Part shown: positions 1-64,000 of the stretch, piece after piece
Numbering within the stretch: position 1 is the stretch's first letter
Layout: every line of letters begins with the position of its first letter
From: Octopus sinensis
Taxonomy: Eukaryota
Assembly: GCF_006345805.1 (NCBI RefSeq)
Contig: NC_043001.1
Coordinates: 25,110,001-25,174,000, forward strand
Reading direction: 5' to 3'
Length of the DNA stretch: 64,000 nucleotides
Translations under genes and position numbers: made by a program
Notes under the pieces: model-generated
The model's input: only the letters and a program-made list of their open reading frames with translations
What the model was told of the DNA's origin: nothing
Databases searched by the model: none

Positions 1-391
1 TAAAATAATTTCCACGTAACTAAACACTTTTAAACTTCGTATACTGGTAGAATGTATTTATAAAACATCTTTTTCTCTTGGCTTTATTGAGAAAATTCTA
101 TAGTTTGTAAGATATTTGTTGTGTTTTTTTTTCTTCAATTTCTGCAATTTCAACCAATCAATGACGTTTATTTGAGGTGAAAACATTCTGTGCCGTATGA
201 ATATTCCCTCGTTTAAGAAACAGATTGAGTTTATTTACATTTGTGAAGAAAAAAAGATACTCTTCCCCTCACCATTAACCCTAACCCTAAAACAGATTGA
301 AATGCAATAGATCGATACTAGGGTCATAATTATGGGTGACAATTTCATATGACACCGCTAGAAAAAACTGCCTTTCAAACCGATAAGATCC
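1..391 (+). mobile_element. Merlin-like MITE, copy 1 (left end outside window)
   Basis: Homologous to the complete copy at 6394-6793; ends in right TIR AAAAACTGCCTTTCAAACCGATAAGATCC; internal CCCTAA repeats. Confidence 0.8.
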
Positions 392-733
392 TTCGTCTGT
401 ATAGATAATAATAAAATCAATTAAAAGAAACGATAGTTTGTAATCTACACAGTTACTAAAGCCTTCAACTCACTCTTTGAATAATTAGATTCAGCAGCCT
501 TACTCACCTTGATAAATATAGCATTGAGCGATTGTATTGCGTTAAAATACCAGGCATAGACTGCGCACTAGTCGCTTGTCAACGTGACGTCTTTGGTGGC
601 ATCAAATATCCAAACAACAAGATCCTAAGAGAGAACACTTTTTCAGAGTTATCGAATGTTGTTTGCCAACCAAATTCATCATATTTCTTGCACAATTTCG
701 TAAAATGGTTTGATCATTTCAGAATATTTTGAC

Positions 734-879
734 AAGTAGCTTGCTTACGAACCACATGGTTCCGGGTTCAGTCCCACTGCGTGGCACCTTAGGCAAGTGT
801 CTTCTACTATAGCCTCAAGCCAACCAAAGCCTTGTGAGTGGATTTGGTAGGCAGAAACTGAAAGAATCCGTCGTATACA

Positions 880-956
<77 letters not shown>

Positions 957-1127
957 TCCCTCCAACATCGCTTGACAACCGATGCTGGTGTGTTTATGTC
1001 CCTGTAACTTAGCGGTTCGGCAAAAGAGACCGATAGAATAAGTACAAGTCTTACAAAGAATAAGTCCTGGGGTCGATTTGCTCCAGCATGGCCACAGTCA
1101 AATGACTGAAACAAGTAAAAGAGTAAA
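734..1127 (+). mobile_element. SINE family A (tRNA-type head, CORE-like GGCACCTTGGGCAAGTG, internal (GT)n, CR1-like tail)
   Basis: Near-identical copies at 9599, 23232, 33990(-) and 62889; B-box-like GGTTCAGTCCC; tail CAGCATGGCCACAGTCAAATGACTGAAACAAGTAAAAGAG. Confidence 0.85.
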
Positions 1128-1164
1128 TATTTTTTTGTTAGGTTATATTTTCTGGGCGAAATAA

Positions 1165-1380
1165 GGTGGCAAGCTGACAAAATCATTAGCATGCCGGACA
1201 AAATGCTTAGCAGCATTCCGTCCGTCTTTACGTTCCTAATTCAAATTCTGCCGAGGTCGACTTTGCCTCTCATCCTTTCGGGGTCGATAAAATGAATAGC
1301 AATGGAGCACTTGGGTCGAGGTAATCGACTTACCCCACGACCCCCGAAATTGCTGTTCTTGTGCCAAAATTTGAAACTAA
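1165..1380 (+). mobile_element. SINE family C (AAGGCGGCGAGCTGGCAGAA-type head; TTTCATCCTTTCGGGGTCGATAAA body)
   Basis: Homologous to copies at 14201, 18900, 45900, 51060, 55771 and 57010. Confidence 0.8.
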
Positions 1381-1544
1381 TATTTCTGGGCGAAATCCTT
1401 CCTTTGAAATAGAATATCACCCAAAATGATATCTTGTTACTGTTATGATATATTTCTCCGAATTAATCATATTTGTGCCAGTCACTTTGAGCTTGATCTC
1501 CAGATTCAATTCCTCTTCAGTAGTAAGTCCCTTGGACATTACTT

Positions 1545-1786
1545 CCTCGAGTCCAAAGACTCATAGGTCCAGTTGCCCAGTTTTCATAAGTGACCAAGAT
1601 GAGAACATTCCTCCCTGAATGGGAACGCTAGACCGTCAGAGTTGCTCGTCTACAGCTGAATGGACTGGAGCAACGCGAAACGTAGTGTTTTGTTCAAAAA
1701 CATAACGTCCCGCCCAGCCTAGGAATCGAAACCTCAATCTTGCGACCGAAAGTGCAACACCCTGACCACTAGCCCATACGCTTTCG
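1545..1786 (-). mobile_element. SINE family D (tRNA-type head, GTTGCTCCAGTCCACTCAGCTG body)
   Basis: Reverse complement aligns with the copy at 50082-50335. Confidence 0.65.
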
Positions 1787-2394
1787 CCCCCTCCACCATA
1801 ATATTTACATCCAAAAATATATCATCTTGAAGGTTTCTTTTATTTATATATCGTCCCTTGAGGTCTTTCTTTTACCCTTCGAAAAATGGCTCTTGCAGCT
1901 TTTATGCTACACAGCATTCTTGTCCATTTCAACTCACGAATGCAAAGTTAACTATAGTGATTCCTTTGAAGTTATTTCCTGTTTGAATTTGGTGATATGC
2001 ACTCTGAAAATCGAATTTTGCAAAGAATTTTGTCCCAGCTAAATGAAAGATATATTCAGTATCACATGCTGGATAAGATAATCTTGTAATTAACGCCTAC
2101 TTTACAGTCACCAGAAAAATATAAAGTAGAGGTTTACGTGTTTCTTGTATTTCTACAAAGAACTGCGTACATTTCTTACTTATAATGCGAAGCCTAGAAG
2201 CAGTACGTGGAGCAAGCTCTAATATTCCCTACTTAATTTTTTTCGTAACTTCACAACTACTAAAAAAGAAAAAAAAAGAGTGAAACGGCAGTTAACAAGA
2301 TTCAAAATATGAAAAACTTACAACATAATACTGGTCTTATAATATTTAAGCATACCTGTATCTTCAGCATCAATTACAATAGAATGCAATGTCA

Positions 2395-3185
2395 TGAATA
2401 CCTACCTCTGGTCTAGATGCATTATCGAACATCTTAGTGGAAGACTGGCACAGAGCTATTTGCAATGACCTGGGCGATTTGTTTCATATTTTGAAGTTGA
2501 GTATTTTAACTGAATAACTATTGCTTCTCGACTAGTTTCCCCGTTATGACAATATATTAGACTAAAACTCGGGAAAATGGAAAAGTTCCTTCCACCACAT
2601 CGTTCTGGTAGCTCTCTGTCAGATATAAGCACCGAATAATTGTATCCTTATAGAGTGCCACCAAACTACTTTCATAAACAAAAACTCATTTTGCTTACCA
2701 GTTTACCATCTCTTGTAAATGTACCATACTGAATTGACTACACTACTGTAAAAGTTTTCCAATTGCAATGACGAAAATAAGGTGAAGACGTCGAATCTAT
2801 GCAGGGCCGACTCAAGGCGCCGACAACTCAGGCAGTCGCCCGGGGCGCCATGTGCGAGAGAGCGCCAAAGAGGGCGTGTCAGAAACAAGGAAATTTCCAC
2901 GACTGCCAGTTTGTACACGCCGAATTTCAACTTGCCCGGGGCGCCAGCAACCCTAGGCCCGGCCCTGAATCTGTCAGAGTTCTTGGAGACTCACGAGATA
3001 TGGTAAATTTCGTGATGTAATTGTTGTGTATTTCGAGAGGAAAGCATTAGAAATTCATTCATCCCAGGATCTCTTCTGACCGCATAGAAAGATTCCTTGA
3101 GAACTCTTCATTGAATTTGGAAAAGGCAATCATCCAAGTCCGTTCTCTAGAAATTACCCAGAAAAATGCAGAGGTTCACCAATGA
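2395..3185 (+). pseudogene. Degenerate Gypsy-type gag remnant
   Basis: Frameshifted translation EESIRNSFIPG/SDRIERFLENSSLNLEKAIIQVRSLEITQKNAE (~3038-3180) resembles the IRDAFISGL..IRQRLLEN..LDL..A...AR.LE.AQKN motif of metazoan Gypsy gag. Confidence 0.55.
2802..2967. mobile_element. hAT-type MITE inserted in the gag remnant
   Basis: Termini CAGGGCCG.../...CGGCCCTG; imperfect 8-bp TSD AATCTATG/AATCTGTC; GC-rich relative to flanks. Confidence 0.75.
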
Positions 3186-3512
3186 CCTCTTCCTTATCTA
3201 GAGTTGATAATTTAGAGAGCAGATCCTTTGGCTACTGAGTATACTGGTGCCGTCGTGAACAAATGAATTTACAGATTATGTAACTGTTGTGCTGACCCTT
3301 ACCAATACCATCCCTTTTCTCAAGAAAGAACGAAATACACAACTGAAGAAAAAAAATGGACAGTTTTCGCTAAGTACTTCGATAAAAAAAAAACATCATT
3401 GATAACTCTCACTACAACAAAGATAGATCAAGGAAACACCTCAAAAAGCTACAGTCAGCGTTTATATAATTGATAATTATTAATCATTCCATGTAACTAA
3501 ATAATACGAATC

Positions 3513-3695
3513 GGATCTTTTCGGTTTGAACGGCAGTTTTTTCTAGTGGTATCATATGAAATTGTCACCCATAATTATGACCCTAGTATCGATCCATTGC
3601 ATTTCAATCTGTTTTAGGGTTAGGGTTGGCTAGGGGTGGGGGAAGGGTATCTTTTTTCCTTCAGAAATGTAAATAAACCCAATCTGTTTCTTAAC
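3513..3695 (-). mobile_element. Merlin-like MITE, copy 2 (right half only)
   Basis: Starts with TIR GGATCTTTTCGGTTTGAACGGCAGTTTTT and follows the reverse complement of copy 3, including TTAGGG repeats; truncated at ~3695. Confidence 0.8.
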
Positions 3696-3696
3696 A

Positions 3697-4257
3697 TGTT
3701 GGCTCAATCCACGAAGTGGCGCTAGCTTTACAGATCAGGATATCTTCAAGAATCTTTCGCTCCCAATAACCAAAACAGATCTCATTTGTATTTCAGACAT
3801 CCCTGAATATGTCGTTTGTTTATTTGCTGGTGGGGATGGGGGTATGAAAAGGTGCCTTTAAGAGTTTTACCAAACTTGTGTTCCTCTATAACTCTGAGTC
3901 ATAACTTCCTTAAACCATTTATTGACAGAACTTCAAGAGAGATACTACTAGTTATTGACATGAGAGAGATCACCGATAAAGATCTGTTACTACAGAAGTA
4001 GCACTGATTGTCACTGAAAATGTGTGGAATATGAGCGCAATAGTCAGCAAGTCAGAATATTGTCATTCTTGATTCTAGAACAAACGTTCATAAATTATGG
4101 TAAAAACGGAATTGCAATGGAATGTGAGAGAAAGTATTAATCAAAGAATCAAGTGGTGTGACAATAACACACTCATGCAAAGTTACAAATATCTCTAATA
4201 GTGTGTGTGTGCTTGCCTATGTAATTTTCTTGCGATAATCAGACATAATTTCCAACA
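3697..4257. mobile_element. Possible solo LTR
   Basis: TGTTGG...CCAACA inverted termini; begins where MITE copy 2 is truncated; lies next to the gag remnant. TSD unconvincing (AACA/CACA). Confidence 0.3.
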
Positions 4258-4482
4258 CACACACAGGGAGAGAATATCTTTATCAGAGAGTTAAGTAGCG
4301 TAGAATTTTCAGTCAAAGACAAACTGAAGAAACGTCAAAAGTAAACACTTTATAATCTCTTATGGGTTCCAGAAAAAAAACTGTTCAAAGGATGAAGAAT
4401 GCGCCATAAACAATCTCATAATAAACGTTTCAAGTGGAGAAAAGTGACAAGATTTAGTACAATTAGTTGAGAATTATAGAGG

Positions 4483-4805
4483 TGTGGATGTGCAATGGCC
4501 TGGTGGCAGTCGTACGATCGCGGTTTCGATTACCAGACCGGGCGTTGTGAGTGTTTATTGAGCGAAATCACCTAAAATTGCACGTGGCTCCAGTAGAGGG
4601 TGGTGGCGAACCCTGCTGTACTGTTTCACCACAGCTTTCTCACTCTTTCTTCCTGTTTCTGTTGTACCTGTATTTCAAAGGGCCAGCCTTGTCACACTCT
4701 GTGTCATGCTGAATCTCCCCCGAGAGCTACGTTAAGAGCAGGCTGTTCCGTAAATCGGATCAACTGGAACCCTCATCGTCGTAGCCAATGGAGTGCCATT
4801 ACAAA
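4483..4805 (+). mobile_element. SINE family B, tail type 1
   Basis: Head GTGGA.G.GCAATGGCC...GGTTTCGATT.CCAGACCGGGCGTTGTGAGTGTTTATTGAGCG shared with 19343, 19832, 27320 and 47861; unique tail after CTCACTCTTTCTTC. Confidence 0.8.
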
Positions 4806-4939
4806 GTTGGGGTAGGAAGTACGAGGTGGTAGGTTCACCAACATAGGAACTAGTCACACAACAGTAAGATTTCTTTTTATTAATCCTCTGATTTAAGATG
4901 CACAGGAATATTTCCTTGGCGTTCATGCATCTTATATAT

Positions 4940-5802
4940 CAGTGTTTCTCAATCACTTTTTTTGTACCTATTAACCCCTTTTTATTACTATTTGGTTCTG
5001 GTGGACCCCCATAGACATTCAGTGTTTAAAAGCTAGTTTTATAGATACTTCTTTCAAAATTCCTATTTTGTTTTTCACACACTCACTTGTATAGGTTTGT
5101 AATAATACTCAAAGAACGTGTATCAGTTACCGGAAATATGTTAAACTATAGAAAACATTAGACAAAGAAACTTACCGTAATTCTCGAATATAGTCCGCCC
5201 TTGAGTATAATACGCAGGGGATTTTTAGGGGGCTATACCTCTGAAAAACGTAAACCTTGTGTATAATACGCACCCTTTCTCTACTCGAGTCGTGCGTAAT
5301 TAAGCCAGCAGCACCTAGTCGAACAAACACTTCCATGCATGTGTAATACAATAATGGTGATGTTCTTAACTGTTATATGGGAATGTAAATATGTTTGCAA
5401 ATTGTTTTTGTTACATGTCATTCTGTGTTCTGAATACTTTTATTTTAATAAATGTTGCTTACTGCAAGTTATGGATGACTCTTTTATGACTTCATTGCTT
5501 TCAGGCTTAGCTTAAGGTATTTTCGCACCTGACATCACAAAATGCATCTGAATAAACATTGCCGGACAGCAAATCAGACTCGGACATTGCTTGGAAAATA
5601 TTTTTCATTTTTAACCTCGTATATAGGGTAAAATATATAGTACGCACTAGGGATTTTGACCTTTAACTTTTTGGGGGAAAATGTGGATTTACGGTAACTA
5701 TTTCTTGCAATAAATACATCTAAAGTAAAAAAAATTTTTATGGACCCTTTAAATACTGTGGATATCCAAAAATGTTATAAGGACACCGGTTGAGAATCCC
5801 TG
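4940..5802. mobile_element. hAT/Charlie-type MITE carrying a nested MITE
   Basis: Termini CAGTGTTTCTCAATC.../...GGTTGAGAATCCCTG; subterminal GGACCCC-type repeats; AT-rich 8-bp flanks. Confidence 0.65.
5175..5694. mobile_element. pogo/Tigger-type MITE nested in the hAT MITE
   Basis: TA|CCGTAA...TTACGG|TA termini with TA TSD; subterminal GTATAATACGCA repeats. Confidence 0.7.
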
Positions 5803-6393
5803 TTATTATAAGATACACATTCCCCTCATCATCATCATCGCCGACAGTAATTTGGTACTTATGAAAGGAAAGTTTTATATTATTCAGAAAGTATTAAAAC
5901 AATGGCTAAGTAAACGTCTGAAAACAAGTATGAACGTTTAGGACAGACTTATGAAAATGCTTTCGGCAGGCAAATTGATTGTCTGTGCAATAGGGGGGAG
6001 TGAAAAAAGCAACTTTCGAAATTGGTAACCAAGAAACGATATTTTGTTGCGAATTAGGGTTAAAAGATAGGTGTATAAAGAACTTTGCGGTTTAATATTT
6101 TTTTAGGCTCCGCAATTAAAAATTTTTTTAAATCGCTATTTTTGGTTAAATTTTGGATTTCATGGATTATAAGTCGTAACGAATATATATTTCTAAATGG
6201 CAGAATGCAAAACGGTAAATATAGTATCCTTAAGAGGTTGCATACCAAGTTTCAATACAATTGAAAATCTTTAGATTTTGCATTGGCTATAAAGAGAACG
6301 GGAATCCCAGAAAAATGGTGCATTTTCGATGGCTTACAGCTGCAAATCGTATGCTACGGTTGTATGTTGCCACCGAGAATCCTAACACGATTA

Positions 6394-6793
6394 GGATCTT
6401 TTCGGTTTGAACGGCAGTTTTTATCATAATTTCTAGGTAACTAAAAAATTTAAAACTTCGTAGACTGGTAGATTGTGTTAATAAAACATGTTTTTCTCTT
6501 GGCTTTATTGCGAAAATTCTATAGTTTGTAAGATATTTGTTGTTTTTTCTTCAATTTCTGCAATTTCAACCAATCACTGACGTCCATTGAGTTAAACAAC
6601 ATTCTGTGCCGTATGAATATGTCCCTCGTTTAAGAAACAGATTTGGTTTATTTACATACCTTTCCCCCACCCCTAACCAATCCTAACCCTAAAATAGATT
6701 GAAATGCAATTGATCGATACTAGGGTCATAATTAAGGGTGACAATTTCATATGACACCGCTAGAAAAAACTGCCGTTCAAACCGAAAAGATCC
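6394..6793 (+). mobile_element. Merlin-like MITE, copy 3 (complete, 400 bp)
   Basis: 29-bp TIRs GGATCTTTTCGGTTTGAACGGCAGTTTTT / AAAAACTGCCGTTCAAACCGAAAAGATCC; perfect 8-bp TSD CACGATTA (6386-6393, 6794-6801). GG termini plus 8-bp TSD fit the Merlin superfamily. Confidence 0.85.
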
Positions 6794-6869
6794 CACGATT
6801 AAATTAATTGTTGCAACCGGTGTCCAATGTAGTTCACAATTAAATGCAACTCTTCCTCGGAAAAATGAG

Positions 6870-7825
6870 GCTCTAAATGTGTTCAAGACGATCTATGGGA
6901 GCCTACGTCAGCGCCGACGTATGTGATCTAATTGGATTATACATCCTGGACACCTTAGATGAGAAATTTCATTCGGTCCTCTTCAGTTTCTACAGGAATG
7001 ACACTCTAGCCCTCTCTAGAGGAGCCAACGGGCACATACCCGTTAGGCTTAGAAAGGACCTGATTAGCACCCTAGGCTTCATGGGACTCAAAATTGCTAT
7101 CGAGATAAATATCGCTACAGTAGACTTTCTAGATGTTATTCTAGACTTGGACTCCGGTACACACAGGCCCTATTGCAAGCCAAACGAGAGACTATCCTAT
7201 ATCAACACAGCCTCCTGCCCACCCCTTATCGTATTCAAGAACCTAGTGAAGGGTGTCAGCAAGAGGATCTCGAATTTATCCTCTAGTCAAGATATCTTCG
7301 ATACCGCTGACCTCTACTACAATGAGGCACTGACATCCAGCGGGTTTTAAGGACTGCATTTCCTATATGCCAGGTTCTAGCACTGACAAGAGGAAGCGCC
7401 GCCGAAACGTCGTTTGGTTTTCCCCACCATTCCCACTCAACGCCAAGACTTGTGTGCGAAGGATATTCCTCAGGTTAATCGACAAACACTTCACGCAGAC
7501 ACACAGGTACGGACGTTTATTCAACAGGTACAACCTAATGATCTCCTTATGTTGTGCACCCAACATGAAAAGTATATTAGCAAATACCCATAAAACACGG
7601 GAGGAGGCAGGATGCTCTTGCAGGGTGTACAATGACTGCCCAGTGGGAGACCAATGTGAAGCCGAGGGAGTCATCTATGGAGTTGTGGTCATACCCAGGC
7701 CTAGCGACCACAGTAATAGCAGTAACGGATCATCCAACGGCATCGGAGGCAGCGACAGCAGAAAAATACCACCACTGATGCCAACGACCCCAGTACCAGC
7801 ACTACGGCCGGAGAAGGTGAAAATG
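6870..7825 (+). mobile_element. Penelope-like element copy 1: RT C-terminal half, thumb, Cys linker, GIY-like motif and start of the S/N/T-rich loop (decayed)
   Basis: ORFs 6877-7350 (MGAYVSADVCDLIGLYIL, YRNDTL, DFLDVILDL, RPYCKPN) and 7367 onward (RRRNVVWFSPPF, LIDKHF, CSCRVYNDCPVGDQC, EGVIY) are typical PLE RT and linker motifs; homologous to 20570-21400(-). Confidence 0.85.
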
Positions 7826-7837
7826 GTTCAGGTTATT

Positions 7838-8270
7838 ATACCCTCAATTCTGGAGCCAGCGGTATTATCTGGGAAGATAGTGATGGGAAGAGACCTGATG
7901 CTCTTACCCTCTAATCTTGGGTGAGAGGTAGGTGCTTCATCTGGGACGCCACAGTCTGTGACTCTTTTTCTCCCTCCCACATCCTGGATGCTACGGTAAA
8001 TGGGAGGATCACTGCTTCCGTAGCCGAACAGAACAAAACCCTGAAGTATCGGGCCCTGTCAGTGAACTATCTCTTCCAGTCTGTGGCATTTGAGACGTTT
8101 GGAGGGGCTAGGCAGCTAACGGTGAATTTCTTGTCATCGTTGACAGCTCGCCTTACCGAGGTGTCAGGTGATGCCCGTGAGGGTGCCTAGCTATTCCAAC
8201 GCCTTAACCTCACCACCACCCGTGGTAATGCAGTGAGCGTATTGGCTTCCTTTAGTAGGTTCCGTTAAAC
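7838..8270 (+). mobile_element. CRE-clade-like restriction-like endonuclease (RLE) domain, decayed
   Basis: IPSILEP../DGKRPDALTL*SWVRGRCFIWDATVCD...AEQNKTLKY...FQSVAFETFG...SGDAREGA*LFQRLNLTTTRGNA matches the PD..D RLE C-terminus of CRE-type non-LTR elements. Confidence 0.8.
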
Positions 8271-8333
8271 TTTGTGGTATACAACATTGATGGGGTTTTT
8301 TTTTACCCTTTTTTTTTTTACTTTTGTAAAATA

Positions 8334-8775
8334 GGATCATTTCGGTTTGAACGGCAGTTTTTTCTAGCGGTGTCATATGAAATTGTCACCCATAATTATG
8401 ACCCTAGTATCGATCTATTGCATTTCAATCTGTTTTAGGGTTAGGATTAGTTAGGGTTAGCTAGGGTTAGGATTAGGGGTGGAGGGAAGGGTATCTTTTT
8501 TCTTCACAAATGTAAATAAACCCAATCTGTTTCTTAAACGAGGGACATACTCATACGGCACAGAATGTGTTCACCTCAATAGACGTCATTGATTGGTTGA
8601 AATTGCAGAAATTGAAGAAAAAAGACAACAAATATCTTACAAACTATAGAATTTTCTCAATAAAGCCAAGAGAAAAAGATGTTTTATAAACACATTCTAC
8701 CTTTATACGAAGTTTAAAAGTGTTTAGTTACGTGGAAATTATTTTTAAAAACTGCCGATCAAACCGAAAATATCC
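8334..8775 (-). mobile_element. Merlin-like MITE, copy 4 (both ends, expanded TTAGGG-like tract)
   Basis: Both TIRs present (slightly degenerate); reverse complement of copy 3; no clear TSD. Confidence 0.85.
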
Positions 8776-9188
8776 CGTCTTAAAAAATTTCTCTGTGAGG
8801 CGCTGGCCATGAGATTAGATATATGTAATGTTTTCAAGGTATCCATCCGTAGAGCAAGGGATTCATTATGTAAGGGATATTTGTTTGTTATATACTATGA
8901 CTGTTATATTATGCATTGTACCTTTTCGGGATGCTCAGTTTTAGTGTTGACTTATATATAATAGTTATGCATTCTTAAAAAGTGTTTTGCTAAAATATCT
9001 AGGATAAATATTTACGTTTATACTCAAATTATTGACTTTAGTGGGGTGGAGCGGTTAACAATTACGAAAGATGCGTTTTCAATCTATTGGTCAAGGGAAA
9101 TAACTCTGCTTTTCTTGTAACAGTCGCTTTCCTTGCTTTATAAGAGAAACCATTTTCTGTTAATAATTCATGAGATACTCGCTGTTCT

Positions 9189-9192
<4 letters not shown>

Positions 9193-9272
<80 letters not shown>

Positions 9273-9275
9273 ATT
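9193..9275. repeat. (TA)n microsatellite
   Basis: Direct reading; many more (TA)n tracts, e.g. 9490-9598, 27607-27757, 48175-48250, 57955-58085. Confidence 0.95.
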
Positions 9276-9361
9276 AATGTTTGTTTCTTATGCTCATTAT
9301 AATAAAAGTAATTTTACATTTATCTGATGGTTACTGTTTACTTTTGTAGAATACAAATTTA

Positions 9362-9486
9362 TTCTTATACAAAAATGCTGTTGACAGTGACTTTGAAGTT
9401 TTAGCCAACTAAGCCATCATCAGACTGCCAGCAAGGTTTAGCTGGCTGAAACTTCAAAGACACTGTCAACAACATTCTTGTGTAAG

Positions 9487-9488
<2 letters not shown>
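9362..9488. repeat. ~127-bp palindrome containing a hammerhead-like core
   Basis: ~55-bp arms TTCTTATACAAAAATGCTGTTGACAGTG...AAGCC and their reverse complement; minus strand reads CTGATGATGGCTTAGTTGGCTAAAAC, and the other arm keeps GCTGAAAC. Confidence 0.75.
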
Positions 9489-9526
<38 letters not shown>

Positions 9527-9550
9527 AAGTCAAATTGCAATAAAATAAAA

Positions 9551-9598
<48 letters not shown>

Positions 9599-9601
<3 letters not shown>

Positions 9602-9944
9602 CGCAGGAGTGGCTGTGTGGTAAGTAGCTTGTTTACCAGCCTTGGGCCGACCAAAGCCTTGTGAGTGGATTTGGTAGACGGAAACTGAAAGAAGTCCGTC
9701 GTATATATGTATATATATATATGCGTGTGTGTGTTTGTGTGTCTGTGTTTGTCCCCCTAGCATTGCTTGACAACCGATGCTGGTGTGTTTATGTCCACGT
9801 TACTTAGCGGTTCGGCAAAAGAGACCGATAGAATAAGTACTGGGCTTACAAAAGAATAAGTCCCGGGGTCGAGTTGCTCGACTAAAGGCGGTGCTCCAGC
9901 ATGGCCGCAGTCAAATGACTGAAACAATTAAAAGAGTAAAAGAG
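9599..9944 (+). mobile_element. SINE family A (head internally deleted) flanked by (TA)n
   Basis: GGCGCAGGAGTGGCTGTGTGGTAAG head; tail GGCGGTGCTCCAGCATGGCCGCAGTCAAATGACTGAAAC. Confidence 0.85.
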
Positions 9945-9996
9945 TATATATATATATATAACAAAGTTGAGTTGTGGGGTATCGCACGAGTGGAAT

Positions 9997-10700
9997 TATA
10001 TACAAAAGAAGGTTTGAAAATGCAATTTAAAAGATGTTTATTTACTTAACCGGTTTCACTCTTTGGAAAAAGATTGTCAAAAGTAATATATGGAAGTTTG
10101 GTTGCGTTAATTATTGGTTGTTGCAAATTGCCACATTACATGTATATATACAGTCTTTGGTAACAGGGACATGTTAAGGACATAAAAAAGTACAACAGTA
10201 TGATGAGAATATTTGAAAAAATGGGCAGAAAAGATTTAAACAAATATATTATACATCTCAGGGTAATTTCCAGGAGGAAATATCAAAAAAAGTTCAGTAC
10301 AGAATATTATGAATTCAAAAAAATTTACATAATTGCCACATTACATGTATATATACAGTCTTTGGTAACAGGGACATGTTAAGGACATAAAAAAATACAA
10401 CAGTATGATGAGAATATTTGAAAAAATGGGCAGAAAAGAATAAAACAAATATATTATTGGAAGTTTGGTTGCGTTAATTATTGGTTGTTGCAAATTGCCA
10501 CATTACATGTATATATACAGTTTTTGGTAACCATAGACTGTTACCAAAGACTGTATATATACATGTAATGTGGCAATTTGCAACAACCAATAATTAACGC
10601 AACCAAACTTCCATATGTTACTTTTGACAATCTTTTTCCAAAGAGTGAAACCAGTTAAGTAAATAAACATCTTTTAAATTGCATTTTCAAACCTTCTTTC

Positions 10701-10705
<5 letters not shown>
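9997..10705. repeat. Complex tandem plus inverted repeat, PLE pseudo-LTR-like
   Basis: ~9997-10166 is inverted at ~10538-10705; ~10127-10250 recurs directly at ~10332-10457; ~10091-10163 recurs at ~10458-10531. Confidence 0.8.
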
Positions 10706-10739
<34 letters not shown>

Positions 10740-10742
<3 letters not shown>

Positions 10743-10930
10743 CTCTCCTTTTTTCTCTCCTTTTTTTCTCTCCTTTTTTCTCTCCTTGTTTTTTCTGTGT
10801 CCCTTTCTGTAGAAGAGCGTAGGCTCGAAACATAAAAGACTTTTTCTATTCCTGAGCATTATACCTAATACATCTGATTGTTTTGTACACCACCTGTCTT
10901 TGTCTTTTGTTTTTTTCGTAAACTCTCCCT
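10740..10930 (+). mobile_element. ~200-bp (TA)n-embedded element with hammerhead-like motif (family H1)
   Basis: CTGTAGAAGAGCGTAGGCTCGAAAC at 10807-10831; homologous copies at 21976-22160(+) and 26301-26512(-), each bounded by (TA)n. Confidence 0.7.
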
Positions 10931-11016
10931 ATATATATATATATATGTGTGTGTGTTGTGTGTGTGTATATAGAGAGAGAGGTGGGGAGAAGAGGTCATG
11001 TTGTGTGTATGTACAG

Positions 11017-11358
11017 ACTAGCTTAAAAGCTCCCTATCGTGCGGCTTTCAAGCTAGTATGTAGCTTTTAAATAACTAACCCCGAATGGGAAGATCTGCAA
11101 ACAGACCTCTGACTTGTTTTGGCGAATTTGTTGCAATTGCTTCCTCCAGAGTCATATCCCAATGATGATTATATTCATCACTAAAAAAAAACGTGTAAAA
11201 AATATCACCGAAAACAATTGAAGTTATGAAAACATAGGAATCCAAAATTTCAGGATTACAGGTCCGGATTCATCCTGGAATGTTTTTAACTAACTCACAG
11301 AGACAAAGTTGAAAATGTGTGACACACTGACACACTGACATTCACATTTATTATATTT
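11017..11358. mobile_element. Non-autonomous Helitron/Helentron (HINE-like) candidate
   Basis: Starts ACTAGCTT...AAGCTAGT hairpin; ends with GACACACT repeats and CATTTATTATAT; the same 3' end recurs at ~12140 and ~12590. Confidence 0.45.
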
Positions 11359-11408
11359 TTGGAGTAACTGTAATTCAATTAAAGTGCATTTTATATATAT
11401 GTGTGTAG

Positions 11409-11439
<31 letters not shown>

Positions 11440-11449
11440 ATGGGTGTAA

Positions 11450-11955
11450 GAAGTGGTAGTGGTGGAGTGGGGAAACTGAAGTGTTAATGACAGAAAATTG
11501 TAGTGGTGGTGGTAGTGGTGGTGGGTGTGGTGGTGGTGGTGGTGGTGGTGGTGGTGGTGTGGTGGTGGTGGTGGTGGTGGTGGGTGGTGGTGGTGGTGGT
11601 GGTGGGTGTGGTGGTTGTGGTGGTGGTGGTGGTGGTGGTGGTGGTGGTGGTGGTGGTGGTGGTAGTGGTGGTGGTGGTGGTGGTTGTGGTGGTGGTGGTG
11701 GTGGTTGGTGGTGGTGGTGGTGGTGGTGGTGGTGGCAGCAGTGATAGCAATGGCAGTGCTAGTAGTTGTAGTAGCGGAAGTAGTGTGGATGAGAATGGTT
11801 AGTAGTGTCTTTTGATGGTGATGGTAGTGATGGTGTCGGTGCTGGTGGTTGTGGTAGTATTGGTGGTGGTGGTATTGGATATGGTTTTGTGATTAAGGTT
11901 GTGTTGGTAATGGTGGTGATGGTGATGGTGGTGTTTGTGGTGATAATGGTGGTAC
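11450..11955. repeat. (GGT)n G-rich low-complexity tract
   Basis: Direct reading; source of the poly-G/V/T/W pseudo-ORFs. Confidence 0.95.
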
Positions 11956-12047
11956 TTTTAATAAAATATCAACTCTCCCTAAATTTCTTTGTCTCTCTTT
12001 CTCTTTTTTGTCTCTCCCTCTCTTTTTCTTTCTCTCTCTCTCTCTTT

Positions 12048-12452
12048 GCCACCACACTCACTAGCTCTACGCCTATAATTACTTTCACTCCAGCACAAGG
12101 AAGTGTCATTGAAAAGTGAGAGAGTCAGTCAAAGTGTGACACACTGACACACAGAAATTAGTTTTTGCATTTATTATATTAGATGTTTAGTTTTGGGGAA
12201 ACCTGTATCTCATTTAAAGTGTATTTTTTATATATGCGTGTGTGTGTGTATACATATATATGTGTATGTGTGTGTATACATATGTGTGTGTGTGCGTGCG
12301 TGTGTGTGTATGTATGTATGAATGTATTAAAGAAAGCAAAAAAATAATGCAAAAATGATAGTGTCCAGTAGCTGTTTCAGTATGCTAACCACAGGAATTT
12401 CTGTCCAAGAAAGTTGTACATCTCCCTCTATCTCTAACTCTATCTCTCACAT

Positions 12453-12497
<45 letters not shown>

Positions 12498-12637
12498 TCA
12501 CCACCGCCCTCGCTGTCTCTATGCCTACTATTACCCTCACCCCAGCACAAGGAAGTATCATTAAATAGTGAGAGTGGAGGGTCGAAGTGTGATACACTGA
12601 CACACAGAAATTAGTTTTCGCATTTATTATATTAGAT
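12048..12637 (+). repeat. Diverged direct duplication of a Helitron-like 3' end (12048-12184 vs ~12500-12637)
   Basis: Both read CCAGCACAAGGAAGT.TCATT...ACACTGACACACAGAAATTAGTTTT.GCATTTATTATATTAGAT. Confidence 0.7.
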
Positions 12638-13445
12638 ATACATACATGTGTGTGTGTGTGTGTGTGTTTATATATAATCATTTAATATTCATTTTCTACG
12701 CTAGAATCAGTTGATGTTTGACAGGACTGCATCAAGCTTCTATGTCAGCCTTGGCATATTTTCGACAGCTGGATGCTCCTCCTAAAACTAAGCACTTTAC
12801 AATATGTACTGGGTGCATTTTCATGTCACCAACACAAATAAAGTTGCCTAGTGACTTGCAAAACAAGAGAAGATAAAGAAAAAAAACTGCTTCAACTGGG
12901 TGGGGGTGTATTTCACAGATGGGAAAGGTTTTGGGAAACTGCCAGGTTTTGGAAAACTGAAGTACAATAGAGAGACAAATGCAGATTATTGTAGAGGTGA
13001 TACATGGCTAACCCACATTATATAAAGGTGGTTGGGCACATCTGGAAAGAAGATAGAGATGATGGTGACAAGATACCAGAATACCTCAAGATAGAAGGTG
13101 AGTATGAGAAGGAGAGTGTGCAAAGAGTTGATCAAGACAGGGAGAGGGGTAGGAATAATTTCATAAGAGTGTCAGAGGAGGGTAACAGATGATTAGAGAT
13201 GGGGGTTGGAGATGAATGTAGTGGGTGATAAACAAGGGTAGAGTTGTGGTGTATGGGAAATATCAGTGAGGAGGGGTTATGGTAAGGTGGGGGAGAGAGA
13301 GAGAAGCTACGAGAGAAAATAAGGGGTATGATGTGCAAGGTGATGTACAGCAACAGAGATGGAGGCTGGAGGTACATAAGGGTGGCTATAGTGAGGTGAG
13401 GTGGAAATACGTTAATGCCAGATATGAGAGGGCATAGAGGAGGAG

Positions 13446-13448
<3 letters not shown>

Positions 13449-13496
<48 letters not shown>

Positions 13497-13685
13497 CCTC
13501 CTCCTCCTCCTCCATTAACGTCCATTTTCCATACTGACATGGGTTGAACGGTTTGACCAGAGCTGGCAAGCCAGAGAGCTGCCCCGGGTCCCAGTTTGAT
13601 TTGTCTTGGTTTCTGTGACTGGATGCTCTTCCTAATGCCAACCACTTTATAGAGTGTGTTGGGTGCTTCTAACGTGGTTCCAGCA
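13449..13685 (-). mobile_element. RTE 3'-end fragment with (GAT)n tail
   Basis: Reverse complement of TGGCATTAGGAAGGGCATCCAGCTGTAGAAAC...CATGGAAA..GGACGTTAA(ATG)n seen at the end of the RTE at 28565-30196. Further copies at ~12690, 14795, 18115, 44275, 52690, 53940 and 56220. Confidence 0.75.
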
Positions 13686-13831
13686 TGACAGTGCAGAAGC
13701 ATTGTCTATAAATGCTTATCAATATAGAATTTCATTATAGGGACAACTCTTCTGTGAAACGATCATAAGATGCTTTAAATAATTAATTCAAAACTTTTAA
13801 ACTGTCATATACATTATATATTTATACTTAT

Positions 13832-13899
13832 GGCGGTGCCCCAGCATGGCCACAGCTCGTGAGCTGAAACTAGATAAAATTTAAAAAATAAAATAAAAT
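13832..13899 (+). mobile_element. Extremely 5'-truncated CR1-like 3' tip
   Basis: GGCGGTGCCCCAGCATGGCCACAGCTCGTGAGCTGAAACTAGATAAAA matches the 3' end of the CR1-like element at 61308-61370(-); absent from the duplicated flank at ~14970-15110. Confidence 0.8.
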
Positions 13900-14059
13900 T
13901 ATACATATTTACATATATTTTTATACATATTTATATTTATTTATTTATATATATTTTAATACAACAATTATTTTTCACACGTGTATATCTTTCTGAGGTG
14001 TTTTGATATTGATTTCCTAATATTAATAATAATATATTATTAAATATATATATATGACA

Positions 14060-14760
14060 GTAAATATGAGAGGTGCTAGAGACAAGATAAATTTCTGACT
14101 GTTCTATGGCTCTTTAAGTTTCCACACCTTGTTTTTCAGACTGACTTTTGTCTCTGTGTCCTTTTAGCTCTAAGTCTGAAGTCACAAACCACTAACCTAT
14201 TTCTTTATTACGCACAAGGTGCTAAATATAGAGAGGACAAACAAGGACAGACATAGGTATTAAGTCGATTATAACGCATTCAGCGCGTAACTGGTACTTA
14301 ATTTATCGACCCCCGAAAGGATGAAAGGCAAAGTCGACCTTGGCAGAATTTGAACTCACAACGTAATGGCAGTTGAAATACCACGAAGCATTTCGCCGGC
14401 GCGCTAACGTTTCTGCCAGCTAACCTATATGAAAAACTACATTCTTCACCAAGGAAGAATTTTGCATTTACAAGTCAATATGGTTTATATGTCCACCAAA
14501 TTGATAGGCAATTAGGTGACTGACTGGTTCCCTGAAGTTAGTGTTAGGGATCAACAAGTCATTTCCATCCCAGAACTCAAGCAGCCATGTTCCCTCCTTA
14601 TTTCTTGATCCATGTACAGCATGAAATCTATTGGAGTTCTGTTCGATATATCTGTTAAGTGTCCAGCTATGGCAATAGGCTCATTTTTATTTGTCCCCAA
14701 AGTAATCCACAATGGGACTGTTCATCTGCCAGTCCAGCTCATGAAACAAAATGCAGAGTT
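14060..14760 (-). pseudogene. RTE apurinic endonuclease fragment interrupted by SINE C
   Basis: Minus-strand HGSRNKEGTWLLEFWDGNDLLIPNTNFREPVSHLIAYQFGGH and RLVVCDFRL motifs. Confidence 0.7.
14201..14419 (-). mobile_element. SINE family C
   Basis: Family homology; 9-bp TSD CTAACCTAT (14192-14200, 14420-14428). Confidence 0.85.
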
Positions 14761-15240
14761 GTCACTGTTACATTATTCAAAACAAGTAGGTGCATCATCA
14801 TCATCATCATCGTTTAACATCTGTTTTCCATGCTAGCATGGGTTGGACAGTTCGACCGGTGTCTGGGAAATCAGGAGGCTGAACCAGGTTCCAGTCTGAC
14901 CTGACAGTGTTTCTACAGCTGGATGCCCTTCCTAACACCAACCACTCAGTGAGTGTAATGGGTGCTTTTTACATTATATATTTATACTTATACATATTTA
15001 CATATATTTATATTTTTAATACAATTATTTTACACACGTATATATCTTTCTGAAGAATTTTCTAATATTGATTTCCTGATATTAATAATAATATATTATA
15101 AAATATATATAATCGCTCATATTAAATATATAAATACTTTGATACAATACAGCACTCTATATAAATTCAGTATATAATATTTTCATTGAATATATTTAAC
15201 TAAAGATTTATGTATATATACATACATACACATATATATA

Positions 15241-15708
15241 TCATCATCATCATCATCATCATTTAACGTCCGCTTTCCATGCTAGCATGGGTTGGATGAT
15301 TTGACTGAGGTCTGGTGAACCAGATTTCAATCAGATCTGGCAGAGTTTCTACAGCTGGATGCCCTTCCTAACGCCAACCACTCCGAGAGTGTAGTGGGTG
15401 CTTTTACGTGCCACCGGCACGAGGGCCAGTTTGGTGGTACTGGCAACGGCCATGCCCAAATGGTGCTTTTTATGTGCCACCTGCACAGGAGCTAGTCCAG
15501 TGGTACTGGTGACGACCTCACTCAAATGTTTCACATGCCACCAGCACAAGTGCTAATAAGGCAACGCAGTAATGATCACGCTCAAATGGTGTATTTAATG
15601 TGCCATCGGCATGAAGGCCAGTTTGTTGCTCAGGCAACGACCTCACTCGTATGGTACTCTTAGCGCTCCACTAGCAATGGATGCAAGTCACCGAGTTTGA
15701 TTTCGACT
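15241..15708 (-). mobile_element. RTE 3' UTR fragment with internal tandem GGTGCTTTT..GTGCCAC units
   Basis: Reverse complement of 27935-28315. Confidence 0.8.
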
Positions 15709-15727
15709 TCAATATATATATATATAT

Positions 15728-15933
15728 GACCGCGTGTGTACCGTTGGCGATTTTTTTTCCTGTCTTCCCTTCTCTGGATCTTTCCTTCTCCTATGTTTCC
15801 GATGAAGAGCTCCACTCGAAACGCTAAACCCTCCTTCTTCCCTTCCTTCCTGAGCGTCCAATAATACTATATTTGTTCCACGTCCTCGCGTTGTTGTGTT
15901 TTCTCTTTGTGTTTTCATGTTTGGATTAACTTT
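15728..15933 (+). mobile_element. (TA)n-embedded element with hammerhead-like motif (family H2)
   Basis: GTTTCCGATGAAGAGCTCCACTCGAAAC at 15795-15822; related copy at 50356-50553(-). Confidence 0.7.
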
Positions 15934-15948
15934 ATATATATATATATA

Positions 15949-16314
15949 CACTACCGTCAGAAATTAATTAGCACCCTTCACTCAAGGTATGTGCTGTCAC
16001 CTAGTGGCCATATCTCGAACTATTGCTTTGTTGCGAGTTCACTGTTGCGCAGAACGATGATGTAACTTTGTTTGCAGAGCAGTTTGAGAGTCTACAGCCT
16101 TATGATGTTGACATAGCAGTGCAACAACTTGGAGTGCGGATGCAGACAAATCTTCCTTTGTTTAATAGATATAGGTAGCGCCTCGCAAGGACCGAAATCA
16201 CACCATACTAAGTTTTCTCATCGCGTAAGACGTTTTGAACAGCTCATAGGTTAATTGATTTAACCTATTTAATGTAGAAATTTGAGAAGTGCTAATTAAT
16301 TTCTGACGCAAGTG
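15949..16314. mobile_element. Tc1-type MITE
   Basis: 26-bp TIRs CACTACCGTCAGAAATTAATTAGCAC / GTGCTAATTAATTTCTGACGCAAGTG with TA flanks. Confidence 0.8.
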
Positions 16315-16858
16315 TATATATACACACACACATGTCATCCATCCATGCATATAAGCACACACAACATGGAGATGTGCATATGTAATATACATAAACATCA
16401 TCATTTGACGTATGTTTTCCCAAGCAGGAATGGAAAGATGATTTTCACATTCTATCTTGCTCCAATTTCAGGTTTTTATGCTATCTAATGCAGTTACTTT
16501 CAAATAAGCATTTTTATTTTACACAATGCCTGGAGTTAAAACTATAGGATGGTCACGAATCTGACAAATTCTTAATGAAAATAATAAATTAGCAGGTAGT
16601 TTAATTAGTATGTTTCTTAATTTCACATCCAAGTTAAAACTAAAAAAAAAATTTTGATTGCATTAATTACAGGTCTATTTTAATTATTATACATTGTGAT
16701 TGTTCTAACAGCTGACTGTTAGAAACAAAACAGAAGTGATAGCATCGTTAATTAGTTATGGGATGGTGGAGGTGGTGATGGGCTAAAACGAATAATTTTC
16801 TTTTTTTAAGAAAGTATTCTGCTGAACTGTTTTACTTCAATATTTTAAATTTTGCCTT

Positions 16859-16938
<80 letters not shown>

Positions 16939-18899
16939 ATTCTCTCTCTCTCTCTCGCTCTCACTCTTGCTCCCTTCCTTTCACTACTTAAGTATGATGT
17001 TTCCATAAACAGTACTAACCAACTGCATGTCATCTCTCTTCCATCTCTCTCCTGTCTACCATTTCTATTCTGCTACTTTGCACTATCAGACATCCTCCAC
17101 TCCCCCACTCACACCAGGCACCTCTGACCCCTCTCATTCTTACCCACTTTGTACCTTGAAGGTCTACCACGACACCTCATCACCACTATTTTTATCATGT
17201 TCCAGATCCACCCAGTCATCCCCACCCTCTCTTCTAGAATGTGAGTAGTCATGTAGCTCTCTACAACAAGAACTGTTCTTCTCTGACCCCATCTCTCATA
17301 ATTTAACCCCTTATTTCCAAGCATTAAGTTTCCCTACCTCAGGGCTTGTAGTCTTGTAAGCAGCATGGCAACCTCAATAGTGCTGGTGGCACAAAAATAC
17401 ACACAATAAACAAAAGGATCTTCAGACGTTGGGCCTCACAGTGGGGATGACAGAGGACCAAGACTCCTGGTGGTTTCCTGTGCTTGAGAAGACACCCCAA
17501 GCTTAGTAAAATCGAAGCTGTCCTTGCATACAGGCATGTACCCTGCATACCCCTCCAGCTGAGTGTTCCCAATCTTGCAAGGCCATTAGAGTTGCTACCA
17601 TATAAAAAAACACTTGTACCATGTACCATGTAAATGCATCCATGCCAGTGCTGGAGCATTGTGAAATAAAGTGTCTTGCTCAAGAACACAACACGCTGTC
17701 AGAAATTAAACTCGCAACCTTACAATTGTGAGACGAATGTCCTAGCTATACAAAACCATGCAACCAATAAACATGTTGTGTCCAATTCAATTGCTTCTGC
17801 TCATCAAAGCTGGTTGGTTTCATGTCTCCCTTTATTTATGTACTCTTGACTCATTTGTCTCCTCTCCTCTCCTCTCATTACCTCTAAATGTGTCTACCCA
17901 CTTCAGGCCTCACACAAACTACTATGCCGAGTTTGTCCTGACCAGGACGTTGGCCCTCTGCTATTCATTTCCCAAATATGTTAGTCATACTCCTATCAAC
18001 TTGTAACTGTTTCTGAATAATATTAACAATATCAGTTTCTCAGTTTCAGAGGTCCTACAAATATCATAAGCACTGCCTCTTCCTCAAGAGCAAATATATA
18101 TGTGTGTGTGTGTCTCCTACACTCTTGGAGTGGTTTCTACACTCTCGGAGTGTTTGGCGTTAGGAGGGGTATCCAGCTGTAGAGACTCTGCCAAATCAAG
18201 ATTGGAGCCTGGTGCAGCCATCTGGTTCACCAGCCCACAGTCAAATCGTCCAACCCATGCTAGCATGGAAAGCGGACGTTAAACGATGATGATGATGATA
18301 CACACACACACACATGCAGTTAAATATGTCTGGTCATAGAGTGACGAATAGTTTCACATCCATAAAGCATTAAGTTTCATGGACAGCTTGTCAGACTCAA
18401 ATGGCAGATGGCTTATATCCCTCTTCAAAGAGGAGATAGAAAACCGTTATGGTCAGTAAATTTGTAAACAAATACTAAAATACCGTTTGAGGCTTGTCCA
18501 AGTTATCTCCCTTAGATTAGTTTGGATGCCAAATTTTATGGATTTAAATGGTGAAAGGGAAATCTCTTCCCATAAGCTGTTTCCATTTTGTGGGAACTTT
18601 TTCAGTTCTAATCGATGAATGAGGAATCCCACGCCTGTAGCAGGTAGCATCTGAAATGGGGGCATGGGCTTTAAATCTTGTTTCTAGAATTTAGTATGGA
18701 TGCTGAGTCTTTAAGGATCTTTGCTTGCTTTGTTATGCAAAACAAGCATAGTCCACTTCCATTTATGTAGGGCCCAGCTATTCAATGACCTTCCATTTAA
18801 TTTTGTACGAGGCTCCATTATCCTTGAGGCGCATGTATGGCTGGCCAGTGACATGACGTATCGTCCTTCCTGGACCCTGAAAGAGGATCTGTGGTCATA

Positions 18900-19134
18900 C
18901 ATATTTCTTTACTACCCACAAGGGGCTAAACACACAGAGGACAAACAAGGACAGACAAAGGGATTAAGTCGATTATATCAACCCCAGTGCGTAATTGGTA
19001 CTTATTTAATCGACCCCGAAAGGATGAAAGGCAAAGTCGACCTCAGTGCAATTTGAACTCAGAACGTAACGGCAGACGAAATACTGCTAAGCATTTCGTC
19101 CAGCGTGCTAATGTTTCTGCCAGCTCACCGCCTT
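18900..19134 (-). mobile_element. SINE family C inserted in the PLE GIY-YIG domain
   Basis: 13-bp TSD ATCTGTGGTCATA (18887-18899, 19135-19147). Confidence 0.9.
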
Positions 19135-19342
19135 ATCTGTGGTCATAGAGACGCCACTTAATGGTAGTTCTGGAAGACCCAATATATCTCCAAACTTGAG
19201 TGCTGGCTGTGTTCTCACTCCTTGTGTTGGTTCCAGGCCCAGGGTTGATGTTGCTGCCACTACAGTCACTGGAGCTGTCGTGCCATTATTACAGGTTGTA
19301 GTTGTCGTTGCGGTAGTCGGTCATAGTACTACTGCTGCTGCT

Positions 19343-19730
19343 GCTGCTGCTGCTGTTGCTGTTGAGCGAAGCGGTCTTCGTCCCAGAGCTTGCAAGATGG
19401 GAGAAGTCCGAATCGTGGTCCTTTGCTATTCATAAGACCCGCAGAAGACAAAGCAGGTCAACCCCCAACACCGAGAGCATCAACGGATAGATGAATGCGC
19501 ATCCAGGCTCAGAATTTGCATAGGAAGTAGAGGACAAGAAACAGGAAGAAAGAGTGAGAGGAAGTTGGGGCAAAAGAGTACAACAGGGGTCGCCACCACC
19601 CCGTGCCGGAGCCTTATGGAGCTTTAGGTGTTTTCACTCAATAAACACACACAACGCCCGGTCTAGGAATCGAAACCGCGATCCTCCGACCACGAGTCCG
19701 CTGCCCTAACCATTGGGCCATTGCGCCTCC
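19343..19730 (-). mobile_element. SINE family B, tail type 2 ending in (CAG/CAA)n
   Basis: Family B head; likely TSD ACTGCTGCTGCT (19331-19342, 19731-19742), ambiguous because it lies in a microsatellite. Confidence 0.8.
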
Positions 19731-19831
19731 ACTGCTGCTGCTACCACTGTAGCCAGTGGTTCTGTGATTACTGTCACTGTTAACAATGGGCATGGAATTG
19801 GCAGCCTCACTGGTGCTGCTGGTGTTGCTGT

Positions 19832-20335
19832 CTTCTTCTTCTTCTTCTTCTTCTTCTTCCAATCAGGTCTCACATCATTAGCCACAAAGAATAATTTCTA
19901 ATTCGAGCCTACTCAAAGCTACTAAGAATGCGTGTGGCAACTTGAAGATCCACCCACCACACGCGATAGACTGGAGGTTGCACGGGCACGAAATCTACAT
20001 TGTTATCCTCATTCCGTAAATGGTGGCTTTTAACAGGTGGAGAGCTGAACCATCCTGGGGTACAGAGGATTCACAATCTAGACTAGGGTCTGAAAGTTTA
20101 CCACACCATAGTGGGTTACACCATGTTCCTCTGCTTTGTGGCAGAAGTAGGCAGAAAGAGTGAGAGACAGTTGTGGTGAAAGAGTACAGCAGGGTTCACC
20201 ACCCTACCCTGCCGGAGCCTCGTGGACCTTAGGTGTTTTTGCTCAATAAACACTCAAAATGCCCGGTCTGGGAATCGAAACCGCGTTCTTACGACCGCGA
20301 TCCGCTGCCCTAACCACTGGGCCATTGCACCTCCA
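19832..20335 (-). mobile_element. SINE family B, tail type 3 ending in (GAA)n
   Basis: Family B head; 13-bp TSD CTGGTGTTGCTGT (19819-19831, 20336-20348). Confidence 0.85.
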
Positions 20336-21914
20336 CTGGTGTTGCTGTTGCTGATGGCATTGTGGCTGCTGTCACAGCTGACATTGGGCATGGGAGTGAT
20401 AGATTCGCTGGTGTTGCTGGTGTCATTATCTCCGGCTAAGGCACTAGTGCTGTTGGCTCTGTCGCTGCCATCGATGTTGGTGTTTCTGTCACTGCTATCA
20501 CCACCATCGATGTTGGATGAACTGCTGCTGCTATTACTCTGGTTACTAGGCCTCGATACCATCACAGCTTCAAACACAATTCCCTCAGCCTTGCATTGGC
20601 CCCATCCTCCAGCCCCACTTCACAGTCATTGTACTCCTTGCATAAGCAATCGACATCCCCCACATTTTATGGGTGTTAGCTAATAGTCTTTTCATATTGA
20701 GTGCACAACTAAAGGAGACCCTTAGGTTGTGACTATTAAACAAACATCCATACCTGTGTGTCTGTATGAAGTGCTTATCTACTAAGCTGAGGAAAAGTCT
20801 TCCCACACAGGTCTTGACATTGAGTGAGAAGGGTGGAGTAAACCAAGTGATGTTCCAGCGACACTTCTTTTTTGTGAGTGCTAGGGCCCTGCATATAGGA
20901 GATGCATCCTAAAATTCACTGGCCACGCGGGCTTCATTGTAATAGGGGTGGTAGCATGGAAAATTTCTTGATTCAAGGATAAGCTTGTGATCTGCTTGCT
21001 AACACCCTTCACTGGGTTCTTCAACATGATAGGCAGGTGGCAGGTGGCTGTGTTATGTAGGACAGCCTCTTATTTGGTTTATGGTAGAGCTTGTATGAAC
21101 TGGATCCCAAGTCTAGAGTGACATCTAGGAAGTCTCCGATAATGAGGTTAGTCTCAATGGTTATTTTGAGTCCCATAGAGCCTGGGACACTAATTAGATC
21201 TTTTCTAAGCCTATCATGGGTGTACCTGTTGGCTCCTCTGGAAATAGCCAGAGCATCATCTCTGCAGAGATTAAAGAGGACTAATGGAAACTTCTTCCCT
21301 AAGGTGTCCAGGATGTATAGGCCAATAAAGTCATAAATGTCAGCACTGTCATTGCTATGACAAAGGAACCCTTGGGGTTTGATTGCTTGACCCATGTTGA
21401 ATCTTTATTAAATAGCACCATTCTCCTGGCATGCATGATGATGTCTATGTCCCTATTGCTAATTTCAGTGAAGCTCCTAGCCAAGGAAAGTGCCTTGATC
21501 AGCAACTCATTCAGTATGGATGGGTAAAAGTCGAATATATCGAATTGTGTAAACCATGCTCTGCCCCTCTCCTGGTTCGTATTAAATCCCGAAATCATCT
21601 CATTGGTGATGTGCCATAATGAGAGGTTGGAGGCTTTCCTTATGTATGTATATATATATATATATATATAAAGATGGGAATGTGTGTCTGTCTGTCTGTC
21701 TGTGTGTCTGTGTGAATCCTTAAAACTTGAGAACTACACAACCAATTTCATTCAAATTTTACACATGCCTTACTTAGGGTTCGTGTAGTGTCATGGGCAA
21801 AAAAATTTTTAACTTCTTGCCTAGTGCGAGCCCACAGTGTGACTAAACCCAGAACCATATGGTTCAGAAGCAAGCTTCTTATCACACTGCCATACCTGCA
21901 CCTATAAATAAATG

Positions 21915-21964
<50 letters not shown>

Positions 21965-21975
21965 TATATATATAT

Positions 21976-22160
21976 GTTCGCCCTGATAGATCACTACCCA
22001 CTACACATTCTTTATTTTCTCTCCTTGTTTCTTTTTGTGCTCCTTTCTGTGGAAGAGCATAGGCTCGAAACATTAAAAGCATCCAACTAATATATCTGTT
22101 TGTTGTCTACACCACCTGTCTTCGGCTTTTGTTTTTCTTCTTATTTTGTGAATTCTCCCT
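21976..22160 (+). mobile_element. Hammerhead-like mini-element family H1
   Basis: CTGTGGAAGAGCATAGGCTCGAAAC at 22047-22071; (TA)n on both sides. Confidence 0.7.
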
Positions 22161-23231
22161 ATATATATATATAGTGTAGTAAAGAAAAAGCAGCATCCAT
22201 GTTCTTATGACTGGTCTTTAAGACTTTAAGACTGATAGAAGAAAAGGCAAGAATGAACCATGATACTATGATACATGCAGTTGGAAGCAGCACATGAATT
22301 AAACATACTAGTTCTTAAGTTCTGTCCTAAACTGCTTCTTATTTAACAATCTCTTATATTTCATTAGCCTTCCATCAGATTTCATATGGTTTAGCACTTG
22401 ATATTCTCTTTTGAAACTATTTCAGATAACAAAGGAATTTATATGAATTATATATTCACTCAAGTCTTGATTAATTAGTGTCTCTAACTTTACCATTATC
22501 TATTGCAATACCTTTACCATCTTTTTTTAAGAGCACCAGATTACCTGGAGGTTTTCTCAGATTTCCTTTATTTCTGACTTCTGTGGATACATTATACCTT
22601 AAGTCTAAACTTCTTACTTGGCCTCTCTTCATTCCATTCACAGTCCTTATTTAACAGCTGTGCTTACATGCTATGTTTGCTCATTATCACTAATTTTCAG
22701 CCTACCAGTGTTATTGTGCTGGCATTTTTCTCATGTTTTATCATAGTTTGCAATCACCATCTGTTTTGACGTTCTGAATGCATCATATTTTTCAGCTCTG
22801 CTTTTTAACACATTCATACATCTCACATACTTGTCCTTTCTTTCTTTCTTTCTTTCCTTTTTTTTTTTTTTGCTTCAAAGACTACTTTCCACCTTGATAT
22901 CTATTCTCAGGATATTAAATTTTAATTTGTTTTCTTCATATTCTTTCTTTTTCCTTTTCTTGACAAAAAGCATCACAACATTTCACTACTATGTTGATAA
23001 GATGCATTTTTTTTTTCAGTGGTTACTACAAAGAAAACTTCATTCACTCTTGTGAACTGTCATAAACATTACAAACAATAACATGCTTCAAATAACTGAC
23101 TTTATTTTCTTTATATTCTTTCGCACACAATATGGATGCTAAAATATCCTTTGCTAAAATTTAAATGTCATAACTGAAAAAGTGAAATCATTTTCATAGA
23201 TTTTCAATTTACTTTAAAATTCTATCCAATG

Positions 23232-23631
23232 TAGGAATGGCTGTATGGTAAGTAGCTTGCTTACGAACCACATGGTTCTGGGTTCAGTCCCACTGCTTGG
23301 CACCTTGGGCAAGTGTCTTCTACTATAACCTCAGGCCGACCAAAGCCTTGTGAGTGGATTTGGTAGACAGAAACTGAAAGAAGCCCATCGTATATATGTA
23401 TAACTATATATATGTATGTGTTTGTGTGTTTGTGTTTGTCCCCCCAACATCGCTTGACAACCAATGCTGGTGTGTTTACATCCCCGTAACTTAGTGGTTC
23501 AGCAAAAGACACCGATAGAATAAGTACTAGGCTTCCAAAGAATAAGTCCTGGGGTCGATTTGTTTGACTAAAGGCGGTGCTCCAGCATGACCACAGTCAC
23601 ATGACTGAAACAAGTAAAAGAGTAAAAGAGT
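23232..23631 (+). mobile_element. SINE family A, near full length
   Basis: Head, (GT)n middle and (GTAAAAGA)n tail. Confidence 0.85.
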
Positions 23632-24840
23632 CACTGCTTAATTGCTGATTAACAAAAGTAATTCTTAAAGTTGTTAGATGCTTTTCAGCCTTAAAAATGT
23701 AGAGAACAACCAATTGTGTATGACCTACTTACTGTGGATCGAAGATTTGTCCAAGTAGGTTATTGATACCCATGTGTTCTCAGTCATTCTGTTCAAGCTT
23801 GTCTGCAACATGGATATGCCTAGATATTGTAACCAACCAAATTCTGTGGACCAGTACACTCGATGGGATTCAATTTCAACTAGAGTCAATTTACACACTT
23901 TATCTTGCAGTGATTAATTGTTTAGCAAGGACTGTAATAGCATACATCCATTCTATTGATTTCGCTTTCCAGCCTGTTTTGGTTTGACTGGTGGTTGAGG
24001 AAAAAGCAAGGTGAGTTCAACCATTATGGGTTGGCTTTGATTCCTTCAAATTCACCCATGTACTATCAGAGTCTAGATGGAAGTCATTGCAGCCTTCTTG
24101 GCTTTTGCGTTAAGCTGATTCCCTTTACTTCTCCATAGAACCTTCATTGACTATGTACCACTTCTTTTCCTATACACTACTTCATAAACTCCTATATACT
24201 CCAATTTTTTTTTATACTACTTCAATTTTTCCTTATATTACTTCAATTTTTATTTTTCAAAGGATTTCTCAAATCTTTCATCAATACTTAAAATACACAC
24301 ATATGTGGTAGCTGTAACAAAATGCCAACATTGTTACACTTTTACTTGTTTCAGTCATTTGACTGTGGCCATGCTGGAGCACTGCCTTTAGTCGAGCAAA
24401 TCAACCCCAGTACTTATTCTTTGTATGCCTAGTACTTATTCTATCGGTCTCTTTTGCCGAACCACTAAGTTATGGGGACGTAAACACACCAGCATCGGGA
24501 ACTGGGAAAACCGCGCCCATGAGCCTGGCTAGGCTTTAAAAGGGTGCATTTATATTTTTTTATTTTAAAGTCAAATACATTCCTTGAAGCCTAATGATCA
24601 CCAAAGACTGAAATCCACAATTAAGTTTAATACAAATAATACAGACTAAAATAATTGTTCATCTCTTCTCTCCCTTCTTGATTATTCTCTCAACTTAAGT
24701 GTTATTACTAGCATTGGCTTGTGTACAGTATACACCAGTAATAACCCCACTGTGTTAAATAACAACAGATTATGGAACCTGGTGCAGCCTCTGGCCATGC
24801 CAGTTCTTATCTAGCTGTCCAACCCATGAAAAATGGACAT

Positions 24841-24947
24841 TAAATAATAATAATCATGATGATGATGATGATGATGATTGATGATGATGATGACGACGAC
24901 GACGACGACTACAATAATGAAGTGGTGGTGGTGGCGGTGGTGGTGGT

Positions 24948-24988
<41 letters not shown>

Positions 24989-25102
24989 TAAATAATAATG
25001 ATGCTGATGATGATGATGACTACAGTGATGAAGTAGTAGTAGTAGTAGTAGTAGTAGGAGCACCACCACCATTACCACTACTACTACTACTACTACTACT
25101 AC
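24841..25102. repeat. Compound trinucleotide tract (AAT/GAT/GAC/GGT/AGT/CAC/ACT)
   Basis: Direct reading; continues from an RTE-type tail at ~24770-24845. Confidence 0.9.
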
Positions 25103-25361
25103 AGGAATTTGTAGTAGAGACTTTGTCTTTGAGATTACATACCTTATAATTTAGTCTTAGCCAAAATATAGAGAACTTGTCAGAGTAAAACTTAATATTT
25201 AATACAGCATAGCAGATCCCCAAAAAGCAGATGTGATACTGAAGAAAAAAAAAACATAGTTTTAGTGTCCACTTTTCCATGCTGGCATGGGTCAGACAAT
25301 AATTTTGTTGAAGCAGGTTCTTCGTTTAAAAGAATCCCTTCCTGCTGCCAACTTTTATCTA

Positions 25362-26079
25362 CAGGGTGATTGGAAAGTAACTCCCTATTTTAAAATGCTT
25401 ATCATTTATTTATTAACAATAATTTTTTTTCTCAAATTTGTTGTGTATGTTCTTTAACGTATGGGAATTGATTCCATGTTTTTTTTCAGTTTGATTATTT
25501 TGTTTGAAATTTAGAAGCCCTACAAACATGGCTGGATGTTTTATTGTGCAGGAGTGTGCCCAGCTAGCTGCACGTTACGAAGTTTGGAGATCAGTTGTTC
25601 AAGTGCAAAGATAGTGGAGGACCATTAGAGGAAGACATGCTCAAGTTGATGCAAAGATAATTAAGAATTGCCGTGCAAAATTCATGACTACAGGATTTGT
25701 AGCTGATACTTGAAGTGGTCGTCCTTCCAATTCATCAAGGTCCACATGACTGGCTGGCAAGAATCCCTGATTTAACACCCTGTGACTGTTTTCTTTGAGA
25801 TTGGTTAAAAGAGGAAGTCTTCTCCACCAAACCAATGACTTTGGAAGAACTTGAAGGGTGGATACGAGAAGTTATGTCTTCCATTCTACAAGAGTTCCTG
25901 ATGAAATCAGTTGATGTGGTTCCCAGGCGGCTTCAGAAGCTGGTGGTGAATGCTGATGCCTATATTAAATTTTAAATAAAATTCCATGCTATACACTTTC
26001 TTTACATATTCATTTTTTCTAAAAATTTCTAATAAATTATAAGTATTTTAAAATAGGGAGTTACTTTTCAATCACCCTG
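25362..26079 (+). mobile_element. Internally deleted Tc1/mariner-superfamily element
   Basis: ~50-bp TIRs CAGGGTGATTGGAAAGTAACTCCCTATTTTAAAAT, TA TSD; N-terminal HTH-like segment (RSVVQVQR..SGRP) joined to C-terminal WLARIPDLTPCD...KEEVFSTKPMTLEELEGWI. Confidence 0.85.
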
Positions 26080-26300
26080 TATTTTCAAGAAAGGCTATAC
26101 TTCCTCCTAATCTATCAAGCCATGAACAGTCCAAACAAGCTTTCTCACAAGATTGTAAATAAATGACATTGTTTATATAAACAGTGACATTTTGTTTACA
26201 GTCAACCTGTGCATGTCAAGATAAGAAAAATATATACACTATCACATACACACACACTCACTATGTGTGTGTGTGTGTACTTATTAAATATATATATATA

Positions 26301-26512
26301 GGGGGGAGAATTCACGAAAAAAACAAAAGACGAAGACAGGTGGTGTAGAAAACAAACAGATGTATTAGTATAACACTCAGGAATTGAAAAAGTCTTTTAT
26401 GCTTGGAGCCTACGCTCTTCCACAGAAAGGAACACAGAAAGAAACAAGGAGAGAAAAAAAATGTGTGTAGTGGCTACCGATCTATCATGGCAATTGCCGG
26501 ACAGAAGGGTCA
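26301..26512 (-). mobile_element. Hammerhead-like mini-element family H1
   Basis: Reverse complement of 10740-10930 and 21976-22160; abuts (TA)n. Confidence 0.7.
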
Positions 26513-27319
26513 TATGTATTTATTTATTTATGTATACATAAATACATAATCTTTTTTGTATTTATGTATAGAAAAATATTAAAATTTTGTATTTATGTAT
26601 ACAAAATTTATGTATACAAAATTTTGTATACATCTTTTTTGTATGTGTGTGTGCATGTGCATGTGAGAGAGAGTGAGTGACTGTAATTTCTCATAACATA
26701 GAGAAATGGATGTCTTTCAATGAAATTTATTTGGTTGTGGCTTATTTTGATACAATATTTATGTGTACATTTTCATAAATATTTGTCTGAGTAGAATTGT
26801 ACGCATGCATGAAACACTGGATGAAAGTGAAACATAAGAAACAAATTGAAATACTGCCCGAAAATGATCTCAAAATTGTGCAACCCAACCTCATTTCCAA
26901 GGTTATTTTAGTAGTAAAAAAGAGTTGTTCTGTCACAAACGTAATTTATTTGGTAGCCTTTATATATATAGATATATGATAGGCAGCTTTCTTTATTATA
27001 GTACAGTTACTGTGCAACCCCGACCTCATTTCGGAGAAACATCACTTTCATTATTCACACATCATCGCTCTCGTAATGCAACACTTTGTAATTTTGGTTC
27101 AAATTGAAAGTGGGAAACTATTTTCCCTTTCTAATGAAACCTGGTCGTTGTAGAGCAGTGTCTTTCACATGAGATAACATAGAAAATATGTAAATGACTA
27201 TAAAGTTTATTTGATAGCCAAAAGATTATTGAATCTTTTGATACCCCATACATCAAAATCAGCAACTCAGTTTTCAAATGCATAAGGAACATATGCATAC
27301 ACACACACACATAAACTCC

Positions 27320-27606
27320 ATCAGTCCATCAGATGTAGTTACACATCGCTGGTCACAATGCGTTTGCATTGTTTTAGCCTTCGAATGACGCCACCCCGCT
27401 GGCTAAGCGAGCAGGCCAACAAAAGAAAGAGTGGGAGAAAGAGTGGTGAAAGAGTACAGCAGGGATCACCACCCCCTACCGGAGCCTCGTGGAGCTTTTA
27501 GGTGTTTTCGCTCAATAAACACTCACAACGCCCAGTCTGGGAATCGAAACTGCGATCCTATGGCCGCAAGTCCGCTGCCCTAACCACTAGGACATTGCGC
27601 CTCCAC
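27320..27606 (-). mobile_element. SINE family B, tail type 4
   Basis: Reverse complement of 47861-48175; head abuts (TA)n. Confidence 0.85.
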
Positions 27607-27620
27607 ATATATATATATAC

Positions 27621-27664
<44 letters not shown>

Positions 27665-27712
27665 TGATATATATATATATATATATATAAAACGTTATAT
27701 ATATATATAATG

Positions 27713-27757
<45 letters not shown>

Positions 27758-27758
<1 letters not shown>

Positions 27759-28315
27759 CATTAGGCCTCACCAAGGAAATGACTAGCGACCAAGACTTTT
27801 GGAAATATGCTGTGCTTGAGAAGACCCGACAAGCCAAATGAGACCATAACCTGTGGCCTATGCCAGGAATGTAACCAGCCCGCTTATGCATACCTTTTCC
27901 TTCTTTGGACACTAAGTTGAGGCAAGTGAAATCAAAATCAAAATCAAATTTGACAACTGGCATCCGTGCTAGCAGGGTGCAAAGAGCACCAAAAGAGCAC
28001 CATATGAAGGTGATCATTGCCAGAGCAGCCAACTGGCTCCGTGCTAGTGGAACATAAAAGGGCACCATTCAAGTGTGATCGTTGCCAATGGCACTTGTGC
28101 TGGTGGCATGTGTAAAAATATTCAAGCGAGGCCATTGCCAGTACTGCCTGACTGGCATGTAAAAAGCACCCACTACACTCTCAGAGTGGTTGGCATTAGG
28201 AAGGGCATCCAGCTGTAGAAACTCTGCCAGATCAAGATTGGAGCCTGGTACGGCCATCTGGTTTGCCAGCCCTCAGTCAAAATCGTCCAACCCATTAAAC
28301 GATGATGATGATGAT
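27758..28315 (+). mobile_element. RTE LINE 3' end (ORF tip plus 3' UTR)
   Basis: [27 protein letters not shown], then tandem UTR units and a (GAT)n tail. Confidence 0.8.
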
Positions 28316-28564
28316 CTTTTATCTTTTACTTGTTTTGATCATTGGACAGCAGCCATGTCTGGGCACCATTTAAAGTAGTTAGTTGAACCCAGTAATTTTT
28401 AACCCCAATACATTTTTTTAAAGCTTGGTACTTATTCTTTTGGTCTCTTTTTTTTTTGCCAAACCACTAAGTTAGAGACATGTAAATAAAGTAACACTAG
28501 CTGTCAAACAGTGGTGGTGTACAAACTTAAGCACAAAGACACATACACAGATATATATATATAT

Positions 28565-30193
28565 ACTTGGCTTTTGTGGATTTGGAGAAAGCCTTTGACA
28601 GAGTCCCCTGATCTCTTATCTGATGGACGATGTGGAAACTGGGGATTGGCAAATGGTTAATAAGGGTTCTGCAGGTCCTATACAGAGATGCCATTAGTAA
28701 GGTTAGGGTTGGCAATGAGCATAGCGAAGAATTCTGGGTAGAAGTAGGGGTCCACCAAGAATAAGCTCTCAGACCCCTCTTATTTATCATAGTCCTCCCG
28801 GCAATAACAGAGGAATTCAAGACAGGTTGCTCCTGGGAGCTCCTCTATGCTGATGACCTGGCCCTCATATCAGAATCACTACCAGAACTAGAGAAGATAT
28901 TCCAGGTGTGGAAGCAAGGTTTAGAATCGAAGGGCCTTAGAGTCAATATTTCAAAGACCAAAGTTCTAGTAAGTAGGAAAGTGAACACATCATATACCCT
29001 TTCAGGTAGGTGACCCTGCTTGATCTGTAGAAAAGGTGTTGGTAGAAACTCCATAAGATGTACCCAATGTAAGCTATAGACACATAAGAGGTGCAACAAC
29101 ATCAAAGGAAGATTAACCGGGAAGATAGCTTTCATGTGTGGCAGATGCACAGGAGCAATAAACACCACTGATGCTCAGAAAACAGATTCCATCACATACC
29201 AGGGGGAGAAACAAGAAGTAGTTGATAGCTTCCGCTATCTAGGTGACCAAGTCTGTAGTTGGGTTGGATGCTCAGAGAGTGTTATCATTAGAATACGAAT
29301 AGCCTGGGCAAACTTTAGAAAGCTTCTACCTCTACTGGTGACATAGGGCCTGTCACTCAGAGTGAAAGGTAAACTGTATGATGTATATGTGCAAACTGCC
29401 ATGCTACATAGCAGTGAGACATGGGCCGTGACTGCTGAGGACATGCATAGGCTTGAAAGAAATGAAGCTAGCATGATCCACTGGATGTGTAATGTCAATG
29501 TGCACACTCGACAGAGTGTAAGTGCCCTGAAAGAAATGTTGGACATGAGAAGCATTAGATATAGTGTGCAAGAGAGATGTTTGTGTTGGTATGGTCATGT
29601 ACTATGGATGGATGAGGAGAGCTTTGTGAAGAAGTGTCATTCCTAAACAGTGGAAGGAATCCTGGGTAGAGGGAGACCCAAGAAGACATGGGATGAAGTG
29701 GTGAAGCATGACCTTCGAACGTTGGGCCTCACAGAGGCAATGACAAAAGACCGAGATCTCTGGAGATATGCTGTGACTGAGAAAACCTGGCAAATAAAGT
29801 GAGATCACAGATATAGCCTATATCAGTGTTGCATAACCAGCCCACTCAAAAAGTACCTTTGGATTGCAGGGCGATATGCCATGCTTGAGGAGACCTATTG
29901 AGTCAAGTACATCAACATCAAAATCAAATCAAACCACAATTAAATAGAAATTGTAGTTGTGGTCCCCGTACCGGTGGCCTGTAAAAAGCACCATCCATTC
30001 GTGGTCGATGCCAGCCCTCTCTGGCCCCTGTGCAGGTGGCATGTTAAAAGTACCCACTACTTTGGCATTAGGAAGGGCATCCAGCTGTAGAAACACTGCC
30101 AGATCAGACTGGAGCCTGGTACAGCGTCCTGGCTTTCCAGACCCCAGTCGAACCATCCAACCTATTCCAGCATGGAAAGCAGACGTTAAACGA

Positions 30194-30196
<3 letters not shown>
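28565..30196 (+). mobile_element. 5'-truncated RTE-clade LINE (RT with embedded PHD-type finger; in-frame stops)
   Basis: AFVDLEKAFDRVP, GVHQ, LLYADDLALI, GLRVNISKTK, FRYLGD, SETWAV, WYGHV, GRGRPKKTW, DRDLWR in a single frame, followed by 3' UTR and GAT tail. Confidence 0.92.
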
Positions 30197-30233
<37 letters not shown>

Positions 30234-30234
<1 letters not shown>

Positions 30235-30348
30235 CGACCAGGCCATCAGATGTTGTTACACATCGCTGGTCACAATGTGCTTTGCATTGTTTTAGCCTTC
30301 AAATGACGCCACCCCGCTGGCTAAGCGAGCAGGCCAACAGAAGAAAGA

Positions 30349-30387
<39 letters not shown>

Positions 30388-30797
30388 GACCAGGCCATCA
30401 GATGTTGTTACACATCGCTAGTCACAATGCGCTTTGCATTGTTTTAGCCTTCAAATGACGCCATCCCGCTGGCTAAGCGAGCAGGCCAACAGAAGAAAGA
30501 GTGAGAGAAAGTTGTGGCGAAAGAGTACAGCAGGGATCGCCACCATCCCCTACCGGAGCCTCGTGGAGCTTTAAGTGTTTTTGCTCAATAAACACTCACA
30601 CCGCCATTGCGCCTCCACATATATATATATATATATATATGTGGAGGCGCAATGGCCTAGTGGTTAGGGCAGCAGACTCGCGGTCGTAAGGTCGCGGTTT
30701 CGATTCCCAGACCGGGCGTTGTGAGTGTTTATTGAGCGAAAACACCTAAAGCTCCACGAGGCTCCGGCAGGGGATGGTGGCAATCCCTGCTGTACTC
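30234..30797. mobile_element. Head-to-head family B (tail 4) SINE fragments separated by (TA)n
   Basis: Two minus-strand tail copies (30234-30350, 30385-30618) and a plus-strand head (30641-30797). Confidence 0.8.
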
Positions 30798-30929
30798 AGG
30801 GCTATATATATATATATATATCATCATCGTTTAACGTCTGCTTTCCATCATCATCATCGTCATTTAACGTCTGCTTTCCTTGCTAGCATGGGTTGGATGA
30901 TTTGACTAAGGACTGGTGAACCAGATGGA

Positions 30930-31422
30930 AAAATATCATCATGAAGCAATTCACTCTGCCAGAAATTTGATAACAACAGGCTGTACTGCTTGGTATTTAC
31001 ACCTGAAGCTCCAATATGAGCATTTCAGAGTATTTGGATGTCAATCTGAGGACAGTACAATCTGAAGACATTTACCAAGAGTGATAAAAATCAAACATCC
31101 AGTCAACACCATGGTGTTTGGAGTGATAGTGACATTATGCCTCCATTCATCTTCCCACAAGGCCTCAGACTCAACACAGTGGCCTACGTCAAGTGCCTGG
31201 AGGAGGTAGTGCTGCCCTGGGTCAAGAAGGTGGCTGCTGGAAGAACCTATGTCTGGCAACAGGACTCTGTACCATGCCACACAAACAGGAGAACACAGTC
31301 GTTTCTGAAATTTCTGTAACCACATCACTCCTAACATTTGGCCACCTAACTTCCCAGATTGCAACCTCCTTGGTTATTATGTGTGGGGAGAGACCAGTTG
31401 AGCAAGAGACCAACAAAATTCC
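30930..31422 (+). mobile_element. DD37D (maT-type) transposase fragment
   Basis: MPPFIFPQGLRLNTVAYVKCLEEVVLPWV...YVWQQDSVPCHT...WPPNFPDCN; same family as 54660-55492; the element's left end occurs inverted at ~31585-31645. Confidence 0.8.
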
Positions 31423-31498
31423 TTATCGGTCTCTTTTATTGAACTGCTACCAGCATTAGTTGTCAAGCGATGGTGGGAGAACAAACACAGACACACAA

Positions 31499-31587
<89 letters not shown>

Positions 31588-32039
31588 TATGCAGTTGACA
31601 AAATCAAAAACAATGCGCATGCGCAAAATACAAATTATAAAGCCCGTTGTATATATGTATAATATATACATATATACGATGGGCTTTTTTCAGTTTCTGT
31701 TTACCAAATCCACACACAAGGCTTTGGTCAGCCTGAGGCTATAGTAGAAGACACTTACCCAAGGTACCACGCAGTGGGACTGAACCTGGAACCATGTGAT
31801 TGGTTAACTAGCTACTTACCACACAGCTATGATAGGCCTTTCAGTTTCTATCCACCAAACTTACTCACAAGGCTTTGGTCAGCCCAAGGCTATAGTAGAA
31901 GACAGTGAATCCAAAAACATGTGGTTAGGAAGCAAGCTTCTTACTACACAGCCATAAGCTTTTCTAGTTTCTGTTCACTAAATTTCACTCACAAGGCATT
32001 GGTCAACCCACAACTACAGGAGAAGACACCATCCAAAGG

Positions 32040-32418
32040 TGTCCCCAAAGTCCATCCCCTCCTCACCATGGTGGGGACGCTGGCAACAAGTAGTGTCAGA
32101 GCTATGCTGTCGGGAACTTCGGTTCCTGGTAGGGCCACCCAAGGCGGATTGGTCTGACACTGAGTGGTATTAGGGCCACAACCTGGCAGACAAGGCTCTG
32201 GTGAAAATCCTCGGAGTGTCTGCTTTGGCAACCGGTGGCTCCTCGGTGGTTCTGCCCCTGCGTCTGCAGACAATCTGCGGCAAACAGGATGTCTCCACAT
32301 GCGGGATTGTTGGGGACCGCTTGTGAAATCCACATATTCCCACGAAACTTCTTCCATGAGTAGAAAAAGCCGACTCAACCTGCCCAGGGTGAATGTCGCC
32401 ACAAGTAAGTAAGTAGTA
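32040..32418 (+). mobile_element. GC-rich non-autonomous RTE-like derivative
   Basis: GAGCTATGCTGTCGGG...CCTGGTAGGGCCACCCAAGGCGGATTGGTC resembles RTE 5' UTRs; ends in (AAGT)n. Confidence 0.45.
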
Positions 32419-33989
32419 AAGGTGTCCATGAACAAGAAACAACTACATGAGTCTGAAGCAAACTTCTTCATTCAATAAATATACCTACACCCATTATCAG
32501 TTAAGATTTTTTTTAGAACAATCCTTCAATAATTGATTGATTATTGCAAACAATTACAAAATGTCTCCTCTATAAATAACATCCTCAGTAGCTAAGATTT
32601 TTGCTGTCATTAATAACACATTATGCAATTTTTGCTAAAGTCTGGGGCATTGTACAGAGATCTAATGTGTCTAAATCCCAAAATAACAATCAAATACAGT
32701 TAGCAGTCACCCAAGAAACGAAAGTGGTATGATTTTTCAAATAAAATATATAAAATAAAAGTTGCTGCTGACTTCAGCAACAGAAACACGTAAAATAGGA
32801 AAAATTATCCCATTAATTTGCCTTTCTTTTCTTTCATTTTTTTTTGTCTTTTTGTTTTGTTTTTTTTTTGGGTTTTGGGGTTTTTTTTTTTGGTTATTGT
32901 TTACAATCTGTAGATGCAGATGAATCAATCAGAAGCATATTCTGAAAATAAATGAAATGAATTGCAAAAATAGAAGAAAAGCCAGAGATGACAGCTTTTA
33001 ACCATTATAGGTGCACAATAAAGCCAACTAATGAAAATTCATACTCTTTTAGCCATTTTGCAGTTTCATGTGAAGTAACAAAAAGCAAAGTTATGAAAGA
33101 ATATATCTGTCTTGCAATATAACCAGTGGATCTCTCTATTTAATACAATTCTATCATCAAACCTAAAACTCTTCCTGGTTCTATATGACAACGCCTCCCA
33201 TTTTAACCCTTTTGTTACCATATTTTTATTAGAAATACACAGTTTCTTTCAATATAGAAAATAATGATGAATATAGTAAAATAACTTTATCGTTGAGACA
33301 TTTAGTATTTAGAAATTTAGTATTTCTAACTTTATCGTTATTAAGCTGAAACATAAATTAACATGAAGTTCTAATGCGAAGACTTCTCTCTCATTCTTCA
33401 CCTTTTCCCATCTTTAAGGCTTTACCCCTCCTCCTTATCATCTCTTTATGATCCTCCTCACCTCTACTTTCCCCTCCCTTCTCTCAATCTCCTTCATATT
33501 CTTCTATTAAACACCTCATTACTATAGACATTTATCTCTATAATCTTATCATCACCAACTGTCTACTACATTTCATCAAAATATCTTCCTTTCCCACTTT
33601 GACTGTAAATCTTACCTACCATTACCTACCATTCTATTTACGCATATTCCATTTTCCTTTCTGTTATATGCATTTTTCTGCCGACAACAGGATGGATTGC
33701 ATCTATATTCTGCACTCACTGCAGACAAGCTGCACAGATCTGTATCTAATATGCAACTGTCCAAGAAACAGCTGTAAAGTACTATTTGTATTTCCCCTTT
33801 CCATCTTTTGTGAGTTTTTTACCAGTGACTCCAAGGGTTTTATTTAACTGTCTTAGGTCAGCTCAATACAAAGAACTTTTTTATTTCATCCTGGAGTGTA
33901 TCTGTCTACAATGAATCATTATGCACACTCATCTTCCAGATCTTTCCCATTCCAGATTTTTCCCATATATATATATATATATATATATA

Positions 33990-34312
33990 TTCTTTTACTT
34001 GTTTCAGTCATTTGACTGCAGCCATGCTGGAGCACCACATTTAGTCAAGCAAACCGACCCCAGGACTTGTTCTTTGGAAACCTAGTACTTATTCTATCAG
34101 TCTCTTTTCCTAAACTGCTAAGTTATGGGGACGTAAACACACTAGCATTGGTTGTCAAGTGATGTTTAGTTTCTGTCTACCAAATCCACTCACAAGGCTT
34201 TGGTTGGCCCGAGGCTATAGTAGAAGACACTTGCCCAAGGTGTCACGCAGTGGGACTGAACCCAGAACCATGTGGTTGGTATGCCAGCTACTTACCACAC
34301 AGCCACTCCTAC
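33990..34312 (-). mobile_element. SINE family A (middle deleted)
   Basis: Reverse complement of 23232-23631. Confidence 0.8.
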
Positions 34313-34794
34313 ACCTATATATATATTTAATATATTATATAAACATGTTATATATTGATCTGATACCTTGAAACTGCTTATTTATATTTTGTTCTGTTAT
34401 ACCTACATCAACTTTAATATAACACCTTGTCATAGATAACACACACGCACACAATAATCACAGATCCCTCCATCACTTGCCTAACTACTGCAGTATTCTG
34501 CTGCTGTAATTAAATGGCAGCAGAACTATATACTTGATCATACTATTCTGTGCTACCAGTTATCTCTTCCACTACCAGGAACCACTTCCTTTGACATTTA
34601 CTCTTCATTCTTAATATTGTCCCTCCCCACTCACTTTACATTGATCAATATTCTGTGTCACCAATTATCTCTCCCTTTTCTCTGAGCCACTTCCTATTAA
34701 CTCACCCCTATTACCATGTCTCTCCCAACAAAGTGTTGCAACCTACACATCTGTCCTTACCCATCATCTCCCTTTCATTCTTCTTCTGTCAATT

Positions 34795-34860
<66 letters not shown>

Positions 34861-35470
34861 TGCTCTTCCTCCCTCTGTACTGACTGTCATCACCACCTCT
34901 CCTTTACCTTCTCATCATTTCATATTTATCATCAATCATTTCTCAACTCTTCTTTGCCACACACACATACACACACACACACTGTATCTCTAACTTTCCC
35001 TTATCCACCCCATACACTCTTGCAACCCCTACCCACCCTTTCATCCCCCATTCTCTTTTCTGCTCACTTCCTCATACCATCTTCATCTCTCTTTCCATAT
35101 CCACTCTGATTAGCTTCACTCACTCATAAGTAATGCAAGGTAGGCATATATCTCTTCTGCAGTCAGAAACCTGTTCCTGTCCCTTCTTTCATACATTAAC
35201 CTCCCAACTCCTATGATAAATGCACCTCCTTTTCTACTATGCTGTCACTCACTTGAGGCAGAGCTTAATCTTGTCAGTTATATGGTAACCTCACTAGTGC
35301 TGGTGCCATGAAAAAAGTATCCAGTACACTTTATAAAGTGATTGGCATTTAGGAAAAGAGCATCTGGCCTTAGTAACTATGTCAACAGACATTGGACCAT
35401 TACACAGTCTGCCAACTCATTAGATGTTGTTGAACTGTGCAACCAATGTCAGTATGTGTGTGTGAGTGTT

Positions 35471-35550
<80 letters not shown>

Positions 35551-37519
35551 TATCTATATATAGGACTACTGCATCATAGGTGACGTGTAACTCTCAATTT
35601 TCAATTTGTTGAATTTATCTGTCAGCTAACAAACAAATCATTATATCATCCGAAATCTGTTTCCAAATTCCCACCTCATTATATAGATATCCTTTCTTAA
35701 AGGTTTGATGCAGAAGAAATAGGTGAAAATATAATCTCTATGTATGCATGTGTGTGTGTGTGGTGTGTGTGTGTGTGTGTGTACATCTAAGTTATGATAA
35801 GAAAATGATGAATAGAATTATAGAGTGTAATCATCGGTTGTAGATTTCAAAATTGCGTCGTAATAACTCTTTTCTGCTTTGTACCACCACCACTTGATGA
35901 CCTCAAATGAGCGTTGTTCAGTCTAATCATATAGTTGCAAGCTGGTCACACTGTGTTTAAAAATATTTCCAAACTTTTTATTCAAATTAATGGCTGGCAA
36001 TGTAATTGTTTCAAATGATTCAAAATGGAAATAATCCAACTATTTTTACAGTGTCAAGTGATCTTAAACCTCCCATGAACCATCACTAAAGAATTCTATT
36101 GTGTCACAAGAAAGTCTAATTATACATTTATTCAAAACGTACCTACAGTAATTGCTTTGTTTACTTCTGCAAAAACATGGACAAAAATAATTGCATTTGT
36201 TTTCTTTCTGCCAAGATATAAACTGTAATTTTATTTATATCTGATTTTTTCCTTCTGTTCATCACAAGTATGTGTGAAAATTTTATGATGCTTCTGTATT
36301 TATTTCGTAGGCATATATTTAATATATTTTCAAAGAAAACTGAAAGAAAGATATAATTTCGTTAGACAAAATTACAAGTCTTTTTTTTTAATGTCAAATG
36401 ATAAAAGAATTCTATGTTTGTTTGGCAATTCTTTTATACCAAATCTTGTCAAATTATTTATTTCCATCACTGATATAATAATTTTTTTCCTAGCAATAAC
36501 AAAACTGCCACATTTTAGATTTTCTTGTCTGTGGCCCTTTGTAATTCTAACTCAATTTCCTTTATACTAGTTAAAAATTGTTAATTTATTATTTATTTGG
36601 CCTGCATCTGTTCAATCTCCATCAAACATTAACATACACTTCTTTTACATTATCAATTCTCATTGATTAGTTTTCACTCTTACACAAAGACGTCGGCTTT
36701 CATAATTTTGAACACTGATTCCTGTAGTTATTCTTGGTTCATTCTGCAACTATTATAGACTTTCTACTTTCATTGTTATCAAACATATACATCATACAGA
36801 GTGGTGCTATTCAAAATATTTTACTTTTTTAATCTCTATTTATTCTAATGTAGCTATCATAGTTGTTCTTTTATAAGTCCTTTAAAAATCCCATGCTTGT
36901 CGCAATCCTATTTCTGATCTGCCAGTGCACTCTTTTCCTCTTTATAACTCTTTTAATGTTAATTTTTTTCTTGTTTGTTTAGTTTGGTTTGGCTTTTTTT
37001 TTTCATTTTATTATTTTTTTTTTGTCTCTGTGTGTTTTTATCATGCATACTTTACATGTTCCTTTGACTATCATTACCATCTCGCTTTACATGTCATACT
37101 GTTGCTTTCTGCTTCCACTTTTGCCCTTCTCTGACAATTTGCTGAGCACTGTATGCAATAAAGTCATTATCATTATTAGCGATTTCACCTATCACTACGT
37201 TCTGAGTTCAAATTCCACCAAAGTCGACTTTGTCTTCCATCTTTTTAGGGCTGATAAATTAAGTACCAGTGAAACACTGGGGTTGATGTAATTGACTAGT
37301 CCCCTCCCAAAAAATTTCAGGCCTTATTATTATCATCATCATTATTATTATTATTACTATTTCAAATTCCGCCAAGGTCACCTTTGCCTTTCATCCTTTC
37401 AGGGTCAATAAAATAATACCAATAGCATACTGGGGTCAATGTAATTCACTAGCACCCTTCCCTCAAATTTCAGGCCTTGTGCCAATAGCAGAAAGAATTA
37501 TTATCATTATTATTATCCA

Positions 37520-37738
37520 GTAGTATATTTTTTATATCGTGCTTTCACTTCACTATCGAGCGCAGCTCTGTGTGCCTTGGGTATGTGCTGTGATTTGTTG
37601 TGATGCTCTGATGGTTATTGTATGGAAAGTGTTCTGCATAGGATGTGTGCAGTGCCTAGTAGTGCAATTTTCTGTATGTTATATGTGTTTGTAAGTCCTG
37701 GTGTTTTTGTTATGTATTTGTCTGAATATTTTCTTTTA
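37520..37738 (-). mobile_element. R4/Dong-type LINE 3' tip
   Basis: KYITKTPGLTNTYNIQKIALLGTAHILCRTLSIQ* plus UTR; bounded by (ATT)n. Confidence 0.75.
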
Positions 37739-37769
37739 TCATTATTATTATTATTATTATTATTATATG

Positions 37770-39554
37770 TGTAACTTTTGCTTTGTATTTGTTCAAGTTG
37801 ACTAAAGTCTCGCCCAGAGACCTCAAGAGACAACAAGTTGGAAGTTCGTGTTGGTGTTATGCCTAGGTTGTCATATATTTGGTTTTTGCATATAGTATTG
37901 TTCTAGAGAATGTTTAAGAAAACATAAGAAAATTATGAGTTTGTTTTTAAATTTGAGATTACATAGGCAGTATTTTACGTTGGATATGTGCAGTTCCCAT
38001 GAGCACTATCTTTTGAATTTCTGTCATTTTGGGGTTTCCTGGTACCTGAGCTAGGTAGGAATCAGCCCCTTTTGCTATTATTCCTAGGGCACCTATGACA
38101 ACAGGTATTGTTTTAGTCTTGAGGTTCCACATTTTGCCAATTTCTATTTCAAGATCTTTATATTTGCTCAGTATCTGGTAGGTCTTGACAGATACATTTA
38201 TGCTGATTGGGACAGTCATATCAATGAGGAGGCATGTTCTTTGTCTGAAGTCTTTCAATATGATGTCTGGCCTATTTGCATCTATCTTTCTGTCAGTTTG
38301 AGTGGTGGAGTTCCAGAGGAGTGAGATGTGATCATTTCCAAGCACTGGAGATGGTTTGTGTTCCCACCAGTTTTTATCAAGGGCAGGTCCAGGTTTTTGC
38401 ATATTATTGGTGAATATATTGTGTAGCCATCTGCTCACGATACCAGAGGGCGCACACTCTCCTACCCTGATGTAATCTCCAGGGATACAGGCATCCAGCA
38501 ACAGGACCTCCGTAATGCTATGATGGACCGTGAAGTCTGGCGTAACATAATGAATTCCATTGTCTTGACCACAGTCAAACAATGATGATAATGATATTGT
38601 GCAGCTCTATCATGCCTCTTGAGATACTCTGTAGGTGCAAGAAAACTGCACATGGAGACAACATGATCAATGTTTCATTTTGTTGTTTATATACACGACA
38701 TGTTGGGCTACTGCCGTTCTTTAATATGTTGGCCTGGTAGTTTCTTGTAGATAGGCCTTGATCTTGGGCTGCTATGATAAACCCTTCTATTTCAGATTTT
38801 AAGCCAGGGGCCATTAGCCATTGATGGGTCAGGGCTTTGTCAACATCGGCATTATTCGCTCTCTTTGGGTATTTGCCATTGAGAGGTTTTTCTTGCCATT
38901 TATCAGTCAGAATATCTAAGGCAGCAGTTTTAGCATAGGTTTTCATATGCTTAGCTTTTTCTGTGCTTGTTTCCAGTACGTCTAATTCTTGGATTTATTG
39001 TATTTGGAATTCACTTAGATATTCCTTTGCCTGTTTTGTTACTGAGTATGATGCTTTCTTGTTTTCATGCTTTAAGACAAGTTTTAACATCCAGTCATCA
39101 GAGTTTTTCAGATAGGTGTTTAGGCCAGTTGTGGCAATTTTCATTGTTAATTCCAGTTGTAAAAGTCCACGGCCTCCCTCTTTTCTTGGCAGATAAAGTC
39201 GTTCTATATCTGCCTTAGGGTGGTGCATTCTATGCATTATCAACAATTTTCATATTTTTCTGTCAAGATTACATATTTCAGTAATTGACCAGTTAATGAT
39301 ATTGAAACTGTAAGTCACGACCTGTATGACTAAAGTATTGATCACTTCAATCCTGTTTCTTACATTCAGCTCTGTCTTGAGTATTGCCCTCACCATGCGA
39401 TAACATTCTCTTCTGATCCTTTCCTTCATCACTGAATGTTTGATTCCATTACCTTCAAATGCCCCTAGGTATTTGTAGGTCTCCGCTAGTTCTAACTCTT
39501 TTACGACATTCTGCTGGTCAAGATTAACGGACGTTTCTGCCATTTTTCCTTTGA

Positions 39555-39555
<1 letters not shown>
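37770..39555 (-). mobile_element. 5'-truncated R4/Dong-type LINE (RT C-terminus, CCHC, RLE), decayed
   Basis: YKYLG, HHPKADIERLYLPRKEGGRGL, EGFIIAAQDQ, CRV..., YLKRHD, NRPDIILKD..CLLIDMTVP, KYKDLEIEI..MW, IPVVIGALG; (ATT)n on both sides. Confidence 0.9.
38428..38593 (+). mobile_element. Second RTE-like family 3' tip inserted antisense in the Dong element
   Basis: RGRTLSYPDVISRDTGIQQQDLRNAMMDREVWRNI plus (ATG)n tail; 12-bp TSD ATATTGTG(T/C)AGC (38416-38427, 38594-38605). Confidence 0.8.
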
Positions 39556-39636
<81 letters not shown>

Positions 39637-39649
39637 ATTATTATGTGAT

Positions 39650-39945
39650 GAAAACTCACAGCTTATTTTGCTGAGTATGATGGAAAGTGTCAGCTGTCCA
39701 CAGCCAGCAGACTAAGGTGACACTTGTTTACTGGTCATGCTTCAAGAACCCTGTGAAGAATTCTTGCAGTTCCAAGCAATGCTGATTTTTGGAGGTGTTC
39801 TACCCTCAGACTTGCACCAATCTTTTTTCAGCCATGTTGGTAATTGAGTGCTGATACGTCCAAATGCACTAATTACTACTGATATCACATCTACTCTCTT
39901 CATTGACCACAACCTTCATATTTCCCACTTCAAATCATCATAGTT
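39650..39945 (-). mobile_element. Dong-type RLE 3' fragment (different subfamily)
   Basis: Minus-strand DDLKWEI*RLWSMKRVDVISVVISAFG and QKSALLGTARIL motifs; between (ATT)n tracts. Confidence 0.7.
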
Positions 39946-39949
39946 TATA

Positions 39950-39980
<31 letters not shown>

Positions 39981-39990
39981 TTACTATTAT

Positions 39991-40551
39991 TGAGTGAGAG
40001 AGCAGTGCATGCCATCAAATTGACACTGGGGTAAAATATACGACACCCAGTATACCTATCATGACTACCCGTCTGACAAGGGTACACTAGGCACATGCAT
40101 CACAACCATATGTGTGCGACATGGTGACCTCGTATAAAAATAAACAGCGCATGAGCTTGCAGGTGGGGCCTAGTTAGAATTTTCTTCTAGTTGAGTAACC
40201 CATCCCATTCAAAAGGTCCCTGAATAAAAGTTTTTTAAGGATGTTGAACAAAACACCCATGTTTCCAGAGGTGAATTATTCAAACCCAAACGAATCCCTC
40301 TCACCACATGGCTATGATTCTCCCACACTACTTCTGCTCGGGATCAGAGATGCACGTTTCGTCAGCTACTAAGGGACATGCTCAACTGGTTACGGTCAAA
40401 CAACTGACAAGCAAGTCTGTGGTATTGAGTAAAATATTTGCTGTAGCCCATCTTTTATACCAAGACAAGACAATGTACATGATAACACTTCCAATCAGTT
40501 AAGATCAGAAACCATGAAAGCCACTGCCTGGTACTGCATCAGGGCATGCAT

Positions 40552-40552
<1 letters not shown>
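39991..40552 (-). mobile_element. ~560-bp non-coding element embedded in (TAA)n
   Basis: Second, truncated copy at 45476-45692(+) ending GCATGCACTGCTCTCTCACTCA(ATA)n; both bounded by TAA repeats. Confidence 0.75.
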
Positions 40553-40590
<38 letters not shown>

Positions 40591-40623
40591 TATTATTATT
40601 ATTACTATTATTATTATTATTGC

Positions 40624-40656
<33 letters not shown>

Positions 40657-41561
40657 GGTGGTAAGCTGATAGCATCATAAGCACATAGGGAAATGCTTAG
40701 CAGCATTTCTTTTGGTTCTTTACATCTGAAGTTCAAATCCTAAAATTCTACTTGGCAAATCGGCCCTTACGAGCCAGGCATGGCTTGAGAAGGTCATTGA
40801 CATACTTTATTATGGTCATTGACATACTTTCAGTATGTGAGGTTCACCTGCATTTCTCTACATAGGTATCACGCTGATAAACGAAACCCCATATTAGATA
40901 AAGTTAGAGAACAACCCTCAAGTAGTGGTACTATAATGTTTTATTTGCTGGCTGTCATATTCTAGGTGCAAATGTTGACAATTGGAAGAATTACTCACAA
41001 CCTCAATACTTTATTATGTCTGATAACCTTATAGTTGTTGAAGATACAACTTTCTTGTTTCCATATTGTTACAGTAAATGGCAACAGAAGTTAAATGTCT
41101 AAATTTAATTATCATTTGTTGTAATTAATTGTCTAATTATCGTGTTATTATTTATCAAAATTTTCATCTCATTGATATATATAATCGCATGAGTATTGCT
41201 TTAATTTGTCAATATTAATTTATTTTCAACAGATTACTATTGCATCAAATAAGTTCAACTTCCATTTTTTTGTCAAAAAATTTCGTCAACATCGTCATCG
41301 TAATATTACACAAATCTAAGCTAAAAACTAGGTAAAATTTTTTAAATATCGTCAGGCCCACAAATATAAATATTTTGCCATGCACAAGAGAAATGACAAT
41401 ATCACAAATGATAAATGGAAAATATATTTTCTGTTTCAGATAACCATTAATAGCCAACAATCTGGCTCATATATATCAACTGCTAGTGCTCTTTTTTTTT
41501 TCAGCAATACAATCATGATAATTGAGAGATATTTATCTTGAATTGTCATAATGTACATTTA

Positions 41562-42615
41562 CAAGGAGTGGCAAAAGTTCCTGCTTTGTATAAAGGAAAA
41601 TACAGGAATATCAGTTAAATATGATTTTGCTCAACATGCTCCTCTCTCAGATGCACACACTTATTGCAACAGTCCTTCAGTTTTTCTGACCCTTGTAAAA
41701 GAACTCAGAAAGTTAGCCCTCCAACCAGGCCCTCAGTTTTTCTGAGCCCTGTAAACAAACTCAGAAAGTTAGCCCTTTAACCAGGCCCTCAGTTTTTCTG
41801 AGCCCTGTAAACAAACTCAGAAAGTTAGCCCTCCAACCAAGCCTTCAGTTTTTCTGACCCCTGTAAAAGAACTCAGAAAGTTAGCCCTCCAACCAGGCCT
41901 TCAGTTTTTCTGACCCCTGTAAAAGAACTCAGAAAGTTAGCCCTCTAACCAGGCCCTCAGTTTTTCTGAGCCCTGTAAACAAACTCAGAAAGTTAGCCCT
42001 CCAACCAAGCCTTCAGTTTTTCTGACCCCTGTAAAAGAACTCAGAAAGTTAGCCCTCCAACCAGGCCCTCAGTTTTTCTGAGCCCTGTAAACAAACTCAG
42101 AAAGTTAGCCTTCCAACCAAGCCTTCAGTTTTTCTGACCCCTGTAAAAGAACTCAGAAAGTTAGCCCTCCAACCAGGCCCTCAGTTTTTCTGACCCCTGT
42201 AAACAAACTCAGAAAGTTAGCCCTCCAACCAGGCCCTCAGTTTTTCTGAGCCCTGTAAACAAACTCAGAAAGTTAGCCCTCCAACCAAGCCTTCAGTTTT
42301 TCTGACCCCTGTAAAAGAACTCAGAAAGTTAGCCCTCCAACCAGGCCCTCAGTTTTTCTGAGCCCTGTAAACAAACTCAGAAAGTTAGCCTTCCAACCAA
42401 GCCTTCGGTTTTTCTGATCCCTGTAAACAAACTCAGAAAGTTAGCCCTCCAACCAAGCCTTCAGTTTTTCTGAGCCCTGTAAAAGAACTCAGAAAGTTAT
42501 CCCCCCAACCAGTCCTCCAGTTTTTCTGGGCCCTGTAAAAGAACTCCTAAAGTTGGCCCTCCAACCAGGCCTTTCGTGATACCCTTAAAGCTAGGAACTT
42601 TTCAGCACCCTATAG
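41562..42615. mobile_element. mariner-type MITE expanded by an internal tandem array
   Basis: TIR-like ends CAAGGAGTGGCAAAAGTTCCTG / AGGAACTTTTCAGCACCC; homologous to the 215-bp MITE at 60747-60961 in the opposite orientation. Confidence 0.8.
41674..42570. repeat. 56-bp minisatellite, 16 units
   Basis: CTCAGAAAG recurs at 41704, 41760, 41816 and onward; unit CC(C/T)TCAGTTTTTCTGA(G/C)CCCTGTAAA(CA/AG)AACTCAGAAAGTTAGCCCTCCAACCA(A/G)G. Confidence 0.95.
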
Positions 42616-42661
42616 TAAAATCATACAACATTATTGAGGGTGTTAAACAGAAATCATATCT

Positions 42662-43080
42662 ATAGGAGCAGCTGTGGCTGTATGGTTTAGAAGTTTGCTT
42701 CTGAACTACATGGTTCAAGTTTCAAACCCTCTGCATGGCACCTTGGGAAAGTATCTTCTACTTTGGCCCCAGGCCAACTAAAGCCTTGTGAATGGATTTG
42801 GTAATCAGAAACTGAAAGAAGCCTATAATATGTGTATATTTGTATGAGCGTATATATGCATATGTCTCTTTGTCTTGATATCATGTGAATGTTGTAAATA
42901 AAAGTCATTTATCATCGATATTCTGTGAAAACATGTCTAATCATGGGGAAATATTACCTTGCTTGGAAACAGGTGAGGGTTAGTAACAGGAAGAATATCT
43001 GACCATAGAAAATGTGCTTCAACAAATTCCATCTGACCCATGCAAGCATAGAAAAATAGACATTTAAATGATGATGATGA
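42662..43080 (+). mobile_element. SINE with family A head and RTE-type (GAT)n tail
   Basis: Family A head, a different body (ATTACCTTGCTTGGAAACAGGTGAGGGTT) and an RTE-like 3' end; second copy at ~60585-61195. Confidence 0.75.
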
Positions 43081-43249
43081 TCATTATTATCATTGATTGG
43101 TTATAAAACTGATGATGTAATAAACTGATGTTTTGGCTCTGCAGAATGAAATAAAGTTTCTTATGAAGTAACTACTTATAAATTAACCAATGAATTTCAA
43201 AAGACAAATAAAAATCAAATGGATATTGTAGTAGTGATACCCATGCCAT

Positions 43250-43940
43250 TGGATTGGAGGGCCTCACAGAGGAAATGACGAAGACCGAGACCCTCTGAGA
43301 TATGCTGTGACTGTGAAGACCCGACAAATGAAGTGAGTTCATGGTTCGCAAGACGGTCTGCTGTGCTAACCTTGGATCGTAGAGTGACCTGCTGTCCTTG
43401 AGGAGACCTATTGAGTCAAGTACATCAACACCAACATCAAAATAAAAAGTCAAATGGAAATTGTAGTTAAGATACCTGTGCCAGTGACATGTAAAAAGCA
43501 CCGTCTGAACATGGCTGATGCCAGCACCGCCTTGACTGGCATCTGTGTCAGAGACACATAAAAGCACCAACCGATCATGTGGCCGTTTTCCAGCTTTCTC
43601 TGGCCCCTGTGCTGGTGACATGTAAAAAGCACCGTCTGAACATAGCTGATGCCAGCACCGCCTTGACTGGCATCCGTGTCAGAGACACATAAAAGCACCA
43701 ACCGATCGTGTGGCCGTTTGCCAGCTTCCTCTGGCCCCTGTGCTGGTGGCACATAAAAAGCACCCACTACACTCACGGAGTGGTTGGCATTAGGAAGGGC
43801 ATCCACCTGTAGAAACACTGCCAGATCAGACTGAAGCCTGGTACACCTTCCTTGCTTCCCAGACCCCAGTCAAACCGTTCAACCCATGCTAGCATGGAAA
43901 ACGGACGTTAAACGATGATGATGATGATGATGATGATGAT
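43250..43940 (+). mobile_element. RTE LINE 3' end with duplicated ~120-bp UTR block
   Basis: GLTEEMTKTETL tip; ~43480-43610 repeated at ~43610-43745; (GAT)n tail. Confidence 0.85.
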
Positions 43941-44489
43941 GACCTAAGTATTCTGATAGCATCTAAAGAATGTCACCAATGTGTAATAAATATTGATCAG
44001 CCGTACAATAATTGAGAAACTGAGATAAAATAGTTAGTACATGATTGCAAATTTGAAAATAATGTATTGAATGTTATCAATCAAATTGTCAGATTTATAA
44101 CACATGAAGAACAATATGCTTTCTTTGGGATGAAAACAAATCACTTGGTTTTTCTATCAAAAGCTGGAAAGATCTATCATTATGTTAAAGAAGTCAAACA
44201 ATTGCTTAATGGAGTAATGATGTTGACCAACAATATTAATATTTTGTAATTTCTTCCAGTTATATTACAAACATCATCATCATCATCATTATTTAATGTC
44301 AGTTTTCCATGCTGGCATGGGTTGAACAGTTTGATAAGAGGTGGCAGGGCCAGTCAAAGAACTGCACCAGGTTACATAGACTGTGTTGGCATGGTTTCTA
44401 CAGTTGGATGCCCTTCTTTATGCCAACCACTTTACAGCGTGTACTGAGTGCTTTTTACATGGTACCATCACCAGTGCTTTTTACATACT

Positions 44490-45408
44490 TATAACTGGAA
44501 AGCCCCTGGTAAAAATAGAGTGCCAAATTTTTGGTTCACATCTCTCCCATGCACACATGCAAAGTTAATTCAGCTATTCAATGAGATTATGAGAGATCCT
44601 AAGAAAATACCTGATTGGCTAGCAAGTGGTATTACTTGCCCACTTCCAAAGAATAATGAAACTAAATTCTCCAAAACTATAAGCCCATAACTTGTCTATT
44701 CACCACATAAAACTTTAACATTCATCCTCATGGAGAAAACATATGCCTTTATGGAACAGAACAATATTTTCTCCACTGAACAAAAAGGGTGCTGACGGGG
44801 CTCATATGGATGCAAAGGTCAACTCCTTTGGGATTCTTTGGGACTCTCCAGTACATACAAAAGGACCATCAATGCTAATAAACCAGATATTGTTGTAAAA
44901 GACCAAAACAATAAAATCTGTTTGTTCATTGACATAAGCATGTCTTGTGTTTATAATATCTTGGCAAAAGAATTTGATAAGCTCAGAAAATATAAAGATT
45001 TGCTGACTGAAATTAAAAAAATGTGGAATCTCAAGATAGTTACAATACCAGTGATTGTCAGAGCACTTGAAGTGATCAAAAAGACAACTGAAGATCATTT
45101 GAGGGTGATCTCTGGCTTACCATCTGTGCAGAAAGTGCAAAGAATTGTTTTAACTGGTACATCTTGCATATTGAGAAGAGCATAGTCGCTGTTATTTTTT
45201 TTCCTTTTTCCCCTTATTTTGTTTTCTTTTTTCATTTTTTCTTCTTTTTTCCTGTCTTTCTTCCCTTTTTTTATTTTCTTTCACATGACTTTGTAAATGA
45301 ACAATCTTATGTGTTTATTTTAATGGCCTACCAATGTATAAGTGAGTTTCTTTGCCCTAGGTGTTGGGAAGACATTTGGCAAGAAATGGAAACAAAATTG
45401 AAAGAAGA
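44490..45408 (+). mobile_element. R4/Dong-type LINE with large internal deletion
   Basis: RT start (PDWLASGITCPLPK..PITCL..EQKGC..GSYGCKGQLL) fused to RLE (NKPDIVVKD..CLFIDISM..KYKDL..IPVIVRAL); ends at (AAT)n. Confidence 0.85.
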
Positions 45409-45428
45409 TAATAATAATAATAATAATA

Positions 45429-45476
<48 letters not shown>

Positions 45477-46269
45477 GGGATGGGTTACTCGATCTGAAGA
45501 AAATTCTAACTGGGCCCCACCTGCAAGGTCATGTGCTGTTTATCTTGATATGATATCACCATGTCGTGCACATATGGTTGTGATGCATGTGCCTGGTGTA
45601 CCCTTATTAGACGGGTAGTCATGATGGGTATACTGGGCTTCGTATATTTTACCCCAGAGTCACTTTGATGGCATGCACTGCTCTCTCACTCAATAATAAT
45701 AATAATATAATAATAATAATAATGACAGTGATGATAATAATACTGAGCATAGCATAAAATTGGTGCAAAGATGAACCAGAAAGCATCATTGAGAACAATG
45801 GATAAAAGATCTTGCAGGATTTTACAATCCATTGTGACTCCCTAATCAATGCTCAGAGACCAGACATTGTTGTGGTAGATTAAAGAAAAAAGAAACCAAG
45901 ATTATCAACCCGCTAAAAGGATGAAAGACAAAGTCAACCTCGGCAGAATTTGAACTCAGAACCTAACAGCAGACAAAATACTGCTAAGCATTTCACCTGG
46001 TGTGCTAACGTTTCTGCCAGCTCACCGCCTTCATGCAATAATAACGAGGATAATGGTTTCAACTTTTGGCACAAGGCCAGTAGTTTTGAGGGAGGGGTTA
46101 AATCAATTACTTCGACCCCAGTGTCCAACGGATACTTATTTTATGGATCCTGAAAGGATGCAAGGCAAAGTCAACCTTGGCAGGATTTGAACTCAGAGCG
46201 TTAAGACAGACAAAATGCCACTGAGCATTTTGCCCAGCATAATAATAATTCTGTCAGCTTACTGCATGA

Positions 46270-46516
46270 TAATAATTATAATGGTGATGAAGATGATGGT
46301 GGTGGTGGTGGTGGTGGTGTGGTGGTGGTGATGTTGCTGCTGCTGCTGTTTATGATGATGATGATAATGGTGATGATGATGATGATGATGATGATGATGT
46401 TGATGGTTGTGGTGGTGGTGCTACTGCTGCTCATGATGATGATGATGATGATGATAATGATGATGATGATTGTGGTGGTGGTGGTGGTGGTGGTGGTGGT
46501 GTGGTGGGGATGTTGA

Positions 46517-46557
<41 letters not shown>

Positions 46558-46640
46558 ATGATGACGATGATGATGATGATGGTGGTGGTGGTGGTGGTGG
46601 TGGTGGTGGTGGTGGTGATGGTGATGATGCTGATGATAAT
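46270..46640. repeat. Compound (GGT)/(GAT)/(GCT) trinucleotide tract
   Basis: Direct reading. Confidence 0.95.
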
Positions 46641-46879
46641 TTCAAGGAAAATTCCAGTTAAACATTAAAGTTGGAAATTAATGACCATAAAATTTGGAAT
46701 CTATTGTCATTGATTTTAAAATGGGTCCATATTTATTGAGAAAGAATTGGCTATAAACATTTAATATGTTGTCAAGAAGAGGTGGGGGGAGATAAATGGG
46801 TTGGGTTATGGATGCTCGAATGGTATAAGTATGAGGTTGGCCACTTCTGAGGAGCAGAAGCAATTATAGTAGAGACAGA

Positions 46880-47230
46880 AGAGAAGGCAGGAGGGGAGGG
46901 ATAGGAGGGGAGGAGGGGAGATGTGGGGAGGGGGAAAGAGACAAGGGGGGGACGAGGAGGAGGACAGGGGGGGAGGACGAGGGAAGGGGAGGACGAGGAA
47001 GGAGGAGAACGAGGGGAGGAGGACGAGGACGAGGAGGGGGACGACGAGGAAGGAGGAGAACGAGGGGAGGAGGAAGGGAGGAGGAGGACGAGGAGGAGAA
47101 AGGGAGGAGGAGGACGAGGAGGAGAAAGGGAGGAGGAGGAGGAGAAAGGGAGGAGGAGGACGAGGAGGAGAAAGGGAGGAGGAGGACGAGGAGGAGAAAG
47201 GGAGGAAGAGGACGAGGGGAGGAGGAGGAA
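46880..47230. repeat. Polypurine (GGA/GAG/GAC) tract with internal duplications
   Basis: Almost pyrimidine-free plus strand; GACGAGGAAGGAGGAGAACGAGGGGAGGAGG and GGAGAAAGGGAGGAGGAGGACGAGG blocks repeated. Confidence 0.9.
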
Positions 47231-47239
47231 GCATGTCCA

Positions 47240-47460
47240 TGAACAAATGGCTGGAACATGTCTGTTAACGATTGCATTATCAATTAGTCAAGTGGCCCTT
47301 CTCTGGATACAGTCCAAGATGTTTTGTGTGCATAGCAGTAATTCTGTCCCTAGTATATCAGAGCAGTACTTTATTATGCCCCGCCCCCATATAACTTTTG
47401 TAGAGTGTCAGCAATTCTTGGTAGGACTGAAATATTTTCTGGACCTGATATAGACAGTCA
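47240..47460 (-). pseudogene. Degenerate CR1/Jockey-like LINE C-terminal fragment
   Basis: Minus-strand RKYFSP...KYCSDILG...LDCIQRRAT.LI motif remnants. Confidence 0.45.
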
Positions 47461-47789
47461 ATCTTTGGGATGCAGATTGGCTATCTTAAAGGTTATGACT
47501 TAGAATATCATTTAAAAAATGAGATTTATTTTGTATCTTTCACTAGTTTCAGTGGTTTGACTCTGGCCATGCTGGAGCATTGCCTTGAAGCAGTCTTTTA
47601 GTTGAATGAATCTCTCCCCTACAATACCTTTTTTTAAAACCTGGACTGTATTCTATTGAACTTGCTTGTCAGACTGCTAGGTTACTGGGGTATAAACACA
47701 CCGACACCAGTTGTCAAGGGGTGGTGGGGGACAAACAAAGACACACACACACATACACAGACACATACATGTACACATACACACACACA

Positions 47790-47836
<47 letters not shown>

Positions 47837-47860
47837 ATGTATATATATATATATATATAT

Positions 47861-48170
47861 GTGGAAGCGCAATGGCCCAGTGGTTAGGGCAGCGGACTCG
47901 CGGTCAAAGGATCACGGATTTCATTCCCAGACTGGGCGTTGTGAGTGTTTATTGAGCGAAAACACCTAAAAAGCTCCACAAGGCTCCGGCAGGGGGTGGT
48001 GGCAATCCCTGCTGTACTCTTTTGCCACAGCTTTCTCTCACTCTTTCTTCTGTTGGCCTGCTCGCTTAGCCAGCGGGGTGGCATCATTTGAAGGCTAAAA
48101 CAATGTGAAGCGCATTGTGACCAGCGATGTGTAGCAACATCCGATAGCCTGGTCGGTCATGGTGATCACA

Positions 48171-48175
<5 letters not shown>
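47861..48175 (+). mobile_element. SINE family B, tail type 4, full length in (TA)n
   Basis: GTGGAAGCGCAATGGCCCAGTGGTTAGGGCAGCGGACTCGCGGTC head (A-box-like), B-box-like TTTCATTCCC; (TA)n on both sides. Confidence 0.9.
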
Positions 48176-48253
<78 letters not shown>

Positions 48254-48754
48254 TATGATATAATCTTCAAGACAACATGAGGAAACAGAGAAGGCGTCAA
48301 AACTGCTGACTGGACAGAATTTTGATTTTGGGGTAAGTTATAAAAATTTTATTTTATCTGGATTCTAAATCACATCAAATAATTGATGGAAGTCTTGCTG
48401 GATAGATGGTTATCACTAAAGAAACTGAATCAGCCATGAAGTCTGATATCAATATTATTCAAATTAAACAATTCCTCGATGATAGTTAGCAAGAAAATAG
48501 CTAAATATTGAAGATGAAGATCTAAGAGACTATTGCATAAAACATGATGCAATCAATTATCAGAGGAATTTATTAATTTCACAGTGCAATTTTCCTAATT
48601 GTTATTCTGCAAGTACAACAAAATAAATTTTTTAAACCAACTGCACGAAAGTCATTGCTCAAATGAAGCAAACAAGATATACATACTGTTACTGGCCAAA
48701 AATGTAACAGAGATGAAAGAGTCAACTTATCTATATATGCATATATTTATGTAC

Positions 48755-48812
<58 letters not shown>

Positions 48813-48910
48813 ATGTGTGATATATATATATAAATAATATATAAATGTATGCATATATACATACATATATGTACATACCTACATATATATGTATATATAC
48901 ATGCATATAT

Positions 48911-49270
48911 GGGTACGGACATCAAAAAGACGTTGAACACAATGAGAAACGAAAACATAAAAACAAAAACATAGAAACAAACTCTTTTTCAAACAACAAA
49001 AAAAACCCAGAGAAACGAGACATGCAACATAAAGAATATTCCCCTTCTTCAGTTGTCCCTGTTTCATCTACTCCACGTTTCGAAGGTAAGGACAAGACGC
49101 GACTTCATTGAAGCAGTCCTTCCCGCAAAGCAAATTAAATAAAATTTGGGATTTTTGCGGAGGGTGAAAGTGGTAACAAGAACAGGACAGTGAGAGCAAA
49201 ACAGTAAAAACAATAAAAAAGTAAAAACAGTAAAAGACAAGACAATGAGAACAAAACAGTAAAAACAAAC
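48911..49270 (-). mobile_element. PLE pseudo-LTR-like element in TA-rich microsatellite
   Basis: Pyrimidine-rich minus strand with ...CAATGAAG...CTTCGAAACGT remnant, organised like H1/H2. Confidence 0.5.
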
Positions 49271-49691
49271 GATATATATAATATATACAGTTGCGGCCAA
49301 AATGTTCAGAACGGCATTGTTTTCGTCAGAAAAGTAGATATAAATTTTTATCAAAATAGTTTTATATTCTATAATTTTCACAGACAATAAATACAATATT
49401 AATTGTTATTGTCTGAGACTTTGGTGTAATTTGAGAGGATAATACAAAAGTTATGGATGATTTAGTGATTTACTGCAAAACCCATGGCAGCCAAAATGAT
49501 CACCTTACAGGGTCTTTAGTCGAACAAATTGGCCCTAGGATTATTTTAGGCCTAGTACTTAATCTATCAGTCTCCTTTGCCAAACTGCTAAGTTACGGGG
49601 ACATAAACACACCAATGCCTGTTGTCTTATAATGGCGGGAGGCAAACACAGACACACACATAAATGTATACATATATATATATGTGTATAT

Positions 49692-49925
49692 AAAATGTTT
49701 TATAATTATATACATAATTATAACAAGAGTTTAGCTTTATGCCTCACCACACACTGCTAGAAATAGAAGCTAACCTTAAAATCTCCGAGAAATAACAATA
49801 CAGTGTGTTATTTCTTGGAGATTTTAAGGTGGTAATAGAAACTTTAGCTTTTATTTCTAGCAGTGCGAGGTAAGGCATAAAGCCAAACCCTTGTTATAAT
49901 TACATATATAATTATAAAATATTTT
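49692..49925. repeat. ~234-bp foldback palindrome
   Basis: ~80-bp outer arms (TTATAACAAG.GTTT.GCTTTATGCCT.ACC.C.CACTGCTAGAAATA.AAGCTAA) plus inner 24-bp arms CCTTAAAATCTCCGAGAAATAACA / TGTTATTTCTTGGAGATTTTAAGG. Confidence 0.9.
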
Positions 49926-50081
49926 GTAAAATGTATCTATTGAGGTTTTTATTTCTGCACTAACCAACTGGTAAAATAATTATAGATTTTATCCTATATC
50001 AAAAAAAAATATATATATATATTTATATATAAGCGGACGTTAAACGATGATGATGATGATGATGTGTGTATATGTATAATT

Positions 50082-50335
50082 GTGGAGGCGCATGGCTTAG
50101 TAGTTAGGGTGTCAGCACCATGATCGTGAGATTGTGATTTTGATTCCTGGACTGGGCAACGCGTTGTGTTCTTGAGCAAAACACTTCATTTCACGTTGCT
50201 CCAGTCCACTCAGCTGGCAAAAATGAGTAATGCTTCGATGGACTGGCATCCCATCCAGCTGGAGAACACATACGCCATAGAAACTGAGAAACCGGGCCTA
50301 TGAGCCTGGCTAGGCTTGAAAAGTTGCATTTATTT
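50082..50335 (+). mobile_element. SINE family D, full length
   Basis: GGAGGCGCATGGCTTAGTAGTTAGGG tRNA-like head; GATGGACTGGCATCCCATCCAG body; (ATTT)n tail. Confidence 0.8.
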
Positions 50336-50355
50336 ATTTATATATATATTTAATC

Positions 50356-50553
50356 AAAAAAAAAAAAGAAAAAGATAAGGAAAAACAACAATGCAAGGAC
50401 ATGGGACATGCAAAGTATTAATGAGACACTGAGAGAAGGAAAGAAAGAGTGGTTGTTTTACGTTTTGAGCAAAGCTCTTCTTCAGAAACAGGAGACATAA
50501 GAAAGTCCAAAAGAAAAGGAAGAAGGAAGAAAAAAATTGCCAACAGTTCACAT
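50356..50553 (-). mobile_element. Hammerhead-like mini-element family H2
   Basis: Minus strand GTTTCTGAAGAAGAGCTTTGCTCAAAACG at 50461-50489; homologous to 15728-15933. Confidence 0.7.
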
Positions 50554-50724
50554 GTAATGATGGGTTTCTTTCAGTTTCTGTCTACCAAATCACTCACAAA
50601 GCTTTGGTTGGGCCAAGGCTATAGTAAAAGGTACTTGCCCACGGTGCCAAACAGTGGGACTGAACCCAGAACCATGTGGTTGGGAAGCAAGCTTCTTACC
50701 ACACAGCCACACTTGAAACTTTAA

Positions 50725-50905
50725 CAACAGTGTAAAAATTTTCACCACTAAAGGACTGCCTGAGACATTTCGAGCCAAGAATGGTACTTGAGTTGTGTCA
50801 TCTAAATTCAAGAGGTTTTGCAAAATAAGTGGGCATTAAACATTTGAAGTCACTTGTTTCCCATTGTGTTTTCAAATGGTGAAGCAAAGTGCATTGTTCA
50901 AACAG
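50725..50905 (+). pseudogene. Gypsy integrase core fragment
   Basis: KIFTTKGLPETFRAKNGT*VVSSKFKRFCK..GIKHLKS...SNGEAKCIVQT resembles GLPETIVSDNGTQF.S.EF..FC...GIKH...PYHP.SNGEAER.VQT. Confidence 0.7.
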
Positions 50906-51059
50906 AAAATCCCAAACAGCTTGCCATAAAATTCATTTGTTGGTTGGAGTACAATCAAAATATTTTGTTCTTATTGTCTGCAACACATCGGGCATTGGAT
51001 AGGAAAATCATTCAGTGAAGTGCGACAAACTATTGTGTCTTTATTGCTGTGAAGGTCAT

Positions 51060-51990
51060 GAGCAGTCAGAATCATTAGCACATTGGCTTGCAGATACATT
51101 AGCACGCCGGGCAAAATGCGTAGCCGTATTTTCATCTGCCGCTACATTCTGAGTTCGAATTCTGCCATGGTCAACTTTGCCTTTCATCCTTTCGGAGTCA
51201 ATAAATTAAGTACCAGTAACGCACTGGGGTCAATGTAATCGACTTAATCTGTTTGTCTGTCCTTGTTTGTCCCCTGTGTTTAGCCCCTTGTGGGTAATAA
51301 AGAAATAAGAATCATTAGCACATTGCACAAAATGCTTAGCAGCATTTCATCCATCTTTATGCTTTGAGTTCAAATTCTGCCAAAGTTCATCTTTGCCTTT
51401 CATCCTTACAGGGTCAATAAAATAAGTATCATATAGGCAACCTTAGTTGAATCCATGTCTTAATGTGGGTCATCCAGAGTTATCTCCCCTGGTCACATCG
51501 TTAACAAGGTGGCGCTCGTGAGATAGGGATAAAAAGACGCACACAGCCAAAACGGCCTCTTTTGCTGTCCAAAGAGAGACATGCTGCTAACTGCATCATC
51601 TCCCTCTTTGTTCCTGCTACTGGACTACCCCGCATTGATTTGAATTGAGTTGAATCCACTATACCAGTCATGGAAGGCGGCAAGATGAAAACCTTTTCTT
51701 ATTCAACTTCCATTCTGTTCTATTAAATGTTAATATACAAGCTGTGTATGAATGCTCTCCTCCCGGACTTGAATAAATATACCATGTACATGAAGGCTTT
51801 GAAAACTCATACGAATTGTTGTTGTTTCTCACTGGATTAATTCCTGCAGCTATCAAAGGATGACCGGACATTATATTAAATTAGTGGGCTAAAAGCTCAT
51901 TAAAACCAGTTGCGCACTGGAGTCAATGGGATCGACTTACCCTCTCCCCATAAATTTCTGATCTTGTGTCAAAACTTGAAATAATTATTA
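51060..51990 (+). mobile_element. Tandem SINE C copies, the last split by a ~480-bp insert (51430-51905)
   Basis: SINE body breaks at AAATAAGT and resumes at ACCAGTTGCGCACTGG. Confidence 0.7.
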
Positions 51991-53063
51991 TTGCTGTTAA
52001 ACCACGATCAAATGGAAAACAAATAAACAGTTCAAATAAATTATATGGTTAAATCAATAAAATAAAAAAGTACAATGAACTTGTAATGAGGAGAGGAAAA
52101 TCCAACATTTCAAACAGTATGCCTTCAGGGAAACGGAGAGAATTTAATGAGACAGAATAAAGTTTTATAGCCCCTAAGTTAAAACAACTAGCCGCAGTTT
52201 TTTTTTTATTTTAACTCAGAGGATGTAAAAATTTGCTGTCTTCAATAATTTCATTAATTTTTTTCCTGTCAACTTTTCTCTGAAGAAGGCCTCTGTCCAA
52301 AACATTGGCTTTCCCATTCTCCATGGCAAGTTCACTGCGTTTGTTTTATTGATTTTACTAAATAATACGTGTCTTTCCAATGCAGATGAACACCAATCTC
52401 TTTGGAGTCTGTTTGATCCAATAAATTATGTATTGGACAATTGGTGTTTATCAGGGATTATCAAAAGCAAAATAGATCTCTGGTGCAATTACAAAGAAAC
52501 TCAGTTCAATAGTGTATTTGATTCAGACAAGGATTAGATCCAATTAAAAGATTATCCGGCACAATTGCTGACCAGTTACACACACATTGAATATGTCTGA
52601 TGACTTCTTCTTCTTCTTCGTCGTTGTCGTCGTCGTCATCATTGTCGTCGTCATCATAGTCATCACAATTATCATCATCTTCACCATCATCATTATCATT
52701 TAACATCTATTTTCCATGCTGGTATAGGTTGGATGGTTTGACAGGAGCTGGCAAGGCCAGGAGCCACACCAGGTTCCATTGTCCATTTAGGCATGGTTTT
52801 TATAACTGGATACCTTTCCTAATGCCAACCACTTTATAGAGTGTACTGGGTGCTTTTTATGTATCACCAGCACCTGTGCTTTTCATGCAGAACCATCCAC
52901 AATGCTTTTTATGTGGCACCATTACTACATTACTAGTGCTTTTAATGTGGCACCAGCACCAATAGGGTCACCAAGTACCTTGCAAGACAAAAACTCCTCA
53001 ACTAGGAGTGGAGATCAGAGTAGTATTGAGGGTGTGTGACTTTATGCCTATTGAGAGATTTAA

Positions 53064-53285
53064 CCCTTTTGTTACCATATTTCTGTTGGGATGCTTTGTG
53101 TTTCTTTCAATCAATTTTAAATATAACAAAGAATTTAGTAAAATAACTTAGTTATCATTAAGCTAGTGTTAGGAACATAAATTGTGACTAAGGTTTGTTG
53201 AAAGATTTTAATTCAGAACTTTTAAAAACAAGGCATTTGTACTACAGAGCCAGAGGTGGTTTCAGCCGGGTGGGTATCGAAAGGG
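53064..53285. mobile_element. piggyBac-type MITE
   Basis: TTAA|CCCTTTTGTTACC...GGTATCGAAAGGG|TTAA; partial second copy at 33207-33380. Confidence 0.85.
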
Positions 53286-54532
53286 TTAAGGCATAGAAAG
53301 GACAGATTCAGGCATGTTGTTGTAGCATAGATGCATGGATACTCCAGCTGGAAAACAAAGAGTGGGTTAGAGAGTAAGATAAAGAGACGGATAGTGAGAG
53401 AGATGATGGCAAAGATGTGTCAGGACATGCCCTGGAAGGACATTGGGGGTGGTAAGAAAAGGTGTGGCTTGGGCTGAGTGAGTGGACAGGATGAGGTAAC
53501 TGCAGCAATTGATGGAGGGAAATATAGGAGAGGCTCAGCGGCAGGGGTTGCAGTAGATATGTGAGGACATTTCGGGTGATAGCAGGAAGCGAGGTGTTGA
53601 TGATGGAGAGCAGCACAGGGAGGAGAGGAAAGAAGCAGATTGGTGGAGACAGAAGGCAGGGGAAAATGGTAACTGTGATGGGTGGGGGAAGTAACTGAGA
53701 AAGTCAGGGGATGTTGTAAGTGCCTATACTGCTCTCAGATGATAGAGGAAGTGATGGGTGGTAGATCAAATATGGGGGAGGAAGAAGATTGATGGGGTAA
53801 ATAGGCTGGAGGTAAGCATTGCCACCATCATCAGTCACTCTTTACCAATCATGATCAAGTCATTGCTATAATCACACAGAGCCACTTGGTAGCAACAAAC
53901 ACTGGGATGATAACTTACTATCATCAATGAAAAATCTACATCATCATCATCATCATCATCATTGTTTAACGTCCGCTTTCCATGCTAGCATGGGTTGGAC
54001 GATTTGACTGTGGACTGGTGAACCAGATGGCTGCACCAGGCTCCAATCTGATCTGGCAGAGTTTCTACAACTGGATGCCCTTCCTAATGCCAACCACTCT
54101 GAGAGGGTAGTGGGGGCTTTTACATGCCACCGGCACAAAGGCGAGTCAGGCAGTACTGGAAACGGCCATGCTCAAATGGTGTTTTTTACATGCCACCTGT
54201 ACAGGAGCCAGTCCAGCAGTACTGGCAATAACCTCACTCATTTTGGATTATGCTTTAAAATCTTGTGCTATTTACCAATTTAATGCATACCTTATTGTTG
54301 AAAAATATTTACCATATACTATTATCTTTGCAATGCATGTCAATCATTATAATTTATGATTTGATTAAATTTAGAAACAACCATTAATGTATTTGAAATT
54401 CAATTATTATGTCTTATCTTCATTCTCATTTATTCAATAAAATCTGTGCAAATTGTTGAAGTGAGTAGTTATATTTCTTATGATACATTGTATTTTGGTT
54501 ACAGCCTTCTATCTATCCATCCATTTATCTAT

Positions 54533-54574
<42 letters not shown>

Positions 54575-54659
54575 CTTTATCTCTCTCTCTATATATATAT
54601 ATATCTGTGTGTGTGTGTGTTTATGTATATATGTATGTATGTATATATATATGTATATA

Positions 54660-55492
54660 CAAGGTGTGATGGGTAAATTGTTGCCATTTTATATTCTTAA
54701 TTTTGCACATGCACATTGTTTTTGATTTTGTTGACTACACAGCATGGTAATGTCAGTTCAGCACCATCTGTGAGAAAAACAGCACCATGATGCAATTCAC
54801 TCTGCCAGAATTTTGGCAATGACATGCTGTATTGCTTGGCATTCAGGCCAGAAGCTCCAAAATGAATATTTCAGAGTGTTTGGGTGTCACTCTAAGGACT
54901 TGCACCTAGAGTGACAAAACTCAAACATCCAGTCAACATCATGGTGTTTGAAGTGATCTTCCCACATGGCCTTACACTCAACACAGAGGCCTACATCAAG
55001 TGTCTGGAGGAGGTAGTGCTGCCCTGGGTCAACAGAGTGGCTGCTGGAAGACCCTGTGTCTGGCAACAGGACTCTGCACCATGCCACACAAGCAGGAGAA
55101 CCTAGTCATGGCTGCCAGATAATTTCTGCGACCACATCACCCCTAACATCTGGCCACTTAACTCCCCAGACTGCAACCCCCTTGATTATTATGTGTGGAG
55201 TACAGTTGAATGAGAGACCAACAAAACTCCTTGTAACACCAAAGATGAACTGAAGGCAAGGATTATGGCAGCATTCACTGTCTTTAACAAGACCATCCAG
55301 AAGATTTGCAGGAGATTCCAAAGTCATCTGGAGGCTGTGGTTGAAGCCAATGGTGATTTTATGAAATAAATTTACCCTTTAGCATTTCAAAATATTTTAA
55401 CGTAATTCTGGTAAATATATCTGTTAAAATAAGATGTCAGTATTATTTTCATTTTTGCGTAATTTAGACAACAGTTTTTTCACAGCACCCGG
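54660..55492 (+). mobile_element. DD37D (maT-type) element with internal deletion
   Basis: QQDSAPCHTSRRT*SWLPDNFCDHITPNIWPLNSPDCNPLDYYVW gives 37 residues between the second and third catalytic Asp; imperfect TIRs, TA flanks. Confidence 0.85.
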
Positions 55493-55770
55493 TATATATA
55501 TGCGTGTGTGTGTATGTAAGTATGTATGTATACACACACACATACACATACATATATACACTCACTCATGCATGCACACACACATATCTACATTGGTTTG
55601 TCATATTTCATCTGCACCTTTAGCATGCATGTGTCACATACATCTATGTATATATGAGCTGCTCTGATAGATAAACCCCACATTGGATAACATTGAAGAA
55701 AACCCTTGAATACACAGCAGTACCATTTTCTTTGCTGACTACAATATTCCAGGTTTGAAAACTCACATCT

Positions 55771-56010
55771 TATTTCTTTATTGCCCACAAGGAGCTACAC
55801 ACAGAGGGGACAAACAAGGACAGACAAATGGATTAAGTCGACTATATCGACCCCAGTGCATAACTGGTACTTATTTAATCGACCCTGAAAGGATGAAAGG
55901 CAAAGTCGACCTCGGCGGAATTTGAACTCAGAATGTAAGTGGCAGCCGAAATACCACTAAGCATTTCGCCCAGTATGTTAACGTTTCTGCCAGTTCACCG
56001 CTTTCAATGA
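55771..56010 (-). mobile_element. SINE family C
   Basis: Family homology; TSD ACTCACATCT (55761-55770, 56013-56022). Confidence 0.85.
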
Positions 56011-57009
56011 ATACTCACATCTGGTAGAATTGAGTTGATTCAAAACATCAGCAGATTGGCTATGTCATGAAAAAAAAATGGAGATGTTACAGTCACAATT
56101 TTTAATGACAATAATCAGTTGATTACATTGTGTAAATAAAGAGTTCGGGGCCCGCTAATATTGATAGCAATAATTGAATGATAACATTATCTATGATTAT
56201 AATAAATTTCATCTCATCATTATTATTTAATGTCCACTTTCCATGTTGATATGAGCAGGATGGTTTGATAGGGAACCAATGAGCTGCCAGGCTGCATCAG
56301 TCTTCAACGTCATATCTGGCATGGTTCCTACAGCTGGATGTCCTTCCAAATGCCAGCTGCTTTACAGAGTGCTTTTTTTGATTCACCACCACTAGTAAGG
56401 TTCTTGTGTAATTTGTAAGACAGAAATGAACAGAGAAAAAGAAGAAAGAAAGGGAAGAAAAAGCTTCCTCTACTAAGAAGTTTTGGGGAGCAGAAGATGG
56501 AGGTGAGTGGCTGTATACCAGGTGTTGAAAGACTAAAATATGATAGAGGATAAGCACAGGCATCTTGCTGGACAGGAGACATATGGCTGAAGGAGATCAA
56601 GAGAAAGGTGCTGATGGGATGCTAGAGCAAACTCTAGTGGCACAGGAACAAGAATGTGAGCATCAGAGAGAACAAGGGTTGTGGATTATAGGAAGAGATG
56701 AGAGAGCGAATGTTTTCATAAGAGTGTGAGGAGGAAATAAACAGATGTCTGGAGAGGTTAGTGTAGCAAATGATTAAAAAGGGTGGGGATGCAAATGATG
56801 GGAAATGCCAGTATGCAGAAGGGTAAGGTAGAAGACACAGGAGTAGCTCAGGAAGGCGGATAGAACAGATTGGGCTTTGTAGTGGGTTCCACACTCCATT
56901 TCAGTATCCAATGTATACATAGCAAAAACTGATAATCCTACAGACCATTGGTATAATCAAATAAAGACAAAAAAAATGGAAATGAATCATATATCATTAT
57001 CCTAATATT

Positions 57010-57430
57010 TTTTTCTATTCTAGGCAGAAGGCCTGAAATTTTGGGGGAGGGGTCCAGCCAATTAAATCAACCTCAGTACACAACTGGTACTAATTTATCG
57101 ACCTGAAAGGATGAAAGGCAAATTCAACCTTAGCGGAATTTGAACTCAGAACATAAAGACAGACAAAATACTGCTAAGCATTTTACTTGGCATGCTAATA
57201 TTTCTGATTTCTTTATTGCCCACAAGGGGCTAAACATGGAGGGGACAAACAAGGACAGACAAAGGGATTAAGTCAATTACATCAACCCAGTGTGTAACTG
57301 GTACTTAATTTATCGACCCCAAAAGGCAAAATTGACCTTGGCAGAATTTGAACTCAGAACGTAAAGACAGACAAAGTACCGCTAAGCATTTCACCCGGCG
57401 CGCTAACGTTTCTGCCAGTTCGCCGCCTTT
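57010..57430 (-). mobile_element. Tandem SINE C dimer with two different tails
   Basis: Two successive family C bodies. Confidence 0.8.
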
Positions 57431-57599
57431 CACTGGCCTAATATTGTTACCTAGGTCTACAAGATATGTACATGTTCTGGCATAGAAGTCATCTGCCTTC
57501 AATGTTGTTAGAAAATAGAAGAGGAAGAAAACATCTATGAGTCACTGATGAGTAGTTTGTTACTGCAGTATTCAAAGCACCAACATAATTTTATTTCGA

Positions 57600-57750
57600 T
57601 TATTGGATCAAAAGTCTGCTATCCTTATTAAACATTCCAGTATCTCACAGGATATCAATTACAACAAGCAGAACCTTGTGACAGTGTATGCTATCTTCAA
57701 AAAAAGCAACCACTCTGACCTTACCAACTACAAACACATCTCCCCTACTA
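57600..57750 (+). pseudogene. Degenerate LINE RT N-terminal motif
   Basis: VYAIFKKSNHSDLTNYKHISPT resembles PIFKKG..SD..NYRPISLT. Confidence 0.5.
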
Positions 57751-57996
57751 CTACCACTACTCCCAACATCTACAGGGGATGTCATAAATAATCAATGTTC
57801 ATTATTATTTTGAATCTCTTTTTCTCTTCAGTTACCACCAGTTGTTTCTTTACAGCCAGGGCAACCAGAGATTTGCTATTTCATGTCACACTAATTTTTT
57901 CTTGCCTGGAGAATTTTGAACATTGTTGCTTTTGGTATTGGCAAAGACTTTAACTATATATATATATATAATATATATATATATATGTAATACTTT

Positions 57997-58028
<32 letters not shown>

Positions 58029-58031
58029 ATA

Positions 58032-58062
<31 letters not shown>

Positions 58063-58272
58063 GTAATAGTTTTATATATATATAATAATACTTTTAGGAC
58101 CTCACTTTCCCTGTGATGGATAGGTCTTCTTGTGAACAGCAAATTGCTACCTCATCTCAGTCCCTTATTTCCTTCATGAGGCTCAACATCTTGAGATTAG
58201 CCCTCACCACTTTGTCTCACATCTTCCTGGGTCTCTCTTTTCCACAAGTTCCATCCACTTTAAGCAATTAGA

Positions 58273-58899
58273 ATTTTGTACAGCTGTCCTCATATATATA
58301 CATACATACCCATGCCAGCATGGAAGGCAGACATAAAGCGATGATGATATATATATATATCACCATGATTGGCCAGGCTATCAGATGTTGCTACAACATC
58401 GCTGGTCACAATGCACTTTGCATTGTTTTAGCCTTCAAATGACGCCACCCCGGTCTGGGAATCAAAACCACAATCCTACAACCACGAGTCCGTTGCCCTA
58501 ATCACTGGGCTATTGCGCCTCCACATATATATATATATATATGGCCCAGAGGTTAGGGCAGCAGACTCGCAGTTTCGATTCCCAGGCCAGGCGTTGTGAA
58601 AGTTTATTGAGCAAAAACACCTAAAGCTCCACGAGGTTCTGGCAGTGATCCCTGCTGTACTCTTTTGCCACAACTATCTATTACTCTTTCTTCTGTAGGC
58701 CTGCTCACTTAGCCAGTGGAGTGGCATCGTTTGAAGGCTAAAACAATGCAAAGCGCATTGTGACCAGCGATGTGTAGCAACATCTGATAGCCTGGTCAGT
58801 CTTGGTGATATATATATATATCATCATCATCATTGCTTAATGTCTGCCTTCCATGCTGGTATGGGTATGTATGTATATATGAAGACAGCTGTACAAAAT
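58273..58899. repeat. ~627-bp inverted duplication built from RTE tail, (TA)n and head-to-head SINE B
   Basis: Outer ~180 bp of each arm are near reverse complements, including the flank TTTTGTACAGCTGTC.TCATATA.ATACATACATACCCAT.CCAGCATGGAAGGCAGACAT. Confidence 0.85.
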
Positions 58900-59467
58900 A
58901 CTGCTAAGCATTTTGCCCAGCATGCTAACGTTTCTTCCCTCTTGATCCACAGATTATATTCTCCCTTATACTTACTTTCTTGTACCTTGAGAGTACACTC
59001 TGGCACTCCATCACAACCATCTTTATCTTCCTTCCAGCTATCAACCTTCACACGATGTAGCGTAGTCATGTAATCACCTCTATAGCAAGACACATGTACT
59101 TGTCCCTCTATCATACTTTAGCCTTGAACACTTGGCATAAAGCCTACCCACCTCTCTTGAATACACTTCCACTCAGTCAATGGGGCCTTTTCTTTTACCT
59201 TTGTCTTGCAAGTTACAGGGCAACTTATATAGCAGCATGAAAAAAAGCACAAATTAGGGTTGGTAATAAGAACATTGGACTATAATCTGCTTCAATAAAT
59301 TCCATCCAACTCACACAAGCAAAGAAAAGTGGACGTTAAAACGATGATGTATCTTATCACCTATTGAAGCAACACAGAGATTTGTATGTTCCAGTATATT
59401 AGTTTGTATGCCTTCAAGATATAACTGGTTTCAATTACAGGGTTATATAAGCACTAATACTTTCAAT

Positions 59468-59890
59468 ATCATCATCATCATCGTTTAACGTCTGTTTTCC
59501 ATGCTAGCATGGGTTGGACGGTTTGACTGGGATCTGGGAAGCCAGAAGGCTGTACCAGGCCCCAGTTTGATCTGGCAGTGTTTCTACAGCTGGATGCCCT
59601 TCCTAATGCCAACCACTCCGTGAGTGTAGTGGGTGCTTTGTACGTGCCACTGGCACAGGTGCCAGGCGAGGCTGGCAACGACCATGATCGGATTGGTGCT
59701 TTTTATGTGCCACTGACACGGAAGCCAGTCAAGGTGGCGCTGGCATCGGTCACGTTCAGATGGTGCTTTTTATGTGCCACCGGCACAGTAGCCAGTCAAG
59801 GCGGCGCTGGCATCGGCCACGTTCGGATGGTGCTTTTTACGTGCCACTGGCACAGGGATCACAACTACAATTTCCATTGATTTTTGATGT
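59468..59890 (-). mobile_element. RTE 3' UTR fragment with tandem units
   Basis: Reverse complement of ~43450-43920. Confidence 0.85.
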
Positions 59891-60274
59891 CAATGGAAAT
59901 ATCGTTTATTTAATTTCTTGTAGACTCTACCACCTGTTATATACAACGACCAGAATATTTCAAAAATATATTTTGTCAGCTGACTTCACTAATCACATGA
60001 TCTTTTGTTTATTGATCAACTCTCTAAACTCATGTGACTTGATTAGACAAAAGCAATAAGTTCATGTATTCAACCTGGAAACCTTAACACTAGAAATAAA
60101 TATGCATCTTTCTTTACCCCCGACATATAAGCAAAGTTCTGAGTCATAAATTCCCTCTTCAGTCTTACATATTTCTGCCTTAATGGTCAATTTTATATTC
60201 TTGTTATAAATTAAGTTCTCATTTTTTTTTTATGTAATGGAAAGGAAATAGCAGAATCCATAGACTTTCTCATG

Positions 60275-60406
60275 CAGGGCCAGCCTTAGGAGGTGCAAGG
60301 CCCAGTTGGGAACAATTTTGGCGGGCTCCAGGTTCCCAATCAACTTGCACCAAGGTCTATAGAATCATAAAAATACAAAAATCCAATTGGCTTAAGGTGA
60401 GCCCTG
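60275..60406. mobile_element. hAT-type MITE
   Basis: CAGGGCCAGCCTTAGG / CTTAAGGTGAGCCCTG termini; 8-bp TSD TTCTCATG/TTCTCAGG. Confidence 0.8.
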
Positions 60407-60746
60407 TTCTCAGGGGTTCCATTGTTCAAAACCCACACTCAACTTTTCAATCTCATTACCTGTTCCTCTCATCTTCCAGTTACCTATTCTTGTCAGGTCT
60501 TAGCCCAGGTGTAGTTTCAGACTTTTGTGTATGTTTCAGTGTATAGCTAGTATCCATACACAAACCTTTCAATCACACAGATTGGCATGGATATGGCTGT
60601 GTGGTCGAAAAGCTTACCAACTACTTCATTCTGGGTTCAGACCCACTGTGTGGTATCGTGAGCTGGGGCCTTCGACTATAGCCCTGACATACTAAAACCT
60701 TGTGAGTGGATTTGGCAGACAGAAATTGAAAGAAGCTCATGGCATA

Positions 60747-60961
60747 CAAGGGGGTGCTGAAAAGTTCCTGGTGTTAAGGGTATTGCAAAAAGCTTGGTTG
60801 GGGGCCCAACCTTCCAAGTTCTTTTACAGGGTTTAGAAAAACTAAAGCATCACAGCAATATGTGTGAATCTGTGACAGGAATATGTTGAATAAAATCATA
60901 ATCAACCGATCCTTCTGTATTTTTTTTTACCCAAAGCCAGGAACTTTTCAGCACCATCACG
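60747..60961. mobile_element. mariner-type MITE (single-unit form of the element at 41562), nested in a SINE
   Basis: TIR core GGTGCTGAAAAGTTCCTGG / CCAGGAACTTTTCAGCACC; TA flanks. Confidence 0.85.
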
Positions 60962-61307
60962 TATGTGTGTGTATGTAAGTGTACCCTTGCCATAACATCA
61001 GATGATGGTTGTAAAAAAGCATCGTCATCATACAAGTGATGTCTATTTCCAGTCTTCCATGAAAACAAGCTTAGTCATGGGGAAATATAACCTTGCTTAA
61101 AAACAGGTGAGAGTTGCTAACAGGAAGGGCATCTGTCTCAAGAAATTTCATCTGACCCATGCAACCATAGAAAGTACACATTAAATGATGATGCATTTTT
61201 CAGCAGTTGACCACTATTAACTCTTCTTTCTGCTAACACCACCATTCCAATTATTTGTGTATGCATGCATATATATGTCAATAGAGAATATCTATATATA
61301 TTCCCTT

Positions 61308-61715
61308 TTTATTTTTATTCTATTTTATCTAGTTTCAGCTCACGAGCTGTGGCCATGCTGGGGTACCGCCATTCGGTGTTGCTGCATGATTTTACATCAT
61401 GAATGCTTTTTAGCAATTGACATTTGGTGCATGAGAGAGTTTGATGCAGCAGCCCTCATCTGCTCCTCCTGCCATGAAGTTGGTTCATCTGGGACACCTG
61501 ACAGGAAGAGATCCAGTTTTATTTTAAAGACATCTGCATCCACCCCATGCAGGTCTCTCAGGTCCTTCGGGAGGATATTGAAGAGCTGTGGACCTCTGAA
61601 GCCCAGGCTATCACAGTATCTTGTCCTACATCTTGATGGCAAATTTGGAGTCCTTGGCACTCTGCAGTGGCACCCAGTTCTAGTATTTGTGTAACTCTCA
61701 ATGCCAAAGCTTGTA
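61308..61715 (-). mobile_element. CR1-like LINE 3' end
   Basis: GPQLFNILPKDLRDL...FKIKLDLFLSGVPDEP...AASNSL, a short UTR and an (ATAAA)n-type tail. Confidence 0.8.
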
Positions 61716-62559
61716 TACAATGCCAGATTTCTTCTTGTTTTCTTGAGTCATCGGAGATGATACACAGTCAAAAGTAAATATGTGATAATGTAAACCAATA
61801 CATGCAGACAGTTGCAAGAGTAGATGCAGCTCTGGTGTAAACTATAAGCAGCAGTAAAGTGATCAATTTCATAGCTTACCATTCCTTCCTGATCAAGTCT
61901 GCTATACTTATGAAAGCAGGATGTCTTCAGATCTATCTTTTATGCTTTTCTTTAGATTATTCCAACTGTCATTTCACAGCTATTGGAAGATTCTGGTTTA
62001 GTCTACACAAATGAAATGGCCAGACAATTGAAACTATACTGGAACAATTTTCATTTTGATGCCAGTATAGCCAGTTCTAATCCAGCACATTTACATAATT
62101 GACTAAGTATTTAAATGCAGAGATGTTCCAACAGCTAGCTGAGCAAACAGTACATGAATGAAGTGACAACTACAATACTGAATGCCTAGAATTTTATGGA
62201 AAGACAGTGCCCTCAAGGTTCATTTTCTAAGTACTTCTAGTATTCTCATGGGTATAATGAACTTCCACACAAAATCCAACTTACTAAGAATTTACAGTAT
62301 GCTTCTATTGATGTCATATCACTTCATCAGATAAATGAATACATATCCCACTGCAGAAACTATGTTTAACAAAACATTTTTTTCTAATCAATCTTTGGTT
62401 GGAAAAAGTTTGCAGCTTCTTATAAGAAAGCATTCATTCCATCAAATGTGATGAAGAATTACTAAGGGGACAAAGTGGCTATTTTGTAATCACTGGAAAT
62501 AATAAGTTTTGATGTAACATTTTTCTTTCTCTTTTACATTGTATATATATTTCAGCAAA

Positions 62560-62800
62560 GTTGACACCAACTTTATGCAAGCATGAAGACACGCGGGCAA
62601 AATACTGTTGCTCTAAATGAAAACCTTACCTGTCATTGTGGTTTTGTGGCATGAAGCAAAGCAGACCTTGTCCACTCAAGAAAACACATAGTAAATGATC
62701 CACAAGCACTTGAGCAAACTGAGCCCTCAACTTGTTCCATTTACTAAAAGGTTTGCAAGACACAAGCAGGCCTCAAGAGGCACATGTGTGTCCATAGAAC
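62560..62800 (+). pseudogene. Decayed C2H2-like fingers, probably a LINE (RTE-type) C-terminus
   Basis: TCHCGFVA*SKADLVH and TCSIY*KVCKTQAGLKRHMCVH with in-frame stops. Confidence 0.4.
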
Positions 62801-62888
62801 ATGATTACTGCTTTATTTTACTATTTACATTTGTTGTTCACAACAAGAGAATCAATCATCATATTTATATATATATATGATGTAGACA

Positions 62889-63187
62889 TAGGAGTGACTG
62901 TGTGGTAAGTAGCTTGCTTACCAACCACATGGTTCCAAGTTCGGTCCCACTGTGTGACACCTTGGGCAAGTGTCTTCTACTATAGCCTCGGGCCGACCAA
63001 AGCCTTGTGAGTGGATTTGGTAGACGGAAACTGAAAGAAGCCCGTCATATATATATATGTGTGTGTGTGTATGTTTGTCCCCCCAACATCGCTTGACAAC
63101 CAACGTGGGTGTGTTTACGTCCCCGTAACTTAGCGGTTCAGCAAAAGAGACCGATAGAATAAGTACTAGGCTTACAAAGAATAAGTA
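62889..63187 (+). mobile_element. SINE family A, 3'-truncated
   Basis: Family homology. Confidence 0.85.
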
Positions 63188-63189
63188 TT

Positions 63190-64000
63190 CCAGAATTTTT
63201 CAGGAGACATTTATTGAAGTACAAACAATTTCCTTCAAAGTAAAATCTTCTAACTTCAATGCACATGTAGCACTCCAGCCACTACATGAAGGCCTCATGG
63301 ATGTCATCAAGTGAAGGTGTCCAGGACTTTTTGTCACAACCTCCTTCATCTTCCTATACCTTCAAAACAATTGCCCCTTAGGTTCTCCTTCAGCTTGGGA
63401 AACAAGCAAAAGCTACAAGGAGAAGGTCTGGACTGTAGGGAGGGTGAGGGATAGGTTTGATGCCCATCCTTGTCGAATAGTTGCTTACCAGCATGGAATT
63501 GTGGACTGGTGCATTATCTTGGTGCAGGTGCCACTGACCTAAGCGGAAGAGGTCTGGCCTTTTGCAACAAAATCTTTTCCTTAACTCCCTCAAATCTTTA
63601 ACAAAGTACTACTTGTTGGCCCCCCTGGTCAGAGGGAATCCAGTGGATGTAGGTGTTGCCCTTACTGTCAAAAAAGGAGATCATCACGAGTTTCCAGGTG
63701 AACTTGCTTTGCCTGGCCTTCTTGGGTCTGGGGGAGCCAGGATGCTTCCATTGGGCACTCTTGGTCTCTGGATCATGTCAGTAGATTCAGCTTTCATCAC
63801 AGGCTACCAGAAACTCGTGTTCTCTTGGATACTGTCACCAACACACTTTTCCCTTTCCCTGTTTATCACTGACCACCCTAGGAACAAACTTTGTACAAAT
63901 TCAGTGTACAGTTGTCACACCAACTCCAGACTGCATGCTTGTCTTAATAGACACATGATGGTCTTCATCTAGAAAATTGCAAACTTTCTCAACTAGCTCA
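63190..64000 (-). mobile_element. mariner transposase remnant
   Basis: LRELRKRFCCKRPDLFRLGQWHLHQDNAPVH...PHPPYSPDL and GSPRPKKARQSKF motifs; frameshifted. Confidence 0.85.

Follow-up and report, generated by a model that had tools for sequence, protein, structure and literature searches.

A Penelope-like reverse transcriptase and a restriction-like endonuclease found joined once in the Octopus sinensis genome: probably a dead junction of two unrelated retrotransposon fossils

Here we show that a Penelope-like reverse transcriptase (PLE RT) and a restriction-like endonuclease (RLE) which run together on one strand of Octopus sinensis DNA belong to two separate families, that their junction was found once, that the family reading frames are out of phase across it, and that right-hand sequence is missing. 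An earlier sequence-only reading of this DNA had described PLE RT, thumb, linker, EGVIY and the start of an S/N/T-rich loop running into RLE motifs; all of these are present where it placed them. The observation is confirmed, and the endonuclease swap suggested from it is not supported. The locus is probably one dead junction of two unrelated retrotransposon fossils, formed by insertion of a 5'-truncated LINE into the GIY-YIG spacer of a PLE together with a deletion of target sequence.

Endonuclease-bearing (EN+) PLEs use GIY-YIG nucleases (PMC8557442) and the RLE belongs to non-LTR clades (PMC4640811), in agreement with the background from which the earlier reading had started. A PLE RT working with an RLE, if true, would break the rule of GIY-YIG in EN+ PLEs and would offer a natural experiment on the interchangeability of RT and nuclease modules. 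That reading had recognised no such replacement among described PLE clades; likewise, no paper on a PLE with an RLE was listed by the literature searches, and a true swap would be new.

The stretch of DNA analysed (the window) comprises 64,000 nt of the forward strand of O. sinensis contig NC_043001.1 (positions 25,110,001-25,174,000), and the genome searched was 2.72 Gb. Pfam gave no RT, GIY-YIG or RLE family above cut-off in the window frames, nine genomic ORFs, the intact PLE ORF L172 or two intact PLE relatives; because Pfam does not detect these domains here, fold comparisons took its place. The features of the locus, in window coordinates, are as follows.

6301..6892, + strand: fragment of repeat Y, a dispersed transposase-like repeat, split by MITE1 (20 other matches to 6824-6892)
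6394..6793, no strand assigned: MITE1, ~400 bp; its terminal inverted repeats are short and its 8-bp target-site duplication is perfect
6893..7350, + strand: 5'-truncated Penelope-like RT, last motifs and thumb (55% identity to the intact in-genome relative L172; RT tree)
7334..7680, + strand: PLE RT-EN linker with CxCX5C (7613-7639), a Hydra motif per PMC8557442, and GIY-like strand VIY (7670-7678)
7681..7820, + strand: first third of the S/T/N/D-rich GIY-YIG spacer, with a frameshift near 7765 (length comparison among copies)
7821..7825, + strand: PLE/LINE junction, 2-3 bases matching neither family, then TG common to both (found once; bridged by a contig of run X2)
7824..8268, + strand: 3' end of a CRE-like LINE ORF, with the core of the RLE (E, RPD, D) but neither CCHC knuckle nor RH motif (RLE profile, E 1.4e-24)
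8269..8333, + strand: T-rich 3' UTR of the same LINE, interrupted by MITE2
8334..8775, no strand assigned: MITE2, inverted relative to MITE1, no clear target-site duplication, unique DNA next
18600..21700 (approximate ends), - strand: copy 2 of the same PLE family, with RT, linker, GIY, interrupted spacer and YIG half (alignment to the window copy)

The junction occurs in a single place among everything that was searched. A 111-nt junction query gave eight genome matches, of which only the window crosses the junction and the other seven cover the PLE side only, and a degenerate junction pattern matched once in 2.72 Gb, at the window itself. No other junction-spanning place was present among the best 40 of 893 genome candidates scored with the DNA query 7560-8330, or among the best 40 of 1264 scored with the query 6890-8290. 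The several loci with a common junction which the sequence-only reading had proposed to look for are reduced, among the places scored in this genome, to the window. It is important to bear in mind that the copy lists of both families hold the best-scoring candidates only, and since the DNA searches are samples of large families, a rare decayed twin of this junction is not strictly excluded.

That the junction is a misjoin of two repeats made by the assembly is an explanation to which we give almost no weight. Repeats do lie on both sides, and X2 may be the assembly's source sample. The X2 contig nevertheless covers 7782-7966 without differences, with 42 letters left of the junction, and a contig from X4, which carries another organism label, covers 7798-7966 without differences, its 26 letters on the left being below the 31-letter rule. 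The depth of the X2 junction contig (5.6) compares with 4.0-5.8 in neighbouring contigs that have at most one difference from the window, and is that of single-copy sequence. Among the contigs listed for runs X6 and X7 none crosses the junction. For 7600-8330 no RNA data set was listed, a result that carries no information on expression. A joint from 7648 to 8299 seen in three runs was set aside as another repeat copy, its short side amounting to 21 letters only.

To the left of the junction lies an eroded PLE. RT motifs and thumb occupy the stop-to-stop frame 6877-7347 on the + strand, the catalytic YRDD has become YRND, a stop stands at 7348, and the frame changes near 7340 (break at ~7340-7350). 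The linker reads CSCRVYNDC at 7613-7639 and is followed by EGVIY with its Y at 7676. PLE homology spans 6893-7820, and the copy is truncated at both ends; the element start at 6870 given earlier has to be moved, as homology begins at 6893 and 6824-6892 is repeat Y. The other boundary had been placed well: homology to copy 2 had been put as far as ~7825, and the alignment of the two copies (72% identity over 930 columns) stops at 7825. The PLE part matched its family with E of about 1e-222 in the 6890-8290 genome DNA search. In an RT tree of 46 rows, where a single UniRef Octopus entry stands among relatives without names and from which 4 of 50 candidates were omitted for lack of length, the window RT clusters with an old PLE family of its own genome. 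The window RT piece shares 72% identity with a UniRef entry that carries the label Octopus bimaculoides. In P0001 (UniRef, Octopus bimaculoides, 'PH domain-containing protein') the first ~190 aa are the RT and thumb of this PLE and host domains follow, a fusion which is probably a gene-model artefact.

Other copies of this PLE match through 7820 and then continue into a common S/T/N/D-rich sequence. A further DNA search for PLE copies scored the best 40 of 263 candidates. GIY was reached in 42 of 74 distinct places; within the sequence examined the YIG half was present in 29 of these 42 and absent from 13. In copy 2 the YIG half reads WRYIGS near 19190 and is located behind further insertions. 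Several high-copy short elements interrupt the spacer and YIG half of copy 2 between 19100 and 20345, two of which we take, from their appearance, to be tRNA-derived SINEs. The spacer between GIY and YIG is long in this old family (median 429 nt, range 216-1058 nt in 29 places, at least 590 nt in 5 of the 29), and it runs uninterrupted in frame for 163 codons in L034 (1276-2355, +) and 155 codons in L039 (1065-2222, -), with 51-53% S/T/N/D.

To the right of the junction the + strand carries the LINE motifs IPSILEP, DGKRPD, WDAT, ETFG, QR and RGNA, interrupted by stops at 7912 and 8188. The RLE part matched its family with E 1e-119 in the 7560-8330 search, and all 39 other scored matches to that query begin at or after window position 7820. 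The family is large: a LINE protein query gave 141 genome matches, with 133 scored of 5599 first-look candidates. Genomic copies and homologues together indicate an architecture of one ORF with RT, CCHC knuckle, RH, E, RPD and D, of which the fragment in the window comprises just the final ~500 nt. The 29 LINE copies fetched form a sample drawn using the window fragment as query; 21 of them have 86-1477 nt of common upstream sequence, leading to the CCHC knuckle and, in the longest, to a non-LTR RT. Truncation near the window's point is routine for this LINE, as the other 8 of the 29 have at most 33 nt of common upstream sequence and are cut within about 35 nt of that point, none having PLE there, and copy L007 is truncated at the same base.

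The public relatives of this LINE have the same make-up. Among 8000 proteins scored 121 homologues were found, of which 120 were examined; the genome's own LINE RT piece was matched by 89 of the 120, and 112 have a CCHC-like motif before RPD. Homologue P0005 has an RVT_1 domain, and R2 is its best solved relative. A PHD finger stands at the N terminus of several intact homologues (P0005, P0012 and others), and a PF00443 domain occurs in some. The CRE label, taken over from the sequence-only reading, is a presumption based on the RT and RLE motifs. The family is spread over many contigs with no evident site specificity. In copy L136 the motif spacers are 1/9/3/8/19/10/15, against 1-3/7-8/3-4/9-10/19-33/9-21/12-14 published for SLACS/CRE (PMC12857005), with RHS for RHD/N; compared with the motif of SLACS, CRE1 and CRE2 described there, three spacers are thus off by one residue and RHS/T stands in place of RHD/N. 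Among molluscs, CRE types have been reported almost only from cephalopods in the available text of PMC10294476.

The two families do not mix away from the window. Cross-tests by blastn and tblastn found RLE in 0 of the 74 distinct PLE places and PLE sequence in 0 of the 38 distinct RLE places. Public proteins gave the same picture: RLE was present in 0 of the best 150 PLE relatives (of 7178 library proteins matched by a profile without EN) when these were searched with an RLE profile to which the RLE piece of the window itself scores E 1.4e-24, PLE RT in 0 of the 120 RLE relatives when these were tested against nine PLE queries, and a PLE-RT+RLE fusion protein in 0 of 4 longer relatives. These results bear on the headline of the sequence-only reading, a chimeric family in which RLE replaced the PLE GIY-YIG and the fusion was retrotransposed, now decayed and of low copy number. 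The junction is unique in the searches made, RLE elsewhere has its own upstream sequence, PLE was found with RLE at none of the other places tested, and that headline could not be upheld. As signs of two unrelated elements the same reading had named a unique junction, an RLE preceded elsewhere by its own LINE sequence and PLE copies that always continue to YIG; the junction was found once and none of the other RLE copies sampled is preceded by PLE, and YIG was seen in 29 of the 42 GIY-reaching places rather than in all.

One point in favour of a chimeric family is the reading frame, since IPSILEP is today in frame with the linker ORF 7367-7924, as had been stated. This holds literally, and it does not hold ancestrally. 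The 7740-7790 segment is 50 nt long in the window, its length in 17 of 20 other PLE copies being divisible by three, and the resulting frameshift near 7765 takes the ORF out of the family frame ~60 nt before the junction. At the junction itself the frames of the PLE and LINE families differ in phase by one base, and 25 of 27 LINE copies, read in the PLE-family phase, have a stop as the fourth codon after the junction, 7834-7836. A further 5-nt insertion lies in the window between ILEP and DGKRPD, where 7855 to 7895 spans 40 nt, compared with 35 nt in 24 LINE copies and 33 nt in 2, being absent from 26 of 26. Comparison of the copies indicates that the in-frame PLE-RLE run is not ancestral and is a product of the frameshift near 7765, and we predict that a PLE-RT+RLE protein was never encoded here.

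Endonuclease replacement does have a non-LTR precedent, from RLE to APE (PMC4640811), and genome searches that score the best candidates only could favour such a family by passing over its other members. Against it stand, besides the phase and the single junction at single-copy depth in X2, the lack of both CCHC knuckle and RH motif, the junction being downstream of both. In the R2 structure the CCHC zinc finger, next to the RLE, keeps the unzipped target strands apart (PMC10499050). Taken together, a decayed chimeric family appears very improbable. The same very small chance attaches to its most favourable form, in which the locus would be the last detectable copy of a short-lived lineage with a Hydra-type PLE RT and a captured RLE, the frameshift near 7765 having joined the frames and the other copies being too decayed to be scored. 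The alternative offered in the earlier reading, in which a truncated CRE element inserted, or a template was switched, on a single occasion and the 3' end of the PLE was lost, is supported.

The surroundings of the junction appear to record a series of nested events. Repeat Y stops exactly where the PLE starts (6892/6893), all 11 of 11 fetched repeat Y copies go on past 6892 with common sequence, and the fragment in the window is likely the host of the PLE insertion, on the comparison of these copies. Repeat Y (window 6301-6892; L177-L187) carries transposase-like coding remnants. Within 264 kb around the window we found neither the continuation of repeat Y, nor the LINE 5' part, nor, copy 2 aside, a PLE 3' half, and the earlier statement that the YIG half of copy 2 has no counterpart downstream of the window copy stands over this range. 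Neither behind the LINE tail nor behind MITE2 does the sequence preceding 6893 recur. Both MITEs belong to a very abundant family of ~400 bp with 8-bp duplications that we take to be hAT-like; further copies lie at 2-391 and 3513-3694 of the window and just downstream of the ORF end in LINE copies L010 and L023. Lack of a duplication at MITE2, which reaches 6 of 8 at a shifted register, was considered as proof of a later deletion, an argument weakened by the base rate: the duplication is present in 8 of 12 full-length MITE copies, and the 4 without it are MITE2 and 3 others.

The order of events that we favour would begin with a PLE, already 5'-truncated at 6893, inserting into repeat Y. LINE cDNA made by target-primed reverse transcription would then have halted ~500 nt from the LINE 3' end and been joined at 7821-7825, within the PLE spacer, via an overlap of 2 nt. 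A deletion, during the insertion event or afterwards, would have taken away the 3' half of the PLE together with the remainder of repeat Y, and MITE1 would have inserted into repeat Y and MITE2 into the LINE 3' UTR. Microhomology at 5' junctions (PMC3846280) and insertion-mediated deletions (PMC3543922) are both documented for LINEs, and the locus resembles such 5'-truncated insertions in its short 5' overlap, lack of a target-site duplication and neighbouring loss. In the published cases the pre-insertion site was known, whereas here we infer the deletion; as the insertion has left neither a target-site duplication nor a PLE 3' half as proof, the deletion must be assumed.

A plain DNA-level deletion, in which a single repair fused the PLE to a LINE lying downstream on the same strand, with loss of the 3' half of the former and the 5' part of the latter, is the less likely but still serious alternative, to which we assign something like one chance in a handful. 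Its attraction is economy, a single event accounting for the missing PLE 3' half, repeat Y continuation and LINE 5' part; the 2-nt overlap is compatible with end joining, LINE copies are as abundant as the 5599 first-look candidates suggest, and no age order between the halves is required. It does, however, require a same-strand LINE copy near the PLE, and the LINE's own 5' truncation already yields such fragments, as in the 8 of 29 copies of the sample drawn with the window fragment.

Less probable again, and in our view unlikely, is a one-off template switch in which the LINE RT passed from the 3' end of its own RNA to a PLE transcript and the hybrid cDNA inserted into repeat Y. Such a switch would yield what is seen, LINE 3' and PLE 5' on the same strand with both parts 5'-truncated, and would need no PLE 3' half. 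The continuation of repeat Y is missing regardless, however, so that a deletion would still be required; the sequence before 6893 does not return beyond the LINE tail or MITE2; and the spacer hosts other elements too (copy 2, L037), with spacers of at least 590 nt in 5 of 29 places.

Age was assessed in trees built from the places covering most of each region (35 of 74 PLE, 36 of 38 RLE). Each half nests in the radiation of its own family, with end branches of 0.09 (PLE) and 0.12 (LINE), and divergence from the column majority is 11.5% for the LINE, 9.4% for the PLE linker and 14.2% for the PLE RT. The families are similar in age, and both RNAs could have coexisted as a template switch would need; since the LINE half is not the younger of the two, age gives no order of events. 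Insertion of a truncated LINE with a deletion remains the reading we consider probable.

The endonuclease that is incomplete in the window copy can be read from its relatives. L172 (1288-3438, -) is an intact ORF of a young sister PLE family with a GIY-YIG spacer of 17 aa. This young Hydra-type family (L172, L173, L174, L175 and many others) is abundant; its copies are nearly identical, with frames open for ~700 aa, and some form inverted pairs. It may have been active recently. The model of L172 (pLDDT 93.6) had telomerase as its top Foldseek match (E 1.6e-9), with other RTs close behind. For its EN model Foldseek returned nothing under E 0.001, the top row being T4 EndoII at E 0.18; in a wide VIA search I-TevI was best (Z 8.8, rmsd 2.4, 90 aligned residues), followed by T4 EndoII and the UvrC GIY-YIG domain. 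A YIG-half profile matched 80 of the best 150 (of 7178) library PLE relatives. The fold of the L172 EN model and the 29 places of the window's family with both halves show a C-terminal GIY-YIG endonuclease as a feature of the PLE family, not of the window copy. At its gathering score Rfam gave no hammerhead ribozyme match in 9 loci, whose element ends are unmapped.

A CxCX5C linker, DKT for DKG, RWK, and CxxC/CxH without CCHH define the Hydra clade, whose hosts include Mollusca (PMC8557442); among the species sampled in the available text of a 2026 preprint (10.64898/2026.07.22.740005) Hydra was found only in a coral. The lack of GxKF/Y, a canonical hammerhead ribozyme and insertion into (TA)n are further characters of the clade. 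L172 has RWK at 46 and DKT at 123 and lacks GxK[FY]; CCHH is absent, no cysteine occurs between GIY and YIG, and CxxC precedes E and CxH follows N. Among alignment rows of the window's family, which include duplicated places, 4 of 7 show DKT and 1 of 4 shows RWK, the window copy being without the region; the CxxC/CxH motifs around E and N occur in this family in decayed form. The likeness to the clade as defined in PMC8557442 is made up of CxCX5C in the window copy and of DKT, RWK and CxxC/CxH without CCHH in L172, decayed in the window's family. The window's PLE family carries Hydra-clade motifs, and by these motifs it is Hydra-type.

The old family differs from its Hydra-type relatives in its spacer, with a median of 429 nt against 17 aa in L172. 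Among library relatives the spacer is 8-29 aa in 66 of 68, the remaining two having 61 and 76 aa; library proteins P0174 and P0239 have shorter T/N-rich inserts at the same position between GIY and YIG. Penelope ORFs of Adineta vaga have asparagine-rich in-frame inserts of 460-554 aa or 1.5 kb, which either lie between RT and EN or separate the RT core from the thumb (PMC3846280). The octopus insert is likewise a long low-complexity coding insert within a PLE ORF; unlike those of A. vaga, the insert of the old octopus family (130-160 codons, and 155-163 in the two open copies) sits inside the GIY-YIG motif.

The locus itself is ordinary nested mobile-element decay, common in repeat-rich genomes, and not a new hybrid family. 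Of modest interest is that the genome holds two or more Hydra-type PLE families, a young one whose ORFs are intact and an older one in which a long low-complexity insert lies inside the GIY-YIG motif.
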